This document shows, piece by piece, positions 1 through 64,000 of a DNA stretch of 64,000 nucleotides. Under the pieces are notes generated by a model, which saw nothing but the letters and a program-made list of their open reading frames with translations, did not search any database and was not told the origin of the DNA. Source of the stretch: an uncultured bacterium. GTDB taxonomy: Bacteria > Patescibacteriota > Minisyncoccia > Phycocordibacterales > CAIZLB01. The DNA lies in contig CAINHC010000001.1 of assembly GCA_903848795.1 (NCBI GenBank), positions 14,915 to 78,914 on the forward strand, read 5' to 3'. The translations under genes and the position numbers were made by a program. Each line of letters begins with the position of its first letter. The stretch's first letter is position 1.

Positions 1-19
1 CCTATTTGAGCTTTTTAAT

Positions 20-1200
20 TAAAGACTTTTTCAGTTTTTGCATGTCCTTTTTTCTGTCTTTTAGATGACTTTTTGAAGTCTAAAAGACATGCGCCAGTGC
101 CTAAGAAGATTACAGTAATCAAAACTATACCAAACTACGCCAAGATGTATTTACTCCATCTTCTTTCCCCCACCTTTCTAAGTACCCCATCATATATAAG
201 AGTATTAAGCTCTCTTTGAATTGTCTTTTCACTGCAATCCTTAATATTGTCAGATATGTCTTTAATAGATGATTCCCCTATCTCCTTAATTATACCAAGT
301 ATAAGTTGTTGCCTTTCATTCTTTTGCATTACAGACTTCACCTCAACAGCGACAGCTGTATTTTCGATAATGACTTCCTCCTTAGGTCTTTTGTCTATAG
401 AAACTTTTTCTGATCTGAATACCTTTTCTGAAACACTTGGCATTATCGGTGAAGGTGTAGACTTATATGTAGGTACGGGTGTGGGTGTATGAGCAGATGT
501 AGATGTGGGTGTAGATGTAGATGTGGGCGCAATCGTGGATGCAATAGAAATAGAAGATGAATGAACTTCAGACTTTACACCAAGGACATCATCATTAAGG
601 ACAAAACCTTGCCCTGTTGTACTTGGTCTCTCTCTGTCCTCAATAACCGATATGAAGTTCTTAACCTCAGACTCTAGGACATTGTGATTAGGGATTGAAG
701 TCATGCCTACATTAGATGCAATCTTAGACAGTGAGACAATCTCAACACAAAGGCGACTGATTGAATTTAACACTTCCTTTCTGCATGGAGACGATGCTGT
801 TATTAAGGACAGCGACACTCTCAACAACTCTGCGCCCGATTTTCTCAAGTTGTCCTTTATGGAATCCCCCGCTGGGAAGAAGTCCGTTATCAGATAGATT
901 GCCATGCAAAGCCTTTCTGATTTCTTATGTACAAAGTTAAAATATGGATCACCGTTAAAGAAACTGAGCGACGCTAAATCAAACGCCTTCTCGACTTCAT
1001 TATTTCCATTATTTAATTCATTGTCTCTTAGATTATTCATAGTCTTTTATTATGTCTTTTAAACATTCCGTCACCACCCCATCTTTGTCTTCACTTTTGT
1101 CCTTGATAGATTTGCCCCAAAAAGTCAAAGCTGGGTGGCAAGTTCAAAGACATTATATATAAGTCAGCACCAATGACAAGTCCCAGAGTATAGGACAATG
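20..1200. repeat. Dispersed TGTCYT/ARGACA motif array in and around the wHTH gene
   Basis: About 16 copies counted by eye on both strands (near 43, 55, 84, 222, 257, 583, 598, 635, 676, 806, 851, 1053, 1086, 1098, 1147, 1192). Confidence 0.65.
135..1040 (-). CDS. Hypothetical protein: N-terminal four-helix-bundle-like region, Pro/Thr/Ser linker, C-terminal winged HTH (DeoR-like)
   Basis: 301 aa ORF; C-terminus 'RQQLILGII...SIKDISDNIKDCSEKTIQRELNTLIYDGVLRKVGERRWSKY' has a wHTH pattern; PTSTSTP low-complexity linker. Confidence 0.7.
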   Translation of the reverse strand: MNNLRDNELNNGNNEVEKAFDLASLSFFNGDPYFNFVHKKSERLCMAIYLITDFFPAGDSIKDNLRKSGAELLRVSLSLITASSPCRKEVLNSISRLCVEIVSLSKIASNVGMTSIPNHNVLESEVKNFISVIEDRERPSTTGQGFVLNDDVLGVKSEVHSSSISIASTIAPTSTSTPTSTSAHTPTPVPTYKSTPSPIMPSVSEKVFRSEKVSIDKRPKEEVIIENTAVAVEVKSVMQKNERQQLILGIIKEIGESSIKDISDNIKDCSEKTIQRELNTLIYDGVLRKVGERRWSKYILA

Positions 1201-1257
1201 TGTTTTAATTTGCATTAATTTTTAACCTTAGATAATACATGTTAAAATAAAGGGAAT

Positions 1258-3759
1258 ATGGCAAACAGAGACAAGAAAAAAAATAAAAGAGAGAAGGATG
1301 TATCCCCTAAGGAATATAAAAGAGGGCCCTACAAGTTATCCACAGAAGAAGATGTAATTGAACAAAAAGTACTAAAATCAAGCACTGTACAAAGTGTCTG
1401 GGGAATAGCCATGTTTGTGTTGGCGATCTTCTTCTTATTCGCCTCACTTAATAAAGGGGGCTCTTTGGGGAGCGCGGTCTATAATGCATTCTCCAAACTT
1501 TTGGGACTTGGATACTATTTGATACCCATAACTTTTATCCTACTTGCTATTGCCTTTTTTGGGGAAAGGAACAAAAAATTCTATCTATCCAAGTCCCTTG
1601 GTGCCCTACTATTCCTTCTCTCATCTTTAGGAATCATTAGCTTAATCAACCTAGACAGCGGAGGTTACGTTGGAAAAATGGTCGCAATACCTCTAGTTAA
1701 ACTTTTTGACTATCCAACGAGTTACGTCATTACTATCGCCCTTGCCATAATCTCAATTTTAATAATATATGACTCATCCATCAAAAAGGAGCATTTAATG
1801 TTCTGGAAATTCTTTAGCAAAAAATCTGACGCCGAAGCTCTAGCGTTGGTAAACGATGGAACAATCAAAGAGACTGAGGATGAAAAGATTTCCAAATCTA
1901 TCAAAGATGCTGAGGCTAGCGCTGCGGGCAATAAAGCTGTTCTTGATGCGACAGCTACAAAACCAGGAAACCAAACTGGTAGCACGGACGCCAATGGAAA
2001 TCTAAAGACTCAAGATCAAAACAAGGCAGGTTCTCCTGATGGAAAATCATCGAAAGATAAGGAAGATGAATCAATTGACCTTAAAGCAAAACATACTTGG
2101 AGTGGAAAAGCTTTTGTTCCTCCCCCACTATCAATACTAGAGCAAGACAAAGGAAAGCCGGGGGTTGGAGATATTAAAGCGAATGCAAATATCATCAAAA
2201 GAACTTTGCAGAATTTTGGAATTGACGTTGAGATGGATGAAGTTTCAATTGGTCCATCAGTCACAAGATATGCTCTTAAACCAGCAGAAGGTGTGAAGCT
2301 ATCAAAAATTCTAGGACTTCAAAACAATCTTTCCCTTGCACTCGCTGCTCACCCAATAAGAATCGAAGCTCCAATCCCAGGAAAATCCCTGGTTGGAATC
2401 GAAATTCCAAATACAATCAAGACCACAGTTGGACTTGGCTCCCTTCTTGCACAGGAAGAATATCAAAAATCAGAAAAGCCACTAATGGTCGCACTTGGAA
2501 AAGGTATTTCAGGTAGATCATATTTTACAAATCTTGCAAAAGCTCCCCACATGCTTATTGCCGGAGCAACTGGTTCTGGAAAATCAGTTACAATTCACGC
2601 CATCATTGCTTCCCTTCTATATAAGAACTCATCAGACAATCTTAAGTTCATAATGATTGACCCAAAGAGAGTGGAGCTAACAATGTATAATAAGATCCCT
2701 CATCTCCTAACTCCAGTTATTACAGATGCCAAGAAATCCATCCTTTCTCTTAAATGGGCAGCAAAGGAAATGGAAAGGAGATACAACATTCTTGAGAAGC
2801 ACGGTATTCGTGATATCGATTCATACCACAAGAATATCCTTAAACCGTTACTAGAGAAACGCAAGAACGATGGATTTGTAAAAGGAGAGGAAGCACCTGA
2901 GACAATGCCATATATTGTGATTGTTTTGGACGAGTTAGCAGATATTATGCAGGCCTATCCAAGAGAATTGGAATCTGGAATTGTTAAACTAGCTCAGATG
3001 TCTAGAGCTGTTGGAATTCACCTTATCATTTCTACACAACGCCCTTCCGTTAACGTTATCACAGGTCTTATTAAAGCTAACGTTCCAGCGCGTATCGCCC
3101 TTCAAGTTGCTTCTCAAATTGACTCAAGAACAATTCTTGATATGAGAGGAGCTGAAGAACTCTTGGGAGCTGGAGATATGCTATTCCTTTCAGGCGATAT
3201 CCCAACACCCATTAGAATTCAATGTGCCTATGTTACAGAGAATGAGACCAAGAAATTGGTAAAGTACTTGATAGACTCAGCTGATTCATTACCACAAGAG
3301 ATATCATTCAACGGTGATCAAGGTGCTTCCCCTACCCCTGACCCAGTATTTAACTCATCCTTTGGAGGAAGTGATGATGAAGACGAAGATGATCTCTATG
3401 ATGAGGCAAAACAACTTGTTATAGAAGCGGGACGCGCATCAACTTCGTATTTACAAAGAAAACTACGTGTTGGATACGCTCGCGCCGCAAGATTAATGGA
3501 TATTCTGGAAGACAAGGGTGTTATTGGGCCATCCGATGGTTCAAAGCCAAGAGAGATATTGAGCTATAGTGGAAATCAAGGAGGTAATAGCGGGGATGGC
3601 GGAAACGGAAGCGGTGGTGGTCAGGCTGGAGGATATAACAATGGAACAAATAATGGCAGTAATGATATACTAGATAGTGGATATAATACTAGTACGCCAA
3701 AAAGTAACGATAGAGATGAGAATGATGATATAATAGAAAATAAGGTCGAGGAAGATTAA
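1258..3759 (+). CDS. ftsK: DNA translocase FtsK/SpoIIIE
   Basis: N-terminal TM helices, Walker A GATGSGKS, 'IIDPKRVEL'-type motif, gamma domain 'STSYLQRKLRVGYARAARLMD'. Confidence 0.97.
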   Translation: MANRDKKKNKREKDVSPKEYKRGPYKLSTEEDVIEQKVLKSSTVQSVWGIAMFVLAIFFLFASLNKGGSLGSAVYNAFSKLLGLGYYLIPITFILLAIAFFGERNKKFYLSKSLGALLFLLSSLGIISLINLDSGGYVGKMVAIPLVKLFDYPTSYVITIALAIISILIIYDSSIKKEHLMFWKFFSKKSDAEALALVNDGTIKETEDEKISKSIKDAEASAAGNKAVLDATATKPGNQTGSTDANGNLKTQDQNKAGSPDGKSSKDKEDESIDLKAKHTWSGKAFVPPPLSILEQDKGKPGVGDIKANANIIKRTLQNFGIDVEMDEVSIGPSVTRYALKPAEGVKLSKILGLQNNLSLALAAHPIRIEAPIPGKSLVGIEIPNTIKTTVGLGSLLAQEEYQKSEKPLMVALGKGISGRSYFTNLAKAPHMLIAGATGSGKSVTIHAIIASLLYKNSSDNLKFIMIDPKRVELTMYNKIPHLLTPVITDAKKSILSLKWAAKEMERRYNILEKHGIRDIDSYHKNILKPLLEKRKNDGFVKGEEAPETMPYIVIVLDELADIMQAYPRELESGIVKLAQMSRAVGIHLIISTQRPSVNVITGLIKANVPARIALQVASQIDSRTILDMRGAEELLGAGDMLFLSGDIPTPIRIQCAYVTENETKKLVKYLIDSADSLPQEISFNGDQGASPTPDPVFNSSFGGSDDEDEDDLYDEAKQLVIEAGRASTSYLQRKLRVGYARAARLMDILEDKGVIGPSDGSKPREILSYSGNQGGNSGDGGNGSGGGQAGGYNNGTNNGSNDILDSGYNTSTPKSNDRDENDDIIENKVEED

Positions 3760-3827
3760 TTATTACTACATTTTAAATTTGGAATTTCTTTAGAAATTCT
3801 TCACAGAAGCATTAACCCAATAATAGT

Positions 3828-4331
3828 ATGATAGGAACGCGCAAAAACATTAGAGAAGGAAAAACAATAATTAGAAACGCTCTTATTGTTATTATAATTT
3901 GCGCAATTGGCGGATACGCAGGATTTCAATCAAAAAAAATAATTAGTGGTCCTCAAATCACAATACAAAGCCCCAGCTCAACAAATGCAAATGATGGAGC
4001 AGTGGATGTGTCAGGTGTAGTCAAAAATGTTTCTGTTGTAACTTTGAACGATAGATTAATACCAATAGATGAAGCGGGTCAATTTAAAGAAAAAATTCTT
4101 CTTTATCCAGGATATAACGTTATCAAACTAAAGGCGACAGATAAATTTGGAGCTTGTGTAACAAAGGAACTTCAAGTGGTTTACACTGACAAAAAGGATG
4201 GTGCCGGCGATCAAGCCAATCCTAATCAGAGCGACCAAAGTGAATCTGACACTGCAACCACATCAACAACCACTGCTGTAGCAAGCACAACTATCGCAAC
4301 CACTAGCGCAGGTAGTACGCACAGTAAATAA
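3828..4331 (+). CDS. Membrane-anchored Ig-like domain protein with Thr-rich tail
   Basis: N-terminal TM helix; 'GPQITIQSP...LYPGYNVIKLKATDKFG' beta-sandwich pattern. Confidence 0.65.
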   Translation: MIGTRKNIREGKTIIRNALIVIIICAIGGYAGFQSKKIISGPQITIQSPSSTNANDGAVDVSGVVKNVSVVTLNDRLIPIDEAGQFKEKILLYPGYNVIKLKATDKFGACVTKELQVVYTDKKDGAGDQANPNQSDQSESDTATTSTTTAVASTTIATTSAGSTHSK

Positions 4332-4433
4332 TTTGGATTGATTCGAAAGTCCGTAGCGATTATCTCATTATCAAAATTAAGAATCGGTTTTATTCGGTTT
4401 TATATAAATTAAATAAATAATTTTATTAATATT

Positions 4434-5693
4434 ATGGCAAATAAAAAAGTAGAAATTAGTAAGAAAGTTACAGAAAAAAAAGCGGATGAAAAAGTCGCAA
4501 AAAAAGCTGTGATTAAAGAGCTTGGTAATAAGCCAGCCAGAAAGGAAATGGATGAATTAGAAGATGTAAAAAAAGCTCTCGCTGAAGCACCCGAGGAATC
4601 AATGCCTGAGACTGCAGAAGACGAGGATGATGGAGAAGACGATGAGTCCCCTTCCTCCAAGCCATCTTCAAAATCTTCTTTTGGTTCCAAGAAAAAGGGC
4701 TCGAAAGAAAAGAGTAATGATTCATCGATCAAAGACACTATCGCACAAATCAAAACAAAATTCGGTGACGATGCAATTATGCGTCTTGGAGAAAAACCAA
4801 GAGTTGACGTTAATGCAATTCCAACTGGATCAATCGGACTTGATGCTGCTCTTGGCGTCGGAGGTCTTCCTCGTGGACGTATTATAGAAATATTTGGACC
4901 AGAATCTTCTGGTAAGACAACGCTTTCTCTTCACGTCATTGCGGAAGCGCAGAAGAAAGATGGAATCTGTGCATTTATCGACGCAGAGCACGCAATGGAT
5001 CCAGAATATGCAAAGCGACTTGGTGTTAAGATTGATGAACTTTTAATTTCACAACCAGACACTGGTGAGCAAGCATTGGAGATTGTTGAGAGTTTAGTTA
5101 GATCAGGAAAGCTAGATGTTATTGTCATCGACTCAGTCGCAGCCTTAACTCCAAAGGATGAAATTGAGGGAGATATGGGTGCATCGCACATGGGTAAGCA
5201 AGCAAGATTAATGTCTCAAGCCTTGCGCAAGCTGACTGCAATCGTTGCACGAAGTAAGACTATCGTAATCTTTATCAACCAAATCAGAATGCAAATTGGT
5301 GTTATGTTTGGTAATCCAGAAACAACTCCAGGAGGAAAGGCTCTTAAGTTCTATACTTCAGTTAGATTAGACATCAGAAGAATTGCTCAAATCAAAAAGG
5401 GTGAAGAAATAATGGGAGGACGTGTTCGAGTTAAGGTTGTAAAGAATAAGGTCGCTGCCCCATTTAGACAAACTGAGTTTGATTTAATGTACAACGAAGG
5501 TATTTCAAAGGAGGGAGAGATTATCGCACTAGGCGAGAAGTTGGACATCATCAACAAAAGCGGAACAAGTTATTCTTATGGAGAAGAAAAGCTGGGCCGT
5601 GGATATGATGCAACTCGTCAATTCCTACGAGCTAATACAAAGATTAGTAACGAGATATTAAAGAAGATTAGAGAGCATTTGAAGGAGCTTTAG
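4434..5693 (+). CDS. recA: Recombinase RecA with long charged N-terminal extension
   Basis: [22 protein letters not shown] and GGKALKFY motifs. Confidence 0.98.
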
Positions 5694-5736
5694 AACCTTC
5701 AAATTTAGCTTGATCTAGTGTGGGGACCAGCGGAAC

Positions 5737-5764
5737 TTGACAGTCAAAAAGTTTTTGGTAAGCT
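5737..5764 (+). promoter_or_regulatory. Sigma70-type promoter (TTGACA-16-TAAGCT, extended -10 TG) with no downstream ORF
   Basis: TTGACA 5737-5742, TG 5756-5757, TAAGCT 5759-5764. Confidence 0.6.
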
Positions 5765-5770
5765 TTAGAT

Positions 5771-5924
5771 ACCTTTCAGATTAGTAGCAATATTAATCTT
5801 TTCGATTCTGACCTACTCGTTAGGCAGATGACAATTAATTAAGGACAGTTTGGGGAAACCCCGTCGAAAGTATGCAAATACTTTTATTTTAGCGATTAAA
5901 ACACCATTTGCTTGGTGTTTTTTT
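5771..5924 (+). ncRNA. Candidate structured sRNA convergent with PemK/MazF gene
   Basis: Hairpins with GCAA/GAAA tetraloops (5778-5799, 5852-5862, 5867-5884), GACCT...AGGCA hairpin (5810-5826), terminator 5898-5924. Confidence 0.5.
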
Positions 5925-5935
5925 CGTTATATATA

Positions 5936-6331
5936 TTATATATATTTGATAAGTTGAATATATCTATCTATTATATTTTTTAGTTCATCTTCAGGTAAGT
6001 AACCCATAATTTCTTTTAATCTATTTATATCAATAGGTCTTATTTGATTTAAAATAACAAATGACTCATTAAACGAAACCTTTATATACCAGTTACCGTC
6101 ATGTTTTTTAGTTGTCAGCGGTGCCGCCAAGAAGAAATTATCAGAAAATACGTTAATTATAACAACAGGTCTAACCAGATTAGGACCAACCCCATTTTGT
6201 TCATACCCCACATTAATACCAAGATAACACCAAAAAATATCACCCAGTCTTATGAAAGTCTTTTGTTGGGGACATTTGTCTTGAGTATTAAAATCGGTCT
6301 TTATTTCTATCTCCATTTTTGTTCCGCCCAT
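5936..6331 (-). CDS. PemK/MazF-family endoribonuclease toxin (no adjacent protein antitoxin)
   Basis: 'GDIFWCYLGINVGYEQNG...RPVVII...APLTT...ILNQIRPIDINRL' PemK signature. Confidence 0.88.
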   Translation of the reverse strand: MGGTKMEIEIKTDFNTQDKCPQQKTFIRLGDIFWCYLGINVGYEQNGVGPNLVRPVVIINVFSDNFFLAAPLTTKKHDGNWYIKVSFNESFVILNQIRPIDINRLKEIMGYLPEDELKNIIDRYIQLIKYI

Positions 6332-6479
6332 TCTAACAAACCAACCCCGAATTTCCCGTAAAGATTTTCTAAAGAATTTCGAAAGTTTTTATATCCAAAT
6401 TTACCTGCCAAACCAAAACCAAAGAAGATCCGACAGAAGCATGGACATCTCCCCTCTTATGGTCTACAATGGCCATATT

Positions 6480-7043
6480 ATGTATGATTATAATGAAATT
6501 ACAGTAAGAAAGTTTATCGTTTTCGAGGGTGAGCCATATGAAGTTATGAGTTCTCATATTTTCAGAAAGCAAATGAGAAAGCCGGTTAACGACACAAAAT
6601 TAAAAAACTTATTAAACGGTAGAATTGTAGAGCATTCATTCGGTGCAACTGACAAGGTATATCAAGCAGAAATCGACTCAAAGAAAATCAAATTCCTATA
6701 TTCAAATAAGGGAGAATGGTGGTTCTGCGAAGAGAACAATCCAGCAGCTCGTTTTAAGATAGACGAGAGCGTACTTGGAAACAGTGGCAAATTCCTCAAG
6801 CCAAATACCGTGGTTGAGGCCTCAGTTTTTGATGAGCATATCTTTAGAGTAGATCTACCTATCAAGGTTGAACTGGTTGTTAAAGAAGCTCCCCCAGTTC
6901 TAAGAGGCGACTCTTCAAAAAGTGGAAACAAGCTTGTTGTTCTTGAAACTGGAGCAGGACTTAACGTCCCAATGTTCGTAGTTGAGGGAGATGTTGTTAG
7001 AATCAACACAGAGACAGGCGAATATGTAGAGCGAGTTAAATAA
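6480..7043 (+). CDS. efp: Elongation factor P
   Basis: 'LETGAGLNVPMFVVEGDVVRINTETGEYVER' C-terminal signature; likely start ATG 6480. Confidence 0.95.
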   Translation: MYDYNEITVRKFIVFEGEPYEVMSSHIFRKQMRKPVNDTKLKNLLNGRIVEHSFGATDKVYQAEIDSKKIKFLYSNKGEWWFCEENNPAARFKIDESVLGNSGKFLKPNTVVEASVFDEHIFRVDLPIKVELVVKEAPPVLRGDSSKSGNKLVVLETGAGLNVPMFVVEGDVVRINTETGEYVERVK

Positions 7044-7101
7044 GCCTTAGCTCAGCATGGCATATCGGCATACTGGCACAGAACCCCAAACTGTCAGCAC
7101 C

Positions 7102-7142
7102 AAAACAAAAACCCCAAGATTTAACTCTGGGGTTTTTGTTTT
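7102..7142. terminator. Bidirectional intrinsic terminator between efp and rpsR
   Basis: AAAACAAAAACCCCA ... TGGGGTTTTTGTTTT inverted repeat. Confidence 0.8.
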
Positions 7143-7190
7143 ATCTTCTACAATGAGGCTTAAAGATAGTCCTAATCGGGCCTAAACTGC

Positions 7191-7394
7191 CTATTGAGCG
7201 ATGAATGGCAGTATAGCCATAAATCTAGCTCTCTTCACAGCCAAAGCCAGCTTACGTTGGCTCTTAGCACTAACGCCAGTTTTCTTTCTTGAAAGAAGTC
7301 TTGCATGTGGATTAAGAAACTTCTTTAGAAGCTCTGTATCTTTGTAGTCAACATGTTTAATGTTGTTTTGTGAGAAATAACAATGTTTTGTCAT
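7191..7394 (-). CDS. rpsR: 30S ribosomal protein S18
   Basis: 'VDYKDTELLKKF...QRKLALAVKRARFMAILPF'. Confidence 0.96.
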   Translation of the reverse strand: MTKHCYFSQNNIKHVDYKDTELLKKFLNPHARLLSRKKTGVSAKSQRKLALAVKRARFMAILPFIAQ

Positions 7395-7470
7395 ATTTTT
7401 AATTTAATTTTCCTATTTAATTTTCCTGTAAGTATCTGGACCGAGCTGTATCGGTCAAGATTGCGCTAGA

Positions 7471-7977
7471 TTAGAATGGAATATCCTCTGGATTGATTTC
7501 TTCCTCTGGATATTCTATTGAATCCAATTGATTTAGTGCATTTCCTGTATCGTCTGCTTTTTTAGCTGAACCAGCGCTAAATCCTGCGCCCGCTCCAGTA
7601 TCAGATCCTGCTCCTGCGTTTCCGTAAGAACTTGAACCTCCAGCTTCTCCAGGTCTGTTTCCAAATTGAATATTGTCTGCGATAACCTCTGTTCTATAAA
7701 GCTTCTTTCCATCAGCACCATCCCAAGAACGAGTCTGCATTCTACCTTCAACTAGTACGCTACTTCCCTTTTTAAGATATTGAGCGGAAGTCTCAGCTTG
7801 ACGACCGAACACCACAACGTTGTGGAAGTCCACTGCTTCTTGCTTTGCTCCGTCCTTGTTCTTCCAAACTCTGTTTGTAGCAACAGAGAATGATGTAACT
7901 GTAATTCCTGATGGCAAAGCCTTAAGCTCTGGATCACGAGTTAAATTTCCGATAATTATTGCTTTGTTTAAATACAT
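7471..7977 (-). CDS. ssb: Single-stranded DNA-binding protein
   Basis: 'NKAIIIGNLTRDPE', C-terminal 'EDIPF'. Confidence 0.97.
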   Translation of the reverse strand: MYLNKAIIIGNLTRDPELKALPSGITVTSFSVATNRVWKNKDGAKQEAVDFHNVVVFGRQAETSAQYLKKGSSVLVEGRMQTRSWDGADGKKLYRTEVIADNIQFGNRPGEAGGSSSYGNAGAGSDTGAGAGFSAGSAKKADDTGNALNQLDSIEYPEEEINPEDIPF

Positions 7978-8016
7978 AATGCTTATTATATAATACTTTA
8001 GGTTTGATTAATACCA

Positions 8017-8583
8017 CTATTCAGTTGCAATATCAGCCACTTTTTCAGTATCTACAATTTCACTAACGGCATCATCAGGTGTTGCGACAGTTGTAACTGC
8101 ATCTTCTGCAGGAACTTCAGTAGCATCATCTTCTGTTGTTATATCCTCAACTGGCTCATCGGCAATCTTAACGATCTTTGATGATGAATCAGCCTTAATC
8201 TCGGCAACTGCTCCAAGGAAAGTATTTTCCCTAACAGTCTTGATTAATAGAAAACGAAGCATTGGACCAAAGGCCTTTATCTCCTTCTCTAGTGGAACTA
8301 TCTCCTCAGGATTAATTTCAAACTTAACCCATCCGAAATATGATGTTAAATAATTCTTTCTATCCGCCTTTACTGTCTTACTTATTGGATACGCAAGGTT
8401 TTTAAACTTAGGCATTTCTTCTGCGATAAATTGTCCTCCGCGCTTCTCAATAAGTGACTTAAGGTGCGAGAATTGTACAGCGACCTCGTCCTCAACTATT
8501 GTTGAGACAAAGTGAAAACCGAGTTCATAGACTCTGTTTTCAAGCTGTTGGTCCTCTTCTATAAGTTCAACTTTTTTTGCCAT
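8017..8583 (-). CDS. rpsF: 30S ribosomal protein S6 with acidic C-terminal extension
   Basis: 'VYELGFHF...LAYPI...LRFLLIK'; rpsF-ssb-rpsR synteny. Confidence 0.9.
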   Translation of the reverse strand: MAKKVELIEEDQQLENRVYELGFHFVSTIVEDEVAVQFSHLKSLIEKRGGQFIAEEMPKFKNLAYPISKTVKADRKNYLTSYFGWVKFEINPEEIVPLEKEIKAFGPMLRFLLIKTVRENTFLGAVAEIKADSSSKIVKIADEPVEDITTEDDATEVPAEDAVTTVATPDDAVSEIVDTEKVADIATE

Positions 8584-8619
8584 GTCAGAAGACTAACACA
8601 AATGGCCGATATGAGCAAA

Positions 8620-8802
8620 TTTGGGGTCAGGCGATCCTCGATCGTAGTGGCGACTACCCCGAATCGCAAAAAAGTGTGTTGTAATTTGAGGGTACACCCA
8701 TGTTTGAACCATCAAGCCCCATAATATGCAATTAAATGTGATGCTTAAAAATTCCCTAATTACAACACATTTTTTGCTTTATACACGGGGCCTGACCCCA
8801 AA
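8620..8802. repeat. ~180 bp nested inverted-repeat element (candidate structured RNA) between tatD and rpsF
   Basis: TTTGGGGTCAGGC 8620-8632 pairs with 8790-8802; 8666-8686 pairs with 8758-8777 (one bulge). Confidence 0.6.
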
Positions 8803-9612
8803 AAACATCCGCCCTACATTCGCCCCTATCTGCTCCCTCGCCTCCTCTACAGAAATACCCTTAATTTCGGCTATTTTTTGAACTACCAACTTAACGTGTA
8901 AAGGTTCAGCCCTCTTGCCTCTAAACGGAACAGGCGCAACATATGGGCAATCCGTCTCAGAAAGAATTTTATCTAAGGGTATTTCCTTGATTATGGATTC
9001 GTAGTCCTTAGCAAAGGTAATAACCCCCGTGAATGAAATTGTAAATCCGCAACTAATGAATGCTTTTGCTTGCTCTATTGAACCAGCAAAGAAGTGTGCA
9101 TTCCCTCGCAATCTTACACCTTGGACCCTAATGTAATTATTAAGAATTTCTAAAGTTTCGTCATAACTGTCTCTACAATGCAACATTAAAGGTTTGTCAA
9201 TAGCTATAGCGATGTCAATTTGTCCTCTAAATATTTTCTCCTGTATTTCTTTAACTTTTAGGACGTCTATATCCGGATTATATTCAGCTAATTTGAAGAA
9301 ATCCAACCCACACTCTCCTATTCCAATAACCTTTGGATGTTTTGCTAATTCCTTGAGTTCAGCAAGCGTACTTTCTACCGCCCCCGCCGTATCCAAATCC
9401 ACTACCTCGTGCGGATGAATTCCAACAATTGCATAAACTCCTTCATCATATTTTTCGGCAATGCTAATGGCCCGCTTTGAAGATTCAATATCAGTTCCAA
9501 CATTTACCACAAAAACGCCTTCATCTAAGGCCCTCCTTAAAACATCTTCCCTATCCGCATCGAACTCAGGAAAATTGACGTGTGCGTGAGTATCTATGTA
9601 TTGGAAATTCAT
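8779..9612 (-). CDS. tatD: TatD family DNase
   Basis: 'IDTHAH', 'GIHPH', 'IGECGLD', 'ETDCPY'. Confidence 0.95.
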   Translation of the reverse strand: MNFQYIDTHAHVNFPEFDADREDVLRRALDEGVFVVNVGTDIESSKRAISIAEKYDEGVYAIVGIHPHEVVDLDTAGAVESTLAELKELAKHPKVIGIGECGLDFFKLAEYNPDIDVLKVKEIQEKIFRGQIDIAIAIDKPLMLHCRDSYDETLEILNNYIRVQGVRLRGNAHFFAGSIEQAKAFISCGFTISFTGVITFAKDYESIIKEIPLDKILSETDCPYVAPVPFRGKRAEPLHVKLVVQKIAEIKGISVEEAREQIGANVGRMFFGVRPRV

Positions 9613-9782
9613 ATAATTATGTCTTTTATTTGTATTATATATTAGTTAGGTTCTTATACAAACTTAAGTCGCACCTAATACAAAATGATACCCGAATTCG
9701 GAAAATCCGCATTTTGAAGACCCAAAATCCCGATTATCGGAAGTGGCATTGCTGATTTTCAGGATTTTGCTATAATATAGCC

Positions 9783-10931
9783 ATGAAATTCATAAACAGA
9801 GATATAAGCCTAAAAATAAAGAGCCTATCGAATACCCCAGTCATTACAATAACTGGGGCTAGACAGACTGGCAAAACAACCCTGGCTAAGGAACTGTTTC
9901 CTGATTATTTGTATGTTAACCTTGAATTCCCCGACGTAAGAGCTACTGCCAAAAACGATCCGAGGAGCTTTTTACAACAATCAGACAAAATGATAATAGA
10001 CGAGATACAATGGGTACCTGAATTGTTCTCATATATACAAGGTTTTGTAGATGAAGATAAGGATAAAAGATTTGTTCTAACTGGATCAAACAACTTCAAC
10101 CTGCTTCACAAAATATCCCAATCATTAGCTGGAAGAGTCGCTTTGTTTTCCATACCCACACTTTCGCTACATGAGATTAAAACCTCTGATAATCTATCAG
10201 AAAATCTATACCAAAGTATCTACAATGGAGGATACCCTAGAATAATCAATGGCCAAGAAAAACCCGAAGATTGGTATAAGAGTTATGTTCAAACATACCT
10301 GGAAAAAGATATACGAGATACAGCCTCGATACACATGATTGATAGATTTTTTATTTTTTTGCAAATCTTAGCAACAAGAGTTGGGAGTATTATTAATTAT
10401 ACAAGTATCGCAAATGAAGTTCAGGTATCTGCTGGAACAATACGAGACTGGGTTTCCATTCTTGAAGCAAGCTTCATTATATTTAAAATTAATCCTTATC
10501 ACAAAAACATCAAAAAGAGATTGGTTAAATCGCCTAAGGTGTATTTTAACGATACAGGTCTACTGTGTTCCCTGCTTAACATAAAAAGCCCGAGCGACAT
10601 ACAAACACACCCGTTCTCAGGTTTTATATTTGAAAATTATATAATCAATGAATACCTTAAAATGGAATCCTTGGAAAATAATTTACATAGCTTGTTTTTC
10701 TATAGAGACCATGATGGAAATGAAGTAGACCTTATAATAGAACGCGGGGTGGATAAACTAGAAATGTGTGAGCTTAAATTACATAAAACTTTTTCAAAAG
10801 ACTTCACTAAAGGGTTAGAGTTTTTATCTAATGAACTAGCAATAGACGTCACTAAGAATGTAATATACGGTGGTGATGAAAATCAAAAATCAGGAGACGT
10901 CAATATAATTTCTTGGAAAAACATACAGTAA
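9783..10931 (+). CDS. AAA+ ATPase (AAA_14 + DUF4143)
   Basis: GARQTGKT, 'IIDEIQ', 'LTGS', 'KSPKVYFNDTGL', 'EVDLII'. Confidence 0.9.
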   Translation: MKFINRDISLKIKSLSNTPVITITGARQTGKTTLAKELFPDYLYVNLEFPDVRATAKNDPRSFLQQSDKMIIDEIQWVPELFSYIQGFVDEDKDKRFVLTGSNNFNLLHKISQSLAGRVALFSIPTLSLHEIKTSDNLSENLYQSIYNGGYPRIINGQEKPEDWYKSYVQTYLEKDIRDTASIHMIDRFFIFLQILATRVGSIINYTSIANEVQVSAGTIRDWVSILEASFIIFKINPYHKNIKKRLVKSPKVYFNDTGLLCSLLNIKSPSDIQTHPFSGFIFENYIINEYLKMESLENNLHSLFFYRDHDGNEVDLIIERGVDKLEMCELKLHKTFSKDFTKGLEFLSNELAIDVTKNVIYGGDENQKSGDVNIISWKNIQ

Positions 10932-10952
10932 TCCACGACCTCTATTTAAGCT

Positions 10953-12449
10953 TTAGTCCTTTCTCAAAAACAATGGAGCCTCTGGCATCTTATGATTTGT
11001 AATGCAATCAATAATTAAAGATGAAGTATTTGGCATTACAATAGAAAGTTTATAAGCGCCGATTAATAATTGTTCTTGCAAATGAATCAAATCCTTACGC
11101 GCCAATTCCGGCTCAACTTTAAATTTCTTGAATGGTTGTTCTTCTTGAATAAATCGATCCAGCTTTGTAAAGTTATCAAAAATTTCTTGAACATAGAGAT
11201 CTAATCTAAAGTCCTCGATATGTTTATTTTCTTTTCCATTTAGAATATCAACTGACGACTTAGCACCCTGTATTTGTTCTTCAGTTAGTTTAGACTCATA
11301 AGAAACTGCCATCTTCATAACCCTTGAAACTAGATTTCCGATTCCATTTGCAAGGTGGGCATTATAAACTTCCTTAAACTTATTCATCGCAAAAGGTGAA
11401 TCTTCAAATGGCTGAAGCTCTTTTGTAACAAAGAATCTAAGTGCATCGGCTCCATACTCTTCAACAACTTCAGTTGGATTGACTGTATTTCCCAATGACT
11501 TTGACATCTTTACCCCGCCTTCGCCAGTTATCCAGCCATTTATAATAATCTTATGAGTATTAGGTAGACCAGCCGCCAAAAGCATAGATTGCCAAGTTAC
11601 AGCTTGGAATCTAGTATTATCCTTTCCACAATATTGAACTGGATTTCCATCTCGCCAATATTTGTTAAAATCGCTGTCCGAGCCATTTTCATTCTCCGGC
11701 CAACCTAAAGTAGAGATATAGTTTGTAAGAGCATCAAACCAAACATACATCACATGATCATTATCCTCCGGTACATCAATTCCCCAAGGCATTTTTACCT
11801 TCAGTCTTGAAATACTAAAGTCCTCCAATCCCCTTTTCACAAACTCCTTCATCTCATTTAGTCTTGATTCTGGAATGACAATTTGTGGATTCGATTCAAA
11901 TAGAGTATATAGCTGATCAGCGAGCGCCGATAGTTTAAAGAAATAATTCTCTTCGTCAATGATTTCTATATCACGATTTGGGTGAACTGGGCATTTACCG
12001 TCCACAAGCTCTGAATCAGTTTTATTTTCTTCACATCCAACACAATATTTGGTCTGATAATTCTTTTTATAAATGTACCCTCTTTCTTTAACACTATTCC
12101 ACAGCGTTTGAGAACTAGTTATATGATGCTTATCTGTAGTTCTTATAAAGTGAATATCTGACAAAATATCAAGATCTCCAATAAGATTCTTAAACTTTGA
12201 AGAAGCCTTGTCCAAAAAATCCATTATATCCATCCCCCTTTCTTTTGCCGTCTCATACAATTTGAGACCATGCTCATCTGTTCCAGTATTAAAAAACACA
12301 TCAAAGCCTAACGCTTTTTTGTATCTAGCAATAACATCCGCTCTAATTATTTCCATCGCAAATCCAATATGAGGATCACCATTCACATAAGGAAGGGTTG
12401 TAGTAATATAAAAGCTTTTCTTATCTTGATTTTTTGTATTTTGAGACAT
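10953..12449 (-). CDS. metG: Methionine--tRNA ligase (short form, no C-terminal tRNA-binding domain)
   Basis: 'TTTLPYVNGDPHIG', 'YVWFDAL', KMSKS. Confidence 0.96.
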   Translation of the reverse strand: MSQNTKNQDKKSFYITTTLPYVNGDPHIGFAMEIIRADVIARYKKALGFDVFFNTGTDEHGLKLYETAKERGMDIMDFLDKASSKFKNLIGDLDILSDIHFIRTTDKHHITSSQTLWNSVKERGYIYKKNYQTKYCVGCEENKTDSELVDGKCPVHPNRDIEIIDEENYFFKLSALADQLYTLFESNPQIVIPESRLNEMKEFVKRGLEDFSISRLKVKMPWGIDVPEDNDHVMYVWFDALTNYISTLGWPENENGSDSDFNKYWRDGNPVQYCGKDNTRFQAVTWQSMLLAAGLPNTHKIIINGWITGEGGVKMSKSLGNTVNPTEVVEEYGADALRFFVTKELQPFEDSPFAMNKFKEVYNAHLANGIGNLVSRVMKMAVSYESKLTEEQIQGAKSSVDILNGKENKHIEDFRLDLYVQEIFDNFTKLDRFIQEEQPFKKFKVEPELARKDLIHLQEQLLIGAYKLSIVMPNTSSLIIDCITNHKMPEAPLFLRKD

Positions 12450-12539
12450 AACTTTATTCTTAATTTATCAACATTCTTAATTTAACAATTTCCACGCCGC
12501 AACAGCAGAAAATTTCTGCAAAATGTAAACTTCTAAGCT

Positions 12540-13628
12540 TTACATATTCAGATTTTCCACCCCAGTAGCAGAATCCTTTTTACGTCTCTCTACATCATCT
12601 ATGTATTCCATGAGTGCAACAGAGACGGGAACAGCGAGAATAGCGCCAACAATACCAGCAAGCTCAGCACCAGCAACAAGAGCAATAATTACAAGAAGTG
12701 GCGGAACACCAACCAACTTCTTAACAACTAGTGGATAGAAAACGTGAGCTTCAATCTGTTGAACAATCAAATAGAGTCCAACAATAAACAAACCAACGCC
12801 AATTCCACCATCTAGTATTCCTAGGAAAAATGCAGGGATCGCAGAAAGTGTCATTCCAACGACCGGAATCAATTCAAATACCCCAGCAATTAACGCGAGT
12901 AACAATGCGTGCTTCACACCTATTATCATTAATCCAATATAGATAAACACGAACACGACAAGACCTAGCACCAATTGCCCCTGCATCCATCGTGCGATTT
13001 TTGTCTCCGATCTTTGCCATAGTCCTCTTACATATTTTTCCTTTTCTGGAGGAGTGACAATTGAGAGGAACTCTCCCACCCCGTCTTCCCTAACAGATAG
13101 ATAGAAGGCAATCACCATAACTAGGATGGTGCTAATAATTCCACCAAAGAATCCCGCAACAGTGTCGAACATTCCTCCAGAGAAATTGGAAACGGTATCG
13201 GTTACCTTTGAAATAATATCTCCAACAGAAATTGTACTTGGAATATCTGGGAAAAAGAGCTTTGTGCTAGAGTATGCGTTTTTATTTATTGGGCTAAATA
13301 TATCAATTGTCTTAATATATTTTGGAATACTGTTAACAGCTGAAACTGTCTCGCCCAGGAGTATCGGAACAGCAAAGGAAAATAACACTGATATTGCACC
13401 TATAATCAGAGCGTAAACAAAAATTGCAGCCAGTGCTCTTGGAACATTCTTCTTAACAAAGTATTTAACTGCAGGCTCAACAACTGAGGCAATAACGATA
13501 CCTGTAAGAATTATTAATCCCAAGCCCCGAAGAGCAAATAGGAAGTATACACCCAACAAAAATACAGCTATTTTGAAGAGTGTCTTGAAGCTTATATTTA
13601 AATTTATTGAATTAGTCTTATCAGTCAC
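12540..13628 (-). CDS. AI-2E family transporter
   Basis: Multi-TM; 'QQIEAHVFYPLV...GIVGAILAVP'. Confidence 0.88.
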   Translation of the reverse strand: MTDKTNSINLNISFKTLFKIAVFLLGVYFLFALRGLGLIILTGIVIASVVEPAVKYFVKKNVPRALAAIFVYALIIGAISVLFSFAVPILLGETVSAVNSIPKYIKTIDIFSPINKNAYSSTKLFFPDIPSTISVGDIISKVTDTVSNFSGGMFDTVAGFFGGIISTILVMVIAFYLSVREDGVGEFLSIVTPPEKEKYVRGLWQRSETKIARWMQGQLVLGLVVFVFIYIGLMIIGVKHALLLALIAGVFELIPVVGMTLSAIPAFFLGILDGGIGVGLFIVGLYLIVQQIEAHVFYPLVVKKLVGVPPLLVIIALVAGAELAGIVGAILAVPVSVALMEYIDDVERRKKDSATGVENLNM

Positions 13629-13770
13629 AATTAAAGAATACCACTAGTTGGCTTCTACTGCAAAGGCCAATTCTGTCTATCACAAAGATCTTCTAATTGA
13701 CATAAAGAAAATTAGAGCTAATATTTAGCTGGGTAACCTAAAACCAACAACAATTAACAAAGGAGATTAT

Positions 13771-13992
13771 ATGAAAGAACATGTAGTAAGTCGCTTAGGG
13801 TGTGGGCTGATTGAATTCGAAGGAGGGGCGGCGGCAGAAATTGACCCTCCACCCAAACTCGAAGTTGGTGACACCGTACAAATTGAACTCCATGGCGTTA
13901 GTAGAGTAGGCGTCTATTGGATGAAATGGACAGACAAGGAAAAGGGGGAACATTTCATCAGATACGACATCGATGGTAATCCCATCAAGTAA
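13771..13992 (+). CDS. Small hypothetical protein in a self-contained cassette
   Basis: Promoter TTGACA 13697 / TAATAT 13719, SD AAGGAG, terminator 14014-14042. Confidence 0.65.
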   Translation: MKEHVVSRLGCGLIEFEGGAAAEIDPPPKLEVGDTVQIELHGVSRVGVYWMKWTDKEKGEHFIRYDIDGNPIK

Positions 13993-14013
13993 TTCAAGGT
14001 CACCGCTCCTCAC

Positions 14014-14042
14014 GAAAACCGCTCGTGTCACGAGCGGTTTTC
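14014..14042. terminator. Intrinsic terminator
   Basis: GAAAACCGCTCGTG-T-CACGAGCGGTTTTC. Confidence 0.8.
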
Positions 14043-14107
14043 ATTTATATAAAACAATATTTGAATCTAAATTTTGCTTGCCAACACAAAAAAGTTAGAC
14101 AATTCCC

Positions 14108-15463
14108 CTAAAGCGCCATTTTCACCACATCCACAATCTGCTCAATAGACAATCTATCTTGTGTAGCCGAATCTCTATATCTCAAAGTCATGGTTTGATC
14201 CTTTTCTACTGTGTCAAAATCCACGGTTATACAATATGGTGTACCGATTTCATCTTGTCTTCTATATCTTTTACCAATGTTTCCATTATCATCAAACATT
14301 ATTCTTCCAGGGAATTCCTTCTTCAGCATTGAATACACTTCCCTAGCCTTCTCGACTAGTTGTGGCTTATTTTTTAGCAATGGAGAAACCGCAATCAAAA
14401 CTGGTGCAATCCTTGGTGACAACTTTAGATAAACTCTTTTCTCTCCGCCAACTTCATCTTCAGAATAAGCATCGGTAAGCACCGCTAACACTGTTCTGTC
14501 CACTCCAAGTGATGGCTCAATACAATGTGGAATAAATCGCTCTTTTGTTTCCTCATCAAAGAAAGACAGATCGGTTCCCGATGCATCAGAGTGACTCTTT
14601 AAATCGAAGTCTGTTCTATAAGCAAGACCGTAAAGCTCTTTTTGACCCATTGGAAAATCAAACTCAAAGTCTATTGTGCGCTTTGAATAGTGAGCTAGGT
14701 CCTCGGGTGCAATTTCTACATCGTGAATTTTAGCAGGAGTTAGACCAACATCATCAGCGAAAGCGTGCACCTGTTGTCTAAAATGCTCAAAAGACTCTTC
14801 CCAACTATTTGGATTAACAAAATACTCTATTTCCATTTGCTCAAACTCACGAGTTCTGAATATAAAATCACGAGGAGCAATCTCATTTCTAAATGCCTTT
14901 CCGATTTGTGCCATACCAAATGGTAGCTTCGGATGGAATGAGTCTAGGGTATTCTTGAAGTTTACAAACATTCCTTGTGCAGTTTCTGGGCGAAGATATG
15001 AGACAGAATCTTCATCTTGATTTGCACCAACATGCGTTGTGAACATCATCTTGAATTGTCTAACATCGCCAAGCGCATTACCTTCTGGACTCTTAATTCC
15101 CTTTTCTTTGATAGCAGAGTCCATTTCCTTAAGTGACATTCCTTTGATATCAACACCGGCCTCTTGTAGTAAGTGATCAGCTCTGTATCTTTTGTTAGTT
15201 TTTATATCATCAACAAGTGGGTCAAAGAATCCCGCAACGTGACCACTCGCCTTCCAAACATTTTGATTCATTAGAATTGCAGCATCGACTCCATACATAT
15301 CGTCTCTATCTAGCACAAAACGCTTCCACCAAGTGTTCTTGATGTTGTTCTTTAGTGCAAGTCCTAGATGCCCATAGTCCCAAGTTCCAGCGAGACCTCC
15401 ATAAATTTCCGAACCTTGGTATATAAAACCTCGTCTTTTAGCTAATGCAATTATTTCTTCCAT
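14108..15463 (-). CDS. glyS: Glycine--tRNA ligase (alpha2 type)
   Basis: 'LRPETAQGMF', 'GKAFRNEI', 'REFEQMEIE', 'IGKRYRRQDEIGTP'. Confidence 0.97.
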   Translation of the reverse strand: MEEIIALAKRRGFIYQGSEIYGGLAGTWDYGHLGLALKNNIKNTWWKRFVLDRDDMYGVDAAILMNQNVWKASGHVAGFFDPLVDDIKTNKRYRADHLLQEAGVDIKGMSLKEMDSAIKEKGIKSPEGNALGDVRQFKMMFTTHVGANQDEDSVSYLRPETAQGMFVNFKNTLDSFHPKLPFGMAQIGKAFRNEIAPRDFIFRTREFEQMEIEYFVNPNSWEESFEHFRQQVHAFADDVGLTPAKIHDVEIAPEDLAHYSKRTIDFEFDFPMGQKELYGLAYRTDFDLKSHSDASGTDLSFFDEETKERFIPHCIEPSLGVDRTVLAVLTDAYSEDEVGGEKRVYLKLSPRIAPVLIAVSPLLKNKPQLVEKAREVYSMLKKEFPGRIMFDDNGNIGKRYRRQDEIGTPYCITVDFDTVEKDQTMTLRYRDSATQDRLSIEQIVDVVKMAL

Positions 15464-15554
15464 ATATTGATATAGTAGCAGTTTTTTGAGGAAAGCAAAA
15501 CACCGCGTCCCTGGGGAGGGACGCGGTGTGGTTTGTTACCACCCAAGACTGTCG

Positions 15555-15863
15555 TTACAGACGAGCGAACAGGGTGACAACGACTACGACGATAACCAGA
15601 AAGCTGGCGACTGCAATCCTCACCGTCCAACGGAAACCCCAATAGTCTTTCCAGGATGCACAAATATCAGACCAGATCGATCCGAGACTCTTGTTGGGTG
15701 TGAGCACATTCATGACGAAGTGTTGAATCACTACCACGGTGGGCAGGAGGGTTGTAATGGCGAAAGTTAACAGGATAAGGAGTGTTGTGTTCAAGTAGTT
15801 TGTCTTTCTTGCCAGAGTGTAGGACGATGGGCGACGTGCCGTTCCAGAAGGTTTTACCCCCAT
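15555..15863 (-). CDS. Small hypothetical membrane protein (start uncertain)
   Basis: Two hydrophobic segments; minus-strand TTGACA at 15935-15940 upstream and GC hairpin 15501-15528 downstream. Confidence 0.45.
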   Translation of the reverse strand: MGVKPSGTARRPSSYTLARKTNYLNTTLLILLTFAITTLLPTVVVIQHFVMNVLTPNKSLGSIWSDICASWKDYWGFRWTVRIAVASFLVIVVVVVTLFARL

Positions 15864-15983
15864 GAAAACTCATCAATCCAGTTCAGTTTTGGCGGTACTG
15901 TTCCACCTAGAATATAAACATAACTCGCCATCGCTGTCAAGCAGGCAGACTTTTGCACCATACAAACCACATTCAAAACCAAG

Positions 15984-18014
15984 CTACTTCCCTAACACCC
16001 TATCCAAACTCATGTCATATTTTGAATCAGACTTTATTTGAGTATTTAGAGAGTATCCATTTGCGCTAACGACAGTGTTTGTAAAACTATCTGTTCCAGC
16101 AATCTTTTGGGAGTTAACGATAATCGGGGATTGATTAACTTGTGAGAGACTTGGTAAAAACTCAACTTGATAAGACATTTCCTTTGGATTAGAAATATAT
16201 CCAGTTCCTGGTGCAATGTCTCCAGCCTTCCAAGTGATTGTTCTATTAGCTGAATCGTACACAACAGTTGAACTAGCAGTTTCTGGTGAGACCTTACCCA
16301 ACCAATTAACATAAATTGGAAGTTTTGCAGTATAAATCAAACCCTTAACACTGTTGTATGAATTGCTAATTTTTACATTAACTGTATATGTTGTTTTAAC
16401 ATTTGCCTTGGTTGGCATTGGACCGGTGTTTGTGAATGGACCATCATAATAAAGCAAACCTGTATCCAGCCCGAGATCACTAACTATTCTAATCTTACGA
16501 GATGATTGTGATGTAACCTCTTCGGTAACCTTATTCTCATTCAATCGATTTCCTTTAACTGTAAAATTTAAAGTAATTTCAGGTCGTCTTATATTTGAAG
16601 CCAAGTCTTTTGTCAAATCAAAGATCTTCATATTGAAGTTCGAGGTTCCGCTTTTGTTTGGCGCTACATCTTCCATTTGAGGATCGTTACTCTTTTCCCA
16701 GTAGAGTGTATCGTTGTCAGACTTGTAAAATCCATTGGGGACCGCCACGCTATCTCTATCAACCATCAAACCAGAAAGTTTACCTTCAATGGAAACGTCG
16801 TGAATTGAAACATCGAGATTGTTTTTCCATAAAATTTCACCTTGCAATAATTGACCACTATTTGCAACAACAATTTCATCTCCACTTCCATTAACAGCGA
16901 CATCCGCACCCAAAAATGGTGCACTCAAATTAATTGTACTTATTGCTGAAGCAAAAGTTGTATCTATCTCATTGGGATTTTTATTCTGTGCAGTTCCTGC
17001 AAAAAATCTAACCGTTCGCTCTTGATTTGTTTGACCAAATATCTTTGCATTAATTTCAATCTTTTTAACCTCCCCTGGTGCAATATCCCCTAATCTCCAG
17101 TGATCAGTCGCCAAAGATGGATCTGGATCGGCAGAAACATAATCAAAGCCAAATGGGTATTCGGCACTAAGGACAACATCTTTAATAACATCAGCAGAGT
17201 TGGATTTAACAGATACTACAAATTTTGTAGCCTGCTCTGGAATAATTTCCTTCACAAAATCTACAGTGATTGAAACAGGCCCTGCCCCAATACCTATTGG
17301 ATAAGTCTTTTGCTTGGCGAATAAACTATTTGTCCCAGGAAGTTTGTATTCCAATGAAACGCTAATATTCTTTGTGGAACCTTCTTCGCCTAGGATAATA
17401 GACTTAACAGTCGTCCTTTGAGTTCCGCCAGCGGCTATAGTGCCGAGTGGAATTCTGTCAGTCACAAGACTTGTTACTTTATCATCTGCACGTCTTGTGC
17501 CGTCCGGATATGTCATTATCAAATCAACACCCTCCAATGCATCCGAATTGTTATTGAACACATTTACATCAAGCGACAATTCCTGTCCGGCGGAAATTAT
17601 AATTGGACCAGAAACACTGAGCTCAATATTGCTACCAGATATTATATTTGGGTTTATTGTAAAGTAGTAATAAGCGACCCCGGCGGCGATAATCAAGAAA
17701 ACAATAGAAAAGACTGTTAGACCTTTTAGAAAGGAGTATATTTTGGAGGCGTCGCTGTTTTTGTCGATGGACTTTGATTTTTCCGAAATTGCATTTCTAT
17801 TTGCCCTATTATCTAAATTGGAAACTGAAAAAGGGTCTTCTTTTTTCTTATTCTCTTCAATGGGTTCGCTATTCTTATTTCCTTCCTCATCATCCCAATC
17901 TCTATTTACAGAAACATGATGCTCATGCATTTTTACATGCTTCATCTTTGGCAAATCACCAGATGTAGAATCTAGTTTCTTTTTTAATTCCTCCATTTTT
18001 CCTTCGTCTTTCAT
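15984..18014 (-). CDS. Large membrane-anchored protein with tandem Ig-like/DUF11-like beta domains
   Basis: Single TM near N-terminus; repeated 'WxLGDIAPG'-like motifs; start refined to ATG 18014 behind TGATATAAT. Confidence 0.75.
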   Translation of the reverse strand: MKDEGKMEELKKKLDSTSGDLPKMKHVKMHEHHVSVNRDWDDEEGNKNSEPIEENKKKEDPFSVSNLDNRANRNAISEKSKSIDKNSDASKIYSFLKGLTVFSIVFLIIAAGVAYYYFTINPNIISGSNIELSVSGPIIISAGQELSLDVNVFNNNSDALEGVDLIMTYPDGTRRADDKVTSLVTDRIPLGTIAAGGTQRTTVKSIILGEEGSTKNISVSLEYKLPGTNSLFAKQKTYPIGIGAGPVSITVDFVKEIIPEQATKFVVSVKSNSADVIKDVVLSAEYPFGFDYVSADPDPSLATDHWRLGDIAPGEVKKIEINAKIFGQTNQERTVRFFAGTAQNKNPNEIDTTFASAISTINLSAPFLGADVAVNGSGDEIVVANSGQLLQGEILWKNNLDVSIHDVSIEGKLSGLMVDRDSVAVPNGFYKSDNDTLYWEKSNDPQMEDVAPNKSGTSNFNMKIFDLTKDLASNIRRPEITLNFTVKGNRLNENKVTEEVTSQSSRKIRIVSDLGLDTGLLYYDGPFTNTGPMPTKANVKTTYTVNVKISNSYNSVKGLIYTAKLPIYVNWLGKVSPETASSTVVYDSANRTITWKAGDIAPGTGYISNPKEMSYQVEFLPSLSQVNQSPIIVNSQKIAGTDSFTNTVVSANGYSLNTQIKSDSKYDMSLDRVLGK

Positions 18015-18130
18015 GCGATAAATTATATCACCCTTTGGGTAATTAAGTACAATCACCAACTAGATACTGCATATCAAAATACCGCACAAGTGTTCGGCTT
18101 CAAAAGCGAATGCTCAAACACCTGGAAAAT

Positions 18131-18727
18131 CTACAACTGAGTCTCCGCCAACACCGACGCCGATTCCCTTTTCAGCTCTTCAATCAAATCTACCGCAACA
18201 CCTCTAATCTCAGTATTCCAAAGCGGAGAATAAACTATATCCTTTAACTTTTCACTAGGAGTTCCATAACCAAAGTGATGTGCGATTCTAAGATACGCAA
18301 GATTTTCGATGGAAATTAAATCATCATGGTTTCTAATAAACCTCGTCGCGGTCAACGCTTGATACATTCTACCGAATTCTTCAAACACCACCTTATTAAC
18401 CGCCTCCCCCGGGGAAAGTCGTTTTATAAAGTTCAAAACACGAGCAAGAGATTGTTTGACCTGAACTGGAATATTTTTATCATAAATATTCGTAATCTTC
18501 TCAGCACCAGTAATTCTCCATATTTCTTTACCTCGGACCAATGCGAATTTAGCAAATGTTAAATCCTGCAAACTATATCTAAGTTTTGATTGTAATTTAC
18601 GAACGCCTTGAGCTGTTGCAATAATAGTCCCCAATTCACTCGTTAGAATAGTAAAGGTTTTATTAGATTCTCCCGAATCTCCACTATCTATAATATAACC
18701 TTCTGTGTGATAAATTCTATATGACAC
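18131..18727 (-). CDS. recO: DNA repair protein RecO (short form)
   Basis: 'YHTEGYII...GESNK...LTSELG...AQGVRKLQSKLR'. Confidence 0.88.
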   Translation of the reverse strand: MSYRIYHTEGYIIDSGDSGESNKTFTILTSELGTIIATAQGVRKLQSKLRYSLQDLTFAKFALVRGKEIWRITGAEKITNIYDKNIPVQVKQSLARVLNFIKRLSPGEAVNKVVFEEFGRMYQALTATRFIRNHDDLISIENLAYLRIAHHFGYGTPSEKLKDIVYSPLWNTEIRGVAVDLIEELKRESASVLAETQL

Positions 18728-18736
18728 ATTTGTTAT

Positions 18737-21700
18737 TTATTTTACAGGTCTAATAATAAACCTTACCTCTTGATCACCCACAGATACAGCTTCCCCTCCC
18801 TCAAAATCCTGAAGGATTAGACTTTCAGCCAGCACAGTTTTAGAAATCATCTTGGAATATTTTTCTATCAACATCTTTCCAACATTCGAATCTTCAATTT
18901 CCAAAATTATTTTGTCTTGTGGAGAAAAACCAAATGCTTTTCTAGCTTCTTGAACAGCTCTAATTAAATCTCTGGACATTCCCTCTTCTTTCAAATCTTC
19001 AGTTAATGCAGTATCAAGTATAATTTCATTTCCAATAGCAACACTTTTTACATTCAACTCGTCTTTTATAATTTCTTCCAAATCCTTACTCAATGACTTA
19101 CCTTCCTTGTTATTGTAGATGAAGGATGCTAAAGGTTGTCTAACCTTCAATTGAGACTTAGCACGAAGTGACAATCCAGCTTCAACCAAAGCTCTTGCTG
19201 ATTCCATATTCGAAAGTAGTATTTCCTCCTTTTCAGAAAGCGCACCCAAATCTGGCCATTTTTCTAAGTGAACACTTAGCATTCCGTTCTCTGTATTTGC
19301 GGATGCATTTATTTGGTCACAATCGACAACTTTAACTTTCTGATACAAGTCTTCAGCAGAAAATGGCACAGCTGGTGCTATCAATTTTGAAAAATTTAAC
19401 AAAACAGCACGGAGGGTGGATATAGCAAAATCTCTATCAACAACATTGTCACCCTTGAATCTATCTCTAGATCTTCTTAAGTACCAAGTAGATAAATCAT
19501 CAATGAACGAAGCAATTGGTCGAATCGCTTTAGAAATCATATAAGCATCCAAATCTCTGGTCATATCAGAATTCAACTTTTTCAATCTTGCCCAAATCCA
19601 TTGATCTAGAACATTTTCAGATTTAAGTGAACAGAAGCTGTGCACGGAATCCTCCCCAGACATCTCTGAATATGTTTTATAGAATGTATAAACATTATCC
19701 AATCTATTAAATATTTTTTTATTAATCTCGTCCAGTGACTTTTCAGAAAAAGAGACTTCCTCTGCAGTTACCGCAGGAGAAGTAACAAGGAAATATCGAA
19801 GTGAGTCTGCACCATACTTCTCAACCACCCCCATTAACTCTGGATAGTTATTCAAGCTCTTCGCCATCTTTCTTCCATCTTCCGCCAAAATCAAACCGTT
19901 TACAGAAACATTTTTGAATGGAGACTTACCAAACAAGCTCACTCCCAAACATAGTAGCGAATAAAACCAACCACGAGTCTGATCTAGTCCCTCAGCAATA
20001 AAGTCAGCTGGAAATAGTTTACTATCAGCCTTTTCAAACTCTTCTTTGTTTTCAAATGGATAGTGTTGTGAGGCAAACGGCATAGATCCAGAATCGTACC
20101 AAACATCAAAGACATCGGGGATTCTTCTCATGATTTCTCCGTCCTCATTTTTCCAAGTAATGGAATCAATTAGCGGTCTGTGAATATCTAACTCAAAGTT
20201 TTCAGTATGAGGCCATTGCACAAAATCAATATAGTGAAGTGAGCCATTTGGATCGGATGCATCGTGCCATCCACTTCTAATCATGTCTCGTGTCGTTCTT
20301 CCATTAGCAACCTCCTTCATCATTCTAATTGGCAAACCGTGGGCGACAATAAGAATGTTCTCATCCTTGTTTACTGAATCTATTTCATACAAACACTCAG
20401 CTACACGTCTTTTAACTTCAGCAACAGACTCGCCTCCTGCAGGTTTTGCAAAAATTCTCTGATCTTCTGTTTTAAAATCTGCCAACCTTTCATCCCAAGA
20501 ACGACCCTCCAACTCTCCTCCGTCACACTCCCTGAGGCGTACATCATAAATTATTTTTGATTCCTCCAACCCAAGAGCTTCTGCAATAATCTTTGCAGAC
20601 TCTTTTGTTCTTCTAAAATCAGAAGCGTAGATTTTTGTTATTGCACGATTATTGCCACTAGCTACGACGTTTTCAGATACCCCACTATTCTTTAATTTAT
20701 CCGCAGATTCCTTAATTTGCGTAATCCCCTTTTCAGTTAAACCATAGAGATTCAAATCATGGGAATTTATAATACCCCTTACATTTGACTCGGCCTCTCC
20801 ATGTCGCATCAGAACATATTTATTATTATTTGAACCCTGCCTAATCTTTTCTTTCAGCTCTGCAAAAGATCCGATTATTTCTGTCTTACCACTTTCAGAT
20901 TTCCACATTGGAACAGGAGCACCCCAATATCTGGTCCTTGAAATTGCCCAGTCTCTTATGTTTTCCAACCACTCACCAAAACGGCCAGAGCCGATTTCTT
21001 TTGGCACCCAGTTTATTTTATTATTTTCTGTGATCAATTCGTTTTTCAAAGACGTAGTCCTTACAAATAAACTTGTTGTTGCAAAGTTTATAAGCGGAGT
21101 CTCGCATCTCCAACAATGAGGATACGAGTGAATCATCTTTTCTTTTGCAAGAAGAACTCCCTTACCCGCCAAGATTTTTATTATTTCAACATCCGCACTT
21201 TGATGATCCTCTTTTGGCTTTGCTGGCTTACCCTTCATTTCAGTTATTAAATCAACAAAACATCCATCAAATCCAACGTGCTTAATGACAGGAAGATTAT
21301 TAGCCTTAGATAGCTTCATATCATCATCCCCATAAGCTGGCGCGATATGTACAATTCCAGTTCCGTCTTCCGCTGTGACAAAAGCAGCGTCGCAAACCTT
21401 CCAAATATTTTGTCTATTCTTTTCAGACGTTTCTAGTGTCCCCTCTTTTTTATAATAGTCAAAAACAGGCTCGTATGAAATACCAACCAAATCTTTTCCA
21501 AGTAGTGGCTTATTAAAGTCTATTAAAGGAAACACGACACAATCCTCAGGAATTACCTTTTTATTTTTTAAAGTTTCCAAAAGACTTTCTGCAAAGATAT
21601 AATTTTCTGCGCTAACTACGCCATCCGCGCCAGCTGGCGCCTTAACAGAAACACAAACGTAATTCAATTCTGGGTTCACTGCAAGAGCTACGTTTCCAGG

Positions 21701-22570
21701 GAGTGTCCATGGGGTTGTTGTCCAGGCTACAAAAGATGTTTTGGAACCTGCCGTCGAACCGTCACCTAGATTATAAAAAGATTTAATAACGCCAAGCGAG
21801 TCTTCCTTGATTTCAAATTTTACAAAGACTGAAATATCAGCAATGTCCTTATAGCCCTGTGCCACCTCAAAGTTTGAAAGTGGAGTTCCACAACGAGGGC
21901 AAATTTGCATCACTTTGTAGTCTTCGAATACCAAACCCTTTTTATTCAACTCACTAAATGACCACCAAACAGACTCTGTGTAACTTGAGTCCATTGTTCT
22001 GTAGTCATTGTCCATATCAGACCACCTACCAATTCTTTGCATTCTATCTTTCCACTCTCCTGTGTATTCCAAAACACTTTCTCTTGCAGCATTGTTAAAT
22101 TTATCAATACCGTATTCTTCAATAGCTTTCTTATCCTTCAAGCCAAGCTTTTTTTCTATCAAGTTTTCAATAGGTAGACCGTGACAATCCCACCCCCACT
22201 TTCTATCAACATGAAATCCACGCATGGTTTTATATCTCGGCATTAAATCCTTTAGGGAATTTGGCAAAATATGTCCGTAGTGAGGAAGACCTGTTGCATA
22301 AGGAGGTCCATCATAAAATACGAATTCCCCAAATGGTGCGTCCTTTTTAAGAGTTTGTTCAAAAATATGATTCTCATTCCAGAAAGCAAGTACGGCTTTT
22401 TCTTTTGTTGAAATTGCACTAACCGCAGTATCTGTGGTACCCGTAGCGTTTGTAATGTTTGCGGAATTTGTGACACCAGCTTTTTTATTAGTCTCAGACT
22501 TAGTTTGAACGGGTAGCCCTACCCCGTTTTGGCTTTTATCTTCGGCCAAATCATTTTGTTTTGAAGTCAT
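18737..22570 (-). CDS. ileS: Isoleucine--tRNA ligase (type 2) with inserted histidine-phosphatase domain
   Basis: 'DGPPYATGLPHYGH', 'WTTTPWTL', 'EGLDQTRGWFY', KMAKS; insert with 'MRHGEAESN'. Confidence 0.96.
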   Translation of the reverse strand: MTSKQNDLAEDKSQNGVGLPVQTKSETNKKAGVTNSANITNATGTTDTAVSAISTKEKAVLAFWNENHIFEQTLKKDAPFGEFVFYDGPPYATGLPHYGHILPNSLKDLMPRYKTMRGFHVDRKWGWDCHGLPIENLIEKKLGLKDKKAIEEYGIDKFNNAARESVLEYTGEWKDRMQRIGRWSDMDNDYRTMDSSYTESVWWSFSELNKKGLVFEDYKVMQICPRCGTPLSNFEVAQGYKDIADISVFVKFEIKEDSLGVIKSFYNLGDGSTAGSKTSFVAWTTTPWTLPGNVALAVNPELNYVCVSVKAPAGADGVVSAENYIFAESLLETLKNKKVIPEDCVVFPLIDFNKPLLGKDLVGISYEPVFDYYKKEGTLETSEKNRQNIWKVCDAAFVTAEDGTGIVHIAPAYGDDDMKLSKANNLPVIKHVGFDGCFVDLITEMKGKPAKPKEDHQSADVEIIKILAGKGVLLAKEKMIHSYPHCWRCETPLINFATTSLFVRTTSLKNELITENNKINWVPKEIGSGRFGEWLENIRDWAISRTRYWGAPVPMWKSESGKTEIIGSFAELKEKIRQGSNNNKYVLMRHGEAESNVRGIINSHDLNLYGLTEKGITQIKESADKLKNSGVSENVVASGNNRAITKIYASDFRRTKESAKIIAEALGLEESKIIYDVRLRECDGGELEGRSWDERLADFKTEDQRIFAKPAGGESVAEVKRRVAECLYEIDSVNKDENILIVAHGLPIRMMKEVANGRTTRDMIRSGWHDASDPNGSLHYIDFVQWPHTENFELDIHRPLIDSITWKNEDGEIMRRIPDVFDVWYDSGSMPFASQHYPFENKEEFEKADSKLFPADFIAEGLDQTRGWFYSLLCLGVSLFGKSPFKNVSVNGLILAEDGRKMAKSLNNYPELMGVVEKYGADSLRYFLVTSPAVTAEEVSFSEKSLDEINKKIFNRLDNVYTFYKTYSEMSGEDSVHSFCSLKSENVLDQWIWARLKKLNSDMTRDLDAYMISKAIRPIASFIDDLSTWYLRRSRDRFKGDNVVDRDFAISTLRAVLLNFSKLIAPAVPFSAEDLYQKVKVVDCDQINASANTENGMLSVHLEKWPDLGALSEKEEILLSNMESARALVEAGLSLRAKSQLKVRQPLASFIYNNKEGKSLSKDLEEIIKDELNVKSVAIGNEIILDTALTEDLKEEGMSRDLIRAVQEARKAFGFSPQDKIILEIEDSNVGKMLIEKYSKMISKTVLAESLILQDFEGGEAVSVGDQEVRFIIRPVK

Positions 22571-22613
22571 GGAAACATACTAGCATAAAAAATGAGTTTT
22601 GTTACCTGAGAGC

Positions 22614-22958
22614 TTACAAATGGTGGGCCTGCAAATATAAACAGATTTTGTTTTGGGCATCATGGATACTGCCGTTGATAGTTTTCCAGACCATTTTAAT
22701 ATCTATACTGAAATAGTCATGAGAAACTATATCTCTTAATCCCGTTATTTTCTTCCAAGGTATTTCAATTTCAGACAAAACGTCTTCCGGAATTCTTTTT
22801 GCTAATTCTCCAATTATTTGCAATTGCATAAGTACGGCGCTTTGAGTTTTTGAATCAATAGAAAATGAATCATAATCTAAACCTTCAATATATAGACCTA
22901 TTTTATTCATAGCCCCTAAAATAAGTTTTAAATAAGCTAGACTATCCTTGTTTTTCAT
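22614..22958 (-). CDS. HepT/DUF86 HEPN ribonuclease toxin
   Basis: 'IIGELAK...IPWKKITGLRDIVSHDYF' RX4HXY motif. Confidence 0.92.
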   Translation of the reverse strand: MKNKDSLAYLKLILGAMNKIGLYIEGLDYDSFSIDSKTQSAVLMQLQIIGELAKRIPEDVLSEIEIPWKKITGLRDIVSHDYFSIDIKMVWKTINGSIHDAQNKICLYLQAHHL

Positions 22959-23250
22959 CTTTATATAGAGGAATTAGATCTTTATAAATATAATCATGAA
23001 AATGAGAAATTACAGCGTCCTCGGACACCAAATCAACCTTTTTAGATAAAACCGCTTCTAATTTTTCTCTCAAATCAAAGAAATCTAATAGATCTATAGG
23101 TTTAGATATTTTAATCAAAATATCTACGTCACTTTCTGTATTATTATCTCCCCTAGCAAAACTACCAAACAAAGATGCACGCAAAACAAACTCCTGTTCC
23201 TTTAAGATTGGAGTGATTTTGTCTTTAATGTTTTGTATTTCATCTGTCAT
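22942..23250 (-). CDS. MntA minimal nucleotidyltransferase antitoxin
   Basis: 'LFGSFARGD...SDVDIL...KVDLV'; overlaps hepT; start ATG 23250 behind TGCTATAAT. Confidence 0.92.
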   Translation of the reverse strand: MTDEIQNIKDKITPILKEQEFVLRASLFGSFARGDNNTESDVDILIKISKPIDLLDFFDLREKLEAVLSKKVDLVSEDAVISHFHDYIYKDLIPLYKDEKQG

Positions 23251-23272
23251 GGTGAGATTATAGCACCCGGTG

Positions 23273-23342
23273 GACGATTCTCCAAAATCGTCGTTTGGAC
23301 GATTCTCCAAAATCGCCCAGTAGGTGATTCACCAGAATCATC
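23273..23342. repeat. Three 20-bp palindromes (GRYGATTC-N4-RAATCRYC) at 25-bp period
   Basis: Copies at 23273, 23298, 23323. Confidence 0.75.
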
Positions 23343-23343
23343 G

Positions 23344-25164
23344 TTACATCCTACTTGGCACCTTAATTCCCAAAACATTCAAACCATTAGTTAATACAGT
23401 CAGTACCGCCTTAGTTAGCAGAACCTTATATGGAGTCAAAATATCTCCCTCTACAACAATTTGAGTATTAGCATAAAAGGAATTAAATTCAGATGCGATG
23501 TCCAGCAAATATTGTCCAACATAATGGGGGGCATGTTCAGTCTCAGATCGCAAAAGGACCTCAGGGAATCTTACAAGCATCTTTTCTAACTTACCTCCCG
23601 CCCAATCTAGTTGGCAGATTTTTGGACTATTTGCATTATTCAAATCATTGTTCAAATCTCCTAGATTAATATCCTCCACGTTAATTGAAACACCCTGCTT
23701 CTTTGCTTTTTCTAATACAGATTTAGCACGCACACAAGAATATTGAAGGTATGGTCCCGAGTCACCCTCAAATGAAAGGGATTTTTGTGGATCAAATATT
23801 ATGTCCTTTCCAATTGTTTGTCTAAGTATCGTATATTTGATTGCCGCAACAGCGATTTGCTCTGCAATTTCCTTTCGCTCCCCAGCCCCAATCTCACGTT
23901 CTTTCATTTTTTCTAGTGCCAACTCAGTCATGTCATGCAGCATCGATTCCCCCGTAACAACATCTCCGGTTCTTGAAGACATCTTTCCTGTAGTCAGACG
24001 GAGCATTCCGTGTGATAGGTGAAAATTCTTCTTTGCAATTTCTGGATAAATTTGTTCAATGGCTTTATAAGAAACAGCCAAGACATTATCTTGTTCGTTA
24101 GCAGTAATTGTATAGGAAATATCGTATGGATCTTTATTGTATTTTAGAAGTGCCAAACCTACTTCCTTTGCCTCATAAGTCGGTAGACCAAATTTGTTTA
24201 TGAATACACGAGTGTTTAGTCCATAGTTTTCTCCCTTAAAGATAATAGCCCCTTCACTCTCTTCAAAAATCCCACTCTTTATTCCTTTCTGAACTTCCTC
24301 AAGCCCCACCACCGAGCTATCACTCTCAAAGAAATACTCGTTGAATTTAGTTCCAAGTACTTTGTAAATTTCCTCGAAGTGATCCATGCTCCATTTCTTT
24401 CCTAAATCATACAGAGCATTCATTTCGAAATCAGACTTATCATAAATCTTTTTATTTATTTCTTGAACAATAGCTTCATCCTCTGGATGATCCTTAAAAT
24501 GAGTTGCGCCTTTTGCGTATATTTTCCCCAAAAAGGCAACTTTATCGCTAAGTGACATTGAATCACTTGGCCACTCCATTCCCTCTTCCTTTTTTAGTAA
24601 ATCAAAACCGTAGAATGTAAAAGCAACATGCCTACCAACGTCCCCCTGATAGCAATATCTTTTAACATTTCCCCCAGACCACTCCCCAATTCTAGCCAAA
24701 GACTCACCGATTGCATTCGACATAAGATGCCCAATATGAAATTGTTTAAATGGGTTAGGGTCTGTATACTCGTAAATCATTTTCTTGCCATTGTGCAAGT
24801 TTGATTTTCCATAATTTTCTCCTCCTGACCCACCCTTAGTTTCATCCAATATTTCTTTTATCAATTCCAACGTAACCTCCTCCGTCATATAGAAGTTAAT
24901 GAATCCAGGACCCGCCACTTCAACTTTTTTAACACCACTCAATGAACCCCCAGAAATAAACACCTGAAGCTTTTCTAAAATTTGATTCGCTAACTCCACC
25001 GGCTTCACGCCAAGCTTTGGCGCCAATATCATAGCTACATTTGTCGAATAATCTCCATGAGATAAATCCCCCGGTCTGTCCAGTAGATTCTTTCCAGTCA
25101 AAAAATCGTCCTGCCCATGCTCTGAGACGGCCCCTAATATAGCTTCAATAATAACTTTATTCAT
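23344..25164 (-). CDS. argS: Arginine--tRNA ligase
   Basis: 'HGDYSTN', 'AGPGFINF', 'PNPFKQFHIGH', 'GDSGPYLQY', C-terminal 'PSRM'. Confidence 0.97.
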   Translation of the reverse strand: MNKVIIEAILGAVSEHGQDDFLTGKNLLDRPGDLSHGDYSTNVAMILAPKLGVKPVELANQILEKLQVFISGGSLSGVKKVEVAGPGFINFYMTEEVTLELIKEILDETKGGSGGENYGKSNLHNGKKMIYEYTDPNPFKQFHIGHLMSNAIGESLARIGEWSGGNVKRYCYQGDVGRHVAFTFYGFDLLKKEEGMEWPSDSMSLSDKVAFLGKIYAKGATHFKDHPEDEAIVQEINKKIYDKSDFEMNALYDLGKKWSMDHFEEIYKVLGTKFNEYFFESDSSVVGLEEVQKGIKSGIFEESEGAIIFKGENYGLNTRVFINKFGLPTYEAKEVGLALLKYNKDPYDISYTITANEQDNVLAVSYKAIEQIYPEIAKKNFHLSHGMLRLTTGKMSSRTGDVVTGESMLHDMTELALEKMKEREIGAGERKEIAEQIAVAAIKYTILRQTIGKDIIFDPQKSLSFEGDSGPYLQYSCVRAKSVLEKAKKQGVSINVEDINLGDLNNDLNNANSPKICQLDWAGGKLEKMLVRFPEVLLRSETEHAPHYVGQYLLDIASEFNSFYANTQIVVEGDILTPYKVLLTKAVLTVLTNGLNVLGIKVPSRM

Positions 25165-25216
25165 AGTGGTATATTATCATGCAATCGCAGAATCACAATA
25201 TCTATTTTGAAAAAAT

Positions 25217-25244
25217 TTGACGATTCTGTTGAAAGTGCTATTAT
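25217..25244 (+). promoter_or_regulatory. Sigma70-type promoter (TTGACG-16-TATTAT, extended -10 TG) with no downstream ORF
   Basis: TTGACG 25217-25222, TG 25236-25237, TATTAT 25239-25244. Confidence 0.6.
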
Positions 25245-25249
25245 ATATG

Positions 25250-25360
25250 AGTTCCCTTTATGGGGCTTTTAAGACCTGGTAAAACAGGCACGGTATAGTA
25301 ACGGCGAAAGCAAGCCAACTATACCGTCTAGAAAAAACCGTCTTGTACGGTTTTTTCTTT
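25250..25360 (+). ncRNA. Candidate structured sRNA convergent with second PemK/MazF gene
   Basis: 5' hairpin, GACCTG-GTAAAA-CAGGCA (25273-25290), 10-bp stem 25290-25299/25318-25327, terminator 25331-25357. Confidence 0.5.
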
Positions 25361-25411
25361 TGAATATTTTATAAATAGTGACGTATGATATTAGAAATAC
25401 TCACTTTTATT

Positions 25412-25793
25412 CTATAATCGATGAGCTTTTTTGACCGCATCTTTTACGGATGACAATAAATCGGGATCAATTTCTGGGGAACTCCTCAATCCTGTTTTAG
25501 AATCCCTAACGAGATATAGCCTCTCCAAACATACAACATTTATCATATCGCATTTTATCCAAGACTTTTTATTGTCTAGATGAATTGAACAAAACAGTGG
25601 ATCCATTTGTATGTGATAATCAAGCATTGGATCTGGCTTTGTTACACTTATTGGAACAACACTTATTAATTCTCTTGTTGTGCCTATGTTTTGAAATAAC
25701 AATCACAGGTCTTTTCTTGACCATTTCTGGCTCTATAAAACCTTCATAGTCACAATAGACTACCGACCCTGGTTTTGGTTGAAAATTTAACAT
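25412..25793 (-). pseudogene. PemK/MazF-family toxin with +1 frameshift near 25676
   Basis: ATG 25793 gives MLNFQPKPGSVVYCDYEGFIEPEMVKKRPVIVISKHRHN; homology continues in another frame as RELISVVPIS...SWIKCDMINVVCLERL; span is 382 nt (3n+1). Confidence 0.8.
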
Positions 25794-25938
25794 TGCTCAC
25801 AATAATATTATATTTTTTATAAAACGTAAAATATAAAACAAAATCTAATCGTTTTATCACAAAGTATTGTTTCTAAATTATAGTACACAGCATTAGAACC
25901 TATTTATTTTAATCCATTGTTATATAATTTTTAAAAAA

Positions 25939-26240
25939 TTATTTTACATCAACAAACTTCCCGTTCTCAACCTTATACATTTCATACGCCGCCTCGGTTA
26001 GATCACCGTTTTTGTCAAAACCTATTGGACCGGTTGCACCCCTAAAATCTTTTAGGTCATAAAGATTATTTTTAAAACATTCGGAATCTGGTTTTTTACA
26101 TTTAGATAAGACACTTCCAATAGCCATGAGTGCATCATAAGATCTAGCGCCAACAGCCTGATTAATACTTGGGTAATCACTATAATACTTCTTGAAAGAA
26201 TCCTCAAACTTTTTAGCCTCTGTGGACAAAGAAGCACTCG
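25939..26240 (-). pseudogene. C-terminal fragment of an ABC-transporter (branched-chain amino acid type) substrate-binding protein
   Basis: 'ARSYDAL...DFRGATGPIGFDKNGD...YKVENGKFV'; N-terminal part and signal peptide absent. Confidence 0.65.
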
Positions 26241-26279
26241 GACCAAACAGGGGCGTGTTATTGTCGGCACACCTCACGG

Positions 26280-26360
26280 TTTGGTATCACAGCAAAAGAC
26301 TGGAGAGATACAAACCCGAAACTTGAAGGTAACATCAGAGACTATGCAAACGTTGTGTAA
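26280..26360 (+). pseudogene. Remnant resembling the C-terminal part of KilA-N domain proteins
   Basis: Translates to FGITAKDWRDTNPKLEGNIRDYANVV*, matching the recalled 'FGxTAKxWRxxNP...GNIRDYA' motif; no start codon. Confidence 0.55.
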
Positions 26361-26495
26361 ATACTTTCTCTTGCTTATAGGGGTTATTTCATCATTTGCA
26401 CGGCTCAAAATAAGCTTATGGTAGGTTATACAGCGATATTGTAGTATGACACTACAATACTTGCGTCACATTTGTTTATTTGATATACTAAATAC

Positions 26496-27620
26496 ATGTA
26501 TATAAACAGATTTCCAAAAATTGAAGATAAAATAGAGGCCGGCAAAGTGCTAGTTATTTATGGTGCCAGACAAGTAGGTAAATCTTCTCTTGTAAAACAT
26601 TACCTAGGTGGATTAGATGAAAAATACCTATTTTTCAACGGAGAAGACGTAAATGTTCAATCCATCTTTTCCTCTATGAATCTCAAGACACTAAACGAAG
26701 CTATTGGGAACACCAACCTGATCATCTTGGATGAAGCTCAAGTTATACCTAATGTTGGCACATCTCTTAAACTTCTAGTTGATACACACCCAAACCTAAA
26801 AGTAATTGCGACCGGATCTTCATCTTTTGAACTTTCAGGTCAAATTGGAGAACCCCTTGTTGGCAGAATGAATGTCATCACCCTATTCCCTTTTTGGGAA
26901 AAGGAGGTTGCAGAATCTCATTTAAATGATTTTATAGATAACATGGACTTCGCCTTACGCTTTGGTAGATACCCTGCAGTTGTAAAAACACAAATTATTG
27001 ATGAAAAAAAAGAAATCCTAACTAACATAGTCAATGGATATTTGCTCAAAGATATATTAGCCTTTGAAAGGGTTAAAAACTCCAAATTGATTTTAGATTT
27101 GCTCAAACTTCTCGCTTATCAAGTGGGAAGCGAGGTTTCTATTCACGAGATTGCCACCAGATTATCCATAGCGAGGGATACTGTAAATAGATTGCTTAAT
27201 TTGCTAGAACAAAACTTTATTATATTTTCCCTACGTTCTTATGCAAAAAACTTAAGAAATGAGATACGGAAGAAAGAAAAATACTATTTTTACGATCTTG
27301 GAATAAGAAATACTTTAATAGAGAATTTCAACGAGATAAGCACCAGAAATGATATGGGTGCCTTGTGGGAAAATTTCTTAATAGTAGAAAGGATTAAGAG
27401 AAATAAATATATAGAACCATATAAATCAATATATTTCTGGAGAAAATCTACTGGAGCAGAGGTTGATTTTATAGAAATATATAACGACACGATCAGCGGT
27501 TATGAATTCTCCATTAAAGAAAAGAGAAATAACAAATCCAAACAGTCCTGGGTCAATGACTACCCTAAATCTACATGGAAAAATATAAATATGGAAAACT
27601 ATAACGAGTTTATTATCTAA
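26496..27620 (+). CDS. AAA+ ATPase (AAA_14 + DUF4143)
   Basis: GARQVGKS, 'ILDEAQ', 'ATGSSS', 'KYYFYDLGIRN', 'AEVDFIE'. Confidence 0.9.
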   Translation: MYINRFPKIEDKIEAGKVLVIYGARQVGKSSLVKHYLGGLDEKYLFFNGEDVNVQSIFSSMNLKTLNEAIGNTNLIILDEAQVIPNVGTSLKLLVDTHPNLKVIATGSSSFELSGQIGEPLVGRMNVITLFPFWEKEVAESHLNDFIDNMDFALRFGRYPAVVKTQIIDEKKEILTNIVNGYLLKDILAFERVKNSKLILDLLKLLAYQVGSEVSIHEIATRLSIARDTVNRLLNLLEQNFIIFSLRSYAKNLRNEIRKKEKYYFYDLGIRNTLIENFNEISTRNDMGALWENFLIVERIKRNKYIEPYKSIYFWRKSTGAEVDFIEIYNDTISGYEFSIKEKRNNKSKQSWVNDYPKSTWKNINMENYNEFII

Positions 27621-27717
27621 ACCTACAAAACCTCACGGTTTTGTCCATGAGGTTTTGTTATGAGACCTTTACAGGCTCGATCAGGCTCGATTCCGAGTCC
27701 TATATAGAATAGGAAGA

Positions 27718-28143
27718 TTATGCTACAACGTCAATTCCCAAAGAAGCACATGTTCCCTCTATCATCTTCATGGCTCCTTCTATATCCTTTGAGTTCAGGT
27801 CAGGCATCTTTCTCTCTGCGATTGCCTTAACTTGAGCTTTTGTAATCTTTCCAACTTTCTTTGTATTTGGGTGACCTGATCCCTTCTCAACTCCAATTGC
27901 CTTTAGAACAAGAGAAGCTGCGGGAGGAGTCTTAAGAACAAAATCAAAAGTTCTATCCTCAAAAACTGAGATTACAACAGGAATAATGTCGCCTACCATA
28001 GTAGCTGTTGCATCGTTGAATCTTTTTACGAATTCACCAATGTTAACACCAGCTTGACCAAGTGCAGGACCTACCGGTGGAGCAGGATTTGCCTTTCCAG
28101 CAGGAATTTGTAATTTTAATGATTTGATTATTTTTTTTGCCAT
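27718..28143 (-). CDS. rplK: 50S ribosomal protein L11
   Basis: '[16 protein letters not shown]'. Confidence 0.98.
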
Positions 28144-28231
28144 AAATATATATTAATTGTTTTTCTTTATTTATGGCCACAAGACGCGAGAGAAGCGCAG
28201 GCGTATCTGGCCAAAGTTCTTATAAAATACC

Positions 28232-28774
28232 TTAAATTGTCTTAACTTGCAAGAAGTCCAGCTCAACAGGTGTCTCACGACCGAACATTGATACAAGGAC
28301 CCTAACCTTTCCTCTATCTGTATCAACCTCTGAAACCTTGCCTTCTAGGTCCTTAAATGGGCCGTCAGCCACCTTAACAAGGTCTCCGATGTTTAGATTA
28401 ATGGTGTGTTTTATGTTATCACTAGACATTCTTCTGAATAATTCCTCAACCTCCTTCTTCTCAAGAGGAACAGGAGTTGTACCAGAACCTACGAATCCAG
28501 TAACTCTAGGTGTATTTCTAACCATATACCACGTATCATCGTTCACGATCATATCCACCAAGATATATCCTGGGTAAATTTTTTCATCCTCCTCTATTCT
28601 TTTACTTCCCTTTATCTTAATCTTCTTTTCTGTTGGAACAATTACATTGAATATACGATCGTCCATACACAATGACTCAATACGCTGTTTGAGGTTTCTC
28701 ATAACGGCGTTTTCATATCCAGCGTATGTGTGAATTGCATACCAATTCCTCTCTCCTTGTTCTTGTTTTGACAT
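28232..28774 (-). CDS. nusG: Transcription termination/antitermination factor NusG
   Basis: 'WYAIHTYAGYE', 'YPGYILV', KOW 'DGPF', 'MFGRETPVEL'. Confidence 0.98.
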   Translation of the reverse strand: MSKQEQGERNWYAIHTYAGYENAVMRNLKQRIESLCMDDRIFNVIVPTEKKIKIKGSKRIEEDEKIYPGYILVDMIVNDDTWYMVRNTPRVTGFVGSGTTPVPLEKKEVEELFRRMSSDNIKHTINLNIGDLVKVADGPFKDLEGKVSEVDTDRGKVRVLVSMFGRETPVELDFLQVKTI

Positions 28775-28794
28775 GGTTATTTAAAAATTAGCTT

Positions 28795-28983
28795 TTAAAA
28801 TGAACGTAATATAAAGCTTTTGAACAAGCCTGTAAAAACGGTATCAAGACCAGAAACATACAAAGCAACAACCAACGAAACAACAATAACTAGTGTTGTG
28901 TAAACAATAGTCTGCTTTCTTGTTGGCCAGCTTACATGTTTCATTTCTGATGTTGTCTCACTTATATATTGTTTTATTGACAT
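28795..28983 (-). CDS. secE: Preprotein translocase subunit SecE
   Basis: 'EMKHVSWPT' plus one TM helix; upstream of nusG. Confidence 0.95.
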   Translation of the reverse strand: MSIKQYISETTSEMKHVSWPTRKQTIVYTTLVIVVSLVVALYVSGLDTVFTGLFKSFILRSF

Positions 28984-29220
28984 ATATTTTGGTATTTTAA
29001 AACACCCTTTCGGGCGCCTTTAGTTGTTATTTTAACACAAAGAAGTATATAGTGTAAAATGTCAAAAGTCAATATTTGACATTTAAATCGAATATTGCAT
29101 ACTAGCATATAGTTTTAGTACCATAGACAAATTTACTATACAAATCAGTCCCCCACCATCCTCCCCGAGGTTGGAAAATTGAGAGATTGAGAGTGTAGTC
29201 AATTCCACCAATTTAATAAA

Positions 29221-29454
29221 ATGTTCCAAAAATTTATTTCAAGCCCACAAGAAGTGATCACAGTTATGATTTCAATATCGTTTCTAATTGGATTTATAAA
29301 TTTTTTTGGCTATTGCCATCACAAGAAAATCAACCCAATGACGATGAATATCACCCACTTCCTCAAGATGTTCTTCGGTTTCGTGCTGATGGGACTATTT
29401 GGCCTAGCTATATATTTTACCATGAAGGATGACGAAGAGACCCATCATGGATAG
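29221..29454 (+). CDS. Small two-TM hypothetical protein in a self-contained cassette
   Basis: TTGACA 29076 / CATACT 29098 upstream; terminator 29475-29500. Confidence 0.55.
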   Translation: MFQKFISSPQEVITVMISISFLIGFINFFGYCHHKKINPMTMNITHFLKMFFGFVLMGLFGLAIYFTMKDDEETHHG

Positions 29455-29591
29455 AACTCAAAAGTGTCTTACACTTAACCCCGCCATTCGGCGGGGTTAA
29501 TTTTATACCAAAACAAAAAAGACCATTCTATTAAGGTCTTTAATGAATTTGTATCATGCAGACGCAGATGTCGAGCTGACACTGAATAAAT

Positions 29592-30554
29592 CTATTTTAT
29601 ACTATAAGTAACACTCACATCAGACGTAATTTTATCTTCCCCAACAGGTAAATTAGCAGACAATGAATCAGCTGCGCCTACCATTTTTTCACTCATCATA
29701 ACGGGGTATGGATATCCACCACCTGCATTTTCAGAAAAAGATGTTACCTTACCCAATTTTACCCCCAGGGCGCTGGCGATATCGACGGCCTGAAGTTTTG
29801 CTTTTTGAATAGCCTGACCCTGAAGAGATTGTTTTATCTTATCCATATTATCTACAAAGCTTGCAAGGTCATTGACAGTAACCCCAGCATTTCCAACCAA
29901 ATTAACTAAAGTACCAGCCAAATCTGGATTTTTACTTATTTCTGTGATTTTTACTTCCATCGATTGATTGGTCTCGTATCCAACAATCTCTGATGTTCTA
30001 TCGACACAGGCAGAAACAGAAGACACAGATGGAGCAACCTGAATAGTTGATACTGAGGTGGGTGCACCAATCATCTTACTTGCAGAAACCGCAGAAGGAG
30101 CTTTAGCAGAAGAAATTAAGGTCGCCACCTTCCCCTTCACAACAGTCGCTTGGGCTGATGAACAAGAAGTAGTTCTCGAACTATATTTTGGATATGTATT
30201 AAAATTTAATGTCTTAATATTTTTATCTAAAACTCCATTTTGTTTTAGGATAACAATAGCAGAATTTATTTTATTTGTCGTAGCATCTTGCGATGACTTA
30301 ATATCCTTTCCAAATTCTGTTACTGATATTGTAAATTTTGTAGTGTCTGGCTTCACGCTAATTTCACTATGACCTGATACAGTGATAGTATTTTGATTTA
30401 TATTCCCACCCCCCTTGTCTTCTGTTGAAATTTTAGATATAGCAAGAATGGTTACTGACAATATGAATAAAATTGAAACGAATTTTAATAATGAATTTAG
30501 TTCTAGGATTTTTTTTGACTCATTAGTATTTTTAATATCTTTTTTGATTACCAT
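29592..30554 (-). CDS. SIMPL/DUF541 domain protein
   Basis: 'TITVSGHSEISVKPD', 'AIQKAK...IASALGVKLGKV', 'GEDKITSDVSVTYSI'; start refined to 30554. Confidence 0.85.
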   Translation of the reverse strand: MVIKKDIKNTNESKKILELNSLLKFVSILFILSVTILAISKISTEDKGGGNINQNTITVSGHSEISVKPDTTKFTISVTEFGKDIKSSQDATTNKINSAIVILKQNGVLDKNIKTLNFNTYPKYSSRTTSCSSAQATVVKGKVATLISSAKAPSAVSASKMIGAPTSVSTIQVAPSVSSVSACVDRTSEIVGYETNQSMEVKITEISKNPDLAGTLVNLVGNAGVTVNDLASFVDNMDKIKQSLQGQAIQKAKLQAVDIASALGVKLGKVTSFSENAGGGYPYPVMMSEKMVGAADSLSANLPVGEDKITSDVSVTYSIK

Positions 30555-30561
30555 ACATACA

Positions 30562-31557
30562 TTATAGCAGAGAATCATGAAAAGATTCAAATAAGTTTTC
30601 AAAGAGAGACGCAACTGTCAGTGGACCAACACCACCTGGCACTGGAGTGATAGCTTTCGCAACATTAGAAACATCATCAAACGCAAAATCTCCACATATC
30701 TTTCTAAGATTTTCACTTTCGCCGACTGAAATATCAACAGACGTAATCCCAACATCAATTAAAATTTGATCATAAGATAAAAAACTCTTATCAATAAAGC
30801 CGGGAGCTCCAATTGCTGATATTAAAATGTCCGAGGCTTTAGTTATTTCTTTTAGATTAAAAGTTTTAGAATGACAAATCGTAACGGTTGCATCTTTCGC
30901 CAACATAACAAGAGCAATCGGCTTGCCCACCAAAACAGATCTTCCAATTATGCAAACTCTTTTACCTACAACATCAATATCATATTCATTTAACAAACTC
31001 AAAACCCCCTTGGCCGTTGCTGGAATGAAGCCTTTAAATATAGTTTTTTTAAATTTATCTATTTTTTCATTCAAGAACTCAGATGCATTGAAAGCCTGAA
31101 CTGAAAAAATAGAGGTCTCACTGTCGCCCACAGATTCATCTGCTTTAAAATTTCTTTGAACCAATAGCCCAAGACTCGTACTACTTAATCCATCTACATC
31201 TTTTCTGTAATCAATTGCGTTCGTAATGTTATGAACCAATAGGTGCCTTGGCAGTGGTAGCTGAACAATTATTCCATGTACAGAATCATCATTATTATAG
31301 TTTTGAATCTCCGCAATTAAATCAGATTCACTTACATACTCCGGTAACATAATATGCAAAACTTCTGCACCGATATACTCAGCAAACTTTTTCTTTTGAC
31401 CAATATAAACAGTAGAAGCTTTATTGTCCCCTATTTGAAATATTACGAGCGTTGGAGGAATAAAACTATCCCCCTCTCTTTCTTTTATCTCATTAATACG
31501 AGAACGTAAATTCTCTTTCTTATTATCTCTGATATCTATTCCTCGAAGTAAAATCAT
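30562..31557 (-). CDS. folD: Bifunctional methylenetetrahydrofolate dehydrogenase/cyclohydrolase
   Basis: 'HGIIVQLPLP', 'KDVDG', 'GRSVLVGKP', 'TPVPGGVGPLTV'. Confidence 0.96.
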   Translation of the reverse strand: MILLRGIDIRDNKKENLRSRINEIKEREGDSFIPPTLVIFQIGDNKASTVYIGQKKKFAEYIGAEVLHIMLPEYVSESDLIAEIQNYNNDDSVHGIIVQLPLPRHLLVHNITNAIDYRKDVDGLSSTSLGLLVQRNFKADESVGDSETSIFSVQAFNASEFLNEKIDKFKKTIFKGFIPATAKGVLSLLNEYDIDVVGKRVCIIGRSVLVGKPIALVMLAKDATVTICHSKTFNLKEITKASDILISAIGAPGFIDKSFLSYDQILIDVGITSVDISVGESENLRKICGDFAFDDVSNVAKAITPVPGGVGPLTVASLFENLFESFHDSLL

Positions 31558-31596
31558 TTTGTTGAATTTGAAATTTGAAATATCTATTAAAAATAC

Positions 31597-32328
31597 CTAT
31601 TTAATTTGAAACGAAGCCTTGACTGTAACCATCACATCTTTGTCGATAGTTGAAGTATCATAAGATCCATAATCAGACACATCATTAGAACCAGAAGTCA
31701 TAACCTGAACAACACCCGCTCCTGCTGATTTTATTTTTCCAACCGAGCTTCCTGCCGGTTTAACAATTGCATCAGCTCTTGCTTTAGCGTCCTTAAGTGC
31801 TTCTGGTAATAAACTAACCTTAATGTCCTGCAGACCGGAGAAATAATATTCAGGATTTTGTGGAGAAACAACAACACCAGCAAAAATCAAATCTTTTATA
31901 TTCTTAGACATAGTATCAACCAACTTAACATCACTCGATGAAATACTAATTGTCTGACTAAGATTGTACTTTTTTACTGATGAACTTGGATTGCTTTCGT
32001 AAACTTCATTCATAAGAACTGGAGTAATTTTCAAATCAGCTTCATTGAAACCATTTTTAACAAAAAAAGCTTTAACTATTTTCAAATCGCTATCCATTTG
32101 GGTATACCCGTCCTTTACTGTATCAAGCGTCACCGGTCTCATAAAATTAATTGACCACTTAGCTTGATCTGCAATAACGCTCTTTCTGGCGGACCCAGTC
32201 ACTGAAACCGAATCATCCATCGCCTTTATACTATAAAAAGCATAGGCACCGATAATGGCCGATAAAAGTATTGCAACACCAATTACAAAACTTGATTTAA
32301 ACATTTGAGATTTATTTTCTGTATTCAT
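31597..32328 (-). CDS. SIMPL/DUF541 domain protein
   Basis: 'VSVTGSA...ADQAKW', 'DAKARADAI', 'DTSTIDKDVMVTV'. Confidence 0.85.
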   Translation of the reverse strand: MNTENKSQMFKSSFVIGVAILLSAIIGAYAFYSIKAMDDSVSVTGSARKSVIADQAKWSINFMRPVTLDTVKDGYTQMDSDLKIVKAFFVKNGFNEADLKITPVLMNEVYESNPSSSVKKYNLSQTISISSSDVKLVDTMSKNIKDLIFAGVVVSPQNPEYYFSGLQDIKVSLLPEALKDAKARADAIVKPAGSSVGKIKSAGAGVVQVMTSGSNDVSDYGSYDTSTIDKDVMVTVKASFQIK

Positions 32329-32410
32329 ATCTAAAGTCTATAACACAAAGGTATATAATACAATGAAGAGCGCGCAATACGAAATACCGCAAGACATGTC
32401 GAGTTTAGAC

Positions 32411-33211
32411 CTATAATCCAAAGGCAGACAGCAGAATCAAAAACAAGACACCGACGATAATTCTATAATAGGCAAATCCAATAAAATTATGCTTCTGGAT
32501 GTAACTTATAAATCCCTTGATTGCCAAAATAGCAACAATGAAAGCTGTAATGAAACCTGTTGCCAATAGAACAATCTCATTGTGACCAATTTCCCCTACC
32601 CCCTTATACAAATCCAAAAAAGATGCAGCTAGCATTGTTGGTATAGCAAGAAGGAAAGAAAATTCTACGATGTCCGAACGAGAGACTCCAGAGATTTGTC
32701 CTCCAATGATTGTTGCAGCAGATCTTGAAACCCCAGGAACCATAGCAATCGCTTGGTAAAAACCAACCTTAACAGCTTGCGTGTAGCCAACATTTAAGTC
32801 ACCATTCAGACCATGCTGAATATTTAATCTGGACTGATACTTTGCATTGCGTTTCTCAAACCAAATTATCAAGATACCACCGACTATTGATGAGATGGAG
32901 ACTACCCAAGAACTACCGAGCAAATACTTCTTGACTACACCATGTAGTGCCAAACCGAGAATTGCTGTAGGGATAAACGCGACAATCACCTTTTTTATTG
33001 TATCTTTAGAGGTTATCAATCTTTTAAAATATAAGACAACAACGGAGAGTATTGCACCAAGCTGAATAAATATTTCAAAGGTCTTCAAAAAATCTGTCTC
33101 TTGTAACCCCAATAACTTGGAAGCTAATATCATATGACCAGTGGAGGATATCGGTAAAAACTCTGTAACACCTTCAATTATACCTAAAATTATTGCGTGG
33201 ATTATATTCAT
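32411..33211 (-). CDS. uppP: Undecaprenyl-diphosphatase
   Basis: 'EGVTEFLPISSTGH', 'PGVSRSAATI', 'EFSFLLAIP'. Confidence 0.97.
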   Translation of the reverse strand: MNIIHAIILGIIEGVTEFLPISSTGHMILASKLLGLQETDFLKTFEIFIQLGAILSVVVLYFKRLITSKDTIKKVIVAFIPTAILGLALHGVVKKYLLGSSWVVSISSIVGGILIIWFEKRNAKYQSRLNIQHGLNGDLNVGYTQAVKVGFYQAIAMVPGVSRSAATIIGGQISGVSRSDIVEFSFLLAIPTMLAASFLDLYKGVGEIGHNEIVLLATGFITAFIVAILAIKGFISYIQKHNFIGFAYYRIIVGVLFLILLSAFGL

Positions 33212-33233
33212 AGAGACATTGTATCATCAGGTG

Positions 33234-33327
33234 GGCGATTCTCAAAAATCCCCCACTGAAAGAGAATGCTGGCGATTCTGCTGAATCGTAACCAAAATTA
33301 TTATTTGGGTGATTACCCAAAATATTC
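33234..33327. repeat. Three degenerate GGYGATT...AATC palindromes at 37-bp period
   Basis: Copies at 33234, 33271, 33308; same family as 23273-23342. Confidence 0.6.
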
Positions 33328-33335
33328 GTGATAAA

Positions 33336-33908
33336 TTAATCATTATTTAACTCCCTCTTTTTAAAGAAGTTCTCAAATATGAAAACGGAAATGGATGAAA
33401 TTAGTAATCCAAGAACAATACCCACTATTACATCGCTCAAATAATGAACAGATAAATATACCCTACTAAACGCAATGGTAAGTGCCAACAGTGAAAGAAT
33501 TATAATAAACAACATTCTTAAAAAAATATTTCTAATGTGATCCTTGTACGCAAATATTAGCAATGAACAAAATAGGGTTGCGATAGCTGCATGGCCACTT
33601 GGAAATGAATACCCATCAACCTGAACAATTGCTTCAAGTGGACGTGTCCGAGCGATTAAAACTTTCATAATATATACGGTTAAGGCGCCAACTCCCAGGG
33701 TTATAAAAAACTGTAGCAAATAATACGGTTTCTTATACAACCAAAACAACATAGCGGTTGCAATCGTCAATAGTAAAAATGATTGAGGACTTCCCACACT
33801 ACTCACAAATAAAGCCACTTTAACACCAAACGGGGTTATAAAAGATGGCATCCAGCCTATAACATTCAAATCAATTTTATGAGCCAGTAGAAGAAAAAAA
33901 GAATTCAT
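33336..33908 (-). CDS. PAP2-family phosphatase
   Basis: 'K...ARTRP', 'SFPSGHA', 'SRVYLSVHYLSDV'. Confidence 0.93.
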   Translation of the reverse strand: MNSFFLLLAHKIDLNVIGWMPSFITPFGVKVALFVSSVGSPQSFLLLTIATAMLFWLYKKPYYLLQFFITLGVGALTVYIMKVLIARTRPLEAIVQVDGYSFPSGHAAIATLFCSLLIFAYKDHIRNIFLRMLFIIILSLLALTIAFSRVYLSVHYLSDVIVGIVLGLLISSISVFIFENFFKKRELNND

Positions 33909-33924
33909 ATATTGTTTTATAATA

Positions 33925-34296
33925 TTAAATAAAATGTTTAAATATAATTATCGCCCCCACAGCTACAGCCGAGATAGATGCTAGCAGGACAGAGCCAGCT
34001 ATTGTGTCTTTTATTATACCGACAACAGGATGATGATTCGGTTCCAATTTATCCCAAGTATATTCAATGGCGCTATTTACCATTTCAGCCACCAGCACTA
34101 TTGATATCACAATTATCAGAAGTGCAAAATCAATCCAACTAAAATCTAGATAAAAAGCTGTAAATAAAACAAAGATAGAAATTATAATGTGTAACCTAAA
34201 ATTTCTCTCATTCCTAAGAACATATCTAAGACCTTTTACAGCACAGCCAAACGAATTGAAAAATGGATTTATTTTTTTGTTAGCAAAATTTGTCAT
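33925..34296 (-). CDS. dgkA: Diacylglycerol/undecaprenol kinase (DgkA family)
   Basis: 'ERNFRLH', 'EMVNSAIE', 'IKDTIAGSVL'. Confidence 0.92.
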   Translation of the reverse strand: MTNFANKKINPFFNSFGCAVKGLRYVLRNERNFRLHIIISIFVLFTAFYLDFSWIDFALLIIVISIVLVAEMVNSAIEYTWDKLEPNHHPVVGIIKDTIAGSVLLASISAVAVGAIIIFKHFI

Positions 34297-34326
34297 ACTT
34301 ATAGTATACTACCTAAATAAACTAAG

Positions 34327-35541
34327 ATGATTTTAGATATCCCCAAATTCAATAAAATTAAGAATCGCACAATGAAATTAGGATTTTTAATAGCCCTAAT
34401 ATCAATAACGACTTCCGCGACAACCGCGACAACCTTAATTGTCCCGACGTCCCCTTTGCACCATTTTTTATCCTCTTTTTTAACAATTAAGCACGCAGGC
34501 GCTACAACCTCACCCTACTCACCTTTCATAGATATACTAAACGCCAGCAGTACCACAAACTATAATTCGCTAAATAACAGCTCGTCTTCAATTATTCAGA
34601 TCAATGCTGTGAAAGTTTGGCAGGAAAACGGAGATTTCACGCGAACACTCAAGAAAGGATCTAAAGGCAATGATGTGTTAGTGCTTCAGATTATTCTCAA
34701 ATCACTAACTAATGACAAAACTAAAAATTCAGCCAATGGATATTTTGGACCAATGACCTACAATAATTTACAGACAGTTCAAGCCAAACTAAATCTTCCC
34801 ATAACAGGCATACTTGACCAAGCCACAAGACTAGCAATTAACGATCTAATGTTTAGAGAGCTTTGTCCAACTGCAATTAGGGTTATAGGCCAGGACAACA
34901 TGGTTGAGAGTGATTTTGACAAAGTATTTGAAAATCTTAATCGATCAAAATCTATTCCACTCAATTATATTCCCCATGATTTGGTAAGAGTTCCAAATTC
35001 AATCAAAACAATTGGCATAATGTGTGTATCAGACAGAATTATTCGACATCTTCAAGAAATGATTTCTGATGCAAAAAAACAAAAACTAGATATTGCCATA
35101 ACATCTTCTTATAGAAGTGCTGATATGCAAAAGTTTTTATACTCGATGTGGATTAATCAAAGTGGCGCTGCAGCCAAAGCTGGAATCGCAGAAGCAGGTC
35201 ACTCTGAGCATCAACTCGGAACAACAATAGACGTCTCAGGAAAAAGTATAGGCAATGCTGGTGTCAGCCCAAGTTTTGCGAATAGTAAAGAAGGAAAATG
35301 GATGGCTCAGAATAGTTATAAATATGGTTTTATTATGAGTTACCCAGACAAAAAGCAAAAGGAGACTGGTTATATTTATGAACCGTGGCACTTTAGATAC
35401 ATTGGTGTAGATAACGCAAACGACATTTTTACAGAAAAAATAACCATTCAAGACTTTTTGAATTTTTCAGAGGCCACCACGAGTACGACATCAAGCACAT
35501 TAACAAGTGCAACATCGACCATGGCGACATCAACAAAATAA
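34327..35541 (+). CDS. D-alanyl-D-alanine carboxypeptidase (M15B/VanY) with peptidoglycan-binding domain
   Basis: 'LKKGSKGNDV...GYFGPMT' PG-binding; 'SSYRS', 'GHSEHQLG', 'YEPWHFRYIG'. Confidence 0.9.
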   Translation: MILDIPKFNKIKNRTMKLGFLIALISITTSATTATTLIVPTSPLHHFLSSFLTIKHAGATTSPYSPFIDILNASSTTNYNSLNNSSSSIIQINAVKVWQENGDFTRTLKKGSKGNDVLVLQIILKSLTNDKTKNSANGYFGPMTYNNLQTVQAKLNLPITGILDQATRLAINDLMFRELCPTAIRVIGQDNMVESDFDKVFENLNRSKSIPLNYIPHDLVRVPNSIKTIGIMCVSDRIIRHLQEMISDAKKQKLDIAITSSYRSADMQKFLYSMWINQSGAAAKAGIAEAGHSEHQLGTTIDVSGKSIGNAGVSPSFANSKEGKWMAQNSYKYGFIMSYPDKKQKETGYIYEPWHFRYIGVDNANDIFTEKITIQDFLNFSEATTSTTSSTLTSATSTMATSTK

Positions 35542-35560
35542 TATTTATGTAAGTTGTGAA

Positions 35561-36124
35561 TTATTTTAGAGAAAAGCAGTGAGTGTTGGAGGATGGAGTA
35601 ATGACAGTCACAAATTCGTCAGATGAACTTTCATAGGTAGGCCAATCACTGAAATTAGAGCCCCAAAAATAGTCTGAAATCACAATTATATATTTTGGGA
35701 TTCGAATATCTCCTGTACATCTAAATTTTTGTGCGCCAAGAACATCTGTATTCACAAAAAAGATCCACGCTTCATTATCATCTTTCCCCCTTGGATTAGG
35801 TAATATTTTCATGTATTTTGACATCAATGCCGGTAACCCAGACCCTATAGTTTCAATAGGCGTTTTCTGTGGGTTGTTGAATGCCTGATAAGCATATCTT
35901 TGCGATAATGTAGACTCAAACGGATATTTACCATTATCATTTTTATACATCTCTAAAGCATTAACAAATTGCATAATTTCTGATCTGAAGGCTTTTTCAT
36001 TAGCTTTATTTCTAGCAGTACTTACACCAGCCATAACAATACTAGAAAGAAGTGAGATTATCGACAAAACAACCAAAAGCTCAATCAATGTAAATCCTTT
36101 TTTTGTCTTTTTGTCTTTTTTCAT
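35561..36124 (-). CDS. Type IV pilin / GspG-like prepilin
   Basis: 'KKGFTLIELLVVLSIISLLSSIV' N-methylation site; start refined to 36124. Confidence 0.9.
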   Translation of the reverse strand: MKKDKKTKKGFTLIELLVVLSIISLLSSIVMAGVSTARNKANEKAFRSEIMQFVNALEMYKNDNGKYPFESTLSQRYAYQAFNNPQKTPIETIGSGLPALMSKYMKILPNPRGKDDNEAWIFFVNTDVLGAQKFRCTGDIRIPKYIIVISDYFWGSNFSDWPTYESSSDEFVTVITPSSNTHCFSLK

Positions 36125-36248
36125 ATAGAAATCTAGGGTATGTGTCTGCATCTTGTTGCATAATTCTATTTTACCCTTCTTTTATTATTCCGTATTTTTA
36201 TAAATTATATACAATTCAGTATATCACAGCATCACTAATAAAATTTAT

Positions 36249-36962
36249 CTATCTGATCTCCTTCCATTCCTCGTCAGATTGCTTAAAGAAAAAAACCATA
36301 ACGGTATTAGAAATCCATTGCCATAAAAGCTTGGGCCATCCAATCTTGTGCGCCCTTCTCCCAGTATGATATACCTTCAATTCAAGCGGTAATTTTGTTC
36401 TACCAATTTTTGCAAGGCGCCAAAACAAATCCATATCCTCACTAACCGTTATTCTTTCATCAAAACCATTAACCGCCAAAAAAGCTTCCCTCTTAATCAT
36501 CTGAAACTCGCCTCCCGCAGCTCCAAACCTGATAAAGTTCAAAAAGGAAAAATAATATGCAACAATTTTAAAGATGATAATATCATAGACATTAGCCATA
36601 TCTTTCAAAACAACACATTCCGCTGTAACCGCAACAAGTTTTTTATCCCTATCAAAATATTTCTCAGCTCGTTTTATAAGATCGTTTATGTCTGGAATAA
36701 TCACGTCGGCATCAACAAATATAACGTACTCCCCCGTCGCTAGTTTAGCCCCATCATTTCTCGCCTGAGAAATTTTTTGTTTCTTCTCTTCATTGTAAAC
36801 AACAATTTTATTCGTATATTTCTTAACAATCTCGATAGTTCTATCCCTACTCCTGCCGTCTGAAATTATAATTTCCTTTTCTCCAGAGAAAGCATTCAAG
36901 GATTTCAATGTGTCCTCAATGGTCTTTTCCTCATTTAATGCTGGGATTACAAAAGAAATCAT
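36249..36962 (-). CDS. Glycosyltransferase family 2
   Basis: 'SFVIPALNEE', 'DGRSRD', 'FVDAD', 'EDMDL'. Confidence 0.92.
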   Translation of the reverse strand: MISFVIPALNEEKTIEDTLKSLNAFSGEKEIIISDGRSRDRTIEIVKKYTNKIVVYNEEKKQKISQARNDGAKLATGEYVIFVDADVIIPDINDLIKRAEKYFDRDKKLVAVTAECVVLKDMANVYDIIIFKIVAYYFSFLNFIRFGAAGGEFQMIKREAFLAVNGFDERITVSEDMDLFWRLAKIGRTKLPLELKVYHTGRRAHKIGWPKLLWQWISNTVMVFFFKQSDEEWKEIR

Positions 36963-37039
36963 GTTTATTTTTATATTTTATACTAATTATTCAAACAATT
37001 ATTGGTTTGCAGACTGTCTACAGTTTGTCCATATTAATT

Positions 37040-37648
37040 CTAATATTCCAATTCCTTAGATTTTTTTGCAACATACCTAGAGAAGAAATAAATTGAAGAT
37101 ATAACCACAACAGCCAATATGATCAAAAATAGATCTTTTAAATTATCTGAAATTCCTAAATACAATTCTCCAAAGAAATATCCAATGGAAAGCAATATTG
37201 AAACAAGGAAAAACTCACCGACAAAGTTTATAAGCATATACCTTTTGAAAGAAACCCTTGTCATACCAGCAACTGTCAAAACTCCAACGGCAAAGCCAAG
37301 TCCAAGAGTTAATTTAGAAAAAATCAATATTCTCTCATGATATTTTGAAAATAACCCCTTAATTTTTTCAAATCTTTCTGGAGTTATTCCAATAAACTTA
37401 CCTTGTTTTTTCAGAATAGGGTCTGCAAAATATCTACCCACGACATACCAAAACACATCGCCAACTAAGTCCCCTATAAGAATCGCTATAAAAAGTGGAG
37501 TTAATTCAAAAAAACCAGTTCTGTATAAAAGACCTGAGGCAACCATTAGAACTGGGCCTTCAAAAATTACTCCAACACCAATGAGAGGATATCTAAAGTA
37601 AGAAGCAAAACCTAATAAACCGGTTAAAAATGACATTGTCTGAATCAT
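37040..37648 (-). CDS. DedA/VTT family membrane protein
   Basis: 'FEGPVLMVASG', 'GDLVGDVFWYVVGR', 'SIGYFFG'. Confidence 0.85.
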   Translation of the reverse strand: MIQTMSFLTGLLGFASYFRYPLIGVGVIFEGPVLMVASGLLYRTGFFELTPLFIAILIGDLVGDVFWYVVGRYFADPILKKQGKFIGITPERFEKIKGLFSKYHERILIFSKLTLGLGFAVGVLTVAGMTRVSFKRYMLINFVGEFFLVSILLSIGYFFGELYLGISDNLKDLFLIILAVVVISSIYFFSRYVAKKSKELEY

Positions 37649-37682
37649 TGTACTATTGTACTACATTTTAGATTTAAAATAT

Positions 37683-37946
37683 CTAGTACTTTCCACACTT
37701 TTTATCATTCTTAATTAATTCTAGTTTTTGCTCTTTTTTCCACCTTTTAATTTCCGCCTCCCTACCTCGAGCTTCATTTAGGGTCTGGAAGGTTTCCGAA
37801 TATTTCAAAAATACTGGGCGTCTAATTTTTGTGTAATGCGCGCCGGATTTTAGGTTATTATGTTGATTGAGTCTTTTTTCAAGGTCATTAGTGCAACCGA
37901 CATACAGGGTCTTATCAGCACATTCGAGGATGTAGACGGTGAACAT
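37683..37946 (-). CDS. GIY-YIG nuclease (YhbQ/UPF0213-like)
   Basis: 'VYILECADKTLYVGCTNDLEKRLNQHN...GAHYT...EAEIK'. Confidence 0.92.
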   Translation of the reverse strand: MFTVYILECADKTLYVGCTNDLEKRLNQHNNLKSGAHYTKIRRPVFLKYSETFQTLNEARGREAEIKRWKKEQKLELIKNDKKCGKY

Positions 37947-37948
37947 TG

Positions 37949-38023
37949 TGGGGTGCCTAGAGAGAATCGGACTCTCGATACCGGTTCCACAAACCGGAGT
38001 TTTACCACTAAACTATAGGCACC
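37949..38023 (-). tRNA. tRNA-His(GTG), with G-1 and encoded CCA
   Basis: Cloverleaf: acceptor GTGCCTA/TAGGCAC, anticodon arm CCGGT-TTGTGGA-ACCGG, T-loop TCCGATT. Confidence 0.92.
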
Positions 38024-38193
38024 ATGTATTTGGCGTCACTGAGCATTTACAATACCCACTGACGCCAACTATATATATCATAAATATTGTCTTTTGACGA
38101 GTTTTTTATCCAGCTTTTATCCGCCGTAGTTTTATCCGCCGTAGCCCTATCTCCACACCAAAACCGCATAAAACACAAAAGCCACGCTGACGA

Positions 38194-39444
38194 TTACTTA
38201 GCCACCGAATTCAAATAATCCGCATACTCCTTAAAAGTTACACATTTTACCTTAGGCTTTCCACACACATCCTCAGCAAATGATTTCATGGCCTCCCAGT
38301 ATACACCATCATTCCATGTTGAAAAATGGTGGCCAATTACAACTGGAGCGTGATTTCCTTCGTAATTTTTATTGAAGTAATTCAGATAAGCGCCCTTCAT
38401 TTCATTAAAAAAGCTATTCCAAAGAGGCGTCCCCTTCTTGGCGACGTTCTTCACATGTGATTGCATCATCCAAAAATTATAATCCATAGAAAGAACGTAA
38501 TTACTTTTACCCGTAGTGCTTGGACTATTTAATTGTGAATGCAAATCAGGTGACTTAATAATACCAAGTCCAATATGCCAGACTCCATCCTTATCCTTTA
38601 CGGGATATTTTGTTGGCATCCTTATACCACTAGCATCATATAAATATTTTTTCAGAGATAAAACCTTATACAGACTATTATTAACCCCAAGCTCTGGCGC
38701 TCTAAAACCAACGAATTCAGATATATTAAAAGTCCATGGTGCGATAACCACGTTTGGATTATTCTTTTGAACATTCATTATTATTGAATCAAAAGAGTTA
38801 GATTCTTGAAGCCATTCATCGTAACTCCATTTGGATCCATTGAAGTGACCAACATTGTGTGATCCAATCTCATTTCCCTCAGAATATGCCAAGTTTATTT
38901 GCTCCACCCTATCTTTAACATCTTGCTCACTATCAGCATACCCAATCATGGATGCGCCCATTTTGGCTCGTGGAGGCTGATAGACATACTTAGCGGTCTC
39001 TTTGGTAATTAGATAAATTGGATTAATAAAATAAGTAAAATGAATAGGCTTCCCTTTAGCAATCATATCTTTTGAAAACTGACGAGTTTCTTTCCACATA
39101 CTCAACGATCTCGATCCATCAAAGGAGAAGATAACATATTGAATATCTGAATATGTAGCTGAGGATGAGGCTGATATTTCTGAAGTTCCCGTGGCGTGCG
39201 AGCTAATCTTTTCAACTGTATTAGCAGTATCGGCATCACCTTCAGAAACAGAATCGGCATCACCGTTCGAATACCCCAAAAATTCAGAGGAATTAGAAAC
39301 CCCAGCCCAGCTAATCAATAGGTTACCGCCCTTGTAAACCAAAAAAGATAAGGCCAAAACAAATACAACAACTCCCACAACGGTCCTTATATTTATTAAA
39401 ATTTTTGAATATTTTTTTGTTTTTTTTTCTATATTTGGTGGCAT
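38194..39444 (-). CDS. Membrane-anchored polysaccharide deacetylase-like protein
   Basis: 'IFSFDG', 'EIGSHNVGH', 'GFRAPEL', 'IGHHF'. Confidence 0.8.
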   Translation of the reverse strand: MPPNIEKKTKKYSKILINIRTVVGVVVFVLALSFLVYKGGNLLISWAGVSNSSEFLGYSNGDADSVSEGDADTANTVEKISSHATGTSEISASSSATYSDIQYVIFSFDGSRSLSMWKETRQFSKDMIAKGKPIHFTYFINPIYLITKETAKYVYQPPRAKMGASMIGYADSEQDVKDRVEQINLAYSEGNEIGSHNVGHFNGSKWSYDEWLQESNSFDSIIMNVQKNNPNVVIAPWTFNISEFVGFRAPELGVNNSLYKVLSLKKYLYDASGIRMPTKYPVKDKDGVWHIGLGIIKSPDLHSQLNSPSTTGKSNYVLSMDYNFWMMQSHVKNVAKKGTPLWNSFFNEMKGAYLNYFNKNYEGNHAPVVIGHHFSTWNDGVYWEAMKSFAEDVCGKPKVKCVTFKEYADYLNSVAK

Positions 39445-39563
39445 TTTTGATTTTACTTTATATTTAATTTATTTTGATTTTATAATAACATCATTTAGAT
39501 GATTATGCTTGCCTTATTTATAGCTTTATTTATAGGTGAAATTTCTGTTTTATTCCAACGATC

Positions 39564-40181
39564 TTATTTATAAGAAGGAGAATCCTCAGATAAGCCGTTA
39601 AAATAATTCGCCAATCTCGCCATTACATACAAAAGTGAAGATAATCTATTCAAATATGCAAGTGTCCATTTTCCAATAGATTGTTTTCCATTAGATTCGC
39701 CAAGATACTCATCGGTATTAATATGAGAATGTTTTTTTACATCAACTTCACCAACAATAGCAATCACTCTCCTCTCAGCTCTTCTGACTATAGTCCTAGA
39801 AATATCACAAAGAACCGCCATCTCTGTCCCACCTGAAATGAAGAAACTCTTTATTGGTGGTAATATCTTTTCTCCCTCATCAACATAGGCTTCACACTCC
39901 CTCAGTTTTTCTTCAGTAATTGTCATATCAGAACCAGCGACCTCGGCTTGAATTATAAAAAGGTTTTGCTGTATATCGCTAGTAATTTTATCAAAGGCAT
40001 CCCCAAGTATTTCCATTTTAACCACCCCGCCATCAGCCTTAACTTTAATCAATCCCAAAAATGAATTAATTTCATCAAGCGCCCCAAGCGCCTCGGTGAC
40101 ATTCGAACTTTTTGAAATCCTCTGGTCACAACCAAAGGTCTTTGTTGTGCCCTTATCCCCCTTTCCTGTGTATAATGTCAT
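39564..40181 (-). CDS. Cob(I)alamin adenosyltransferase (PduO-type)
   Basis: 'LYTGKGDKGTT', 'GALDEINS', 'RTIVRRAER', 'YLNRLSS'. Confidence 0.92.
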   Translation of the reverse strand: MTLYTGKGDKGTTKTFGCDQRISKSSNVTEALGALDEINSFLGLIKVKADGGVVKMEILGDAFDKITSDIQQNLFIIQAEVAGSDMTITEEKLRECEAYVDEGEKILPPIKSFFISGGTEMAVLCDISRTIVRRAERRVIAIVGEVDVKKHSHINTDEYLGESNGKQSIGKWTLAYLNRLSSLLYVMARLANYFNGLSEDSPSYK

Positions 40182-40249
40182 ATTTTTGGTTGTGGTTTTA
40201 ATTAAGTGTCGGGGCTTTTAATAAATTGTGATAATGATATCATACCAAC

Positions 40250-41578
40250 ATGATTAAGAAAGAACAAAACAAAACTCCGATCAATAAAATCCCCAAAGTA
40301 GCGTTTGACCCATATGATTATAAGAAGCAAACATACAGGGGTGTAGATATCTACACAAAAGCCCTTCCTTGGGCCAATTGTACTTTTTTAAAGTGGATTA
40401 TTAACCATGGAGCACAGGATGACAAGATTGGAACAGAAGGGACTGCCCATTTCTTGGAACACATCATGTTTGATGGAAATGACTTATATGGAGATAAGAA
40501 GACGATAGATTTATTTTCTAAAGAGCATTTATTGGACTCTTTAAATGCACACACTCGTTTTACCGACACTTGTTATGTCTGTAAATTCCTACCACAAAAG
40601 ACCGCCCCTGCTCTTGAAGGAATACATCGTCTAATTTTTAAACCACTAATGCGAGATGAGGATATTGAGCATGAGAGAAAGGTTATCACCCAAGAAGGCT
40701 GGGGATATTTATTAAATGAAAAATATATAGATTATCTAAAGAAGTGGAGTAAAAATTTATACAGCGACATTCCAGAAAAAAGTCGAATGTCTTCACCCTT
40801 AGGATGGATTGATACTGTTGCTAAAATAAGCAAAAAGGATCTTAAGTCGGCTCATAAGAATTACGTTAGAGAAAATTCAGCTATAATCTTGGCTGGTATT
40901 GTGAATGACAATACAATCAAGGAAATAAAGCGCATTATTGATCAGCTCCCAACAGGAAAGAAGAGAACTCCATTTAGAATACCAAGCAAAATTAATATTC
41001 CTAAAGAAAAAAGATGGGTTAAGACTTATACCGAAATTGGACGAACGGACAATAAGCAAGCCTTACTTGAGATAGACAGAATATTAGAGATCAAAAAGAC
41101 CGACGAAGATACTCTCGGCCTAATCGAAACTGTTTTAAGAGAAGTTCTGTTTAGACGACTACGACACGATAACAGTTGGTGTTATGGAGTTGGAGTTAAC
41201 TTTTTCAGAAATCCAAAATATGTTTCTCAAAATATCTGGGTTAAGGTTGCTCCAGAAAATTTGAAAGACGCTGAAACTATAATTTGGGATACAATCGATA
41301 GATTTATTAAGGGAGAGTACAAGGAAGATTGTGAACGAGAGCGAAAAATTGTTATAGATAGGACTCTAGCTAGCGAGTTTTTAAGTGGAGACGTTGCAGA
41401 ATCAGCAGAAAGACAAATAGCTTCTGGCAAGAAAATCAAAACAATTAATGAATATTTAGAAAGTGTGGTAAAAGCAAATTATGACAAGGGAGCCAAACAC
41501 CTATCGCTTTATTTCAAAAAGGAGGATGTCTTTACTGAGATAAATATTTCTGAAGAATTTAAGGGAAAGGTTGAATAG
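40250..41578 (+). CDS. M16 family zinc peptidase
   Basis: 'GTAHFLEHIMF' HXXEH, 'NAHT', 'ERKVITQE'. Confidence 0.9.
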   Translation: MIKKEQNKTPINKIPKVAFDPYDYKKQTYRGVDIYTKALPWANCTFLKWIINHGAQDDKIGTEGTAHFLEHIMFDGNDLYGDKKTIDLFSKEHLLDSLNAHTRFTDTCYVCKFLPQKTAPALEGIHRLIFKPLMRDEDIEHERKVITQEGWGYLLNEKYIDYLKKWSKNLYSDIPEKSRMSSPLGWIDTVAKISKKDLKSAHKNYVRENSAIILAGIVNDNTIKEIKRIIDQLPTGKKRTPFRIPSKINIPKEKRWVKTYTEIGRTDNKQALLEIDRILEIKKTDEDTLGLIETVLREVLFRRLRHDNSWCYGVGVNFFRNPKYVSQNIWVKVAPENLKDAETIIWDTIDRFIKGEYKEDCERERKIVIDRTLASEFLSGDVAESAERQIASGKKIKTINEYLESVVKANYDKGAKHLSLYFKKEDVFTEINISEEFKGKVE

Positions 41579-41649
41579 TAGAATATAGACATATGGCCAA
41601 GCTAGAACGGTAGTTGACAATGTAATGACAATTGCATTATACTTCTGAC

Positions 41650-41928
41650 ATGAGTATTCAAACAACTATACAAATAAGAATTGAAGAAGACCTAAAAGAA
41701 AAAGCATCTGACGTACTTAAGAATATCGGACTGGATCTTTCTTCTGGAATCAAACTCTTTCTAAAAGAGGTTGTTACTAGTGAGTCTGTCCCCTTTATCC
41801 CCTCAACGGCAAAAGGTAAGAAACTTCTGAATTATGAGATGCTCAAACAGGAGATTGCTGAAGCAAAGAAGAAAGGTAAGGGGTTTGCAACAAGTGAAGA
41901 AATGTTGGATGACATCTTAAGGAAGTAA
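41650..41928 (+). CDS. RelB/DinJ antitoxin
   Basis: 'IQIRIEEDLKEKA...GLDLSSGIKLFL...VPF'; start ATG 41650. Confidence 0.9.
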   Translation: MSIQTTIQIRIEEDLKEKASDVLKNIGLDLSSGIKLFLKEVVTSESVPFIPSTAKGKKLLNYEMLKQEIAEAKKKGKGFATSEEMLDDILRK

Positions 41929-41982
41929 AAATTTATATTTTCTTTGGCATTTCTTCAGGGTACAAATGATATCCTATGCATT

Positions 41983-42261
41983 ATGTATAGAATATTTTAT
42001 ACCAACAATTTTAAGAAACAATTGGCAAAAGTCTTGTCATCTGGAAGATATACGGAATCTGAGGTTAATGATGTTATTAATACATTGGCCATGGGAAAGA
42101 TGCTAGATGTGAGGTTTAAGAATCATAAATTAAGTGGTGAATATACTGGTTTTTATGAATGTCATATTCGCCCAGATCTACTGCTGATTTACGAAAAAGA
42201 CAATATTAACATGATATTAACAGCAATATCTATTGGTAGTCACTCGGAATTATTTGGCTAA
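41983..42261 (+). CDS. YafQ-family mRNA interferase toxin
   Basis: 'NHKLSGEY...ECHIRPDLLLIY...IGSHSELF'; start ATG 41983. Confidence 0.92.
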   Translation: MYRIFYTNNFKKQLAKVLSSGRYTESEVNDVINTLAMGKMLDVRFKNHKLSGEYTGFYECHIRPDLLLIYEKDNINMILTAISIGSHSELFG

Positions 42262-42632
42262 AAGCCTCCGTCTAAATACTCCTTAATTCTTGATTTGTCT
42301 TCATTCTCTGATTCACCCTTAAAGTATATTTCGATAAAATCCACCGTATTATTCACAACATGGTAAGCATAAATAATACGAATACCGCTTTGTACACCAA
42401 AACCCTTAAGAGCTTTGCATGCAAATTTCCTAATCTTACAAACCTTCAGTTCATTGGTGCAAAAACTTGGAATTAGTTCGACTGAGTTATTATCTATTTT
42501 TTGCAAATGAAATAACTCGATTGCGTTCTTTTTAACAACTTCAATATCACCCTCAAGCGTTCTAAATTTCTTGAGCAATCTTTTCAAATCTTTATCAAAA
42601 ACTGGTGTATTTTTATAAGTTATCAAGTTCAT
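42258..42632 (-). CDS. RelE/ParE-like toxin
   Basis: 'FDKDLKRLLKKFRTL...KIR...SGIRIIY...IEIYFK'; start refined to 42632. Confidence 0.75.
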   Translation of the reverse strand: MNLITYKNTPVFDKDLKRLLKKFRTLEGDIEVVKKNAIELFHLQKIDNNSVELIPSFCTNELKVCKIRKFACKALKGFGVQSGIRIIYAYHVVNNTVDFIEIYFKGESENEDKSRIKEYLDGGF

Positions 42633-43401
42633 ATTCTCTAACGGAAGTATTCTTTGTACGATAAAACACTGACTCATAGGATAAAGGTTGACCATATAGA
42701 GCGGTAATCCACGGAACATCCTCATGGGAATAATTACTCAGTTCAACTGCGGATTTATCTGAAAGACGAGAAATAACCTCATCAATATGCTTTATTTCAT
42801 TGGCATTTAATACAGAGATGTCGGACGCTCTTCGTGGTAAATACTTTGTTTGTTCATGTAGAAAGTACTTACTCTTGACTGTCTCAAGCTCCCCCTTGGA
42901 CTCCATCAATTTTACAATTTCCTTAAACTCTACTGGAGTTGGTCCAAAATGGTTCTTAATATATGTTGCTCCAATTAGCTGTTCTTCAAATTTTTCATAA
43001 TAGTCAAAATCAATAAAATAAAGGAGTTTATACAAAACAGTCATTCCCACATTGGACTTACTTCCAACTTTTTCTAGGACATACAGAAGCACCTCTTTAA
43101 ACTTCTTTAGATTTTTTTGCGGTACATCAATACGAATTTCTTGTTTTTCTTTCTTCTTGGATTCATTTGATTCATCAGATATATATACCTTAACATCTGA
43201 AGTTTTTTTACCAGAAATAAGATCTTCTAGAGAAATATTAAAAATCTCAGCGATCTTACTCGCCTCTCCGACGGTTAGCTCTTTTGCCCCTTTTTCGACC
43301 TCTATATAACTTGCTCTTGAAATACCAATTTTTTCAGCAACAAAAGCCTGAGAGACGCCTTGGTTGTTTCTAAGTTCTATTAAAAATTTGCCTTTAATCA
43401 T
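42613..43401 (-). CDS. HTH_XRE + Panacea (DUF4065/SocA) antitoxin
   Basis: N-terminal XRE HTH; 'LYKLLYFIDF...GATYIKNHFGP...SHEDVPW'. Confidence 0.85.
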   Translation of the reverse strand: MIKGKFLIELRNNQGVSQAFVAEKIGISRASYIEVEKGAKELTVGEASKIAEIFNISLEDLISGKKTSDVKVYISDESNESKKKEKQEIRIDVPQKNLKKFKEVLLYVLEKVGSKSNVGMTVLYKLLYFIDFDYYEKFEEQLIGATYIKNHFGPTPVEFKEIVKLMESKGELETVKSKYFLHEQTKYLPRRASDISVLNANEIKHIDEVISRLSDKSAVELSNYSHEDVPWITALYGQPLSYESVFYRTKNTSVREYELDNL

Positions 43402-43489
43402 GACTACATTATATACCCATTATGAATGATGTCAATATAATATACATGCTCATTGTACATAAAACTTACAATCGTAAATATATTCCAAG

Positions 43490-43572
43490 TGCGCGAGAGA
43501 GGATTTGAACCTCCACGCCCTTACGGGCACTACCACCTCAAGGTAGCGAGTCTACCGTTTCTCCACCCGCGC
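43490..43572 (-). tRNA. tRNA-Leu(GAG)
   Basis: Cloverleaf with long variable arm; CTACC-TTGAGGT-GGTAG; T-loop TTCAAAT. Confidence 0.93.
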
Positions 43573-43663
43573 ATGGGTATATTATGCATAAAAGCCAACA
43601 ACAAAACAAGATCACTTGAGTGGTCTTGTTTTGTGTTTATCGATAGTGAATGATTTATTTAAA

Positions 43664-44176
43664 TTATTCTGTAGCTGTAGCCTCCTCTGCTGTTGCCTCT
43701 ACTGCCTCTACTACTTCCACCTCAGGCTCTAGCACGGCTGTTGCAGCTTCCTCTGCTTCTAGTCTTGCAGCTTCTGCTTTAGTTAGATGAGATGAATCAC
43801 GCTTTGTCATTTCCATCTTCATTCTCTTACTAATTTCCTTAGCCGCTTTGTCTCTAATGTAGTAAAGCTTAGCACGACGAACCTTGGCACGCTTTGTAAC
43901 TTCTATTTTATCAATATTAGGTGAGAACAACGGGAAGATTCTTTCTACTCCATAGCCTCCTGAAACCTTTCTAACGGTAAAAGTACCTCCAGCTTCACTT
44001 CCATGCTTTCTAGCAAGAACAAGACCCTCAAAAACCTGAAGACGAGTCTTGCCTTTTTCTTGAATTTTTTGATACACCTTAACCGTATCGCCTACGCGCA
44101 TATCAAAATCCTTTCTAGTAGCATCTGTTTTAGCCACCTTAACCTCCTTTTTAACTGTTTTTATAGCTGCTGTCAT
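43664..44176 (-). CDS. rplS: 50S ribosomal protein L19
   Basis: 'GDTVKV...RLQVFEG...[14 protein letters not shown]...KVRRAKLYY'; start refined to 44176. Confidence 0.97.
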
Positions 44177-44223
44177 AGGGAGCAATATAGCAGAGATGCT
44201 GGGTTTTTGCAAATACGACGCGA

Positions 44224-44319
44224 CCGCCTCTCAGCCCACCCAAGAGCACGCCAATTCTCTGCTGAGAATTGGCTCTGCTCACTGCAGTTCGCAAGTCTCT
44301 TGGGTGGGCTGAGAGGCGG
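44224..44319. repeat. Palindromic element: 23-bp perfect arms around a conserved core
   Basis: Arms 44224-44246 and 44297-44319; core shared with 46681-46794. Confidence 0.75.
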
Positions 44320-44356
44320 CCTTGCTGTTGTGGTAAAACGAGCATTTAATACAAAA

Positions 44357-45499
44357 TCAGACGACAATTCTTTTGATTAAGGGGTTGATTCTGGTGACAA
44401 GCTCATAAATGGACATATTTGCCAAATTAGCCATATTTACCAAGCTATTTTTGAAATTATCATCCAGACCAACTATTTCAACCTCATCACCAACCTTTAT
44501 ATCTGAAACCCTTGTAGCATCCACCATTATTATGTCCATACAAACGTTGCCCAACACCTTACAAGCCATGCCTCTTACATAAACATAGCCAATTCTAGAA
44601 AGAGCACGAGGAAAACCGTGCCAATAACCTATTGGTAAAATAGCTATCTTGGTATCTTTATTTAGTCTTTCAGATAAATCATAACCGACCCCCTCTCCCT
44701 TTTTGACATCCTTAATCTCTGCAACAATTGTTTTCCACGCCAGTACTGGCTTTAGCTTTAAGCTCTTAGATTTATATTTCCTTGCTTCTGTAGACGGCCA
44801 CAAGCCATACATTCCAATGCCAACCCTAATCATGTCGAAATGGGCAGTTTTATAAATCAAACCGCCACCAGTTGCAGATGCATGTCTGATTGGTGTTATA
44901 TTAAATTGACTCGACAAAAAATCAGCCCATTCTGTAAATTCAGCTATCTGCTTGTTGGTGTGAACCTTATCGTTTGGATCTTTTGCAGATGAAAAATGGG
45001 TAAAAATACCCTCAATCTCAACCTTAGACAAAATATTCCTAAGAGTGGAAGACACCTCGGGTATTTGGTTCACGCTGAAACCATGCCGATGCATCCCAGT
45101 ATCCACCTTTAAATGAATCTTTAGTTTTTTGCTAAATTTAGTATTTTGAATTTCTTTAATAGTTTCAAAGGAAGACGCAGCTACACTCAAATCGTTCTCC
45201 TCTGCCACCGCCAACATCTCTGGTAAGACATATCCAAGAACAAGAATCGGTTTCTTAACCCCCTCTTTTCTCAAAGCAACACCTTCAACAACGGAATCTA
45301 CACCAAACCAATCAAGATCTTTATTATTCTTTACAATATTCGCAAAATCCCAAAGACCGTGTCCATAGGCATTAGATTTAACAACGGACATTATTTTGAC
45401 ATTATTGCCAACCAAATCACGAAATGATTTCAAATTATTTAATACTGAATTTTTGTCTATTTCAATCCAAGTTCGAAGTCCCTTAGTTTTACTTTTCAT
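44357..45499 (-). CDS. alr: Alanine racemase
   Basis: 'VVKSNAYGHG', 'KVDTGMHR', 'RVGIGMYG', 'GNVCMD'. Confidence 0.96.
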   Translation of the reverse strand: MKSKTKGLRTWIEIDKNSVLNNLKSFRDLVGNNVKIMSVVKSNAYGHGLWDFANIVKNNKDLDWFGVDSVVEGVALRKEGVKKPILVLGYVLPEMLAVAEENDLSVAASSFETIKEIQNTKFSKKLKIHLKVDTGMHRHGFSVNQIPEVSSTLRNILSKVEIEGIFTHFSSAKDPNDKVHTNKQIAEFTEWADFLSSQFNITPIRHASATGGGLIYKTAHFDMIRVGIGMYGLWPSTEARKYKSKSLKLKPVLAWKTIVAEIKDVKKGEGVGYDLSERLNKDTKIAILPIGYWHGFPRALSRIGYVYVRGMACKVLGNVCMDIIMVDATRVSDIKVGDEVEIVGLDDNFKNSLVNMANLANMSIYELVTRINPLIKRIVV

Positions 45500-45504
45500 T
45501 ATTA

Positions 45505-46326
45505 CTATAATATCGCGTCTGTCGCTTTTTTGAAATCAGCTGGAAGTTCTACCTCGAATTCGCTCATTTCTCCGCTCACCCCACCTTCGTCACCCACTAA
45601 TGCGTTGGATGGTAAAATTAGCTTTAATTTGCGAGCATGAAGCGCTAGGCGATCAAAACCCAAAGCCTTAGGGTGATTCTCGGCATACAAACTATCGCCC
45701 ACCACAGGGTGATTTATGGCCTTAAAATGAACTCTAATCTGATGCGTTCTTCCAGTTAGTGGATGAACCTCAACAAAAGTAAACATCAAGGGTATTTTGG
45801 AATTACCTTTGCCAACCATTATTGCACCTCTCTTCATCACAGGATCTCCATCAAATCTTTTTAGCACTTTATATTCTGTCACCGCGGGACGAAGCTCACC
45901 TCGAGAAAAACGTTGGGCACTCCACTTTCTAAAGTCCCCCTTACTTCTTCCGATGTGTCTGTCTATTACACCCTCATCCTCTTTAACAAAACCCCACACA
46001 AAAGTATTGTATGTTTTTTTGATTATATGATCCTGAAATTGTTTTTTAAGTATTTCAAAAGCCTCTTGATTTCTAGCCACAACCATAACGCCCGAGGTTT
46101 CTTTATCTAGCCTATGAACAACACCTGGTCTTCTTAAAATTGTAGGTTCTTTGTTTGGACCCCTGCCGATTGTCATAGGCTCACCCACATCCTTAGTCTC
46201 TGGAAATTCTTCTTCAATAAAATCACATAAGGTTTTTTCCTTTGTTTTACCATCGCCGTGAACCATAATGCCGGCGGGTTTATTTATGATCAAAACGTCC
46301 TTATCTTGGTATATTATTGATAACAT
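45505..46326 (-). CDS. RluA/RluD-family pseudouridine synthase
   Basis: 'INKPAG', 'VHRLDKETSG', 'TGRTHQIRVH'; start probably 46326 (ORF open to 46386). Confidence 0.93.
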   Translation of the reverse strand: MLSIIYQDKDVLIINKPAGIMVHGDGKTKEKTLCDFIEEEFPETKDVGEPMTIGRGPNKEPTILRRPGVVHRLDKETSGVMVVARNQEAFEILKKQFQDHIIKKTYNTFVWGFVKEDEGVIDRHIGRSKGDFRKWSAQRFSRGELRPAVTEYKVLKRFDGDPVMKRGAIMVGKGNSKIPLMFTFVEVHPLTGRTHQIRVHFKAINHPVVGDSLYAENHPKALGFDRLALHARKLKLILPSNALVGDEGGVSGEMSEFEVELPADFKKATDAIL

Positions 46327-46390
46327 TACCGTTATCATACTCGATATTGATATTATTTCAATAATAGTATATATTATGGGAACCAAATGA

Positions 46391-46463
46391 GGGCGATTAG
46401 CTCAGTTGGTAGAGCAACTCATTTACACTGAGAAGGTCAGGGGTTCGAGTCCCTTATCGCCCA
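46391..46463 (+). tRNA. tRNA-Val(TAC)
   Basis: Acceptor GGGCGAT/ATCGCCC, anticodon loop TTTACAC, T-loop TTCGAGT. Confidence 0.95.
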
Positions 46464-46673
46464 CAAAACAAAAATAACAGGAATTTATTCCTGTTATTTT
46501 TCGTTTGTGTTGGGGCGATAGGAGGTGCCTTGAGTCACCTCCGCAAGGGACGAGAAAAGCTTTGCTATATTTTCGAGAATCTGAAAGATTCGAGAAAATT
46601 GCAAAGGTGTACTGGGGCTGCGATTCAGCAGAATCGCCTACTGGGTAAGCCCCGAGTCCCTTATCGCCCACAA
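46464..46673 (+). repeat. tRNA-3'-linked structured element (Val copy) ending in a 21-bp duplication of the tRNA 3' end
   Basis: 46446-46466 = 46653-46673 (CGAGTCCCTTATCGCCCACAA); internal antisense GGGCGATA and AAGGGAC; nested hairpins. Confidence 0.8.
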
Positions 46674-46680
46674 TTCACTC

Positions 46681-46794
46681 AAAACTCCGCTTCTATTGAA
46701 TGCACACCAATTTTCTGCTGAAAATTCGATTTCCGTCGACAGGAAATCGCCCGCTCGTTGCAACTCGCAAGGCATTCAATAGAAGCGGAGTTTT
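46681..46794. repeat. Palindromic element: 23-bp perfect arms around a conserved core
   Basis: Arms 46681-46703 and 46772-46794; core shared with 44224-44319. Confidence 0.75.
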
Positions 46795-46949
46795 TCGTTC
46801 ATGGGTATTTTGTAAAAAAATTCGATGATTGGAATTATTTTATCACCCTGCTTTCGCTTTTGAAGCCGAACACTTATCTTATTTTATAAGTAAAAAACTT
46901 CCAAAAAAATCCTCCGCCACAAAAGATAATATCCTTATCCAATGAACGA

Positions 46950-47118
46950 ATTTGTGCTCTCGGTAGGAATCTTCCCCTACGGGGACGGTACAGGTTTCGT
47001 ATTGTGCTCGCTATGCTTCGCACAATATACTCAACCTTTTCGATTCCTACACGCAAGCCGATCAATCGGCTTGCTCTCGAGCCCAAAATTAAAACGCCTT
47101 TCGGCGTTTTAATATTTG
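46950..47118 (-). repeat. tRNA-3'-linked structured element (Arg-TCT copy) ending in a 22-bp duplication of the tRNA 3' end
   Basis: 46950-46971 = 47114-47135; core nearly identical to the element after tRNA-Arg(GCG). Confidence 0.85.
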
Positions 47119-47190
47119 TGCTCTCGGTAGGAATCGAACCTACATTAACGGCTTAGAAGTCCGCAGTTCTATCCATTGAACTACAAGAGC
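47119..47190 (-). tRNA. tRNA-Arg(TCT)
   Basis: Acceptor GCTCTTG/CGAGAGC, anticodon loop CTTCTAA, T-arm GTAGG-TTCGATT-CCTAC. Confidence 0.92.
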
Positions 47191-47213
47191 ATGCATGTAC
47201 AATAGCATATTTT

Positions 47214-47621
47214 TTAAATTTTACCAGCCCCAGACACCACCCCCGCTCCAGCAGGGCTGGTCGCTGTATTGTTGGTGGTTGATGCATTCGTTGTAGTTGC
47301 CACCACGCCAACCTTAGCACCTGCCGTGGTCGCAGTAGCGACCGTCATCCCCGCCCAAGATGCCTCCTTGCCTTGATACTTCTCAATCACGCTTTTAATC
47401 TCCGCTTCCTTGTCCTTAACTGGAACAAAATCTGTCGCCTCGCCAGAATCAGACATTAAAGATGTCTGAACAGAAAAATAGAAAAAATAACTCCAAATAA
47501 AAACTCCAAGAATAATAGAAAAAGCTACAACCATAATTCTTTGCCAATCTTGGACTGGTCGACTGCCGAATATATACATATTCCTTAATTTATTTCCAAA
47601 TTGTCCTAGTTCTATATTCAT
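47214..47621 (-). CDS. Small membrane protein at end of PilMNO-like operon
   Basis: One TM helix after 'DW', Thr/Ala-rich tail; operon context. Confidence 0.65.
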   Translation of the reverse strand: MNIELGQFGNKLRNMYIFGSRPVQDWQRIMVVAFSIILGVFIWSYFFYFSVQTSLMSDSGEATDFVPVKDKEAEIKSVIEKYQGKEASWAGMTVATATTAGAKVGVVATTTNASTTNNTATSPAGAGVVSGAGKI

Positions 47622-47622
47622 A

Positions 47623-48168
47623 TTATTTTTCTTTGACTACTAATATTTGTAAATCTAACTGCCCTGAACTTGTTGCAACCTGCAACCCACCAGTCTTTGT
47701 AGTCGAATAATTTTTTATCTTTATATTAAAAGGCAGAGACTCGACCTTATCCACAAAATTTGAGACCGACCCCCCCGTACCAGAAACACTTTCCTTTATA
47801 CTTAAATATTCCTTATCTACTTTAGATAAATTATCATCTTGAACAATCTCAATGGCGTTTGTACTGAATGTTAAGCTATTTAATACCGCCAAATCTTCTA
47901 TCGTCTGAACAAATTTTATTGAACCCTCATTATCGACCGGGACAATATATTTCATCAAATCTGCATTTCTCGCGTCTGCATTCTGAGCAACCCTCTTGAT
48001 AGAATTCAAACTGTCCTCCTCCTTTTTTAGATCATTTGATTTCTTATAAATACTGACCAAGTCTCCTCCCATATTTCCAACATAAACCACGGCAAAAAAA
48101 TATCCAGAGATAGATACTAGCGCAAGTATTATTGATATTATTAATGTGTAGTAAGTTTTTTTAATCAT
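47623..48168 (-). CDS. PilO-like protein
   Basis: N-terminal TM, coiled coil, 'FVDKVESLPF'; follows PilM/PilN-like genes. Confidence 0.65.
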   Translation of the reverse strand: MIKKTYYTLIISIILALVSISGYFFAVVYVGNMGGDLVSIYKKSNDLKKEEDSLNSIKRVAQNADARNADLMKYIVPVDNEGSIKFVQTIEDLAVLNSLTFSTNAIEIVQDDNLSKVDKEYLSIKESVSGTGGSVSNFVDKVESLPFNIKIKNYSTTKTGGLQVATSSGQLDLQILVVKEK

Positions 48169-48170
48169 TT

Positions 48171-48722
48171 CTATTTTTTAATAGGCTTAATTAAATTAAA
48201 ATTAAAGGAAAAGCTCAAGTCCTTCTTTCTGGTAAAACTGGTGATTGGTATATTGATACTTGTGAATTCTGGGTTTGAGTTAATCTTTTTTTGTAATTCA
48301 ATTAACTTATCTCTATCTGGAGCCACACCACTTATACTAATCGAAGCGCTATTATCATCAATTAATCCATAAGTGTATCTATCTATATAAGCTCCATCTG
48401 GTAAACTGTTCAAAATTTTATTATATGCTTCCTTGGGAGATAAAATGTTTATTGAATTTTTAAGTGCTTCCAAACTTGAATTTACTAACTTAATTTTATC
48501 TTGAAAATTTTGGTCTCTTAGTGACTGCAAAGACTTCTCTTTGTTTTGATTTTCACTTTTAACTATATTTACCCTACCAGCCGCATATAAATAACTAGGC
48601 AAAAGACACGCCATTCCAACCATTGAGATAAAAAAGACAATCCAACAAACCACTATTACAAGCCTCATTTTGTACTCTTTTATGACCTTTTTCTTTTGTA
48701 ATTCTGGTAGTAGGTGTAACAT
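48171..48722 (-). CDS. PilN-like protein
   Basis: 'MLHLLP' start, TM, 'ISISGVAPDRDKL'. Confidence 0.75.
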   Translation of the reverse strand: MLHLLPELQKKKVIKEYKMRLVIVVCWIVFFISMVGMACLLPSYLYAAGRVNIVKSENQNKEKSLQSLRDQNFQDKIKLVNSSLEALKNSINILSPKEAYNKILNSLPDGAYIDRYTYGLIDDNSASISISGVAPDRDKLIELQKKINSNPEFTSINIPITSFTRKKDLSFSFNFNLIKPIKK

Positions 48723-48726
48723 CTTT

Positions 48727-49848
48727 TTATTGATCTTTTAATAAAGCAAGTCCAAAAGCAGTACCATATCCCAAGGATTCTCGCATGGAAATTTCTGGTA
48801 TCTCATTCTCAAACGATAGAATATTTGTCCAAACATTCGCAACCTCAACTGGAGTCTTTAGTGATATCGCAAGGAAGTCTCTAAACCCGATAACACCAGC
48901 CTCCTTACCAGCTATTAGTATCTTCTTAACTCCAGCAGAGGAATTACCCTTAGTTGGTAATCCTGAAACTATATCAATATTACTTTTAAAATTATTTATA
49001 CTATTCCAGTAAATAAACACCTTTCTGATTTCCTCAACCAACAAATTTGCTGTCGACATTAATGCATTAGAAACGACCTCATTACTAGCATCCCGTGAAA
49101 AACCTTTTTCAAACTTTATTGAAGTAGCAGAATCTTCATCAAGAGATGCTCCTTTCATAATTGCATTGGTAAAATCCTCCGACCCAATAGAAATTGTTGA
49201 TGTAAACTGAACCGCCTCATCATTAACAACAGAAAGAACTGTACTCTTATGGCTAATGTTAACAATGAAATAATTTTCTCTGTCACCTTTTTTTATAATA
49301 GCTCGGGACAATGCCTGGTTTTCAATCAAGAAGGAAATTGGAAACATTCCGCAAGATTCGAATAGCTCAATATATTCATTTATAACAACGGTGGGCACTA
49401 CAGACACAGCAAGAAATTGCATGCCTGTACTCTCATTTTTCTTTATTCTATGATAATCAAAAATTGCATCATCTATCGATATCGGAACATTCTCTTCGAG
49501 ATGCATCTCAATTCTGTTTCTGATTTCTTCCTTTGTTCCATCAACCACCTCAATAGTAAACAAATAGGCCTTTTCTTCTGGAATCGATATTTCTACAAAC
49601 TTTAATTTATATTTCTTCTGAATCTTTTTTAGAATATCTATAAGGTTTTTATTAGATAACAGAGATTCGTTTGGTAACATTGGTGAATCCAGCTTCTCCT
49701 CGGCGCAACACCTTAATTTTAGACCCTTAGCAGTTCTAATAATTTCAGCCATATGAACAGCAGAAGAGCTGATATCAAAACCAGCGTGGGACATTTCTAG
49801 ATAGTGAGATGTTGGAAAATATTTATTTAGTGTATCTAGGTACGACAT
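48727..49848 (-). CDS. pilM: Type IV pilus assembly protein PilM
   Basis: 'GFDISSSAV', actin-like fold, C-terminal 'YGTAFGLAL'. Confidence 0.85.
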   Translation of the reverse strand: MSYLDTLNKYFPTSHYLEMSHAGFDISSSAVHMAEIIRTAKGLKLRCCAEEKLDSPMLPNESLLSNKNLIDILKKIQKKYKLKFVEISIPEEKAYLFTIEVVDGTKEEIRNRIEMHLEENVPISIDDAIFDYHRIKKNESTGMQFLAVSVVPTVVINEYIELFESCGMFPISFLIENQALSRAIIKKGDRENYFIVNISHKSTVLSVVNDEAVQFTSTISIGSEDFTNAIMKGASLDEDSATSIKFEKGFSRDASNEVVSNALMSTANLLVEEIRKVFIYWNSINNFKSNIDIVSGLPTKGNSSAGVKKILIAGKEAGVIGFRDFLAISLKTPVEVANVWTNILSFENEIPEISMRESLGYGTAFGLALLKDQ

Positions 49849-49927
49849 GTACTACTATTCTATCATAACAAAAAGATTTTGTTATAATTATTTTGCAACT
49901 TTTTTAAGCTTTTATTTTTAGTTATGA

Positions 49928-50809
49928 CTATTTCAACTTTGTACCATTTGGCAAACTCTTGCTTGGATTAAGTAGGGCAATATTTTTACCGTCACCTCCA
50001 GCCAATATCATAGCTTGGCTTTCTTGTCCCATCATCATTCTAGGGGCCAAGTTTGTAACAAAGGGAAACTGCTTTCCAACCAGATCTACAGCATCAACAT
50101 GTCTTGCTATTCCAGAAAGAACCTGTCGTGGCCTTTCTTCACCAAAATCAACTGAAAGTTTTAGTAATTTATCAGAACCTTCTATGTTTTCAACTACTAA
50201 AATTTGGCCCATTTTTATCTCTACCTTTAGAAAATCGTCAATCGATATATAATCTGATGTTTTACTGACCCCAGCCTCCGCCTTTGGATTTTCCAATGTT
50301 TCCGTTTGGGTATTATTATCAATATTGTTATCCTTTATTTCTGTATCTTGTGATTGTGTATTCATATTTTTAAATTTTATTCTATCCAAATAACTTTGTA
50401 AAATGATCGCCGCTGCCGATGCGTCTACATTCTTGTTTTCACCCTGGAACTTAGTAGCCTGAACCGTGGAGTATAATTCTGGTTCATAAACAACATTAAA
50501 CCCAGCCTCTTCCAGTTTTGACCCAAAAAATCTAGCATCTACCATGATTGTATTATCAACCCCCTTGAGATCTACTGAGTGTCCAATTATAGCGGTTTGA
50601 GCCTGCCGGTCTTTTAGAATATCAACTACCTCCTGTACAGCCTGCTTTATTCTTTCCTCTCTCTTGTCTATGTCGTGACCAAAACCAGCGACAACAGTCA
50701 ATGGGAAGGCCAACAGTCCAAGCACGTCTCCGACCGCTACGCCAATCCTCTTTGATCCAAAATCTAGGCCAATTATTCTTTTATTTATTTCGGAAACGTC
50801 TTTATTCAT
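49928..50809 (-). CDS. ruvX: RuvX/YqgF nuclease fused to a Trbp111/MetRS-C tRNA-binding OB domain
   Basis: 'IIGLDFGSKRIGVA...DASAAAIILQSYLD' then 'ISIDDFLKVEIKMG...SDKLLKL.VDFG...RQVLSGI...NLAPR...SQAMILA'. Confidence 0.88.
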   Translation of the reverse strand: MNKDVSEINKRIIGLDFGSKRIGVAVGDVLGLLAFPLTVVAGFGHDIDKREERIKQAVQEVVDILKDRQAQTAIIGHSVDLKGVDNTIMVDARFFGSKLEEAGFNVVYEPELYSTVQATKFQGENKNVDASAAAIILQSYLDRIKFKNMNTQSQDTEIKDNNIDNNTQTETLENPKAEAGVSKTSDYISIDDFLKVEIKMGQILVVENIEGSDKLLKLSVDFGEERPRQVLSGIARHVDAVDLVGKQFPFVTNLAPRMMMGQESQAMILAGGDGKNIALLNPSKSLPNGTKLK

Positions 50810-50953
50810 ATATTATTGGTAGTCTATCAAAAAGAATGATTTGTGGCTAATTATGTCGATAAAATACTGACAAAAAGCCGTGAATGTTGACCGAGCTACC
50901 ATCTTGCCCTCGTCTATTGTTTTTTTCTTTATTTTTGCTAATATGACAAGCAC

Positions 50954-51040
50954 GGAGGAGTGGCAGAGTGGTCTAATGCACTTGTCTTGAAAACAAGAGT
51001 CTCTTTACGGGGACCGTGAGTTCGAATCTCACCTCCTCCG
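50954..51040 (+). tRNA. tRNA-Ser(TGA)
   Basis: Acceptor GGAGGAG/CTCCTCC, CTTGT-CTTGAAA-ACAAG, long variable arm. Confidence 0.95.
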
Positions 51041-51105
51041 CCGATAATTAAAAAAGCGCCCCCCCCAGGGTCGTTTTTTTATTTACAAGCCATGTGTTAT
51101 TTTAT

Positions 51106-51810
51106 CTACCAAGGCATTCTCTCCTTTCCAAACCAAAAGCCTCCTGTCTCCTTATCTGAAACAATAACACCATAAATACCCTCCGCCGCTTCTTCTGCTG
51201 TTATATCAGCCTCAGACCCACCAAGATCGGTCTTAACCCACCCAGGATGAACTGACGAAACTGTTATATTAGACTTCTTTAATCTCTGCGCCAGAGTACA
51301 TGTATACATATTTAGTCCAGCTTTTGATATTTTATAGCTTGGATAATGATATGGATAATGACTTTCAGCCCTACCTGCTTTTTCTAGCGATCCCGCGGAT
51401 GAAGAAATATTTATAATTTGTCCGCCAGAGTTTATCTGAGAAATTAACCTTTCTGTAAAGTCGATTGGGCCTATTAGATTAACTTCTAATGTTTTTCTAA
51501 GTTTCTCGACAATTACACTAGTATCATCTTCATCAAAAAGCGCGCCTGCGTTGTTTATTAAAATATCAATTTTCGTACCAGCGAAAATTATTTCATTCAC
51601 GCATTGCTCTATACTTTCTGGAGAAGATAAATCAAGCTTAAATATTTTAGTTTTAGGCACCTCATCTCTAGAGCCGACGTCGTTGTCTGTAGCCACCTTA
51701 TCTACGCCAATATAAACCGTCCCTAAAACATTAAAACCTTCTTTTATAAATTTAAATTGGAGCGCCTCCCCTATTCCCCTCGAAACTCCTGTAATTAGCA
51801 CTGTTTTCAT
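51106..51810 (-). CDS. SDR-family oxidoreductase
   Basis: 'ITGVSRGIG', 'INNAG', 'YKISK', 'HPGWVKTD'. Confidence 0.92.
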   Translation of the reverse strand: MKTVLITGVSRGIGEALQFKFIKEGFNVLGTVYIGVDKVATDNDVGSRDEVPKTKIFKLDLSSPESIEQCVNEIIFAGTKIDILINNAGALFDEDDTSVIVEKLRKTLEVNLIGPIDFTERLISQINSGGQIINISSSAGSLEKAGRAESHYPYHYPSYKISKAGLNMYTCTLAQRLKKSNITVSSVHPGWVKTDLGGSEADITAEEAAEGIYGVIVSDKETGGFWFGKERMPW

Positions 51811-51930
51811 AATGTAAGCATAGCATGAAACTTTTTAACTTTTAAATTTTAAATTTGAAGAGATATTTATCAAAATACACAATAGGTGATATAGCAATAT
51901 CATCTACTGAGTGATATAATAATTTTAATC

Positions 51931-52413
51931 ATGAACGATGAACCACAAGTCAAATCTATAACCTGGGAAACTTACGAGCACGAACATCGTGAAAAAAGTA
52001 AGGATTGGTATTGGTCTCTTGGAATTTTAATTGTTACAGCTTCTGTTTTATCAATTATTTTTGGTAATTATCTTTTCGGAATATTACTTATTGTCATTGG
52101 CGTATCACTTGCCGTTGTTGGCTCTAAACATCCAAAGTTAACTATTTTTGAATTAAACAAAATGGGTATTAGAATTGGTAATAAATTATTCCCATACGCA
52201 ACTCTTGAAGCTTTTTGGGTTCAAGACAATGAGGAGCACGATAGACCATCTCAGCTTTTAATCAAATCAAGAAAGACAATGGTGCCCTTACTTATAATTC
52301 CAATCGACGGAATTGAGACTCACGAGATCCGGGATTTCTTATTGTATAACCTACTCGAAAAGGAAATGGAGGAGTCACTTTCCCAGATAATACTAGAAAA
52401 TTTGGGTTTTTAG
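51931..52413 (+). CDS. Hypothetical two-TM membrane protein
   Basis: 'WETYEHEHREKSKDWYW' followed by 2 TM and a soluble C-terminal domain. Confidence 0.75.
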   Translation: MNDEPQVKSITWETYEHEHREKSKDWYWSLGILIVTASVLSIIFGNYLFGILLIVIGVSLAVVGSKHPKLTIFELNKMGIRIGNKLFPYATLEAFWVQDNEEHDRPSQLLIKSRKTMVPLLIIPIDGIETHEIRDFLLYNLLEKEMEESLSQIILENLGF

Positions 52414-52440
52414 CAAATCTGTGGTACTTTTTAGGGTATC

Positions 52441-52512
52441 GCTCTCGTCGTTCAATGGATAGGACATGACTTTGCGGAAGTTAAAATGTAGGTTCGATTC
52501 CTACCGGGAGCA
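52441..52512 (+). tRNA. tRNA-Arg(GCG)
   Basis: Acceptor GCTCTCG/CGGGAGC, TGACT-TTGCGGA-AGTTA, T-arm GTAGG-TTCGATT-CCTAC. Confidence 0.9.
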
Positions 52513-52684
52513 CATGAAAATAAAAAACACCCTAAGGTGTTTTTTATTTTTCGGGCGAGCGAAGAAGCTAATTTATTAGCTTCTGTGTAGAAATCGAAAA
52601 GGTTGAGTATATTGTGCGATGCGTAGCGAGCACAATACGAAACCTATACCGTCCCTGTAAGGGAAGATTCCTACCGGGGGCACA
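52513..52684 (+). repeat. tRNA-3'-linked structured element (Arg-GCG copy) ending in an 18/19-bp duplication of the tRNA 3' end
   Basis: 52496-52514 vs 52666-52684; core nearly identical to 46950-47118. Confidence 0.85.
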
Positions 52685-52726
52685 ATATAGGAGTGTGATT
52701 TGAGATTCTATGATAAAATACTGAGT

Positions 52727-52990
52727 ATGAATAATTTATCACTCATAATCCCCGTAATATACCTATTGATATATTGGATAGGGGCATTTTTTATCGTATA
52801 TCACCTACTAAAATATGGTATTACATACTGGCCAAAAAGAATGGCTGGATTGTTTTTGGCTGGATCTATTGTACTCAGCATTCTCAGCTTCATGCTCTTC
52901 ACTCAAATAAATTTTCAACAACTTTTTGGTGGCAAACTACTGCAAAGCAATAATAGTTTCATGGATAATTTTAAACAAAAAACACAATAA
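52727..52990 (+). CDS. Small two-TM hypothetical protein
   Basis: 'FFIVYHLLKYG'; ATG 52727 behind TGATAAAAT. Confidence 0.65.
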   Translation: MNNLSLIIPVIYLLIYWIGAFFIVYHLLKYGITYWPKRMAGLFLAGSIVLSILSFMLFTQINFQQLFGGKLLQSNNSFMDNFKQKTQ

Positions 52991-52991
52991 T

Positions 52992-53678
52992 ATGCCAAAA
53001 ATAGTACTTAGAAAACAAAATTGGTTTTTCGATGGAAAAGAAGATGAAGAAGATGTAATTTTAGTTCTTCATAGACATGTCGTTACATTGGTAGCAAAAA
53101 TAACCATGGTGCTCTTTTTTGCTTTCTTACCTTTTGTTTTTCTCGTTGTTTTTAGTTCACTAATTGTCACATATAACTTAATATCAATTTATTCTTTTGC
53201 TTGGGTTACCTATTATCTATTCCTATGGTTCTGGTTATTCTACGTGATTACAATGTATTCTTTGGACAACTGGGTTGTTACCACAAAAAGAGTCGTCGAC
53301 AGCCTTCAGACAGGATTCTTCAACAGAAGGGTTGCTGAACTTCAGCTTGATAAGATTCAGGACGTATCATACAAAGTACAGGGCCTAATACCGACATTCT
53401 TTAATTATGGACTCGTAGAAATACAAACAGCTAGTAAGGATAACAAGTTTTTCTTTGAGCAGGTTCCTAATCCACAAAGAGTCAAGGATGTTATTATGGA
53501 ACTTATAATCGAAGAGGAGGAAGAAAATGAGGCGGGTGGTGACGGCAAACTCGGCCACCCACATAGACATGTCCTAGTTGAAGACCACGGCATTCCAACA
53601 CACCTTGTGACAGAAAGTTCGGAAGATGCAAATAACGCTGGAAGTGAGGTGGACAATGATATTCAGAACGGAATTTAG
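52992..53678 (+). CDS. Membrane protein with bacterial PH (bPH_2) domain
   Basis: 2 TM then 'WVVTTKRVVD..Q.GFFNR.V.EL.LDKIQDVS...NYG.VEIQTA'; start 52992. Confidence 0.8.
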   Translation: MPKIVLRKQNWFFDGKEDEEDVILVLHRHVVTLVAKITMVLFFAFLPFVFLVVFSSLIVTYNLISIYSFAWVTYYLFLWFWLFYVITMYSLDNWVVTTKRVVDSLQTGFFNRRVAELQLDKIQDVSYKVQGLIPTFFNYGLVEIQTASKDNKFFFEQVPNPQRVKDVIMELIIEEEEENEAGGDGKLGHPHRHVLVEDHGIPTHLVTESSEDANNAGSEVDNDIQNGI

Positions 53679-53778
53679 CCCCACCCCATTCCCGCTCCAC
53701 CGCATTTTCCACCGCAAAATTCAACCAAACAAAAAACACCCTCTGGGTGCTTTTTGTTTATTAAAAAGACTTGATAAA

Positions 53779-54039
53779 TTAGCCTAATTTCTTAACCATT
53801 TTACTTAGTCTTGACTTCTTTCTATCTGCTGCACCTTTCTTGATAAGACCGTTCTTTGCAGCCTTGTCTAATTCCTTATAAGCCTTAGATAGAGCTGTTT
53901 GAGCAGTAGTTTTGTCTCCCGCAGTAAGAGTCTTAACACCCTTAACGGCGATGTCTACTTTCTTCTTACGACGAACATTAACAATTCTCTTTCTCTCTGA
54001 GCCTCTAAGTGCTTTTTTTGCTGATTGGGTTATTGGCAT
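53779..54039 (-). CDS. rpsT: 30S ribosomal protein S20
   Basis: 'MPITQSAKKALR...LDKAAK.GLIKK.AADRKKSRL'; start 54039. Confidence 0.96.
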   Translation of the reverse strand: MPITQSAKKALRGSERKRIVNVRRKKKVDIAVKGVKTLTAGDKTTAQTALSKAYKELDKAAKNGLIKKGAADRKKSRLSKMVKKLG

Positions 54040-54130
54040 ATGTATTGCAAACAATAGCAGAAAAGTTGTTTTTTGACAACTGCACGATTGACTTATAGGA
54101 ACGGGCGCCAGTAGGTGGTATAATATCCTC

Positions 54131-54748
54131 ATGATTGGATATCTAAAAGGAGACATTATTTATAGGGATTTGAAATTTTTGATAATAAATACTGGGGGTG
54201 ACCAGAACGGCGTTGGCTACAAGGTGTATACAACGCCAGACTTTATTGCAGAGACAGAGAATTTAGACCACGTCGAAATGTGGATTCACACCGTAGTTAA
54301 AGACGACGCCATAGATTTATATGGGTTCAAAAATAAGGGGTCCTTGGATTTCTTCGATCTTCTTCTCAGTGTTTCTGGAATAGGGCCAAAGTCCGCCCTC
54401 AACATTCTCGGCTTGGCAAATACTCAAAACCTAAGGCAGGCAATTGTTTCTCAAGATATTTCATACTTAACGAACGTTTCTGGAATCAGTAAAAAGATAG
54501 CAGAAAAGATAGTTTTGGAATTGAAAGGAAAAGTTCTTGGCGGCGATAATGATGAATCTGATGGAGTTGGAATATTATCCAACAATAAACAGAGTAGGGG
54601 TATTGAAGTTGAGGCACTTGAAGCTCTCAAGGCGTTGGGGTATACTCAGCGAGAAGCAAGGGAGGCGCTAGAAAATGTTCCAAAGGATATTAAAGATTCA
54701 AAGGATATAAGCGCAATATTGAAGGCAACACTAAAGGTATTGAGTTAA
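54131..54748 (+). CDS. ruvA: Holliday junction DNA helicase subunit RuvA
   Basis: 'MIGYLKG', 'GVGY', 'LYGF', 'VSGIGPKSAL', 'ALKALGY'. Confidence 0.96.
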   Translation: MIGYLKGDIIYRDLKFLIINTGGDQNGVGYKVYTTPDFIAETENLDHVEMWIHTVVKDDAIDLYGFKNKGSLDFFDLLLSVSGIGPKSALNILGLANTQNLRQAIVSQDISYLTNVSGISKKIAEKIVLELKGKVLGGDNDESDGVGILSNNKQSRGIEVEALEALKALGYTQREAREALENVPKDIKDSKDISAILKATLKVLS

Positions 54749-54868
54749 AACAAATCATTCCCGGGGTTACCCTTACTATATAAAATTGACGGTTTTTTCG
54801 TCAATTTTATATATTAGGCACAAATCTTTTCAGTTTCTCAAAAACCATTATTACAAATTCTCAAAAAA

Positions 54869-55819
54869 ATGCCGGAACTACCAGAAGTACAGACAACCGT
54901 TAATGGTTTAAATAAAAAAGTTAAAGGCGCAAAAATAATTGATGTCTGGAGTATTTATAATAGTCCATATTATAAATCAAAGGAAAATATTAAGGATCCA
55001 AAATTTTTTAAAGAGTTCAAAGATAGAACAATTGGATCTAAAATTATTAATGCTGAGCGTCGGGCAAAAAACATTCTAATTCACCTAGACAATAAAGAAA
55101 CAATCTTGATTCACATGAAGATGACAGGGCATTTGATGTTTGGGGAATATATCAAAGGCTCTGCCGACAAAAATGATCCGTGGAGACCAGTAGACAAAAA
55201 CGATATCGCCCTGAACGACCCATTTAATCGACATATCAGGCTTGTTTTTAGCCTCGATAATAAGCACCTAGTTTTATCCGACACTAGAAAATTTGCGAAA
55301 GTTACCGTAACCAAAACGGACCACATATTTCAATCCCCCGATTTATCTCACCTTGGCCCAGAGCCCCTCACCAAGGAATTTAGTTTTAAGATATTTAAAG
55401 AACAAATAAATAAAAAACCTAACGGAAAAATAAAAACTACCCTTTTGGATCAAACTATAATTGCAGGTATTGGGAATATTTATTCTGATGAGGCATTGTG
55501 GCTTGCAAATATTCATCCAGAGAGTTTGGTTAAAAGCATTCCCGATGCTGAGCTTAAAAGACTTTTTGATGCGGTTTTGACGGTTCTTAAGAATGGAATA
55601 GATTTTGGCGGCGATTCAATGTCTGATTACAGAAACATTGATGGAGAGCGGGGTTCATTTCAAGAGAGACATAATGCTTATAGAAAAACAGGTCAGGCCT
55701 GTTCAAAACCGGCGTGCAAAAAAGAAAACAAACTAAATCCAAAAGTTGGCGTTATTAAAAGGATTGTAGTTGGAGGCCGAAGCACTCACTATTGTGAAAA
55801 TCATCAAACTAAGTATTGA
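54869..55819 (+). CDS. mutM: Formamidopyrimidine-DNA glycosylase
   Basis: 'MPELPEV', 'HMKMTG', 'AGIGNIYSDE', C-terminal zinc finger. Confidence 0.96.
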   Translation: MPELPEVQTTVNGLNKKVKGAKIIDVWSIYNSPYYKSKENIKDPKFFKEFKDRTIGSKIINAERRAKNILIHLDNKETILIHMKMTGHLMFGEYIKGSADKNDPWRPVDKNDIALNDPFNRHIRLVFSLDNKHLVLSDTRKFAKVTVTKTDHIFQSPDLSHLGPEPLTKEFSFKIFKEQINKKPNGKIKTTLLDQTIIAGIGNIYSDEALWLANIHPESLVKSIPDAELKRLFDAVLTVLKNGIDFGGDSMSDYRNIDGERGSFQERHNAYRKTGQACSKPACKKENKLNPKVGVIKRIVVGGRSTHYCENHQTKY

Positions 55820-56481
55820 AACAAAACAATACCGGCGGTCACCGAAACATTTAAGGACTCCTTCATTCCATTCATTGGTAACTCAACACACACATCGACT
55901 TTTTCTAGAATTTTCTTGGGTAATCCTAAAACTTCGTTACCAAATACAAAGGCGACCTTTTTATCTAAAGTCTCTACCTCAGACTTAACCCCGGCTTTTT
56001 TCGTCTTGTCTGTGAACAAATCCTTCAAATCTAAATCTTTATAATTTATAGAGTTCTTTGTTTGTTCAACTGCAATAATTTTAAAACCATCCTTTTTTAA
56101 TTTATTTAACAAGGTGGTGTGACTTTCGAAATATTTCCAAACAAGTGTCTTCTCTGCGCCCAGCGCGGTCTTTGTAATTTGAGGTTGAGGTTTATTGAAT
56201 TTGTTTAATGGCGTTGGAGTGTAGCCAGATAGATATATTGTACCGACTCCTGCAGCATCTGCGGTTCTAAAAATAGAGCCAACATTATGGGCACTTCTTA
56301 TGTCGGGCAAAACAACAATCACTTCAAAACCACCCGTCTTAACGGCACTACATTCTGAATTATCAGCCAAATTATAGCTTTTTTTGTTTATTTTGCTTTT
56401 ATCCCCTTTAATATTAGACATTTCTTGTTTTTTTGATATAGTTTTAACATTATTTGATAATACGTACAAGAAATTGAACAT
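55804..56481 (-). CDS. SpoU/TrmH-family RNA methyltransferase (start uncertain)
   Basis: 'NVGSIFRTADAAG', 'FGNEVLG', 'ESLNVSV'. Confidence 0.92.
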   Translation of the reverse strand: MFNFLYVLSNNVKTISKKQEMSNIKGDKSKINKKSYNLADNSECSAVKTGGFEVIVVLPDIRSAHNVGSIFRTADAAGVGTIYLSGYTPTPLNKFNKPQPQITKTALGAEKTLVWKYFESHTTLLNKLKKDGFKIIAVEQTKNSINYKDLDLKDLFTDKTKKAGVKSEVETLDKKVAFVFGNEVLGLPKKILEKVDVCVELPMNGMKESLNVSVTAGIVLFQYLV

Positions 56482-56494
56482 ATGCCAAATATAC

Positions 56495-56567
56495 CCGCTC
56501 GTAGCTCAGTCGGTAGAGCACCTGCCTTTTAAGCAGAGGGTCGTAGGTTCGATTCCTACCGAGCGGA
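56495..56567 (+). tRNA. tRNA-Lys(TTT)
   Basis: Acceptor CCGCTCG/CGAGCGG, anticodon loop CTTTTAA. Confidence 0.94.
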
Positions 56568-56600
56568 CAAATTTTCCCCTAAAACCACACCGCTACTTTT

Positions 56601-57548
56601 TTACCACTCTCCATCTTCCCTCTCGAGAATTGTAAATCCCGTCATAATTGCATCACACAAATAATCCTCGAATTGGCTATATTCTTCCTTAACTTGAGAT
56701 TTATATAAATAAGTATAATACAGTTGTTTCTTTTCTTGTCGAATAACGGCGGGCGCCATATTTACACTTAACAAAAAGGCATTCAAAAGTAAACGTCCAA
56801 TACGTCCATTTCCATCAGAAAATGGATGAATTTGTTCAAATTTACTATGAAATATTGCTGAGAAGGAAATAATATTTGATTCCTTTTTACTTAAAAATTT
56901 GTCTTTAAATTGCATTAATTCGTGAATATTCTTTTTAACACTCAAATAATTTGAGGTTGGCAAATTTACACCTACAATCCTAACAGCATGATTACGATAT
57001 AAACCAGCATTTGGTATTATGCCGTTCATTAAAATACTGTGTAGTTTAAGTATTAATTCTTCATCTATCTTTTGTTTATTTGCTATATGCTCAAATAAAT
57101 ACAGCAGAGCTGTTTGGTGATTTTTCGCCTCTAGGTGTTCAATTAAAGTCTTTTCGGACATGGCAATATTGTTGAATAGTATGTTGGCAGTGTCCGGTTC
57201 GGTAAGTGTACTACCTTCGATGCTGTTACTGTGATACGTCAATTTTAAAACAAACTGATCTCTAATATCTGGATTATCCAAAATCTCACGCAAAACACTC
57301 TTATAACCCAATGTTTTATATTGTAGAATTTTTCTTTTCTTCTTTAATTCCTCTTCTGAAATTTGCTTCTGGCCAGTAACCTCCAAAAACAAATTATTAA
57401 TTATTTTGTCTTTTTTTGCCCTGGGAGTACTTTTACCAACCAACCAACTATTTAAGGTAGGAAAAGAAACACCAAGCTGTAGTGCAAGCTTAGTTTGGGT
57501 TAGACCTAGTGTCTTTTGTATTGTTTCTAGCTTTTTAGGTATATTCAT
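56601..57548 (-). CDS. HTH-Fic family protein
   Basis: N-terminal XRE HTH, 'SNSIEG' inhibitory-type motif, catalytic 'HPFSDGNGRIGR'. Confidence 0.92.
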   Translation of the reverse strand: MNIPKKLETIQKTLGLTQTKLALQLGVSFPTLNSWLVGKSTPRAKKDKIINNLFLEVTGQKQISEEELKKKRKILQYKTLGYKSVLREILDNPDIRDQFVLKLTYHSNSIEGSTLTEPDTANILFNNIAMSEKTLIEHLEAKNHQTALLYLFEHIANKQKIDEELILKLHSILMNGIIPNAGLYRNHAVRIVGVNLPTSNYLSVKKNIHELMQFKDKFLSKKESNIISFSAIFHSKFEQIHPFSDGNGRIGRLLLNAFLLSVNMAPAVIRQEKKQLYYTYLYKSQVKEEYSQFEDYLCDAIMTGFTILEREDGEW

Positions 57549-57590
57549 AGTCTTTTAGAAGTAAAATAATCAAACCAAGGTTATCATACC

Positions 57591-57644
57591 AAACTTTATA
57601 AAGTTTTGCAAAAATATCGTAACTTTATAAAGTTACGATATTTT
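57591..57644. promoter_or_regulatory. Tandem palindromic operator candidates upstream of HTH-Fic
   Basis: AAACTTTATAAAGTTT (57591-57606) and a 34-bp perfect palindrome (57611-57644) with the same core. Confidence 0.6.
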
Positions 57645-57698
57645 GATGATTTTTTATTAAGTTACAAAATGAGCCTCAAGGTATGAATAAGGCTAGTA

Positions 57699-58430
57699 TT
57701 AAAGCCCTAAAGACATTCCTTCCAACTCCACCATCAAATCTCCCCCACCACGGTGAGCCTCGTGATATATTTCAACCAGTTTATCCAGTAACATGTTTAG
57801 CTCCCTAAGCTCCCAACCCTTAGATAATCTCAAGGCTTTCTGGAAAGAATATGGGGTTAGCCCAGACTCATCAGCGGTCTTTGAAAACTTAGCTAAATAT
57901 ACAGATTTCATTTGCCACCACAACACCCCATGTATTTCCTCCCCCGCAAGCTCCGCTTCTTTTAGTTTAATAAATTCACTCCACGCCCCTACTTTATTTT
58001 TACCCGCAAACTGTTCTGCAAAATCAAAAGCAAGTGGTCGCTTTTTTTCAGCACCCTGCACACCGGCACCCGCAGGCTCATTAAAATCAAAAACTTTATA
58101 CGCAAACTTTTCTATTTTTTTAAGATTAGGAGCAGAAACCTTATCTTCTAGAATTATCCAAGCATGCTCACTCTCCTTCATTTCTTCTAGCAACCCAATA
58201 ACATCCGCGCCAATCTCCTTATCTTCCAACACTTTATCCAAGGTCACAATGTATTTTGCTAAAAATAAACCTTGGCTTCCCAATAATTCTTCCAATGAAA
58301 AATCTTTCCAGTTTTCAGTAGTTACTCGATAAACAGAAACATTGGGTTGTTTACTCTGCATAATACCAACAAGTTCTTTTTGTTTGGCCCTTATTTTATT
58401 TGTATTTGTTCCGTAGATTAAATAAAGCAT
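57699..58430 (-). CDS. holA: DNA polymerase III delta subunit-like protein
   Basis: 'MLYLIYG', 'GLF..KYIV', C-terminal helical collar pattern. Confidence 0.75.
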   Translation of the reverse strand: MLYLIYGTNTNKIRAKQKELVGIMQSKQPNVSVYRVTTENWKDFSLEELLGSQGLFLAKYIVTLDKVLEDKEIGADVIGLLEEMKESEHAWIILEDKVSAPNLKKIEKFAYKVFDFNEPAGAGVQGAEKKRPLAFDFAEQFAGKNKVGAWSEFIKLKEAELAGEEIHGVLWWQMKSVYLAKFSKTADESGLTPYSFQKALRLSKGWELRELNMLLDKLVEIYHEAHRGGGDLMVELEGMSLGL

Positions 58431-58452
58431 TTTGGTTTGTGTTTTTTGTATT

Positions 58453-61056
58453 TTATTGCTCAGCCATCTCTCCCCAATTCAATCCAATATTTGAAGATGT
58501 TACAACCGGCACCCCCTTTGATTGTTCATCAGTTAAAATGTTCTGCATAATATCTTGAATCTTTTTAGAGATTTTCTTTATAAATTCTTTATCATCCTCC
58601 ACCTCAAATACCAATTCGTCATGAACCTGTAAAAGCATCTTTACTCTTCCATAAACTTCCTTATTTTTTGAATCATTTATATAATCATAAATTTTTCTCA
58701 TGCTAATCTTTATAATGTCTGCTGAAGTTCCCTGTATTGGGGCGTTAATGGCCATACGCTCAGCGGCAGCTCTGATGAATGGTAGTTTAGACCTTATACC
58801 CTCAAAGTATCTCCTGCGGCCAAATAGCGTCTCTGTATAACCATTTTGTTCAGCAAATCTTTTGGTTTCCTCCAGAAACTCTGCGACCCTACTAAATGTT
58901 CTAAAATATTCATTATAAAAAGTTTGAGCTTCGTCTTTCGTGCTTCCAAGATTGGTCTTGAGTGCATTTACTCCCATTCCATAAAGAATTCCGAAGTTAA
59001 TCACCTTAGCTTGTCTTCTCATATCTTTTGTAACCTCATCTTCTTTTACACCAAACACTCTTGAAGCAACACCAGTGTGAACATCTTCGCCTTTCTTAAA
59101 TATGTCTATCAAATTTTTATCACCGGACATTATGGCCGCAATTCTAAGTTCAATTTGAGAATAATCAAATGATAACAGAACGCAACCCTTTTCTGTGATA
59201 AAACCACCCCTAACCTTTCTACCTAAATCTGTCTTTGTTGGAATATTTTGAATATTCGGATTTTGAGAAGACATTCTACCTGTCGTTGTACCAGCCTGCA
59301 AAAACTTTGCATGCAGTCTATCTTTTGAGTCTGTGAGAAGTGGCAATGGATCAATGTAAGTCGAAAGAAGCTTGGCTAGCTCTCTATATTCCAATATTTT
59401 ATCAATTATCGGATGCACTCCTTTAAGTTTTTCTAATTCCGATTCTTTTGTTGAACGTGCGCCTCCAGCTGTCTTTTTGAGACGCTTCGCACCCATTCCC
59501 TCTCCAAGATTCATTTCATCAAAAATAACTACACCTAGTTGTTTTGGAGAATCGACATTAAATTCACGTCCTGCCATTTTCCAGATCTCACCTTCAAGCC
59601 TACTTAATTCTTTGTGATAATCTTCAGATAATTTCTTTAAATACTTCCTATCGAGCAATATTCCATCTTCCTCCATTTTAGAAACAACTGGAATAAGTGG
59701 CCATTCAATTTCTTTTAAAACATATGTCAGACCCTGTTTTTCAATTTCTCCCAGGAGATATTTTTCAATTTGTTCGTATTTTTTAGATTTTGTATATTTT
59801 AAAACATCCTCATACGTTGGGGAGGTTAAGCTGGAATTCAGAACCCACAAAGCGATACACACCCTAGATTTTTGTTCTTCTGTTATATCCTCCGCCGGCT
59901 CAATTTGTGCTTTTGCCTGATTCACCCCAGATGTTCCACCACCACCCACAACACCAACGCCTCCAAACAAACCACCCGGTTCCGAATTTGCACCAGAAAC
60001 ATCAACACCGTTTCTACTCATAATATTCTTTAACCGCGTACCAAGGGTTCTAAATTCAAACTCATCAAATATTTGCTCCGCCTTATTTATATCAAAGGAA
60101 TCCTTCCATGTTTTTTCTGGAAGTTCAAATTTAATTGGGGCATCTCGCCTTATTGTTGCGAGCATCTTACTGAACACTGCTTCATCTTCGCCTTTTTCAA
60201 GTAAATCAATAATCCTGTCGGTGATTCCAAGTTTCTTAATTTCATTTGGCCCACCCTCCTTTTTTAAAGTCTCGTATAGTTTTTCAATCGTATGAAAATG
60301 AGAAATTAATGTCGTTGCTGTCTTTTCGCCAATTCCAACAATTCCAATAATGTTATCTGATGTGTCACCTCGCAATCCCTTATAGTCTGGTAGATATTCC
60401 GGATGAAAACCAAATCTTTCAACAACAGCATCTTCATCATATGTGACAGTATCCTTTATTCCTTTCTTTAAGGTAAAAACTTGCACTTCTTTGTCACGCA
60501 CAAGCTGTAATGTGTCCATGTCCCCTGACGCAATCACAACTTTCAAACCCTTAATATCTTTTGTTTGTTCAACAATGGTTCCAAGCATATCATCAGCTTC
60601 AAATCCAGGCTTATCAAACATTGGAATATTAAAGTTCTCAAATATCTTTCTAGATGATTTTAGTTGATCCACCAGCTCATCATCACTCTTTTTTCTTCCA
60701 GCTTTATAATCCTTATAAGCCTCATGCCTATATGTCGGCTGAGGAAGATCATAACAAGCAACAATATAATCTGGATTAAACTTCTCGATTATTCCAATAA
60801 GCATGGAGGAAAGACCGTAAAGTGCCCCCGTCGGTACACCATGGGATGTAGCAAAATCAGGAAGAGCGTGATATCCGCGATGAATGATTGCGTGGGAGTC
60901 TAATAAGACCAAGGTTTTATTTAAGGCCTCCTTTTGGACCAAGTTCTTTTTATCCAGCTTCTCCAAGCTCTCATTTTTGTCTGTTGTTGGTGTTTTTTTC
61001 ACTTCGGGTACATTATACCCCATTTGTCTTTTTGACTGAACCTTATAAAAAACCAA
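58453..61056 (-). CDS. polA: DNA polymerase I (start probably GTG 61002)
   Basis: 5'-3' exonuclease 'EADD', 'GDTSDNI'; polymerase 'DYSQIELR', 'KVINFGILYG', 'QVHDEL'. Confidence 0.97.
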   Translation of the reverse strand: MVFYKVQSKRQMGYNVPEVKKTPTTDKNESLEKLDKKNLVQKEALNKTLVLLDSHAIIHRGYHALPDFATSHGVPTGALYGLSSMLIGIIEKFNPDYIVACYDLPQPTYRHEAYKDYKAGRKKSDDELVDQLKSSRKIFENFNIPMFDKPGFEADDMLGTIVEQTKDIKGLKVVIASGDMDTLQLVRDKEVQVFTLKKGIKDTVTYDEDAVVERFGFHPEYLPDYKGLRGDTSDNIIGIVGIGEKTATTLISHFHTIEKLYETLKKEGGPNEIKKLGITDRIIDLLEKGEDEAVFSKMLATIRRDAPIKFELPEKTWKDSFDINKAEQIFDEFEFRTLGTRLKNIMSRNGVDVSGANSEPGGLFGGVGVVGGGGTSGVNQAKAQIEPAEDITEEQKSRVCIALWVLNSSLTSPTYEDVLKYTKSKKYEQIEKYLLGEIEKQGLTYVLKEIEWPLIPVVSKMEEDGILLDRKYLKKLSEDYHKELSRLEGEIWKMAGREFNVDSPKQLGVVIFDEMNLGEGMGAKRLKKTAGGARSTKESELEKLKGVHPIIDKILEYRELAKLLSTYIDPLPLLTDSKDRLHAKFLQAGTTTGRMSSQNPNIQNIPTKTDLGRKVRGGFITEKGCVLLSFDYSQIELRIAAIMSGDKNLIDIFKKGEDVHTGVASRVFGVKEDEVTKDMRRQAKVINFGILYGMGVNALKTNLGSTKDEAQTFYNEYFRTFSRVAEFLEETKRFAEQNGYTETLFGRRRYFEGIRSKLPFIRAAAERMAINAPIQGTSADIIKISMRKIYDYINDSKNKEVYGRVKMLLQVHDELVFEVEDDKEFIKKISKKIQDIMQNILTDEQSKGVPVVTSSNIGLNWGEMAEQ

Positions 61057-61064
61057 TTTAAGTG

Positions 61065-61622
61065 TTAGTTTGTTTCTGTATTGTCTTCGCCCAGCAATTC
61101 CATAGTATTTTGAGACGGACTAAAGTACATCTTCCTGGTATTTTCATCAACAAATTCAAATTCAACAATCGGAGCGTCTTGTGGAAGAATATTCATATCA
61201 GAAACCATTTCTGGCCACTCAAAGCAGATTAGGTTTTTGGGGTCTTTTAGAGTTTCTTCAAAATTAATAGCTAATATTTCATTTCCGGATTCTAGCCTGA
61301 AAGCATCGATGTGAATTAAGGTCTCCAACCCACAAATTTCGAGTGTTTCTTTATATTCAAACGAACTGTGCTCGGGGTGTATTTTATACCTCTTTTCTAT
61401 TGAAAAAGTTGGACTAGTTATTTCTTCACTAACACCCAATATCTCGCCGATACATTTTGTAAACGCGGTTTTTCCAGAACCGAGGTCTCCTTTCAATACC
61501 AAAACAGTGGCTTTATTTTCACCACCATTAGTTATTTTTACCCTGTTGTTTAAAACCTCCCCCAACACAAGCCTTGCAAACTTTTTGGTATCTTCGAGTG
61601 AATATGATGTGATTTTGTACAT
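61065..61622 (-). CDS. tsaE: t6A biosynthesis ATPase TsaE
   Basis: 'GDLGSGKT', 'SPTF', 'HIDAFRL', 'EWPE'. Confidence 0.93.
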   Translation of the reverse strand: MYKITSYSLEDTKKFARLVLGEVLNNRVKITNGGENKATVLVLKGDLGSGKTAFTKCIGEILGVSEEITSPTFSIEKRYKIHPEHSSFEYKETLEICGLETLIHIDAFRLESGNEILAINFEETLKDPKNLICFEWPEMVSDMNILPQDAPIVEFEFVDENTRKMYFSPSQNTMELLGEDNTETN

Positions 61623-61743
61623 TACTGATTTTTATCTGAATTTTATATAATATTCATATTATATACCGTATTTAATTAAAAAACACCAAAAACAAAACAA
61701 GGTTTTTAGGCCTTGTTTAGTGTTTTCTTGCTGTGTAGGTGAA

Positions 61744-62061
61744 TTATTCTTCTGCTGGAATATCATTTAATATTTTATCTTCTGTGGCCATTTCAAGCGC
61801 TGCGTTGTTTAGATCCATGTCTAATTGTTTCTCTATCGTATCAATTACCTCATTATCCTCCCCTATTATATTAGCTCCATCAATTTTCGGCATGGCTACT
61901 ACCTCATCACAAATTGGCTTAAGTACTGCATCCACTTCTGCAATTCTGTCTTTATATCCCTGCAGTCTTTGACTTAATGCCTGCTTAAGTTCATCTCCAT
62001 GAAGTTTGCTTATTTCATCAGCGGTTAACGGGTTTGAATTGTTGTTTGGTATTGGATTCAT
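61744..62061 (-). CDS. Hypothetical acidic helical protein
   Basis: 105 aa ORF directly downstream of the next ORF; terminator-like hairpin near 61690-61725. Confidence 0.6.
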   Translation of the reverse strand: MNPIPNNNSNPLTADEISKLHGDELKQALSQRLQGYKDRIAEVDAVLKPICDEVVAMPKIDGANIIGEDNEVIDTIEKQLDMDLNNAALEMATEDKILNDIPAEE

Positions 62062-62065
62062 GTTT

Positions 62066-64000
62066 TTATTTTAGTTTACTTATTTGTTCAAAGACACCCG
62101 ATCCTTTTTTTATAAATTCTTTATTATTGTCTGTAATAACACCACCATCTTCTTTTGCCTTTGTTAAAAATTGAACAATTATTGCTCCGGCATCTTTAAA
62201 CAACCTTGTTTCTTTTCCATCAAAATCAGCATCTTCTTTTACAACAAGAAAACTACGGGCTAATTTTTCAGCGACACTTTGAATGGTTGGGCTAGGGGTA
62301 GATGCTGACTGCTTTTCACCCTTAAACACCTGACGGAACTTCTCAATTTCATCTTTTAATTTTGTCAGTTTTTCTCCACGTCTTTTTTCAACCTCTGGAT
62401 TTATCACGTCCTCTGACTCTGGTTCTCGTGATGGCTCAAATGTTGGTGCCGAAGCTGGGGTTGTCTCTGACACCGCGGGTGTTGTTACAGATTTTGGTTG
62501 TTTTTGTTTTAGAGTGGATGATGGTAAAGGTGGTGGTGTTGAAGACGGTGTAGAATTTGATTTTGAGGCTGAAATTATTTGTTTAACAACTCCACCATTA
62601 TCAATTTTTTCTTTCGACCTGTCTCGCTCCCCTACATATTTATCTTTTAAACCATCAAATCTTTTTGTCCTATTGTCTGTAAGTTCTATAAAACTACCGA
62701 GATTATGCCCCGCCTCTTCATAAAGGCTGAGTTTTGATTTACTTTCATTTACTGCAAATTCATATTCATTGATTGCACTCTTAATCTCAGCGCGATCCAC
62801 CCTGTTTTTTGTGGATGCCAACGCCTTTTTTAGACTTATAATTTGACTATCTGTTTCTGCAATAACACCCTGCATCCTGTTTGTCTCTGTATTTATTATT
62901 TTAAGCTTTGAAATGTTCTCGTAATAATTTGTTTTTTGTCTAATCTTTTCTGTCTCTATCTCAATACTGGCAATAAAATTATCCATTATCGAAATCTTTC
63001 TCTCGTTATACCATCTGAGCTGTTCATTTAAGGCGTTCTTTTCTGTCTGAAGCTGATCTCTTTTGTTTACCACATTTTCCACAATAGTATTTCTTGCTTC
63101 CGTCAAAGTTCGTACCATATTTAGGTCTCCTCGAGCTTTCGCCTCCTCAATAGACTTATCTATTCTATCAACATTTTCTCTACCCAATCTTTCATTTGCT
63201 GGATTGTTTATTTCTTGTCGTATTTTTCTATCAATACGAGTAATTTCATCCTTTTTCCTTATAATCAGGTTGTCATTTGAAAAGGTATCATACATCATAT
63301 CCACCTTAACTTCCGTGTTTAAATCAGAAAAATTACTAACGTCCTCAAACCATCCCATTTTTATTTTAAATTTATTAAAATTAGATTTAAACCAGCCGAC
63401 CTCAGAATCAATCTTTATATCATTGACAACCTCTGTGGTAAGTCTATTTTCTCTGTGAATCCTACCTAATAAAGAGTTATTTTCTTCTGGGATATTGGAA
63501 TTAACACCCAAATCCTCTTTTGAGACTTCTTGTGTTGACGGAACAGCATCTCTAGAATTAGGAGGCGATGGAGGAATCATTGGAATTTTTTCTGGAATAA
63601 TCACCTCTGGTGTAGTTGGTGTGGGTGCAGGTGTAGGTGTTGGTTCACTGTCACTCTCTGGATGCTCCGATAATAATCCCTCCCCCTCACTTTCGTTATC
63701 AAGGGGGTGTGTATCAAAATTTCTATTTATTTTATTAACACCCAAAGTATAAACATCTGGAGTTAAATCTATTTCATCCTCCAAAACCCCCTGATCATTT
63801 GAGAAACTTTTTCCACCATCTTCTGTTGAGACAACCTGTTTCTCATTGGGAACAACAGTTGGATTGGAAGCTATTTTAATCGCTTCTGGTCCAACCGCCA
63901 TACGCTCATCTCTATTAGAATACTTATCAACCAATTCATTCTGTGAATATTCTGGATGTTCTTTGATGTAGTTTTCTAACCATTCTGATTTTGGAGAATA
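62066..64000 (-). CDS. Large hypothetical coiled-coil protein with Pro/Thr-rich linkers (5' truncated by window)
   Basis: Frame stays open from 63934 to the window edge (YSPKSEWLENYIKEHPEYSQNEL...). Confidence 0.7.
   Translation of the reverse strand, partial: YSPKSEWLENYIKEHPEYSQNELVDKYSNRDERMAVGPEAIKIASNPTVVPNEKQVVSTEDGGKSFSNDQGVLEDEIDLTPDVYTLGVNKINRNFDTHPLDNESEGEGLLSEHPESDSEPTPTPAPTPTTPEVIIPEKIPMIPPSPPNSRDAVPSTQEVSKEDLGVNSNIPEENNSLLGRIHRENRLTTEVVNDIKIDSEVGWFKSNFNKFKIKMGWFEDVSNFSDLNTEVKVDMMYDTFSNDNLIIRKKDEITRIDRKIRQEINNPANERLGRENVDRIDKSIEEAKARGDLNMVRTLTEARNTIVENVVNKRDQLQTEKNALNEQLRWYNERKISIMDNFIASIEIETEKIRQKTNYYENISKLKIINTETNRMQGVIAETDSQIISLKKALASTKNRVDRAEIKSAINEYEFAVNESKSKLSLYEEAGHNLGSFIELTDNRTKRFDGLKDKYVGERDRSKEKIDNGGVVKQIISASKSNSTPSSTPPPLPSSTLKQKQPKSVTTPAVSETTPASAPTFEPSREPESEDVINPEVEKRRGEKLTKLKDEIEKFRQVFKGEKQSASTPSPTIQSVAEKLARSFLVVKEDADFDGKETRLFKDAGAIIVQFLTKAKEDGGVITDNNKEFIKKGSGVFEQISKLK

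Follow-up and report, generated by a model that had tools for sequence, protein, structure and literature searches.

MazF is the textbook type II toxin with a protein antitoxin, and orphan copies are usually left unexplained. The locus described here pairs an orphan PemK/MazF gene with a convergent RNA, and it resembles ToxIN, AbiQ, CptIN and TenpIN in having a MazF-fold endoribonuclease, a structured RNA that is likely in excess, and no protein antitoxin. Known type III loci, as set out in the accessible parts of two accounts (PMC8167048, PMC12283969), have a single promoter followed by upstream RNA repeats with pseudoknots, a terminator and then the toxin gene, whereas the present system has two promoters, an RNA that lies downstream of the toxin gene and convergent with it, and apparently plain hairpins. 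The 126-aa toxin is also nearer to MazF than to CptN, ToxN or AbiQ, and ToxIN membership was rejected because operon layout, repeats and toxin type all fail. The toxin is like MazEF, PemIK and EndoA of type II in its sequence, its fold and its catalytic Arg/Thr positions; unlike them, it has no upstream antitoxin gene, is read from its own nearly leaderless promoter and in most family members carries an extra W-x3-K segment, and type II MazEF membership was rejected because the protein partner is missing.

The Rfam pemK motif (RF02913), which a preliminary description of this DNA had raised as a lead, resembles the present RNA by a name taken from nearby pemK genes only: none of 151 genomes of the phylum gave a match above its cut-off of 34.8 bits, and the best match in the genome of the window (G000; the window is the whole 64,000-nucleotide stretch analysed) scored 15.1 bits and lay away from the locus. 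The search for other known RNA families proposed there was equally fruitless, since Rfam returned no relevant match for the window, 20 CPR loci, or the own-genome, Campylobacterota and metagenome loci, and PADLOC gave no consistent family. The DUF3800-associated RNA motifs, in the accessible portion of Weinberg 2017 (PMC5737381), involve a different protein family and different RNA structures. No published account of a PemK/MazF-RNA family was found in the literature searched, which lay mostly outside subscription papers and the Weinberg 2017 supplement. The reading we favour, with a probability of roughly 0.55, is that the RNA neutralises a classical MazF by binding the toxin protein, as type III antitoxins do; that it is an antitoxin by either a protein-binding or an antisense route we consider quite likely.

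The toxin gene and its facing RNA between recA and efp

The components of the locus are collected in Table 1. The preliminary description had the toxin gene without an adjacent protein antitoxin, facing a promoter, four hairpins and a terminator, and this layout was borne out. recA is convergent with the gene and efp divergent, the gaps between the three contain no ORF longer than 35 aa, and no adjacent co-transcribed protein antitoxin was found in them. The promoter TTGACA-16-TAAGCT with its extended -10 is present at 5737-5764; the -10 is degenerate, matching the consensus at 3/6 bases, which is why a consensus scan did not list the promoter, and it reads TAAACT in all three same-genus orthologues of the locus. 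The hairpins and terminator are present in 5771-5924, a region that folds better than 200/200 shuffles. The U-run of the terminator stops at 5924, 11 nt from the toxin stop codon (5936), and the RNA and the toxin ORF do not overlap in the window; any overlap with the toxin mRNA would depend on where its 3' end lies. A cruder terminator scan marked 5898..5924 in both directions, and this terminator may end the toxin mRNA too, its minus-strand U-run being shorter.

Table 1. Features of the recA-efp locus (window positions) and other loci of G000 with the same layout
Feature	Position	Strand	Basis or remark
recA, left flank of insertion site, convergent with toxin	4434..5693	+	Pfam scan
RNA promoter, sigma-70-type (TTGACA, 16 nt, extended -10)	5737..5764	+	sequence scan; TTGACA 5737-5742, TG-n-TAAGCT 5756-5764; spacing and position shared by 85/96 PemK loci
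Predicted small RNA, ~155 nt	5771..5924	+	+1 inferred 7 nt past -10; fold z -4.1
Module A (5' domain)	5771..5844	+	hairpins 5778-5799 and 5804-5831, basal stem
Module B, cognate core	5845..5884	+	leader 5845-5851, GC hairpin 5852-5862, hairpin 5867-5884
Intrinsic terminator of RNA	5898..5924	+	terminator scan, plus strand only
PemK/MazF-family endoribonuclease gene (predicted), 126 aa	5936..6316	-	PF02452, E 1.4e-10
Extended -10 of toxin's own promoter	6330..6338	-	short leader, without canonical -35
11-bp direct repeat, 2.9 copies, candidate activator box	6359..6390	-	repeat and promoter-matrix scans
efp, right flank, divergent from toxin	6441..7043	+	Pfam scan
NYN / DUF3800 / 157-aa loci (L234, L237-L239)	G000 C1:2531-3236, C1:8114-8621, C37:36371-37001, C27:16417-17161, C37:19332-19806

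By sequence and fold the toxin is a MazF, and endoribonuclease activity is predicted for it. All 71 aligned family members match PF02452, and none of the 71 matches the ToxN Pfam models. MazF was the top structural match (Foldseek, VIA-align), the best solved relatives being EndoA and S. aureus MazF; the structural Z was 13-14 for MazF, 10.3 for CptN and 5.8-7.0 for ToxN/AbiQ, so that the ToxN relationship first suggested gave way to one with MazF/EndoA. R49 is invariant and T68 is kept, and the two align with R25 and T48 of B. subtilis MazF (EndoA), positions with catalytic roles. The gene had been given a start at 6331; the gene stands, with its PF02452 match, and its start codon is probably ATG 6316, because the toxin -10 covers 6335-6330, the orthologues begin at 6316 and the database entry has 126 aa. 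The window toxin sits on a long branch, and the N-terminal W-x3-K segment of most family members is missing from its 11-member subclade. The single-sequence fold of a full-length member was a poor model (pLDDT 61.6, below 50 at the N-terminus). The PemK frames of L037, L073, L100 and L102 run on into long C-terminal extensions (fusions or lost stops), that of L037 presumably resembling a pyrophosphatase.

The RNA had been called non-repetitive, which stands in that a repeat search found no tandem repeat in 5771-5924, and falls in that it comprises two non-identical family modules fused in tandem. Its hairpin caps are GCAA (5778-5799), GAAA (5852-5862) and GCAA (5867-5884), and it also forms a CUG-A-CCUA/UAGG-CAG hairpin; the middle hairpin folds as GGGG-AAA-CCCC from the window sequence alone, its GNRA register being taken from the orthologues. 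A CCUU/AAGG basal stem (5772-5775 paired with 5841-5844) encloses module A and was present in 4/4 minimum-energy folds, and a U.U plus tandem G.A motif closes the module's hairpin 5804-5831. The homologues of module A are the RNAs of another toxin clade, among them that of a paralog some 12 kb from it on this contig, with which it aligned at a score of 58 against a shuffle maximum of 47 (0/500 as high); in this clade an invariant GAU...UGA flanks a helix in which 4/5 pairs compensate (13 rows). Module A is partly deleted in G006 and G001.

Module B, with a single-stranded leader at 5845-5851, is on these comparisons the window toxin's own module and nearly invariant, as about 56 nt of the RNA core show few differences across four genomes whose toxin dS is 0.5-2.4. 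At another locus (L252), with a toxin 64% identical, module B occurs alone and begins at +1. Within its own subclade, no pair of module B showed compensatory change, and 43/500 shuffles pair equally well. Judged by alignment, the length of the window RNA reflects a local fusion of two modules, most family RNAs being about 45-70 nt. In a crude search for H-type pseudoknots with no control, the longest loop-to-single-strand helix was 4 bp in the window RNA and 3 bp in module B, and helices of at least 5 bp occurred in 3/91 family RNAs. Hammerhead and K-turn readings of the RNA were rejected by eye, the core being mismatched in the one case and the C-stem missing after the G.A pairs in the other.

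Toxin and RNA occupy the recA-efp site in 3/6 same-genus genomes and one metagenome contig (L251), and the link between them is kept in the five copies of the locus. recA leads directly to efp in G004 and G005, from which both toxin and RNA are absent, while the gap in G002 holds two different PemK genes, both of them paired with a short RNA that has the same promoter. Toxin and RNA have been gained and lost jointly here, as an accessory two-gene cassette. Over the last 105 codons of four toxin sequences, of which one has an internal stop, dN/dS was 0.08-0.28 and dS 0.5-2.4; the G001 copy is interrupted by a stop. The toxin and the RNA core are both under purifying selection. Two side observations concern other genes of the window: the N-terminus of RecA is extended, unusually, by about 98 aa (4434-4730), lysine-rich then acidic and varying among relatives, and at about 26495-27710 an AAA-family gene, whose start resembles that of the AAA_14/DUF4143 gene at 9783-10931, has hairpins, a terminator and a convergent promoter-like site behind it.

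Linkage of PemK genes and small RNAs in CPR genomes

Relatives of the toxin numbered 121 in 36/61 genomes, with up to 8 per genome, and 96 of the 121 were analysed, those left out being mostly the lowest-scoring and those at contig edges. The convergent RNA, whose conservation at CPR PemK loci the preliminary description had proposed as a check, proved to be a family-wide feature. A strict convergent sigma-70 promoter lay 15-200 nt past the stop of 85/96 PemK/MazF genes (median 59 nt), against 61/774 control ORFs of the window's own genome, or 41/455 at a gap of at least 60 nt, the control matches including the four intact PemK genes; a relaxed search, with no control, gave 93/96. The tail-to-tail pairing of a toxin with a separately promoted structured RNA thus holds for the five locus copies and 85/96 family loci, and it extends to Campylobacterota. 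A reverse search of GTDB used a toxin-blind pattern of promoter and RNA start/leader only: a convergent PemK gene lay within 200 nt in 93 of the first 120 matches listed, and in the other 27 the first hairpin formed in 12 and failed in 15. The matches came mostly from Patescibacteria. The toxin profile gathered 745 clusters (50% identity, E < 1e-30), known from the protein match alone. A first metagenome scan gave no matches, and viral contigs yielded no confirmed relatives by protein pattern and no module B patterns. On a quick tree of 76 proteins, with poor resolution, RNA type tracked toxin clade; as kin share labels, this shows co-inheritance only, rather than co-evolution.

The family RNAs have a common plan. 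Position +7 after the -10 is A in 81/93 loci, and a leader of about 6 nt followed by a GC hairpin of 3-5 bp with four bases in its loop was found in 69/91 distinct RNAs, compared with 11.7% of shuffles; a second hairpin comes next, and a third, over the toxin stop, is often present. The stems of the first hairpin swap among GGG/CCC, GGC/GCC, GCC/GGC, GAC/GUC and others, and its 3' arm, which the search pattern did not select, pairs in 88/93 PemK-linked matches. An A5 covariation result was set aside as circular, its rows having been chosen for having the hairpin. Of the GNRA/UUCG caps, 78 were on the RNA strand, against a single one on the toxin strand. The RNA opens with ACA in 43/91 RNAs versus 5/113 control promoters, kin being non-independent, and 48/91 start otherwise; several MazFs cleave directly before ACA, according to the accessible part of PMC7781912.

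The toxin genes are served by promoters of their own, nearly leaderless and preceded by an 11-bp repeat, the -10 sitting 4-8 nt ahead of the start in 56/78 toxins versus 22.8% when shuffled. An upstream coupled small ORF occurred at 6/78 loci, none of them alike by eye, and PF04014 (MazE) and PF01402 (RHH) had no match in G000, which is 98.8% complete. It could be argued that the hairpins belong to the DNA level or are incidental (mobile palindromes or junctions of the cassette, or a promoter acting through transcriptional interference only) and that a weak promoter, a distant protein or the N-terminal segment restrains the toxin, as the toxin promoter without a canonical -35 and a cassette that comes and goes at recA-efp would allow. 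We regard this as very unlikely, given that RNA-type tetraloops are confined to one strand, the structure is fixed relative to +1, MazE and RHH matches are missing from G000 and the subclade without the N-terminal segment still keeps the RNA core; moreover, a discrete 77-nt RNA is seen on Northern blots of a relative, as reported in the accessible part of PMC3656092.

A promoter matrix trained on the PemK promoters of 30 other genomes selected 18 sites in G000, a count that has no shuffle control and includes all four intact PemK genes plus a truncated one. Other sites precede an NYN gene, a 157-aa gene and its look-alike, and genes that we take to be RhuM-like and DksA/TraR-like, and one lies at about 3772 of the window, ahead of the gene upstream of recA. 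From the matrix scan, these sites are a candidate activator regulon of orphan nucleases. In G000, a tail-to-tail promoter with hairpins was also observed downstream of three NYN genes and one DUF3800 gene, as assigned by Pfam, and of the 157-aa gene, the latter with two flanking copies of a different folded RNA candidate; the RNAs behind the NYN, DUF3800 and 157-aa genes had no Rfam matches. To the left of the window (L234, C1:2500-9300), NYN, PemK, NYN and PemK genes form an array on one strand, each with its own convergent promoter and hairpins behind. Three PemK-type RNA genes with intact promoters have no facing toxin (L235:651, L236:721 and L002:1814-1870, on C20, C11 and C22 of G000) and are probably leftovers after toxin loss.

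The linkage and structure data also fit with an RNA that serves the nuclease as a cofactor, guide or stored product in a complex with another job, for example target selection or sensing. Multi-module RNAs and the same layout behind NYN and DUF3800 genes agree with this, and the DUF3800-associated RNAs are described as having no known function in the accessible portion of PMC5737381. We nevertheless consider such a role quite improbable: the nuclease retains its catalytic residues, the RNAs show no variable guide segment, the three toxin-less RNA genes of G000 are what would be expected of leftover antitoxins, and an RNA antitoxin has been reported on plasmid pVir, in accounts accessible in part.

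Relatives outside CPR and the action of the RNA

A CPR member used as query found 7 phage and 15 plasmid records, all from Campylobacterota, and a convergent -10 with a hairpin RNA was present in 4/5 of the records examined; the fifth, a broken gene on a C. coli plasmid, lacks a clear RNA unit. pVir0047, on plasmid pVir of C. jejuni 81-176, matches PF02452 and is 27.8% identical to a CPR member. CjrA/CjpT was reportedly published by Shen et al. 2016 (PMID 27291507) as a 'type I' toxin-antitoxin system. CjrA on pVir is called an antisense type I RNA antitoxin in the accessible parts of PMC10470494 and PMC7826846. The 77-nt RNA CJpv3 (pVir 31119-31043, minus) is Northern-positive and has a TSS step of 16164 versus 28 for the toxin mRNA, according to the accessible part of Dugar 2013 (PMC3656092); by these coordinates it ends 4 nt short of the toxin ORF (ORF end 31038), and from plasmid, strain and position CjrA is probably CJpv3. 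The CJpv3/pVir0047 pair is like the CPR pairs in its orphan PemK toxin, convergent promoter, +7 start and hairpin RNA before the stop, as far as the published mapping goes; unlike the CPR RNAs, CJpv3 has 77 nt, a G start and a different sequence, and it has been described as type I antisense if it is CjrA. The convergent RNA of CJIE4 (RM1221) has a TSS step of 74, weaker than the toxin's 221 (PMC3656092, same portion), and the mapped starts place the 5' ends of both Campylobacter RNAs 7 nt after the -10, with G. The CJIE4 MazF protein was found in 5/5 isolates, and the prophage has no MazE gene, in the accessible part of PMC3995785.

In gut metagenomes, a related, longer PemK subfamily (L262-L307) has one to three same-strand small-RNA units directly behind the gene. 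The leader-plus-hairpin motif lay downstream on the toxin strand at 29/32 distinct loci, mostly in two copies, and never reversed; convergent promoters were found at 0/32 loci, promoters lying on the toxin strand instead, and the units had no Rfam matches. Homology between the gut RNAs and the CPR RNAs is putative.

Much of this bears on a type I cis-antisense mechanism, in which the toxin mRNA would overrun its stop, the 3' ends would pair with the RNA and RNase III would destroy the duplex. The convergent layout at 85/96 loci speaks for it, as does the 3'-overlap that is the usual Gram-positive type I layout in the accessible part of PMC8167048. G000 encodes RNase III, pVir CjrA, which may be CJpv3, has been called antisense type I, and the RNA is in large excess over the toxin mRNA on pVir, both on partly accessible sources. 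A crude scan found a toxin-direction terminator at 23/91 loci and a missing or unclear one at 68/91, which implies that many toxin mRNAs could overlap the RNA. However, we judge this mechanism unlikely. Protein binding is favoured because antisense pairing needs neither a conserved leader, a fixed hairpin nor a non-canonical motif, and so leaves the near-invariant leader/linker, the small clade-specific hairpin and the U.U/G.A motif unexplained. Pure antisense is further disfavoured because single-stranded parts are conserved though cis-antisense pairing is automatic, and because the leader is kept whether it is internal, as in the window, or at +1, as in L252. Antisense cannot apply to the gut RNAs, because RNA and toxin share a strand. 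Two points rest on partly accessible sources: the CJIE4 toxin protein is detectable in growing cells, so antisense fits poorly there, and CJpv3 stops short of the toxin ORF, which also disfavours pure antisense. The window also has a terminator, possibly two-way, between the ORF and the RNA core.

Neutralisation by protein binding could work as follows. The RNA would be made constantly and in excess from a near-consensus promoter, and the toxin from a regulator-controlled one. The single-stranded leader, of ACA type like the starts of MazF cleavage products, would lie in the RNA channel of the MazF dimer, with the hairpins docked beside it; in short family members the leader would be the 5' end of the transcript and leave MazF nothing to cut, whereas in the window RNA it would be internal, behind the captured second module. 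Were the RNA lost, for example on phage shut-off, or the toxin induced, the nuclease would be freed and translation would stop. The product-mimic detail is not universal, because the Campylobacter RNAs start with G and 48/91 CPR RNAs are without ACA. Several observations count against protein binding: the window -10 is degenerate, the RM1221 RNA has a weaker TSS than its toxin, module B is without compensatory change, and the window toxin, which is on a long branch, is without the N-terminal segment and carries a stop in G001.

Significance for MazF and for CPR genomes

A wider proposal, which we put forward tentatively and hold to be somewhat doubtful as a whole, is that a classical MazF is switched off by a separate small RNA whose 5' end mimics an uncleavable product, and that such RNAs would form a large RNA-antitoxin class bridging type II MazEF and type III ToxIN. 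In CPR this would be one arm of a single inducible orphan-nuclease regulon (PemK, NYN, DUF3800 and others), in which every nuclease is controlled by a tail-to-tail RNA of its own, and RNAs with several modules, such as that of the window, would neutralise more than one paralog.

RNA gating of a classical MazF would be new. If the toxins are gated in this way, an antitoxin can be assigned to hundreds of protein clusters, canonical MazF comes under type III control, and the question of where ToxIN came from can be tested. The C. jejuni plasmid pVir would provide a cultured example with a mapped RNA, and, on the accessible parts of the published accounts, its system may need to be moved out of type I. 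If true, RNA gating would explain how CPR genomes of 0.6-1 Mb carry up to eight MazF genes and zero MazE.

Follow-up and report, generated by a model that had tools for sequence, protein, structure and literature searches.

We found that a small element without genes, present three times behind tRNA genes in the window (the whole stretch of 64,000 nucleotides that was analysed), belongs to a wider family in which a constant folded core is joined to sequence matching the neighbouring tRNA. In our main reading, to which we give a probability of about 0.55, a folded unit without genes is inserted in trans at hairpins, and the mirror and direct copies of the tRNA are made from the target at each landing, with a single-stranded DNA state and copying of the target both likely.

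The genes for tRNA-Val, tRNA-Arg(TCT), and tRNA-Arg(GCG) and the elements 3' of them were all found where the original prediction had placed them, and the predicted order of parts (hairpin, hairpin 1, T-arm antisense, GAAAAG, central stem, TRTAC, hairpin 3, direct copy) was present in all three, with the following features.

46391..46464, + strand: tRNA-Val(TAC) host gene, intact
46470..46501, + strand: Val copy, terminator-like hairpin, the apex of a long inverted repeat joining the tRNA end and the antisense
46513..46520, + strand: Val copy, antisense to the acceptor 3' strand of Val
46520..46544, + strand: Val copy, hairpin 1, with a conserved foot (AG ... CG), dividing the antisense at positions 66/65
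46545..46553, + strand: Val copy, antisense of the T-stem 3' strand and positions 59-60, then GA (a subfamily variant opposite positions 57-58)
46554..46653, + strand: Val copy, conserved core (GAAAAG, central stem, GTRTAC, hairpin 3 with GTA loop)
46607-46612, + strand: Val copy, GTRTAC word within the core
46620-46644, + strand: Val copy, 25-nt insert within hairpin 3, from a different repeat family
46654..46671, + strand: Val copy, direct copy of tRNA-Val positions 57-74, 18 nt
47118..47190, - strand: tRNA-Arg(TCT) host gene, intact
47088..47113, - strand: Arg(TCT) copy, terminator-like hairpin
47039..47084, - strand: Arg(TCT) copy, antisense block overall
47078-47084, - strand: Arg(TCT) copy, acceptor antisense
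47051-47077, - strand: Arg(TCT) copy, hairpin 1
47039-47050, - strand: Arg(TCT) copy, 12-nt antisense of positions 54-65, perfect
46972..47041, - strand: Arg(TCT) copy, conserved core of the Arg-type subfamily
46954..46971, - strand: Arg(TCT) copy, direct copy of host positions 57-74, 18 nt
52441..52513, + strand: tRNA-Arg(GCG) host gene, intact
52517..52550, + strand: Arg(GCG) copy, terminator-like hairpin
52551..52598, + strand: Arg(GCG) copy, whole block of decayed acceptor antisense, hairpin 1, and T-arm antisense
52562-52586, + strand: Arg(GCG) copy, hairpin 1
52587-52598, + strand: Arg(GCG) copy, T-arm antisense, one mismatch
52596..52665, + strand: Arg(GCG) copy, conserved core, near-identical to the Arg(TCT) core
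52666..52683, + strand: Arg(GCG) copy, direct copy of host positions 57-74, one mismatch, 18 nt

The direct copy, given earlier as 19-22 bp, is real and starts at position 57; its true length is 18 nt, the remainder being chance flanking matches. The acceptor antisense predicted for the Val copy exists, but it is general in the family and not peculiar to Val, and TATATT, proposed as a scaffold word, is not shared family-wide. GAA within GAAAAG is the complement of T54-T55-C56. On either strand, and under RNA as well as DNA parameters, folding of the elements lies far outside the range of dinucleotide-shuffled sequence (z -3.3 to -8.1). The T-arm is identical in both Arg tRNAs, so the window alone offers just two independent targets. 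The same genome, with 39 tRNA genes, holds a fourth full copy at Leu-TAG (contig C36) and a truncated one at Val-GAC (C28). Membership of the three copies in a wider family was confirmed; the observation holds and generalises.

Of the 121 genomes examined from the order, 55 contained the family (control, 1), and copy number per genome ranged from 0 to 11. Its 153 tRNA-linked copies cover 40 anticodons and 20 isotypes, tmRNA genes are also among the targets, and 130 copies fall into the GAAAAG junction class, to which the window belongs. Real copies were labelled Patescibacteria or were unlabelled in 86 of 89 loci. The empty orthologous tRNA loci that had been proposed as a check were found within the genus: at the Val site, two of six loci were filled and four empty, and the same numbers were obtained at the Arg(TCT) site. 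The family is thus gained and lost among relatives at the same tRNA gene. Contigs of four sequencing runs, possibly from the source sample, contained no joint removing an element, which was not counted as evidence. Cores that are 95-100% identical occur at different isotypes with both host copies rewritten; in a Tyr/Glu pair, core identity was 0.968 while only 6 of 15 target bases were shared. Together with the tracking of the host described below, this bears out the earlier view of a mini-element that is non-autonomous and combines host-specific segments with a scaffold that stays fixed. Whether hairpin 1 travels together with the core was addressed by correlation, which was weak (rho 0.05).

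We searched for an enzyme or carrier. No integrase was found in 120 neighbouring ORFs or in 189 loci with 460 kb of flanks, as predicted for a unit with no adjoining integrase or cargo; Pfam matches among the 120 ORFs comprised one RT, one GIY-YIG, and one LAGLIDADG, with no integrase or transposase. The same flanks held no Y1 HUH genes and three GIY-YIG matches, none bounded by the core. The co-occurring recombinase, HUH, or RT gene that had been suggested was not found adjacent to the element, and none of the genes tallied tracked it significantly: Y1 HUH genes were present in 30/55 element-positive and 42/66 other genomes (p 0.35), small GIY-YIG genes in 40/55 and 39/66 (p 0.13), and DGR-type RT genes in 25/55 and 22/66 (p 0.19), in tallies counted by hand from tables, with single queries for GIY-YIG and RT and with kin genomes that are not independent. 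Small GIY-YIG genes occur widely in these genomes and frequently lie at tRNA genes (L322). The sole tyrosine recombinase of the source genome is a lone Xer-like gene among housekeeping genes, and the ends of that genome's IS200-like gene are unlike the element core. No autonomous copy was seen among 278 right ends, where the right-end-only metagenome scan sampled 120 loci of an estimated 2600 stretches. The two-ended pattern had no viral matches, and the right-end pattern had 13, one of them real.

The antisense was found to match the adjacent tRNA throughout the larger set, as had been proposed for testing: over positions 59-65, its identity to its own tRNA was 0.882, against a shuffled maximum of 0.586 (n=153), and position 59 matched in 152 of 153 copies. 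At non-Watson-Crick positions of the acceptor, 32 element bases were complementary to the 3' strand and one equalled the base of the 5' strand; in the T-stem, 23 positions were of complement type, 6 of 5'-strand type, and 15 other (7, 3, and 8 in a smaller earlier set). These positions rule out a degenerate tRNA duplicate: the antisense is a true complement of the host tRNA and no copy of its 5' strand. Hairpin 1 interrupts it at 66/65, the junction of acceptor and T-stem; of the 55 copies in which this could be tested, 38 resume on the far side of the hairpin with no host position skipped. The direct copy begins at host position 57-58 in 149 of 153 copies, and only 50 of the 153 have TTC directly before it. 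The right junction lies at R57. Twenty of the 153 direct copies have a 14-nt insert between 59 and 60, and 58 lack the acceptor part.

We then considered what these segments were copied from. The antisense enters the genomic trailer: position 75 was genomic in 16 and CCA-type in 3 of 24 cases, and TGG was seen in 0 of 25. In 3 of 38 copies, the duplicated sequence goes on for another 12-20 nt of trailer. Of 80 exact direct copies, only 14 end in CCA. Two results count against the main reading: 10 of 80 have a CCA end although the gene has none, and overall, the trailer after the gene and the trailer after the copy were no more similar than shuffles (0.576 against a maximum of 0.586). The CCA tests (position 75, trailer run-on, few CCA ends) rule out reverse transcription of mature tRNA, and both copies were probably templated on DNA, the mature CCA-ended tRNA not being the source. 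This also counts against retrotransposition, in which an RNA copy would be reverse-transcribed at a target nick, a second cut 3 nt away would give the 3-nt replacement described below, and template jumps would give the antisense. In its favour, target-primed reverse transcription, as in R2 elements, typically deletes a few bases of the target, RT genes are widespread, with 47 of 121 genomes of the order carrying them, and at one locus (L117) an RT gene lies 278 nt upstream. However, RT genes do not track the element, five of the genomes richest in it have none by the query used, and the triloop described next is of DNA type; we regard this explanation as improbable.

Among 104 copies obtained by searches in which the loop was left free, 103 had GTA as the loop of hairpin 3, on 39 different stems, and d(GNA) triloops are stable in DNA (PMC3201870). 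Covariation evidence took the form of pair counts, with 510 of 520 pairs in hairpin 3 Watson-Crick, 5 G-T, and 3 A-C. Antisense-host pairs included 7 G-T, 6 A-C, and 16 others, with no G-U excess. The closing pair of hairpin 3 is mostly T-A and not the more stable C-G; folding energies under RNA and DNA parameters do not tell the two states apart. The invariant triloop and the lack of a wobble excess point to single-stranded DNA, and it is likely that the element moves in this form. A tRNA-mimic RNA, the other option raised originally, is disfavoured by the same two features and by the antisense running into genomic trailer instead of CCA. Such an RNA would be a tRNA-shaped trailer, with acceptor-like and T-like helices and with hairpin 1 standing where a tRNA has its D and anticodon arms; it would be released together with the tRNA and act as a mimic, decoy, or processing switch. 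The fold does resemble the top half of a tRNA, the antisense breaks at the acceptor/T-stem junction, and tRNA-linked repeats of E. coli, which carry an end copy of 18-19 bp, can undergo transcription and processing (PMC8144298). Yet a terminator-like hairpin separates gene from element, the acceptor part of the direct copy is often lost, and both the patchy presence and the split tRNA genes are consistent with a parasite, which leaves the RNA reading with little probability.

Antisense-free right ends made up 17 of the 278 copies. These copies take the place of 3 nt at G^NNN^RA sites within hairpins, and their hosts include split tRNA genes and other hairpin repeats, with one further copy inside 23S rDNA. 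At four loci, an intact duplicate gene beside the split copy supplies the empty site: GG^TTC^GA (Lys, Gly), GG^CGT^AA (Glu), and AG^CGC^GA (Ala). A tRNA intron is rejected, as the genes that were split lack their 3' ends and have an intact gene next to them. A MITE is likewise rejected: the ends of the antisense-free form are unlike each other, in the tRNA-linked form, the inverted repeats consist of host sequence and are not borne by the element, and target bases are replaced, with no short target-site duplication. Since antisense-free copies occur in split tRNA genes, hairpin repeats, and 23S rDNA, the core is mobile by itself; because the core moves alone and the tRNA-matching parts follow the host, these parts are likely copied from the target. 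The segments described originally as target-specifying match the host throughout, but the antisense is dispensable for movement of the core and the segments look target-derived, so that a role in specifying the target is at most putative. Antisense-free copies are almost all of one junction class and none is among the 130 of the GAAAAG class, so the window's class may travel with its antisense.

This last point favours a reading in which the antisense is a working DNA guide: a single-stranded circle would fold the tRNA end into a duplex, an HUH transposase or Xer-type recombinase would exchange a strand at TTC^R, and the guide would later be corrected to the new host. The antisense spans the junction (GAA pairs with TTC), and an intact site, an inverted copy, and a direct copy about 70 nt apart resemble the product of folded attP single-strand exchange. 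CTX phage and other Xer-exploiting elements share these inverted and direct target copies folding into a duplex in single-stranded DNA, and CTX integration leaves one working and two dead sites (PMC3089051). Unlike them, the present element was seen at tRNA and tmRNA ends and other hairpins and not at dif, has no phage genes, and forms a three-way junction instead of a plain duplex. IS608, of the IS200/IS605 group, shares hairpin ends, a short word (AAAG) at the 5' foot of a hairpin, and extendable DNA-DNA pairing in targeting; its guides lie 5' of the hairpin foot, one reading AAAG, and longer pairing redirects insertion (PMC5934647). However, IS200/IS605 and REP/RAYT elements insert cleanly 3' of a fixed target of 4-5 nt with nothing lost, whereas our element uses G^NNN^RA, replaced three bases in four loci, keeps its core constant while target parts differ per host, and has no link to TnpA or Y1 genes. 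A donor-borne tRNA end would also break a different tRNA upon retargeting, antisense-free copies insert without the guide, and the genome's only tyrosine recombinase is the lone Xer-like gene. We consider a working guide unlikely.

Under our main reading, the unit would consist of hairpin 1 and a core of about 70 nt and would be single-stranded DNA in transit. Insertion is likely the work of an enzyme supplied in trans, at G^NNN^RA sites within hairpins, of which the tRNA T-loop is one. Repair of the cut gene would run on through the gene's own end and its terminator. The newly made strand would then fold back at the terminator palindrome and copy the tRNA end backwards up to and across hairpin 1, while the old gene end would be left behind hairpin 3 as the direct copy. 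Such target copying would keep an essential tRNA gene whole. The DNA state, cut sites, and repair route are all deduced from sequence, and hairpin 1 and the 14-nt insert are embedded in host-tracking sequence, so that one fold-back does not account for them.

The remaining comparisons concern known elements at tRNA genes. Tyrosine-integrase islands at the T-loop and their gene-less derivatives have the layout of intact gene, terminator, insert, and displaced 3' fragment, which the element shares, and attachment remnants of island type were seen upstream of many copies. The element could accordingly be a shrunken island or a plain tRNA-end duplication, its palindromes perfected later by replication slippage. 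This is very improbable, and decay of an integrase island is largely refuted: the element has no integrase nearby, the 7-nt T-loop overlap is not duplicated, as the starting point of the copy and the scarcity of a preceding TTC show, and a conserved covarying core at 20 isotypes and non-tRNA targets is unlike a decay product. Such islands are not known to carry an antisense copy. The E. coli TLR likewise lie behind tRNA or rRNA genes, and their last 18-19 bp repeat the 3' end of the gene upstream, as found here; unlike the present element, whose core also inserts without duplication, no antisense copy, core shared across isotypes, or mobility is mentioned in the part of that source used (PMC8144298). 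Ssn GIY-YIG nucleases recognise a hairpin motif in single-stranded DNA, on one strand, within NTS/SRM repeats; the text of that paper (PMC11893778) nowhere mentions tRNA, CPR, or Patescibacteria. SRM repeats serve as targets of the element (L316, L305), not as its ends.

No Rfam family fits, so the refutation by a known family that had been envisaged did not arise: only tRNAs reached threshold in the window, an E-value search of 46300-52800 gave nothing near threshold over the elements, and 20 loci without an adjacent tRNA yielded only two distant tRNAs. In the literature searched, largely openly accessible main texts, we found no published description or kin of the family and no described element that rewrites its target-matching parts on landing. 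We tentatively suggest, as a possibility short of even odds, that the family represents a new class of mobile DNA, one that encodes no protein and has its address rewritten for each target, with a fixed single-stranded scaffold, host-copied guide segments on either side of its hairpins, and a DNA-guided insertion enzyme of Patescibacteria or their phages.

At tmRNA genes and at every one of the 20 kinds of tRNA gene, near-identical scaffolds are combined with target-matching sequence that is wholly different. Should the antisense guide insertion, the enzyme responsible would be an inserter of natural origin that is programmed by DNA and directed to safe-harbour sites. Should the antisense be a repair scar, it would illustrate how insertions into essential genes are survived in streamlined genomes whose tRNA genes are single-copy. 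In both cases, almost half of the sampled genomes of the order contain the family, which explains broken and duplicated tRNA genes in the genomes that carry it and predicts exact cut positions (G^NNN^RA). Were the new-class reading true, a single family could insert into any tRNA or tmRNA gene and leave that gene functional.

The element was found where the original prediction had placed it, with the described parts trailing tRNA-Val(TAC), tRNA-Arg(TCT), and tRNA-Arg(GCG). The genome holding the window (1.02 Mb, 52 contigs), whose relatives are labelled Patescibacteria, has 39 tRNA genes, and among these we found one further full copy (Leu-TAG) and one truncated copy (Val-GAC); a profile of the five copies gave no additional strong match in this genome. 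In the predicted fold, the antisense (reverse complement of the host tRNA end) pairs with the direct copy (sense repeat of the host 3' end from position 57), closing a junction from which hairpin 1, the central stem, and hairpin 3 branch. The folding z-scores of the copies ranged from -3.3 to -8.1. Host tracking could not be proven from the window alone because both Arg genes have an identical T-arm.

A different long-hairpin element lies immediately 3' of the Val direct copy (window 46673-46801, +), and its sister copy trails tRNA-Ala(TGC) on contig C8. A small hairpin repeat family with 14 core matches in the genome has one copy within hairpin 3 of the Val element (window 46620-46644) and occurs in 13 other places. 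The tRNA set includes unusual anticodons, namely two tRNA-Ser(ACT), tRNA-Arg(GCG), and tRNA-Ile(TAT), and behind both Ser(ACT) genes lie tandem arrays of hairpins that end in tRNA-like words. A sister family, which combines antisense and GAAAG with another scaffold, was observed behind tRNA genes, including tRNA-Ser(CGA) on contig C28 (locus L003) and at loci L321 and L338; its antisense is unbroken at some loci.

We compared copies with their hosts. For an initial 72 copies, the match between the antisense and its own tRNA over positions 59-65 was 0.857, against at most 0.617 after shuffling, and the acceptor antisense and direct copy were also above every shuffle. In the full set of 153 copies (40 anticodons, 20 isotypes), in which at least one element, L147, is entered twice, once for each of two adjacent tRNAs, and which includes kin that are not independent, the values were 0.882 and 0.586. 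Position 57 also tracks the host, with A in the copy for 28 of 29 A57 hosts. At non-Watson-Crick pairs of the host acceptor, the element carries the complement of the 3' strand in 32 cases and the contrary in 1; in the T-stem, the counts were 23, 6 contrary, and 15 other. The antisense is therefore a mirror copy, and the same observation rules out a decayed second tRNA as its origin. Of 55 testable copies, 38 have antisense that resumes without a gap beyond hairpin 1, the break lying mostly at 66|65. Cores at different isotypes were 95-100% identical (Tyr versus Glu, 0.968), and point mutation cannot exchange both target copies while leaving the core unchanged. Rewriting of the element per target is well supported, and the target-matching segments are likely templated.

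In 20 of 153 direct copies, at different hosts (L129, L133, L219, and L223 among them), a conserved 14-nt insert resembling the central-stem loop of some cores separates position 59 from position 60. Eight loci (L102, L112, L132, L101, L148, L064, L110, and L133) have no adjacent tRNA; a damaged tRNA end, consisting of a T-loop-like word and the last 5-7 nt, precedes the copy, as would result if an island had inserted between the tRNA gene and the element.

The template was DNA or a precursor and not mature tRNA: TGG was absent from the antisense of all 25 genes without encoded CCA, and at position 75 the antisense agreed with the genome in 16 cases and with CCA in 3. Exact direct copies ended in CCA in 14 of 80 cases, 10 of them at genes without CCA. 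In 3 of 38 copies, the duplicated stretch continues for 12-20 nt of the trailer; over all 38, trailer similarity was not above shuffles.

Scanning species genomes with a two-ended pattern gave 121 loci in 11 of the 64 parts, for an estimated total of ~700. Hairpin 3 was present in 89, labelled Patescibacteria (75), without group label (11), or other (3); of the 32 loci lacking it, 30 were named from other groups and are chance matches. Of 121 genomes of the order, 55 contained the right-end pattern, with up to 11 matches each; the reversed control pattern gave 1 match. Hairpin 3 was paired in 117 of 126 metagenome matches, and 1 of 13 viral-contig matches was real. The hosts include tmRNA genes at three loci. 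The sought empty sites were found when the orthologous Val/Arg(TCT) locus was compared between six genomes of one genus: two genomes have neither element, one has only Val, one only Arg, the window genome both, and one neither, with other DNA in between.

As the original prediction stated, no integrase was found: 120 neighbouring ORFs contained no integrase or transposase, and in the flanks of 189 loci (460 kb) there were three GIY-YIG matches, one reverse transcriptase (RT), and no Y1 HUH or integrase match. That the element is an island remnant is very improbable. The suggested co-occurring HUH or RT gene did not emerge over the same 121 genomes of the order. In hand-counted tallies of positive versus other genomes, Y1 (30/55 versus 42/66), RT (25/55 versus 22/66), and small GIY-YIG (40/55 versus 39/66) did not track the element; movement by retrotransposition is considered improbable. 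No enzyme was found in any of these searches; the one responsible may come from the host, belong to a subfamily that such broad searches obscure, or be phage-borne. Genes of these kinds in the window genome, of which the IS200-like, RAYT-like, and RT genes adjoin no element copy, are as follows.

Window 37683-37946 (-): 87-aa GIY-YIG ORF, beginning 2 nt after tRNA-His
Contig C6, 46675-47094: IS200-like gene with hairpin ends
Contig C52, 147-779: RAYT-like gene
Contigs C22, C2, C32, C48, and C49: RT genes

At locus L322 (1000-1620), a split 5' tRNA-Leu fragment and an intact tRNA-Leu flank a 78-aa GIY-YIG ORF, and the element follows the intact gene.

An antisense-free form, in which hairpin 1 joins the core directly with a TGAG-type left end, made up 17 of 278 distinct right ends. 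At four loci, an intact duplicate adjoins a split tRNA gene and reveals the empty site, where three bases between G and RA were replaced, in the T-loop (Lys, Gly) or near the variable loop (Glu, Ala); three of the four left ends carry an additional T. Loss of the 3' end from the split copies rules out a tRNA intron. Other antisense-free copies lie in hairpin repeats, including the SRM type of Ssn systems, and within another copy; a further one is in a 23S rRNA gene (L184). Almost all belong to one junction class, and no antisense-free copy of the window's GAAAAG class was observed. Antisense-free and tRNA-trailing forms share one right junction, hairpin 3 followed by RA.

The hairpin 3 loop was GTA in 103 of 104 copies retrieved without requiring it, on 39 different stems, closed mostly by T-A. 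Its pairs were Watson-Crick in 510 of 520 cases (G-T 5, A-C 3), compared with 18 G-U and no other mismatches among 360 host T-stem pairs. Stable d(GNA) triloops, dependent on the closing pair, are described for DNA in the available text of PMC3201870. The GTA loop and lack of G-T excess favour a single-stranded DNA state of the element, and an RNA mimic appears improbable. The terminator-like hairpin sits between tRNA gene and element.

We propose, at slightly better than even odds (about 0.55), that the core travels in a folded single-stranded DNA form and is inserted into hairpins at G^NNN^RA. A simple insertion destroys a tRNA gene, so survivors would occur only where a whole gene is kept, either as a downstream duplicate, which was observed, or by rebuilding the end upstream, as in the window. 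In such rebuilding, synthesis from the cut gene would pass the tRNA end and terminator, fold back at the terminator palindrome, and copy the end backwards into the element. Later pairing-directed correction would be needed, because one fold-back leaves host bases between scaffold parts unexplained. The main rival, in which the antisense acts as a functional guide, has parallels in IS608 (PMC5934647) and folded CTX attP (PMC3089051), as far as the available portions of these papers describe them; we regard it as unlikely.

No Rfam family matches the element. It showed none of the testable defining features of an island, MITE, IS200/IS605, REP/RAYT, or intron. E. coli tRNA-linked repeats share only the end copy, going by the accessible part of PMC8144298, and the accessible Ssn text mentions neither tRNA nor these bacteria (PMC11893778). 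A search of mainly open-access literature returned no description. The family is real and widespread and apparently undescribed, and tentatively it could represent a new class of guide-rewriting element. The element acts like a small non-autonomous hairpin element outside every named family, and its antisense-free cores may be the source of some rRNA insertions in these bacteria.
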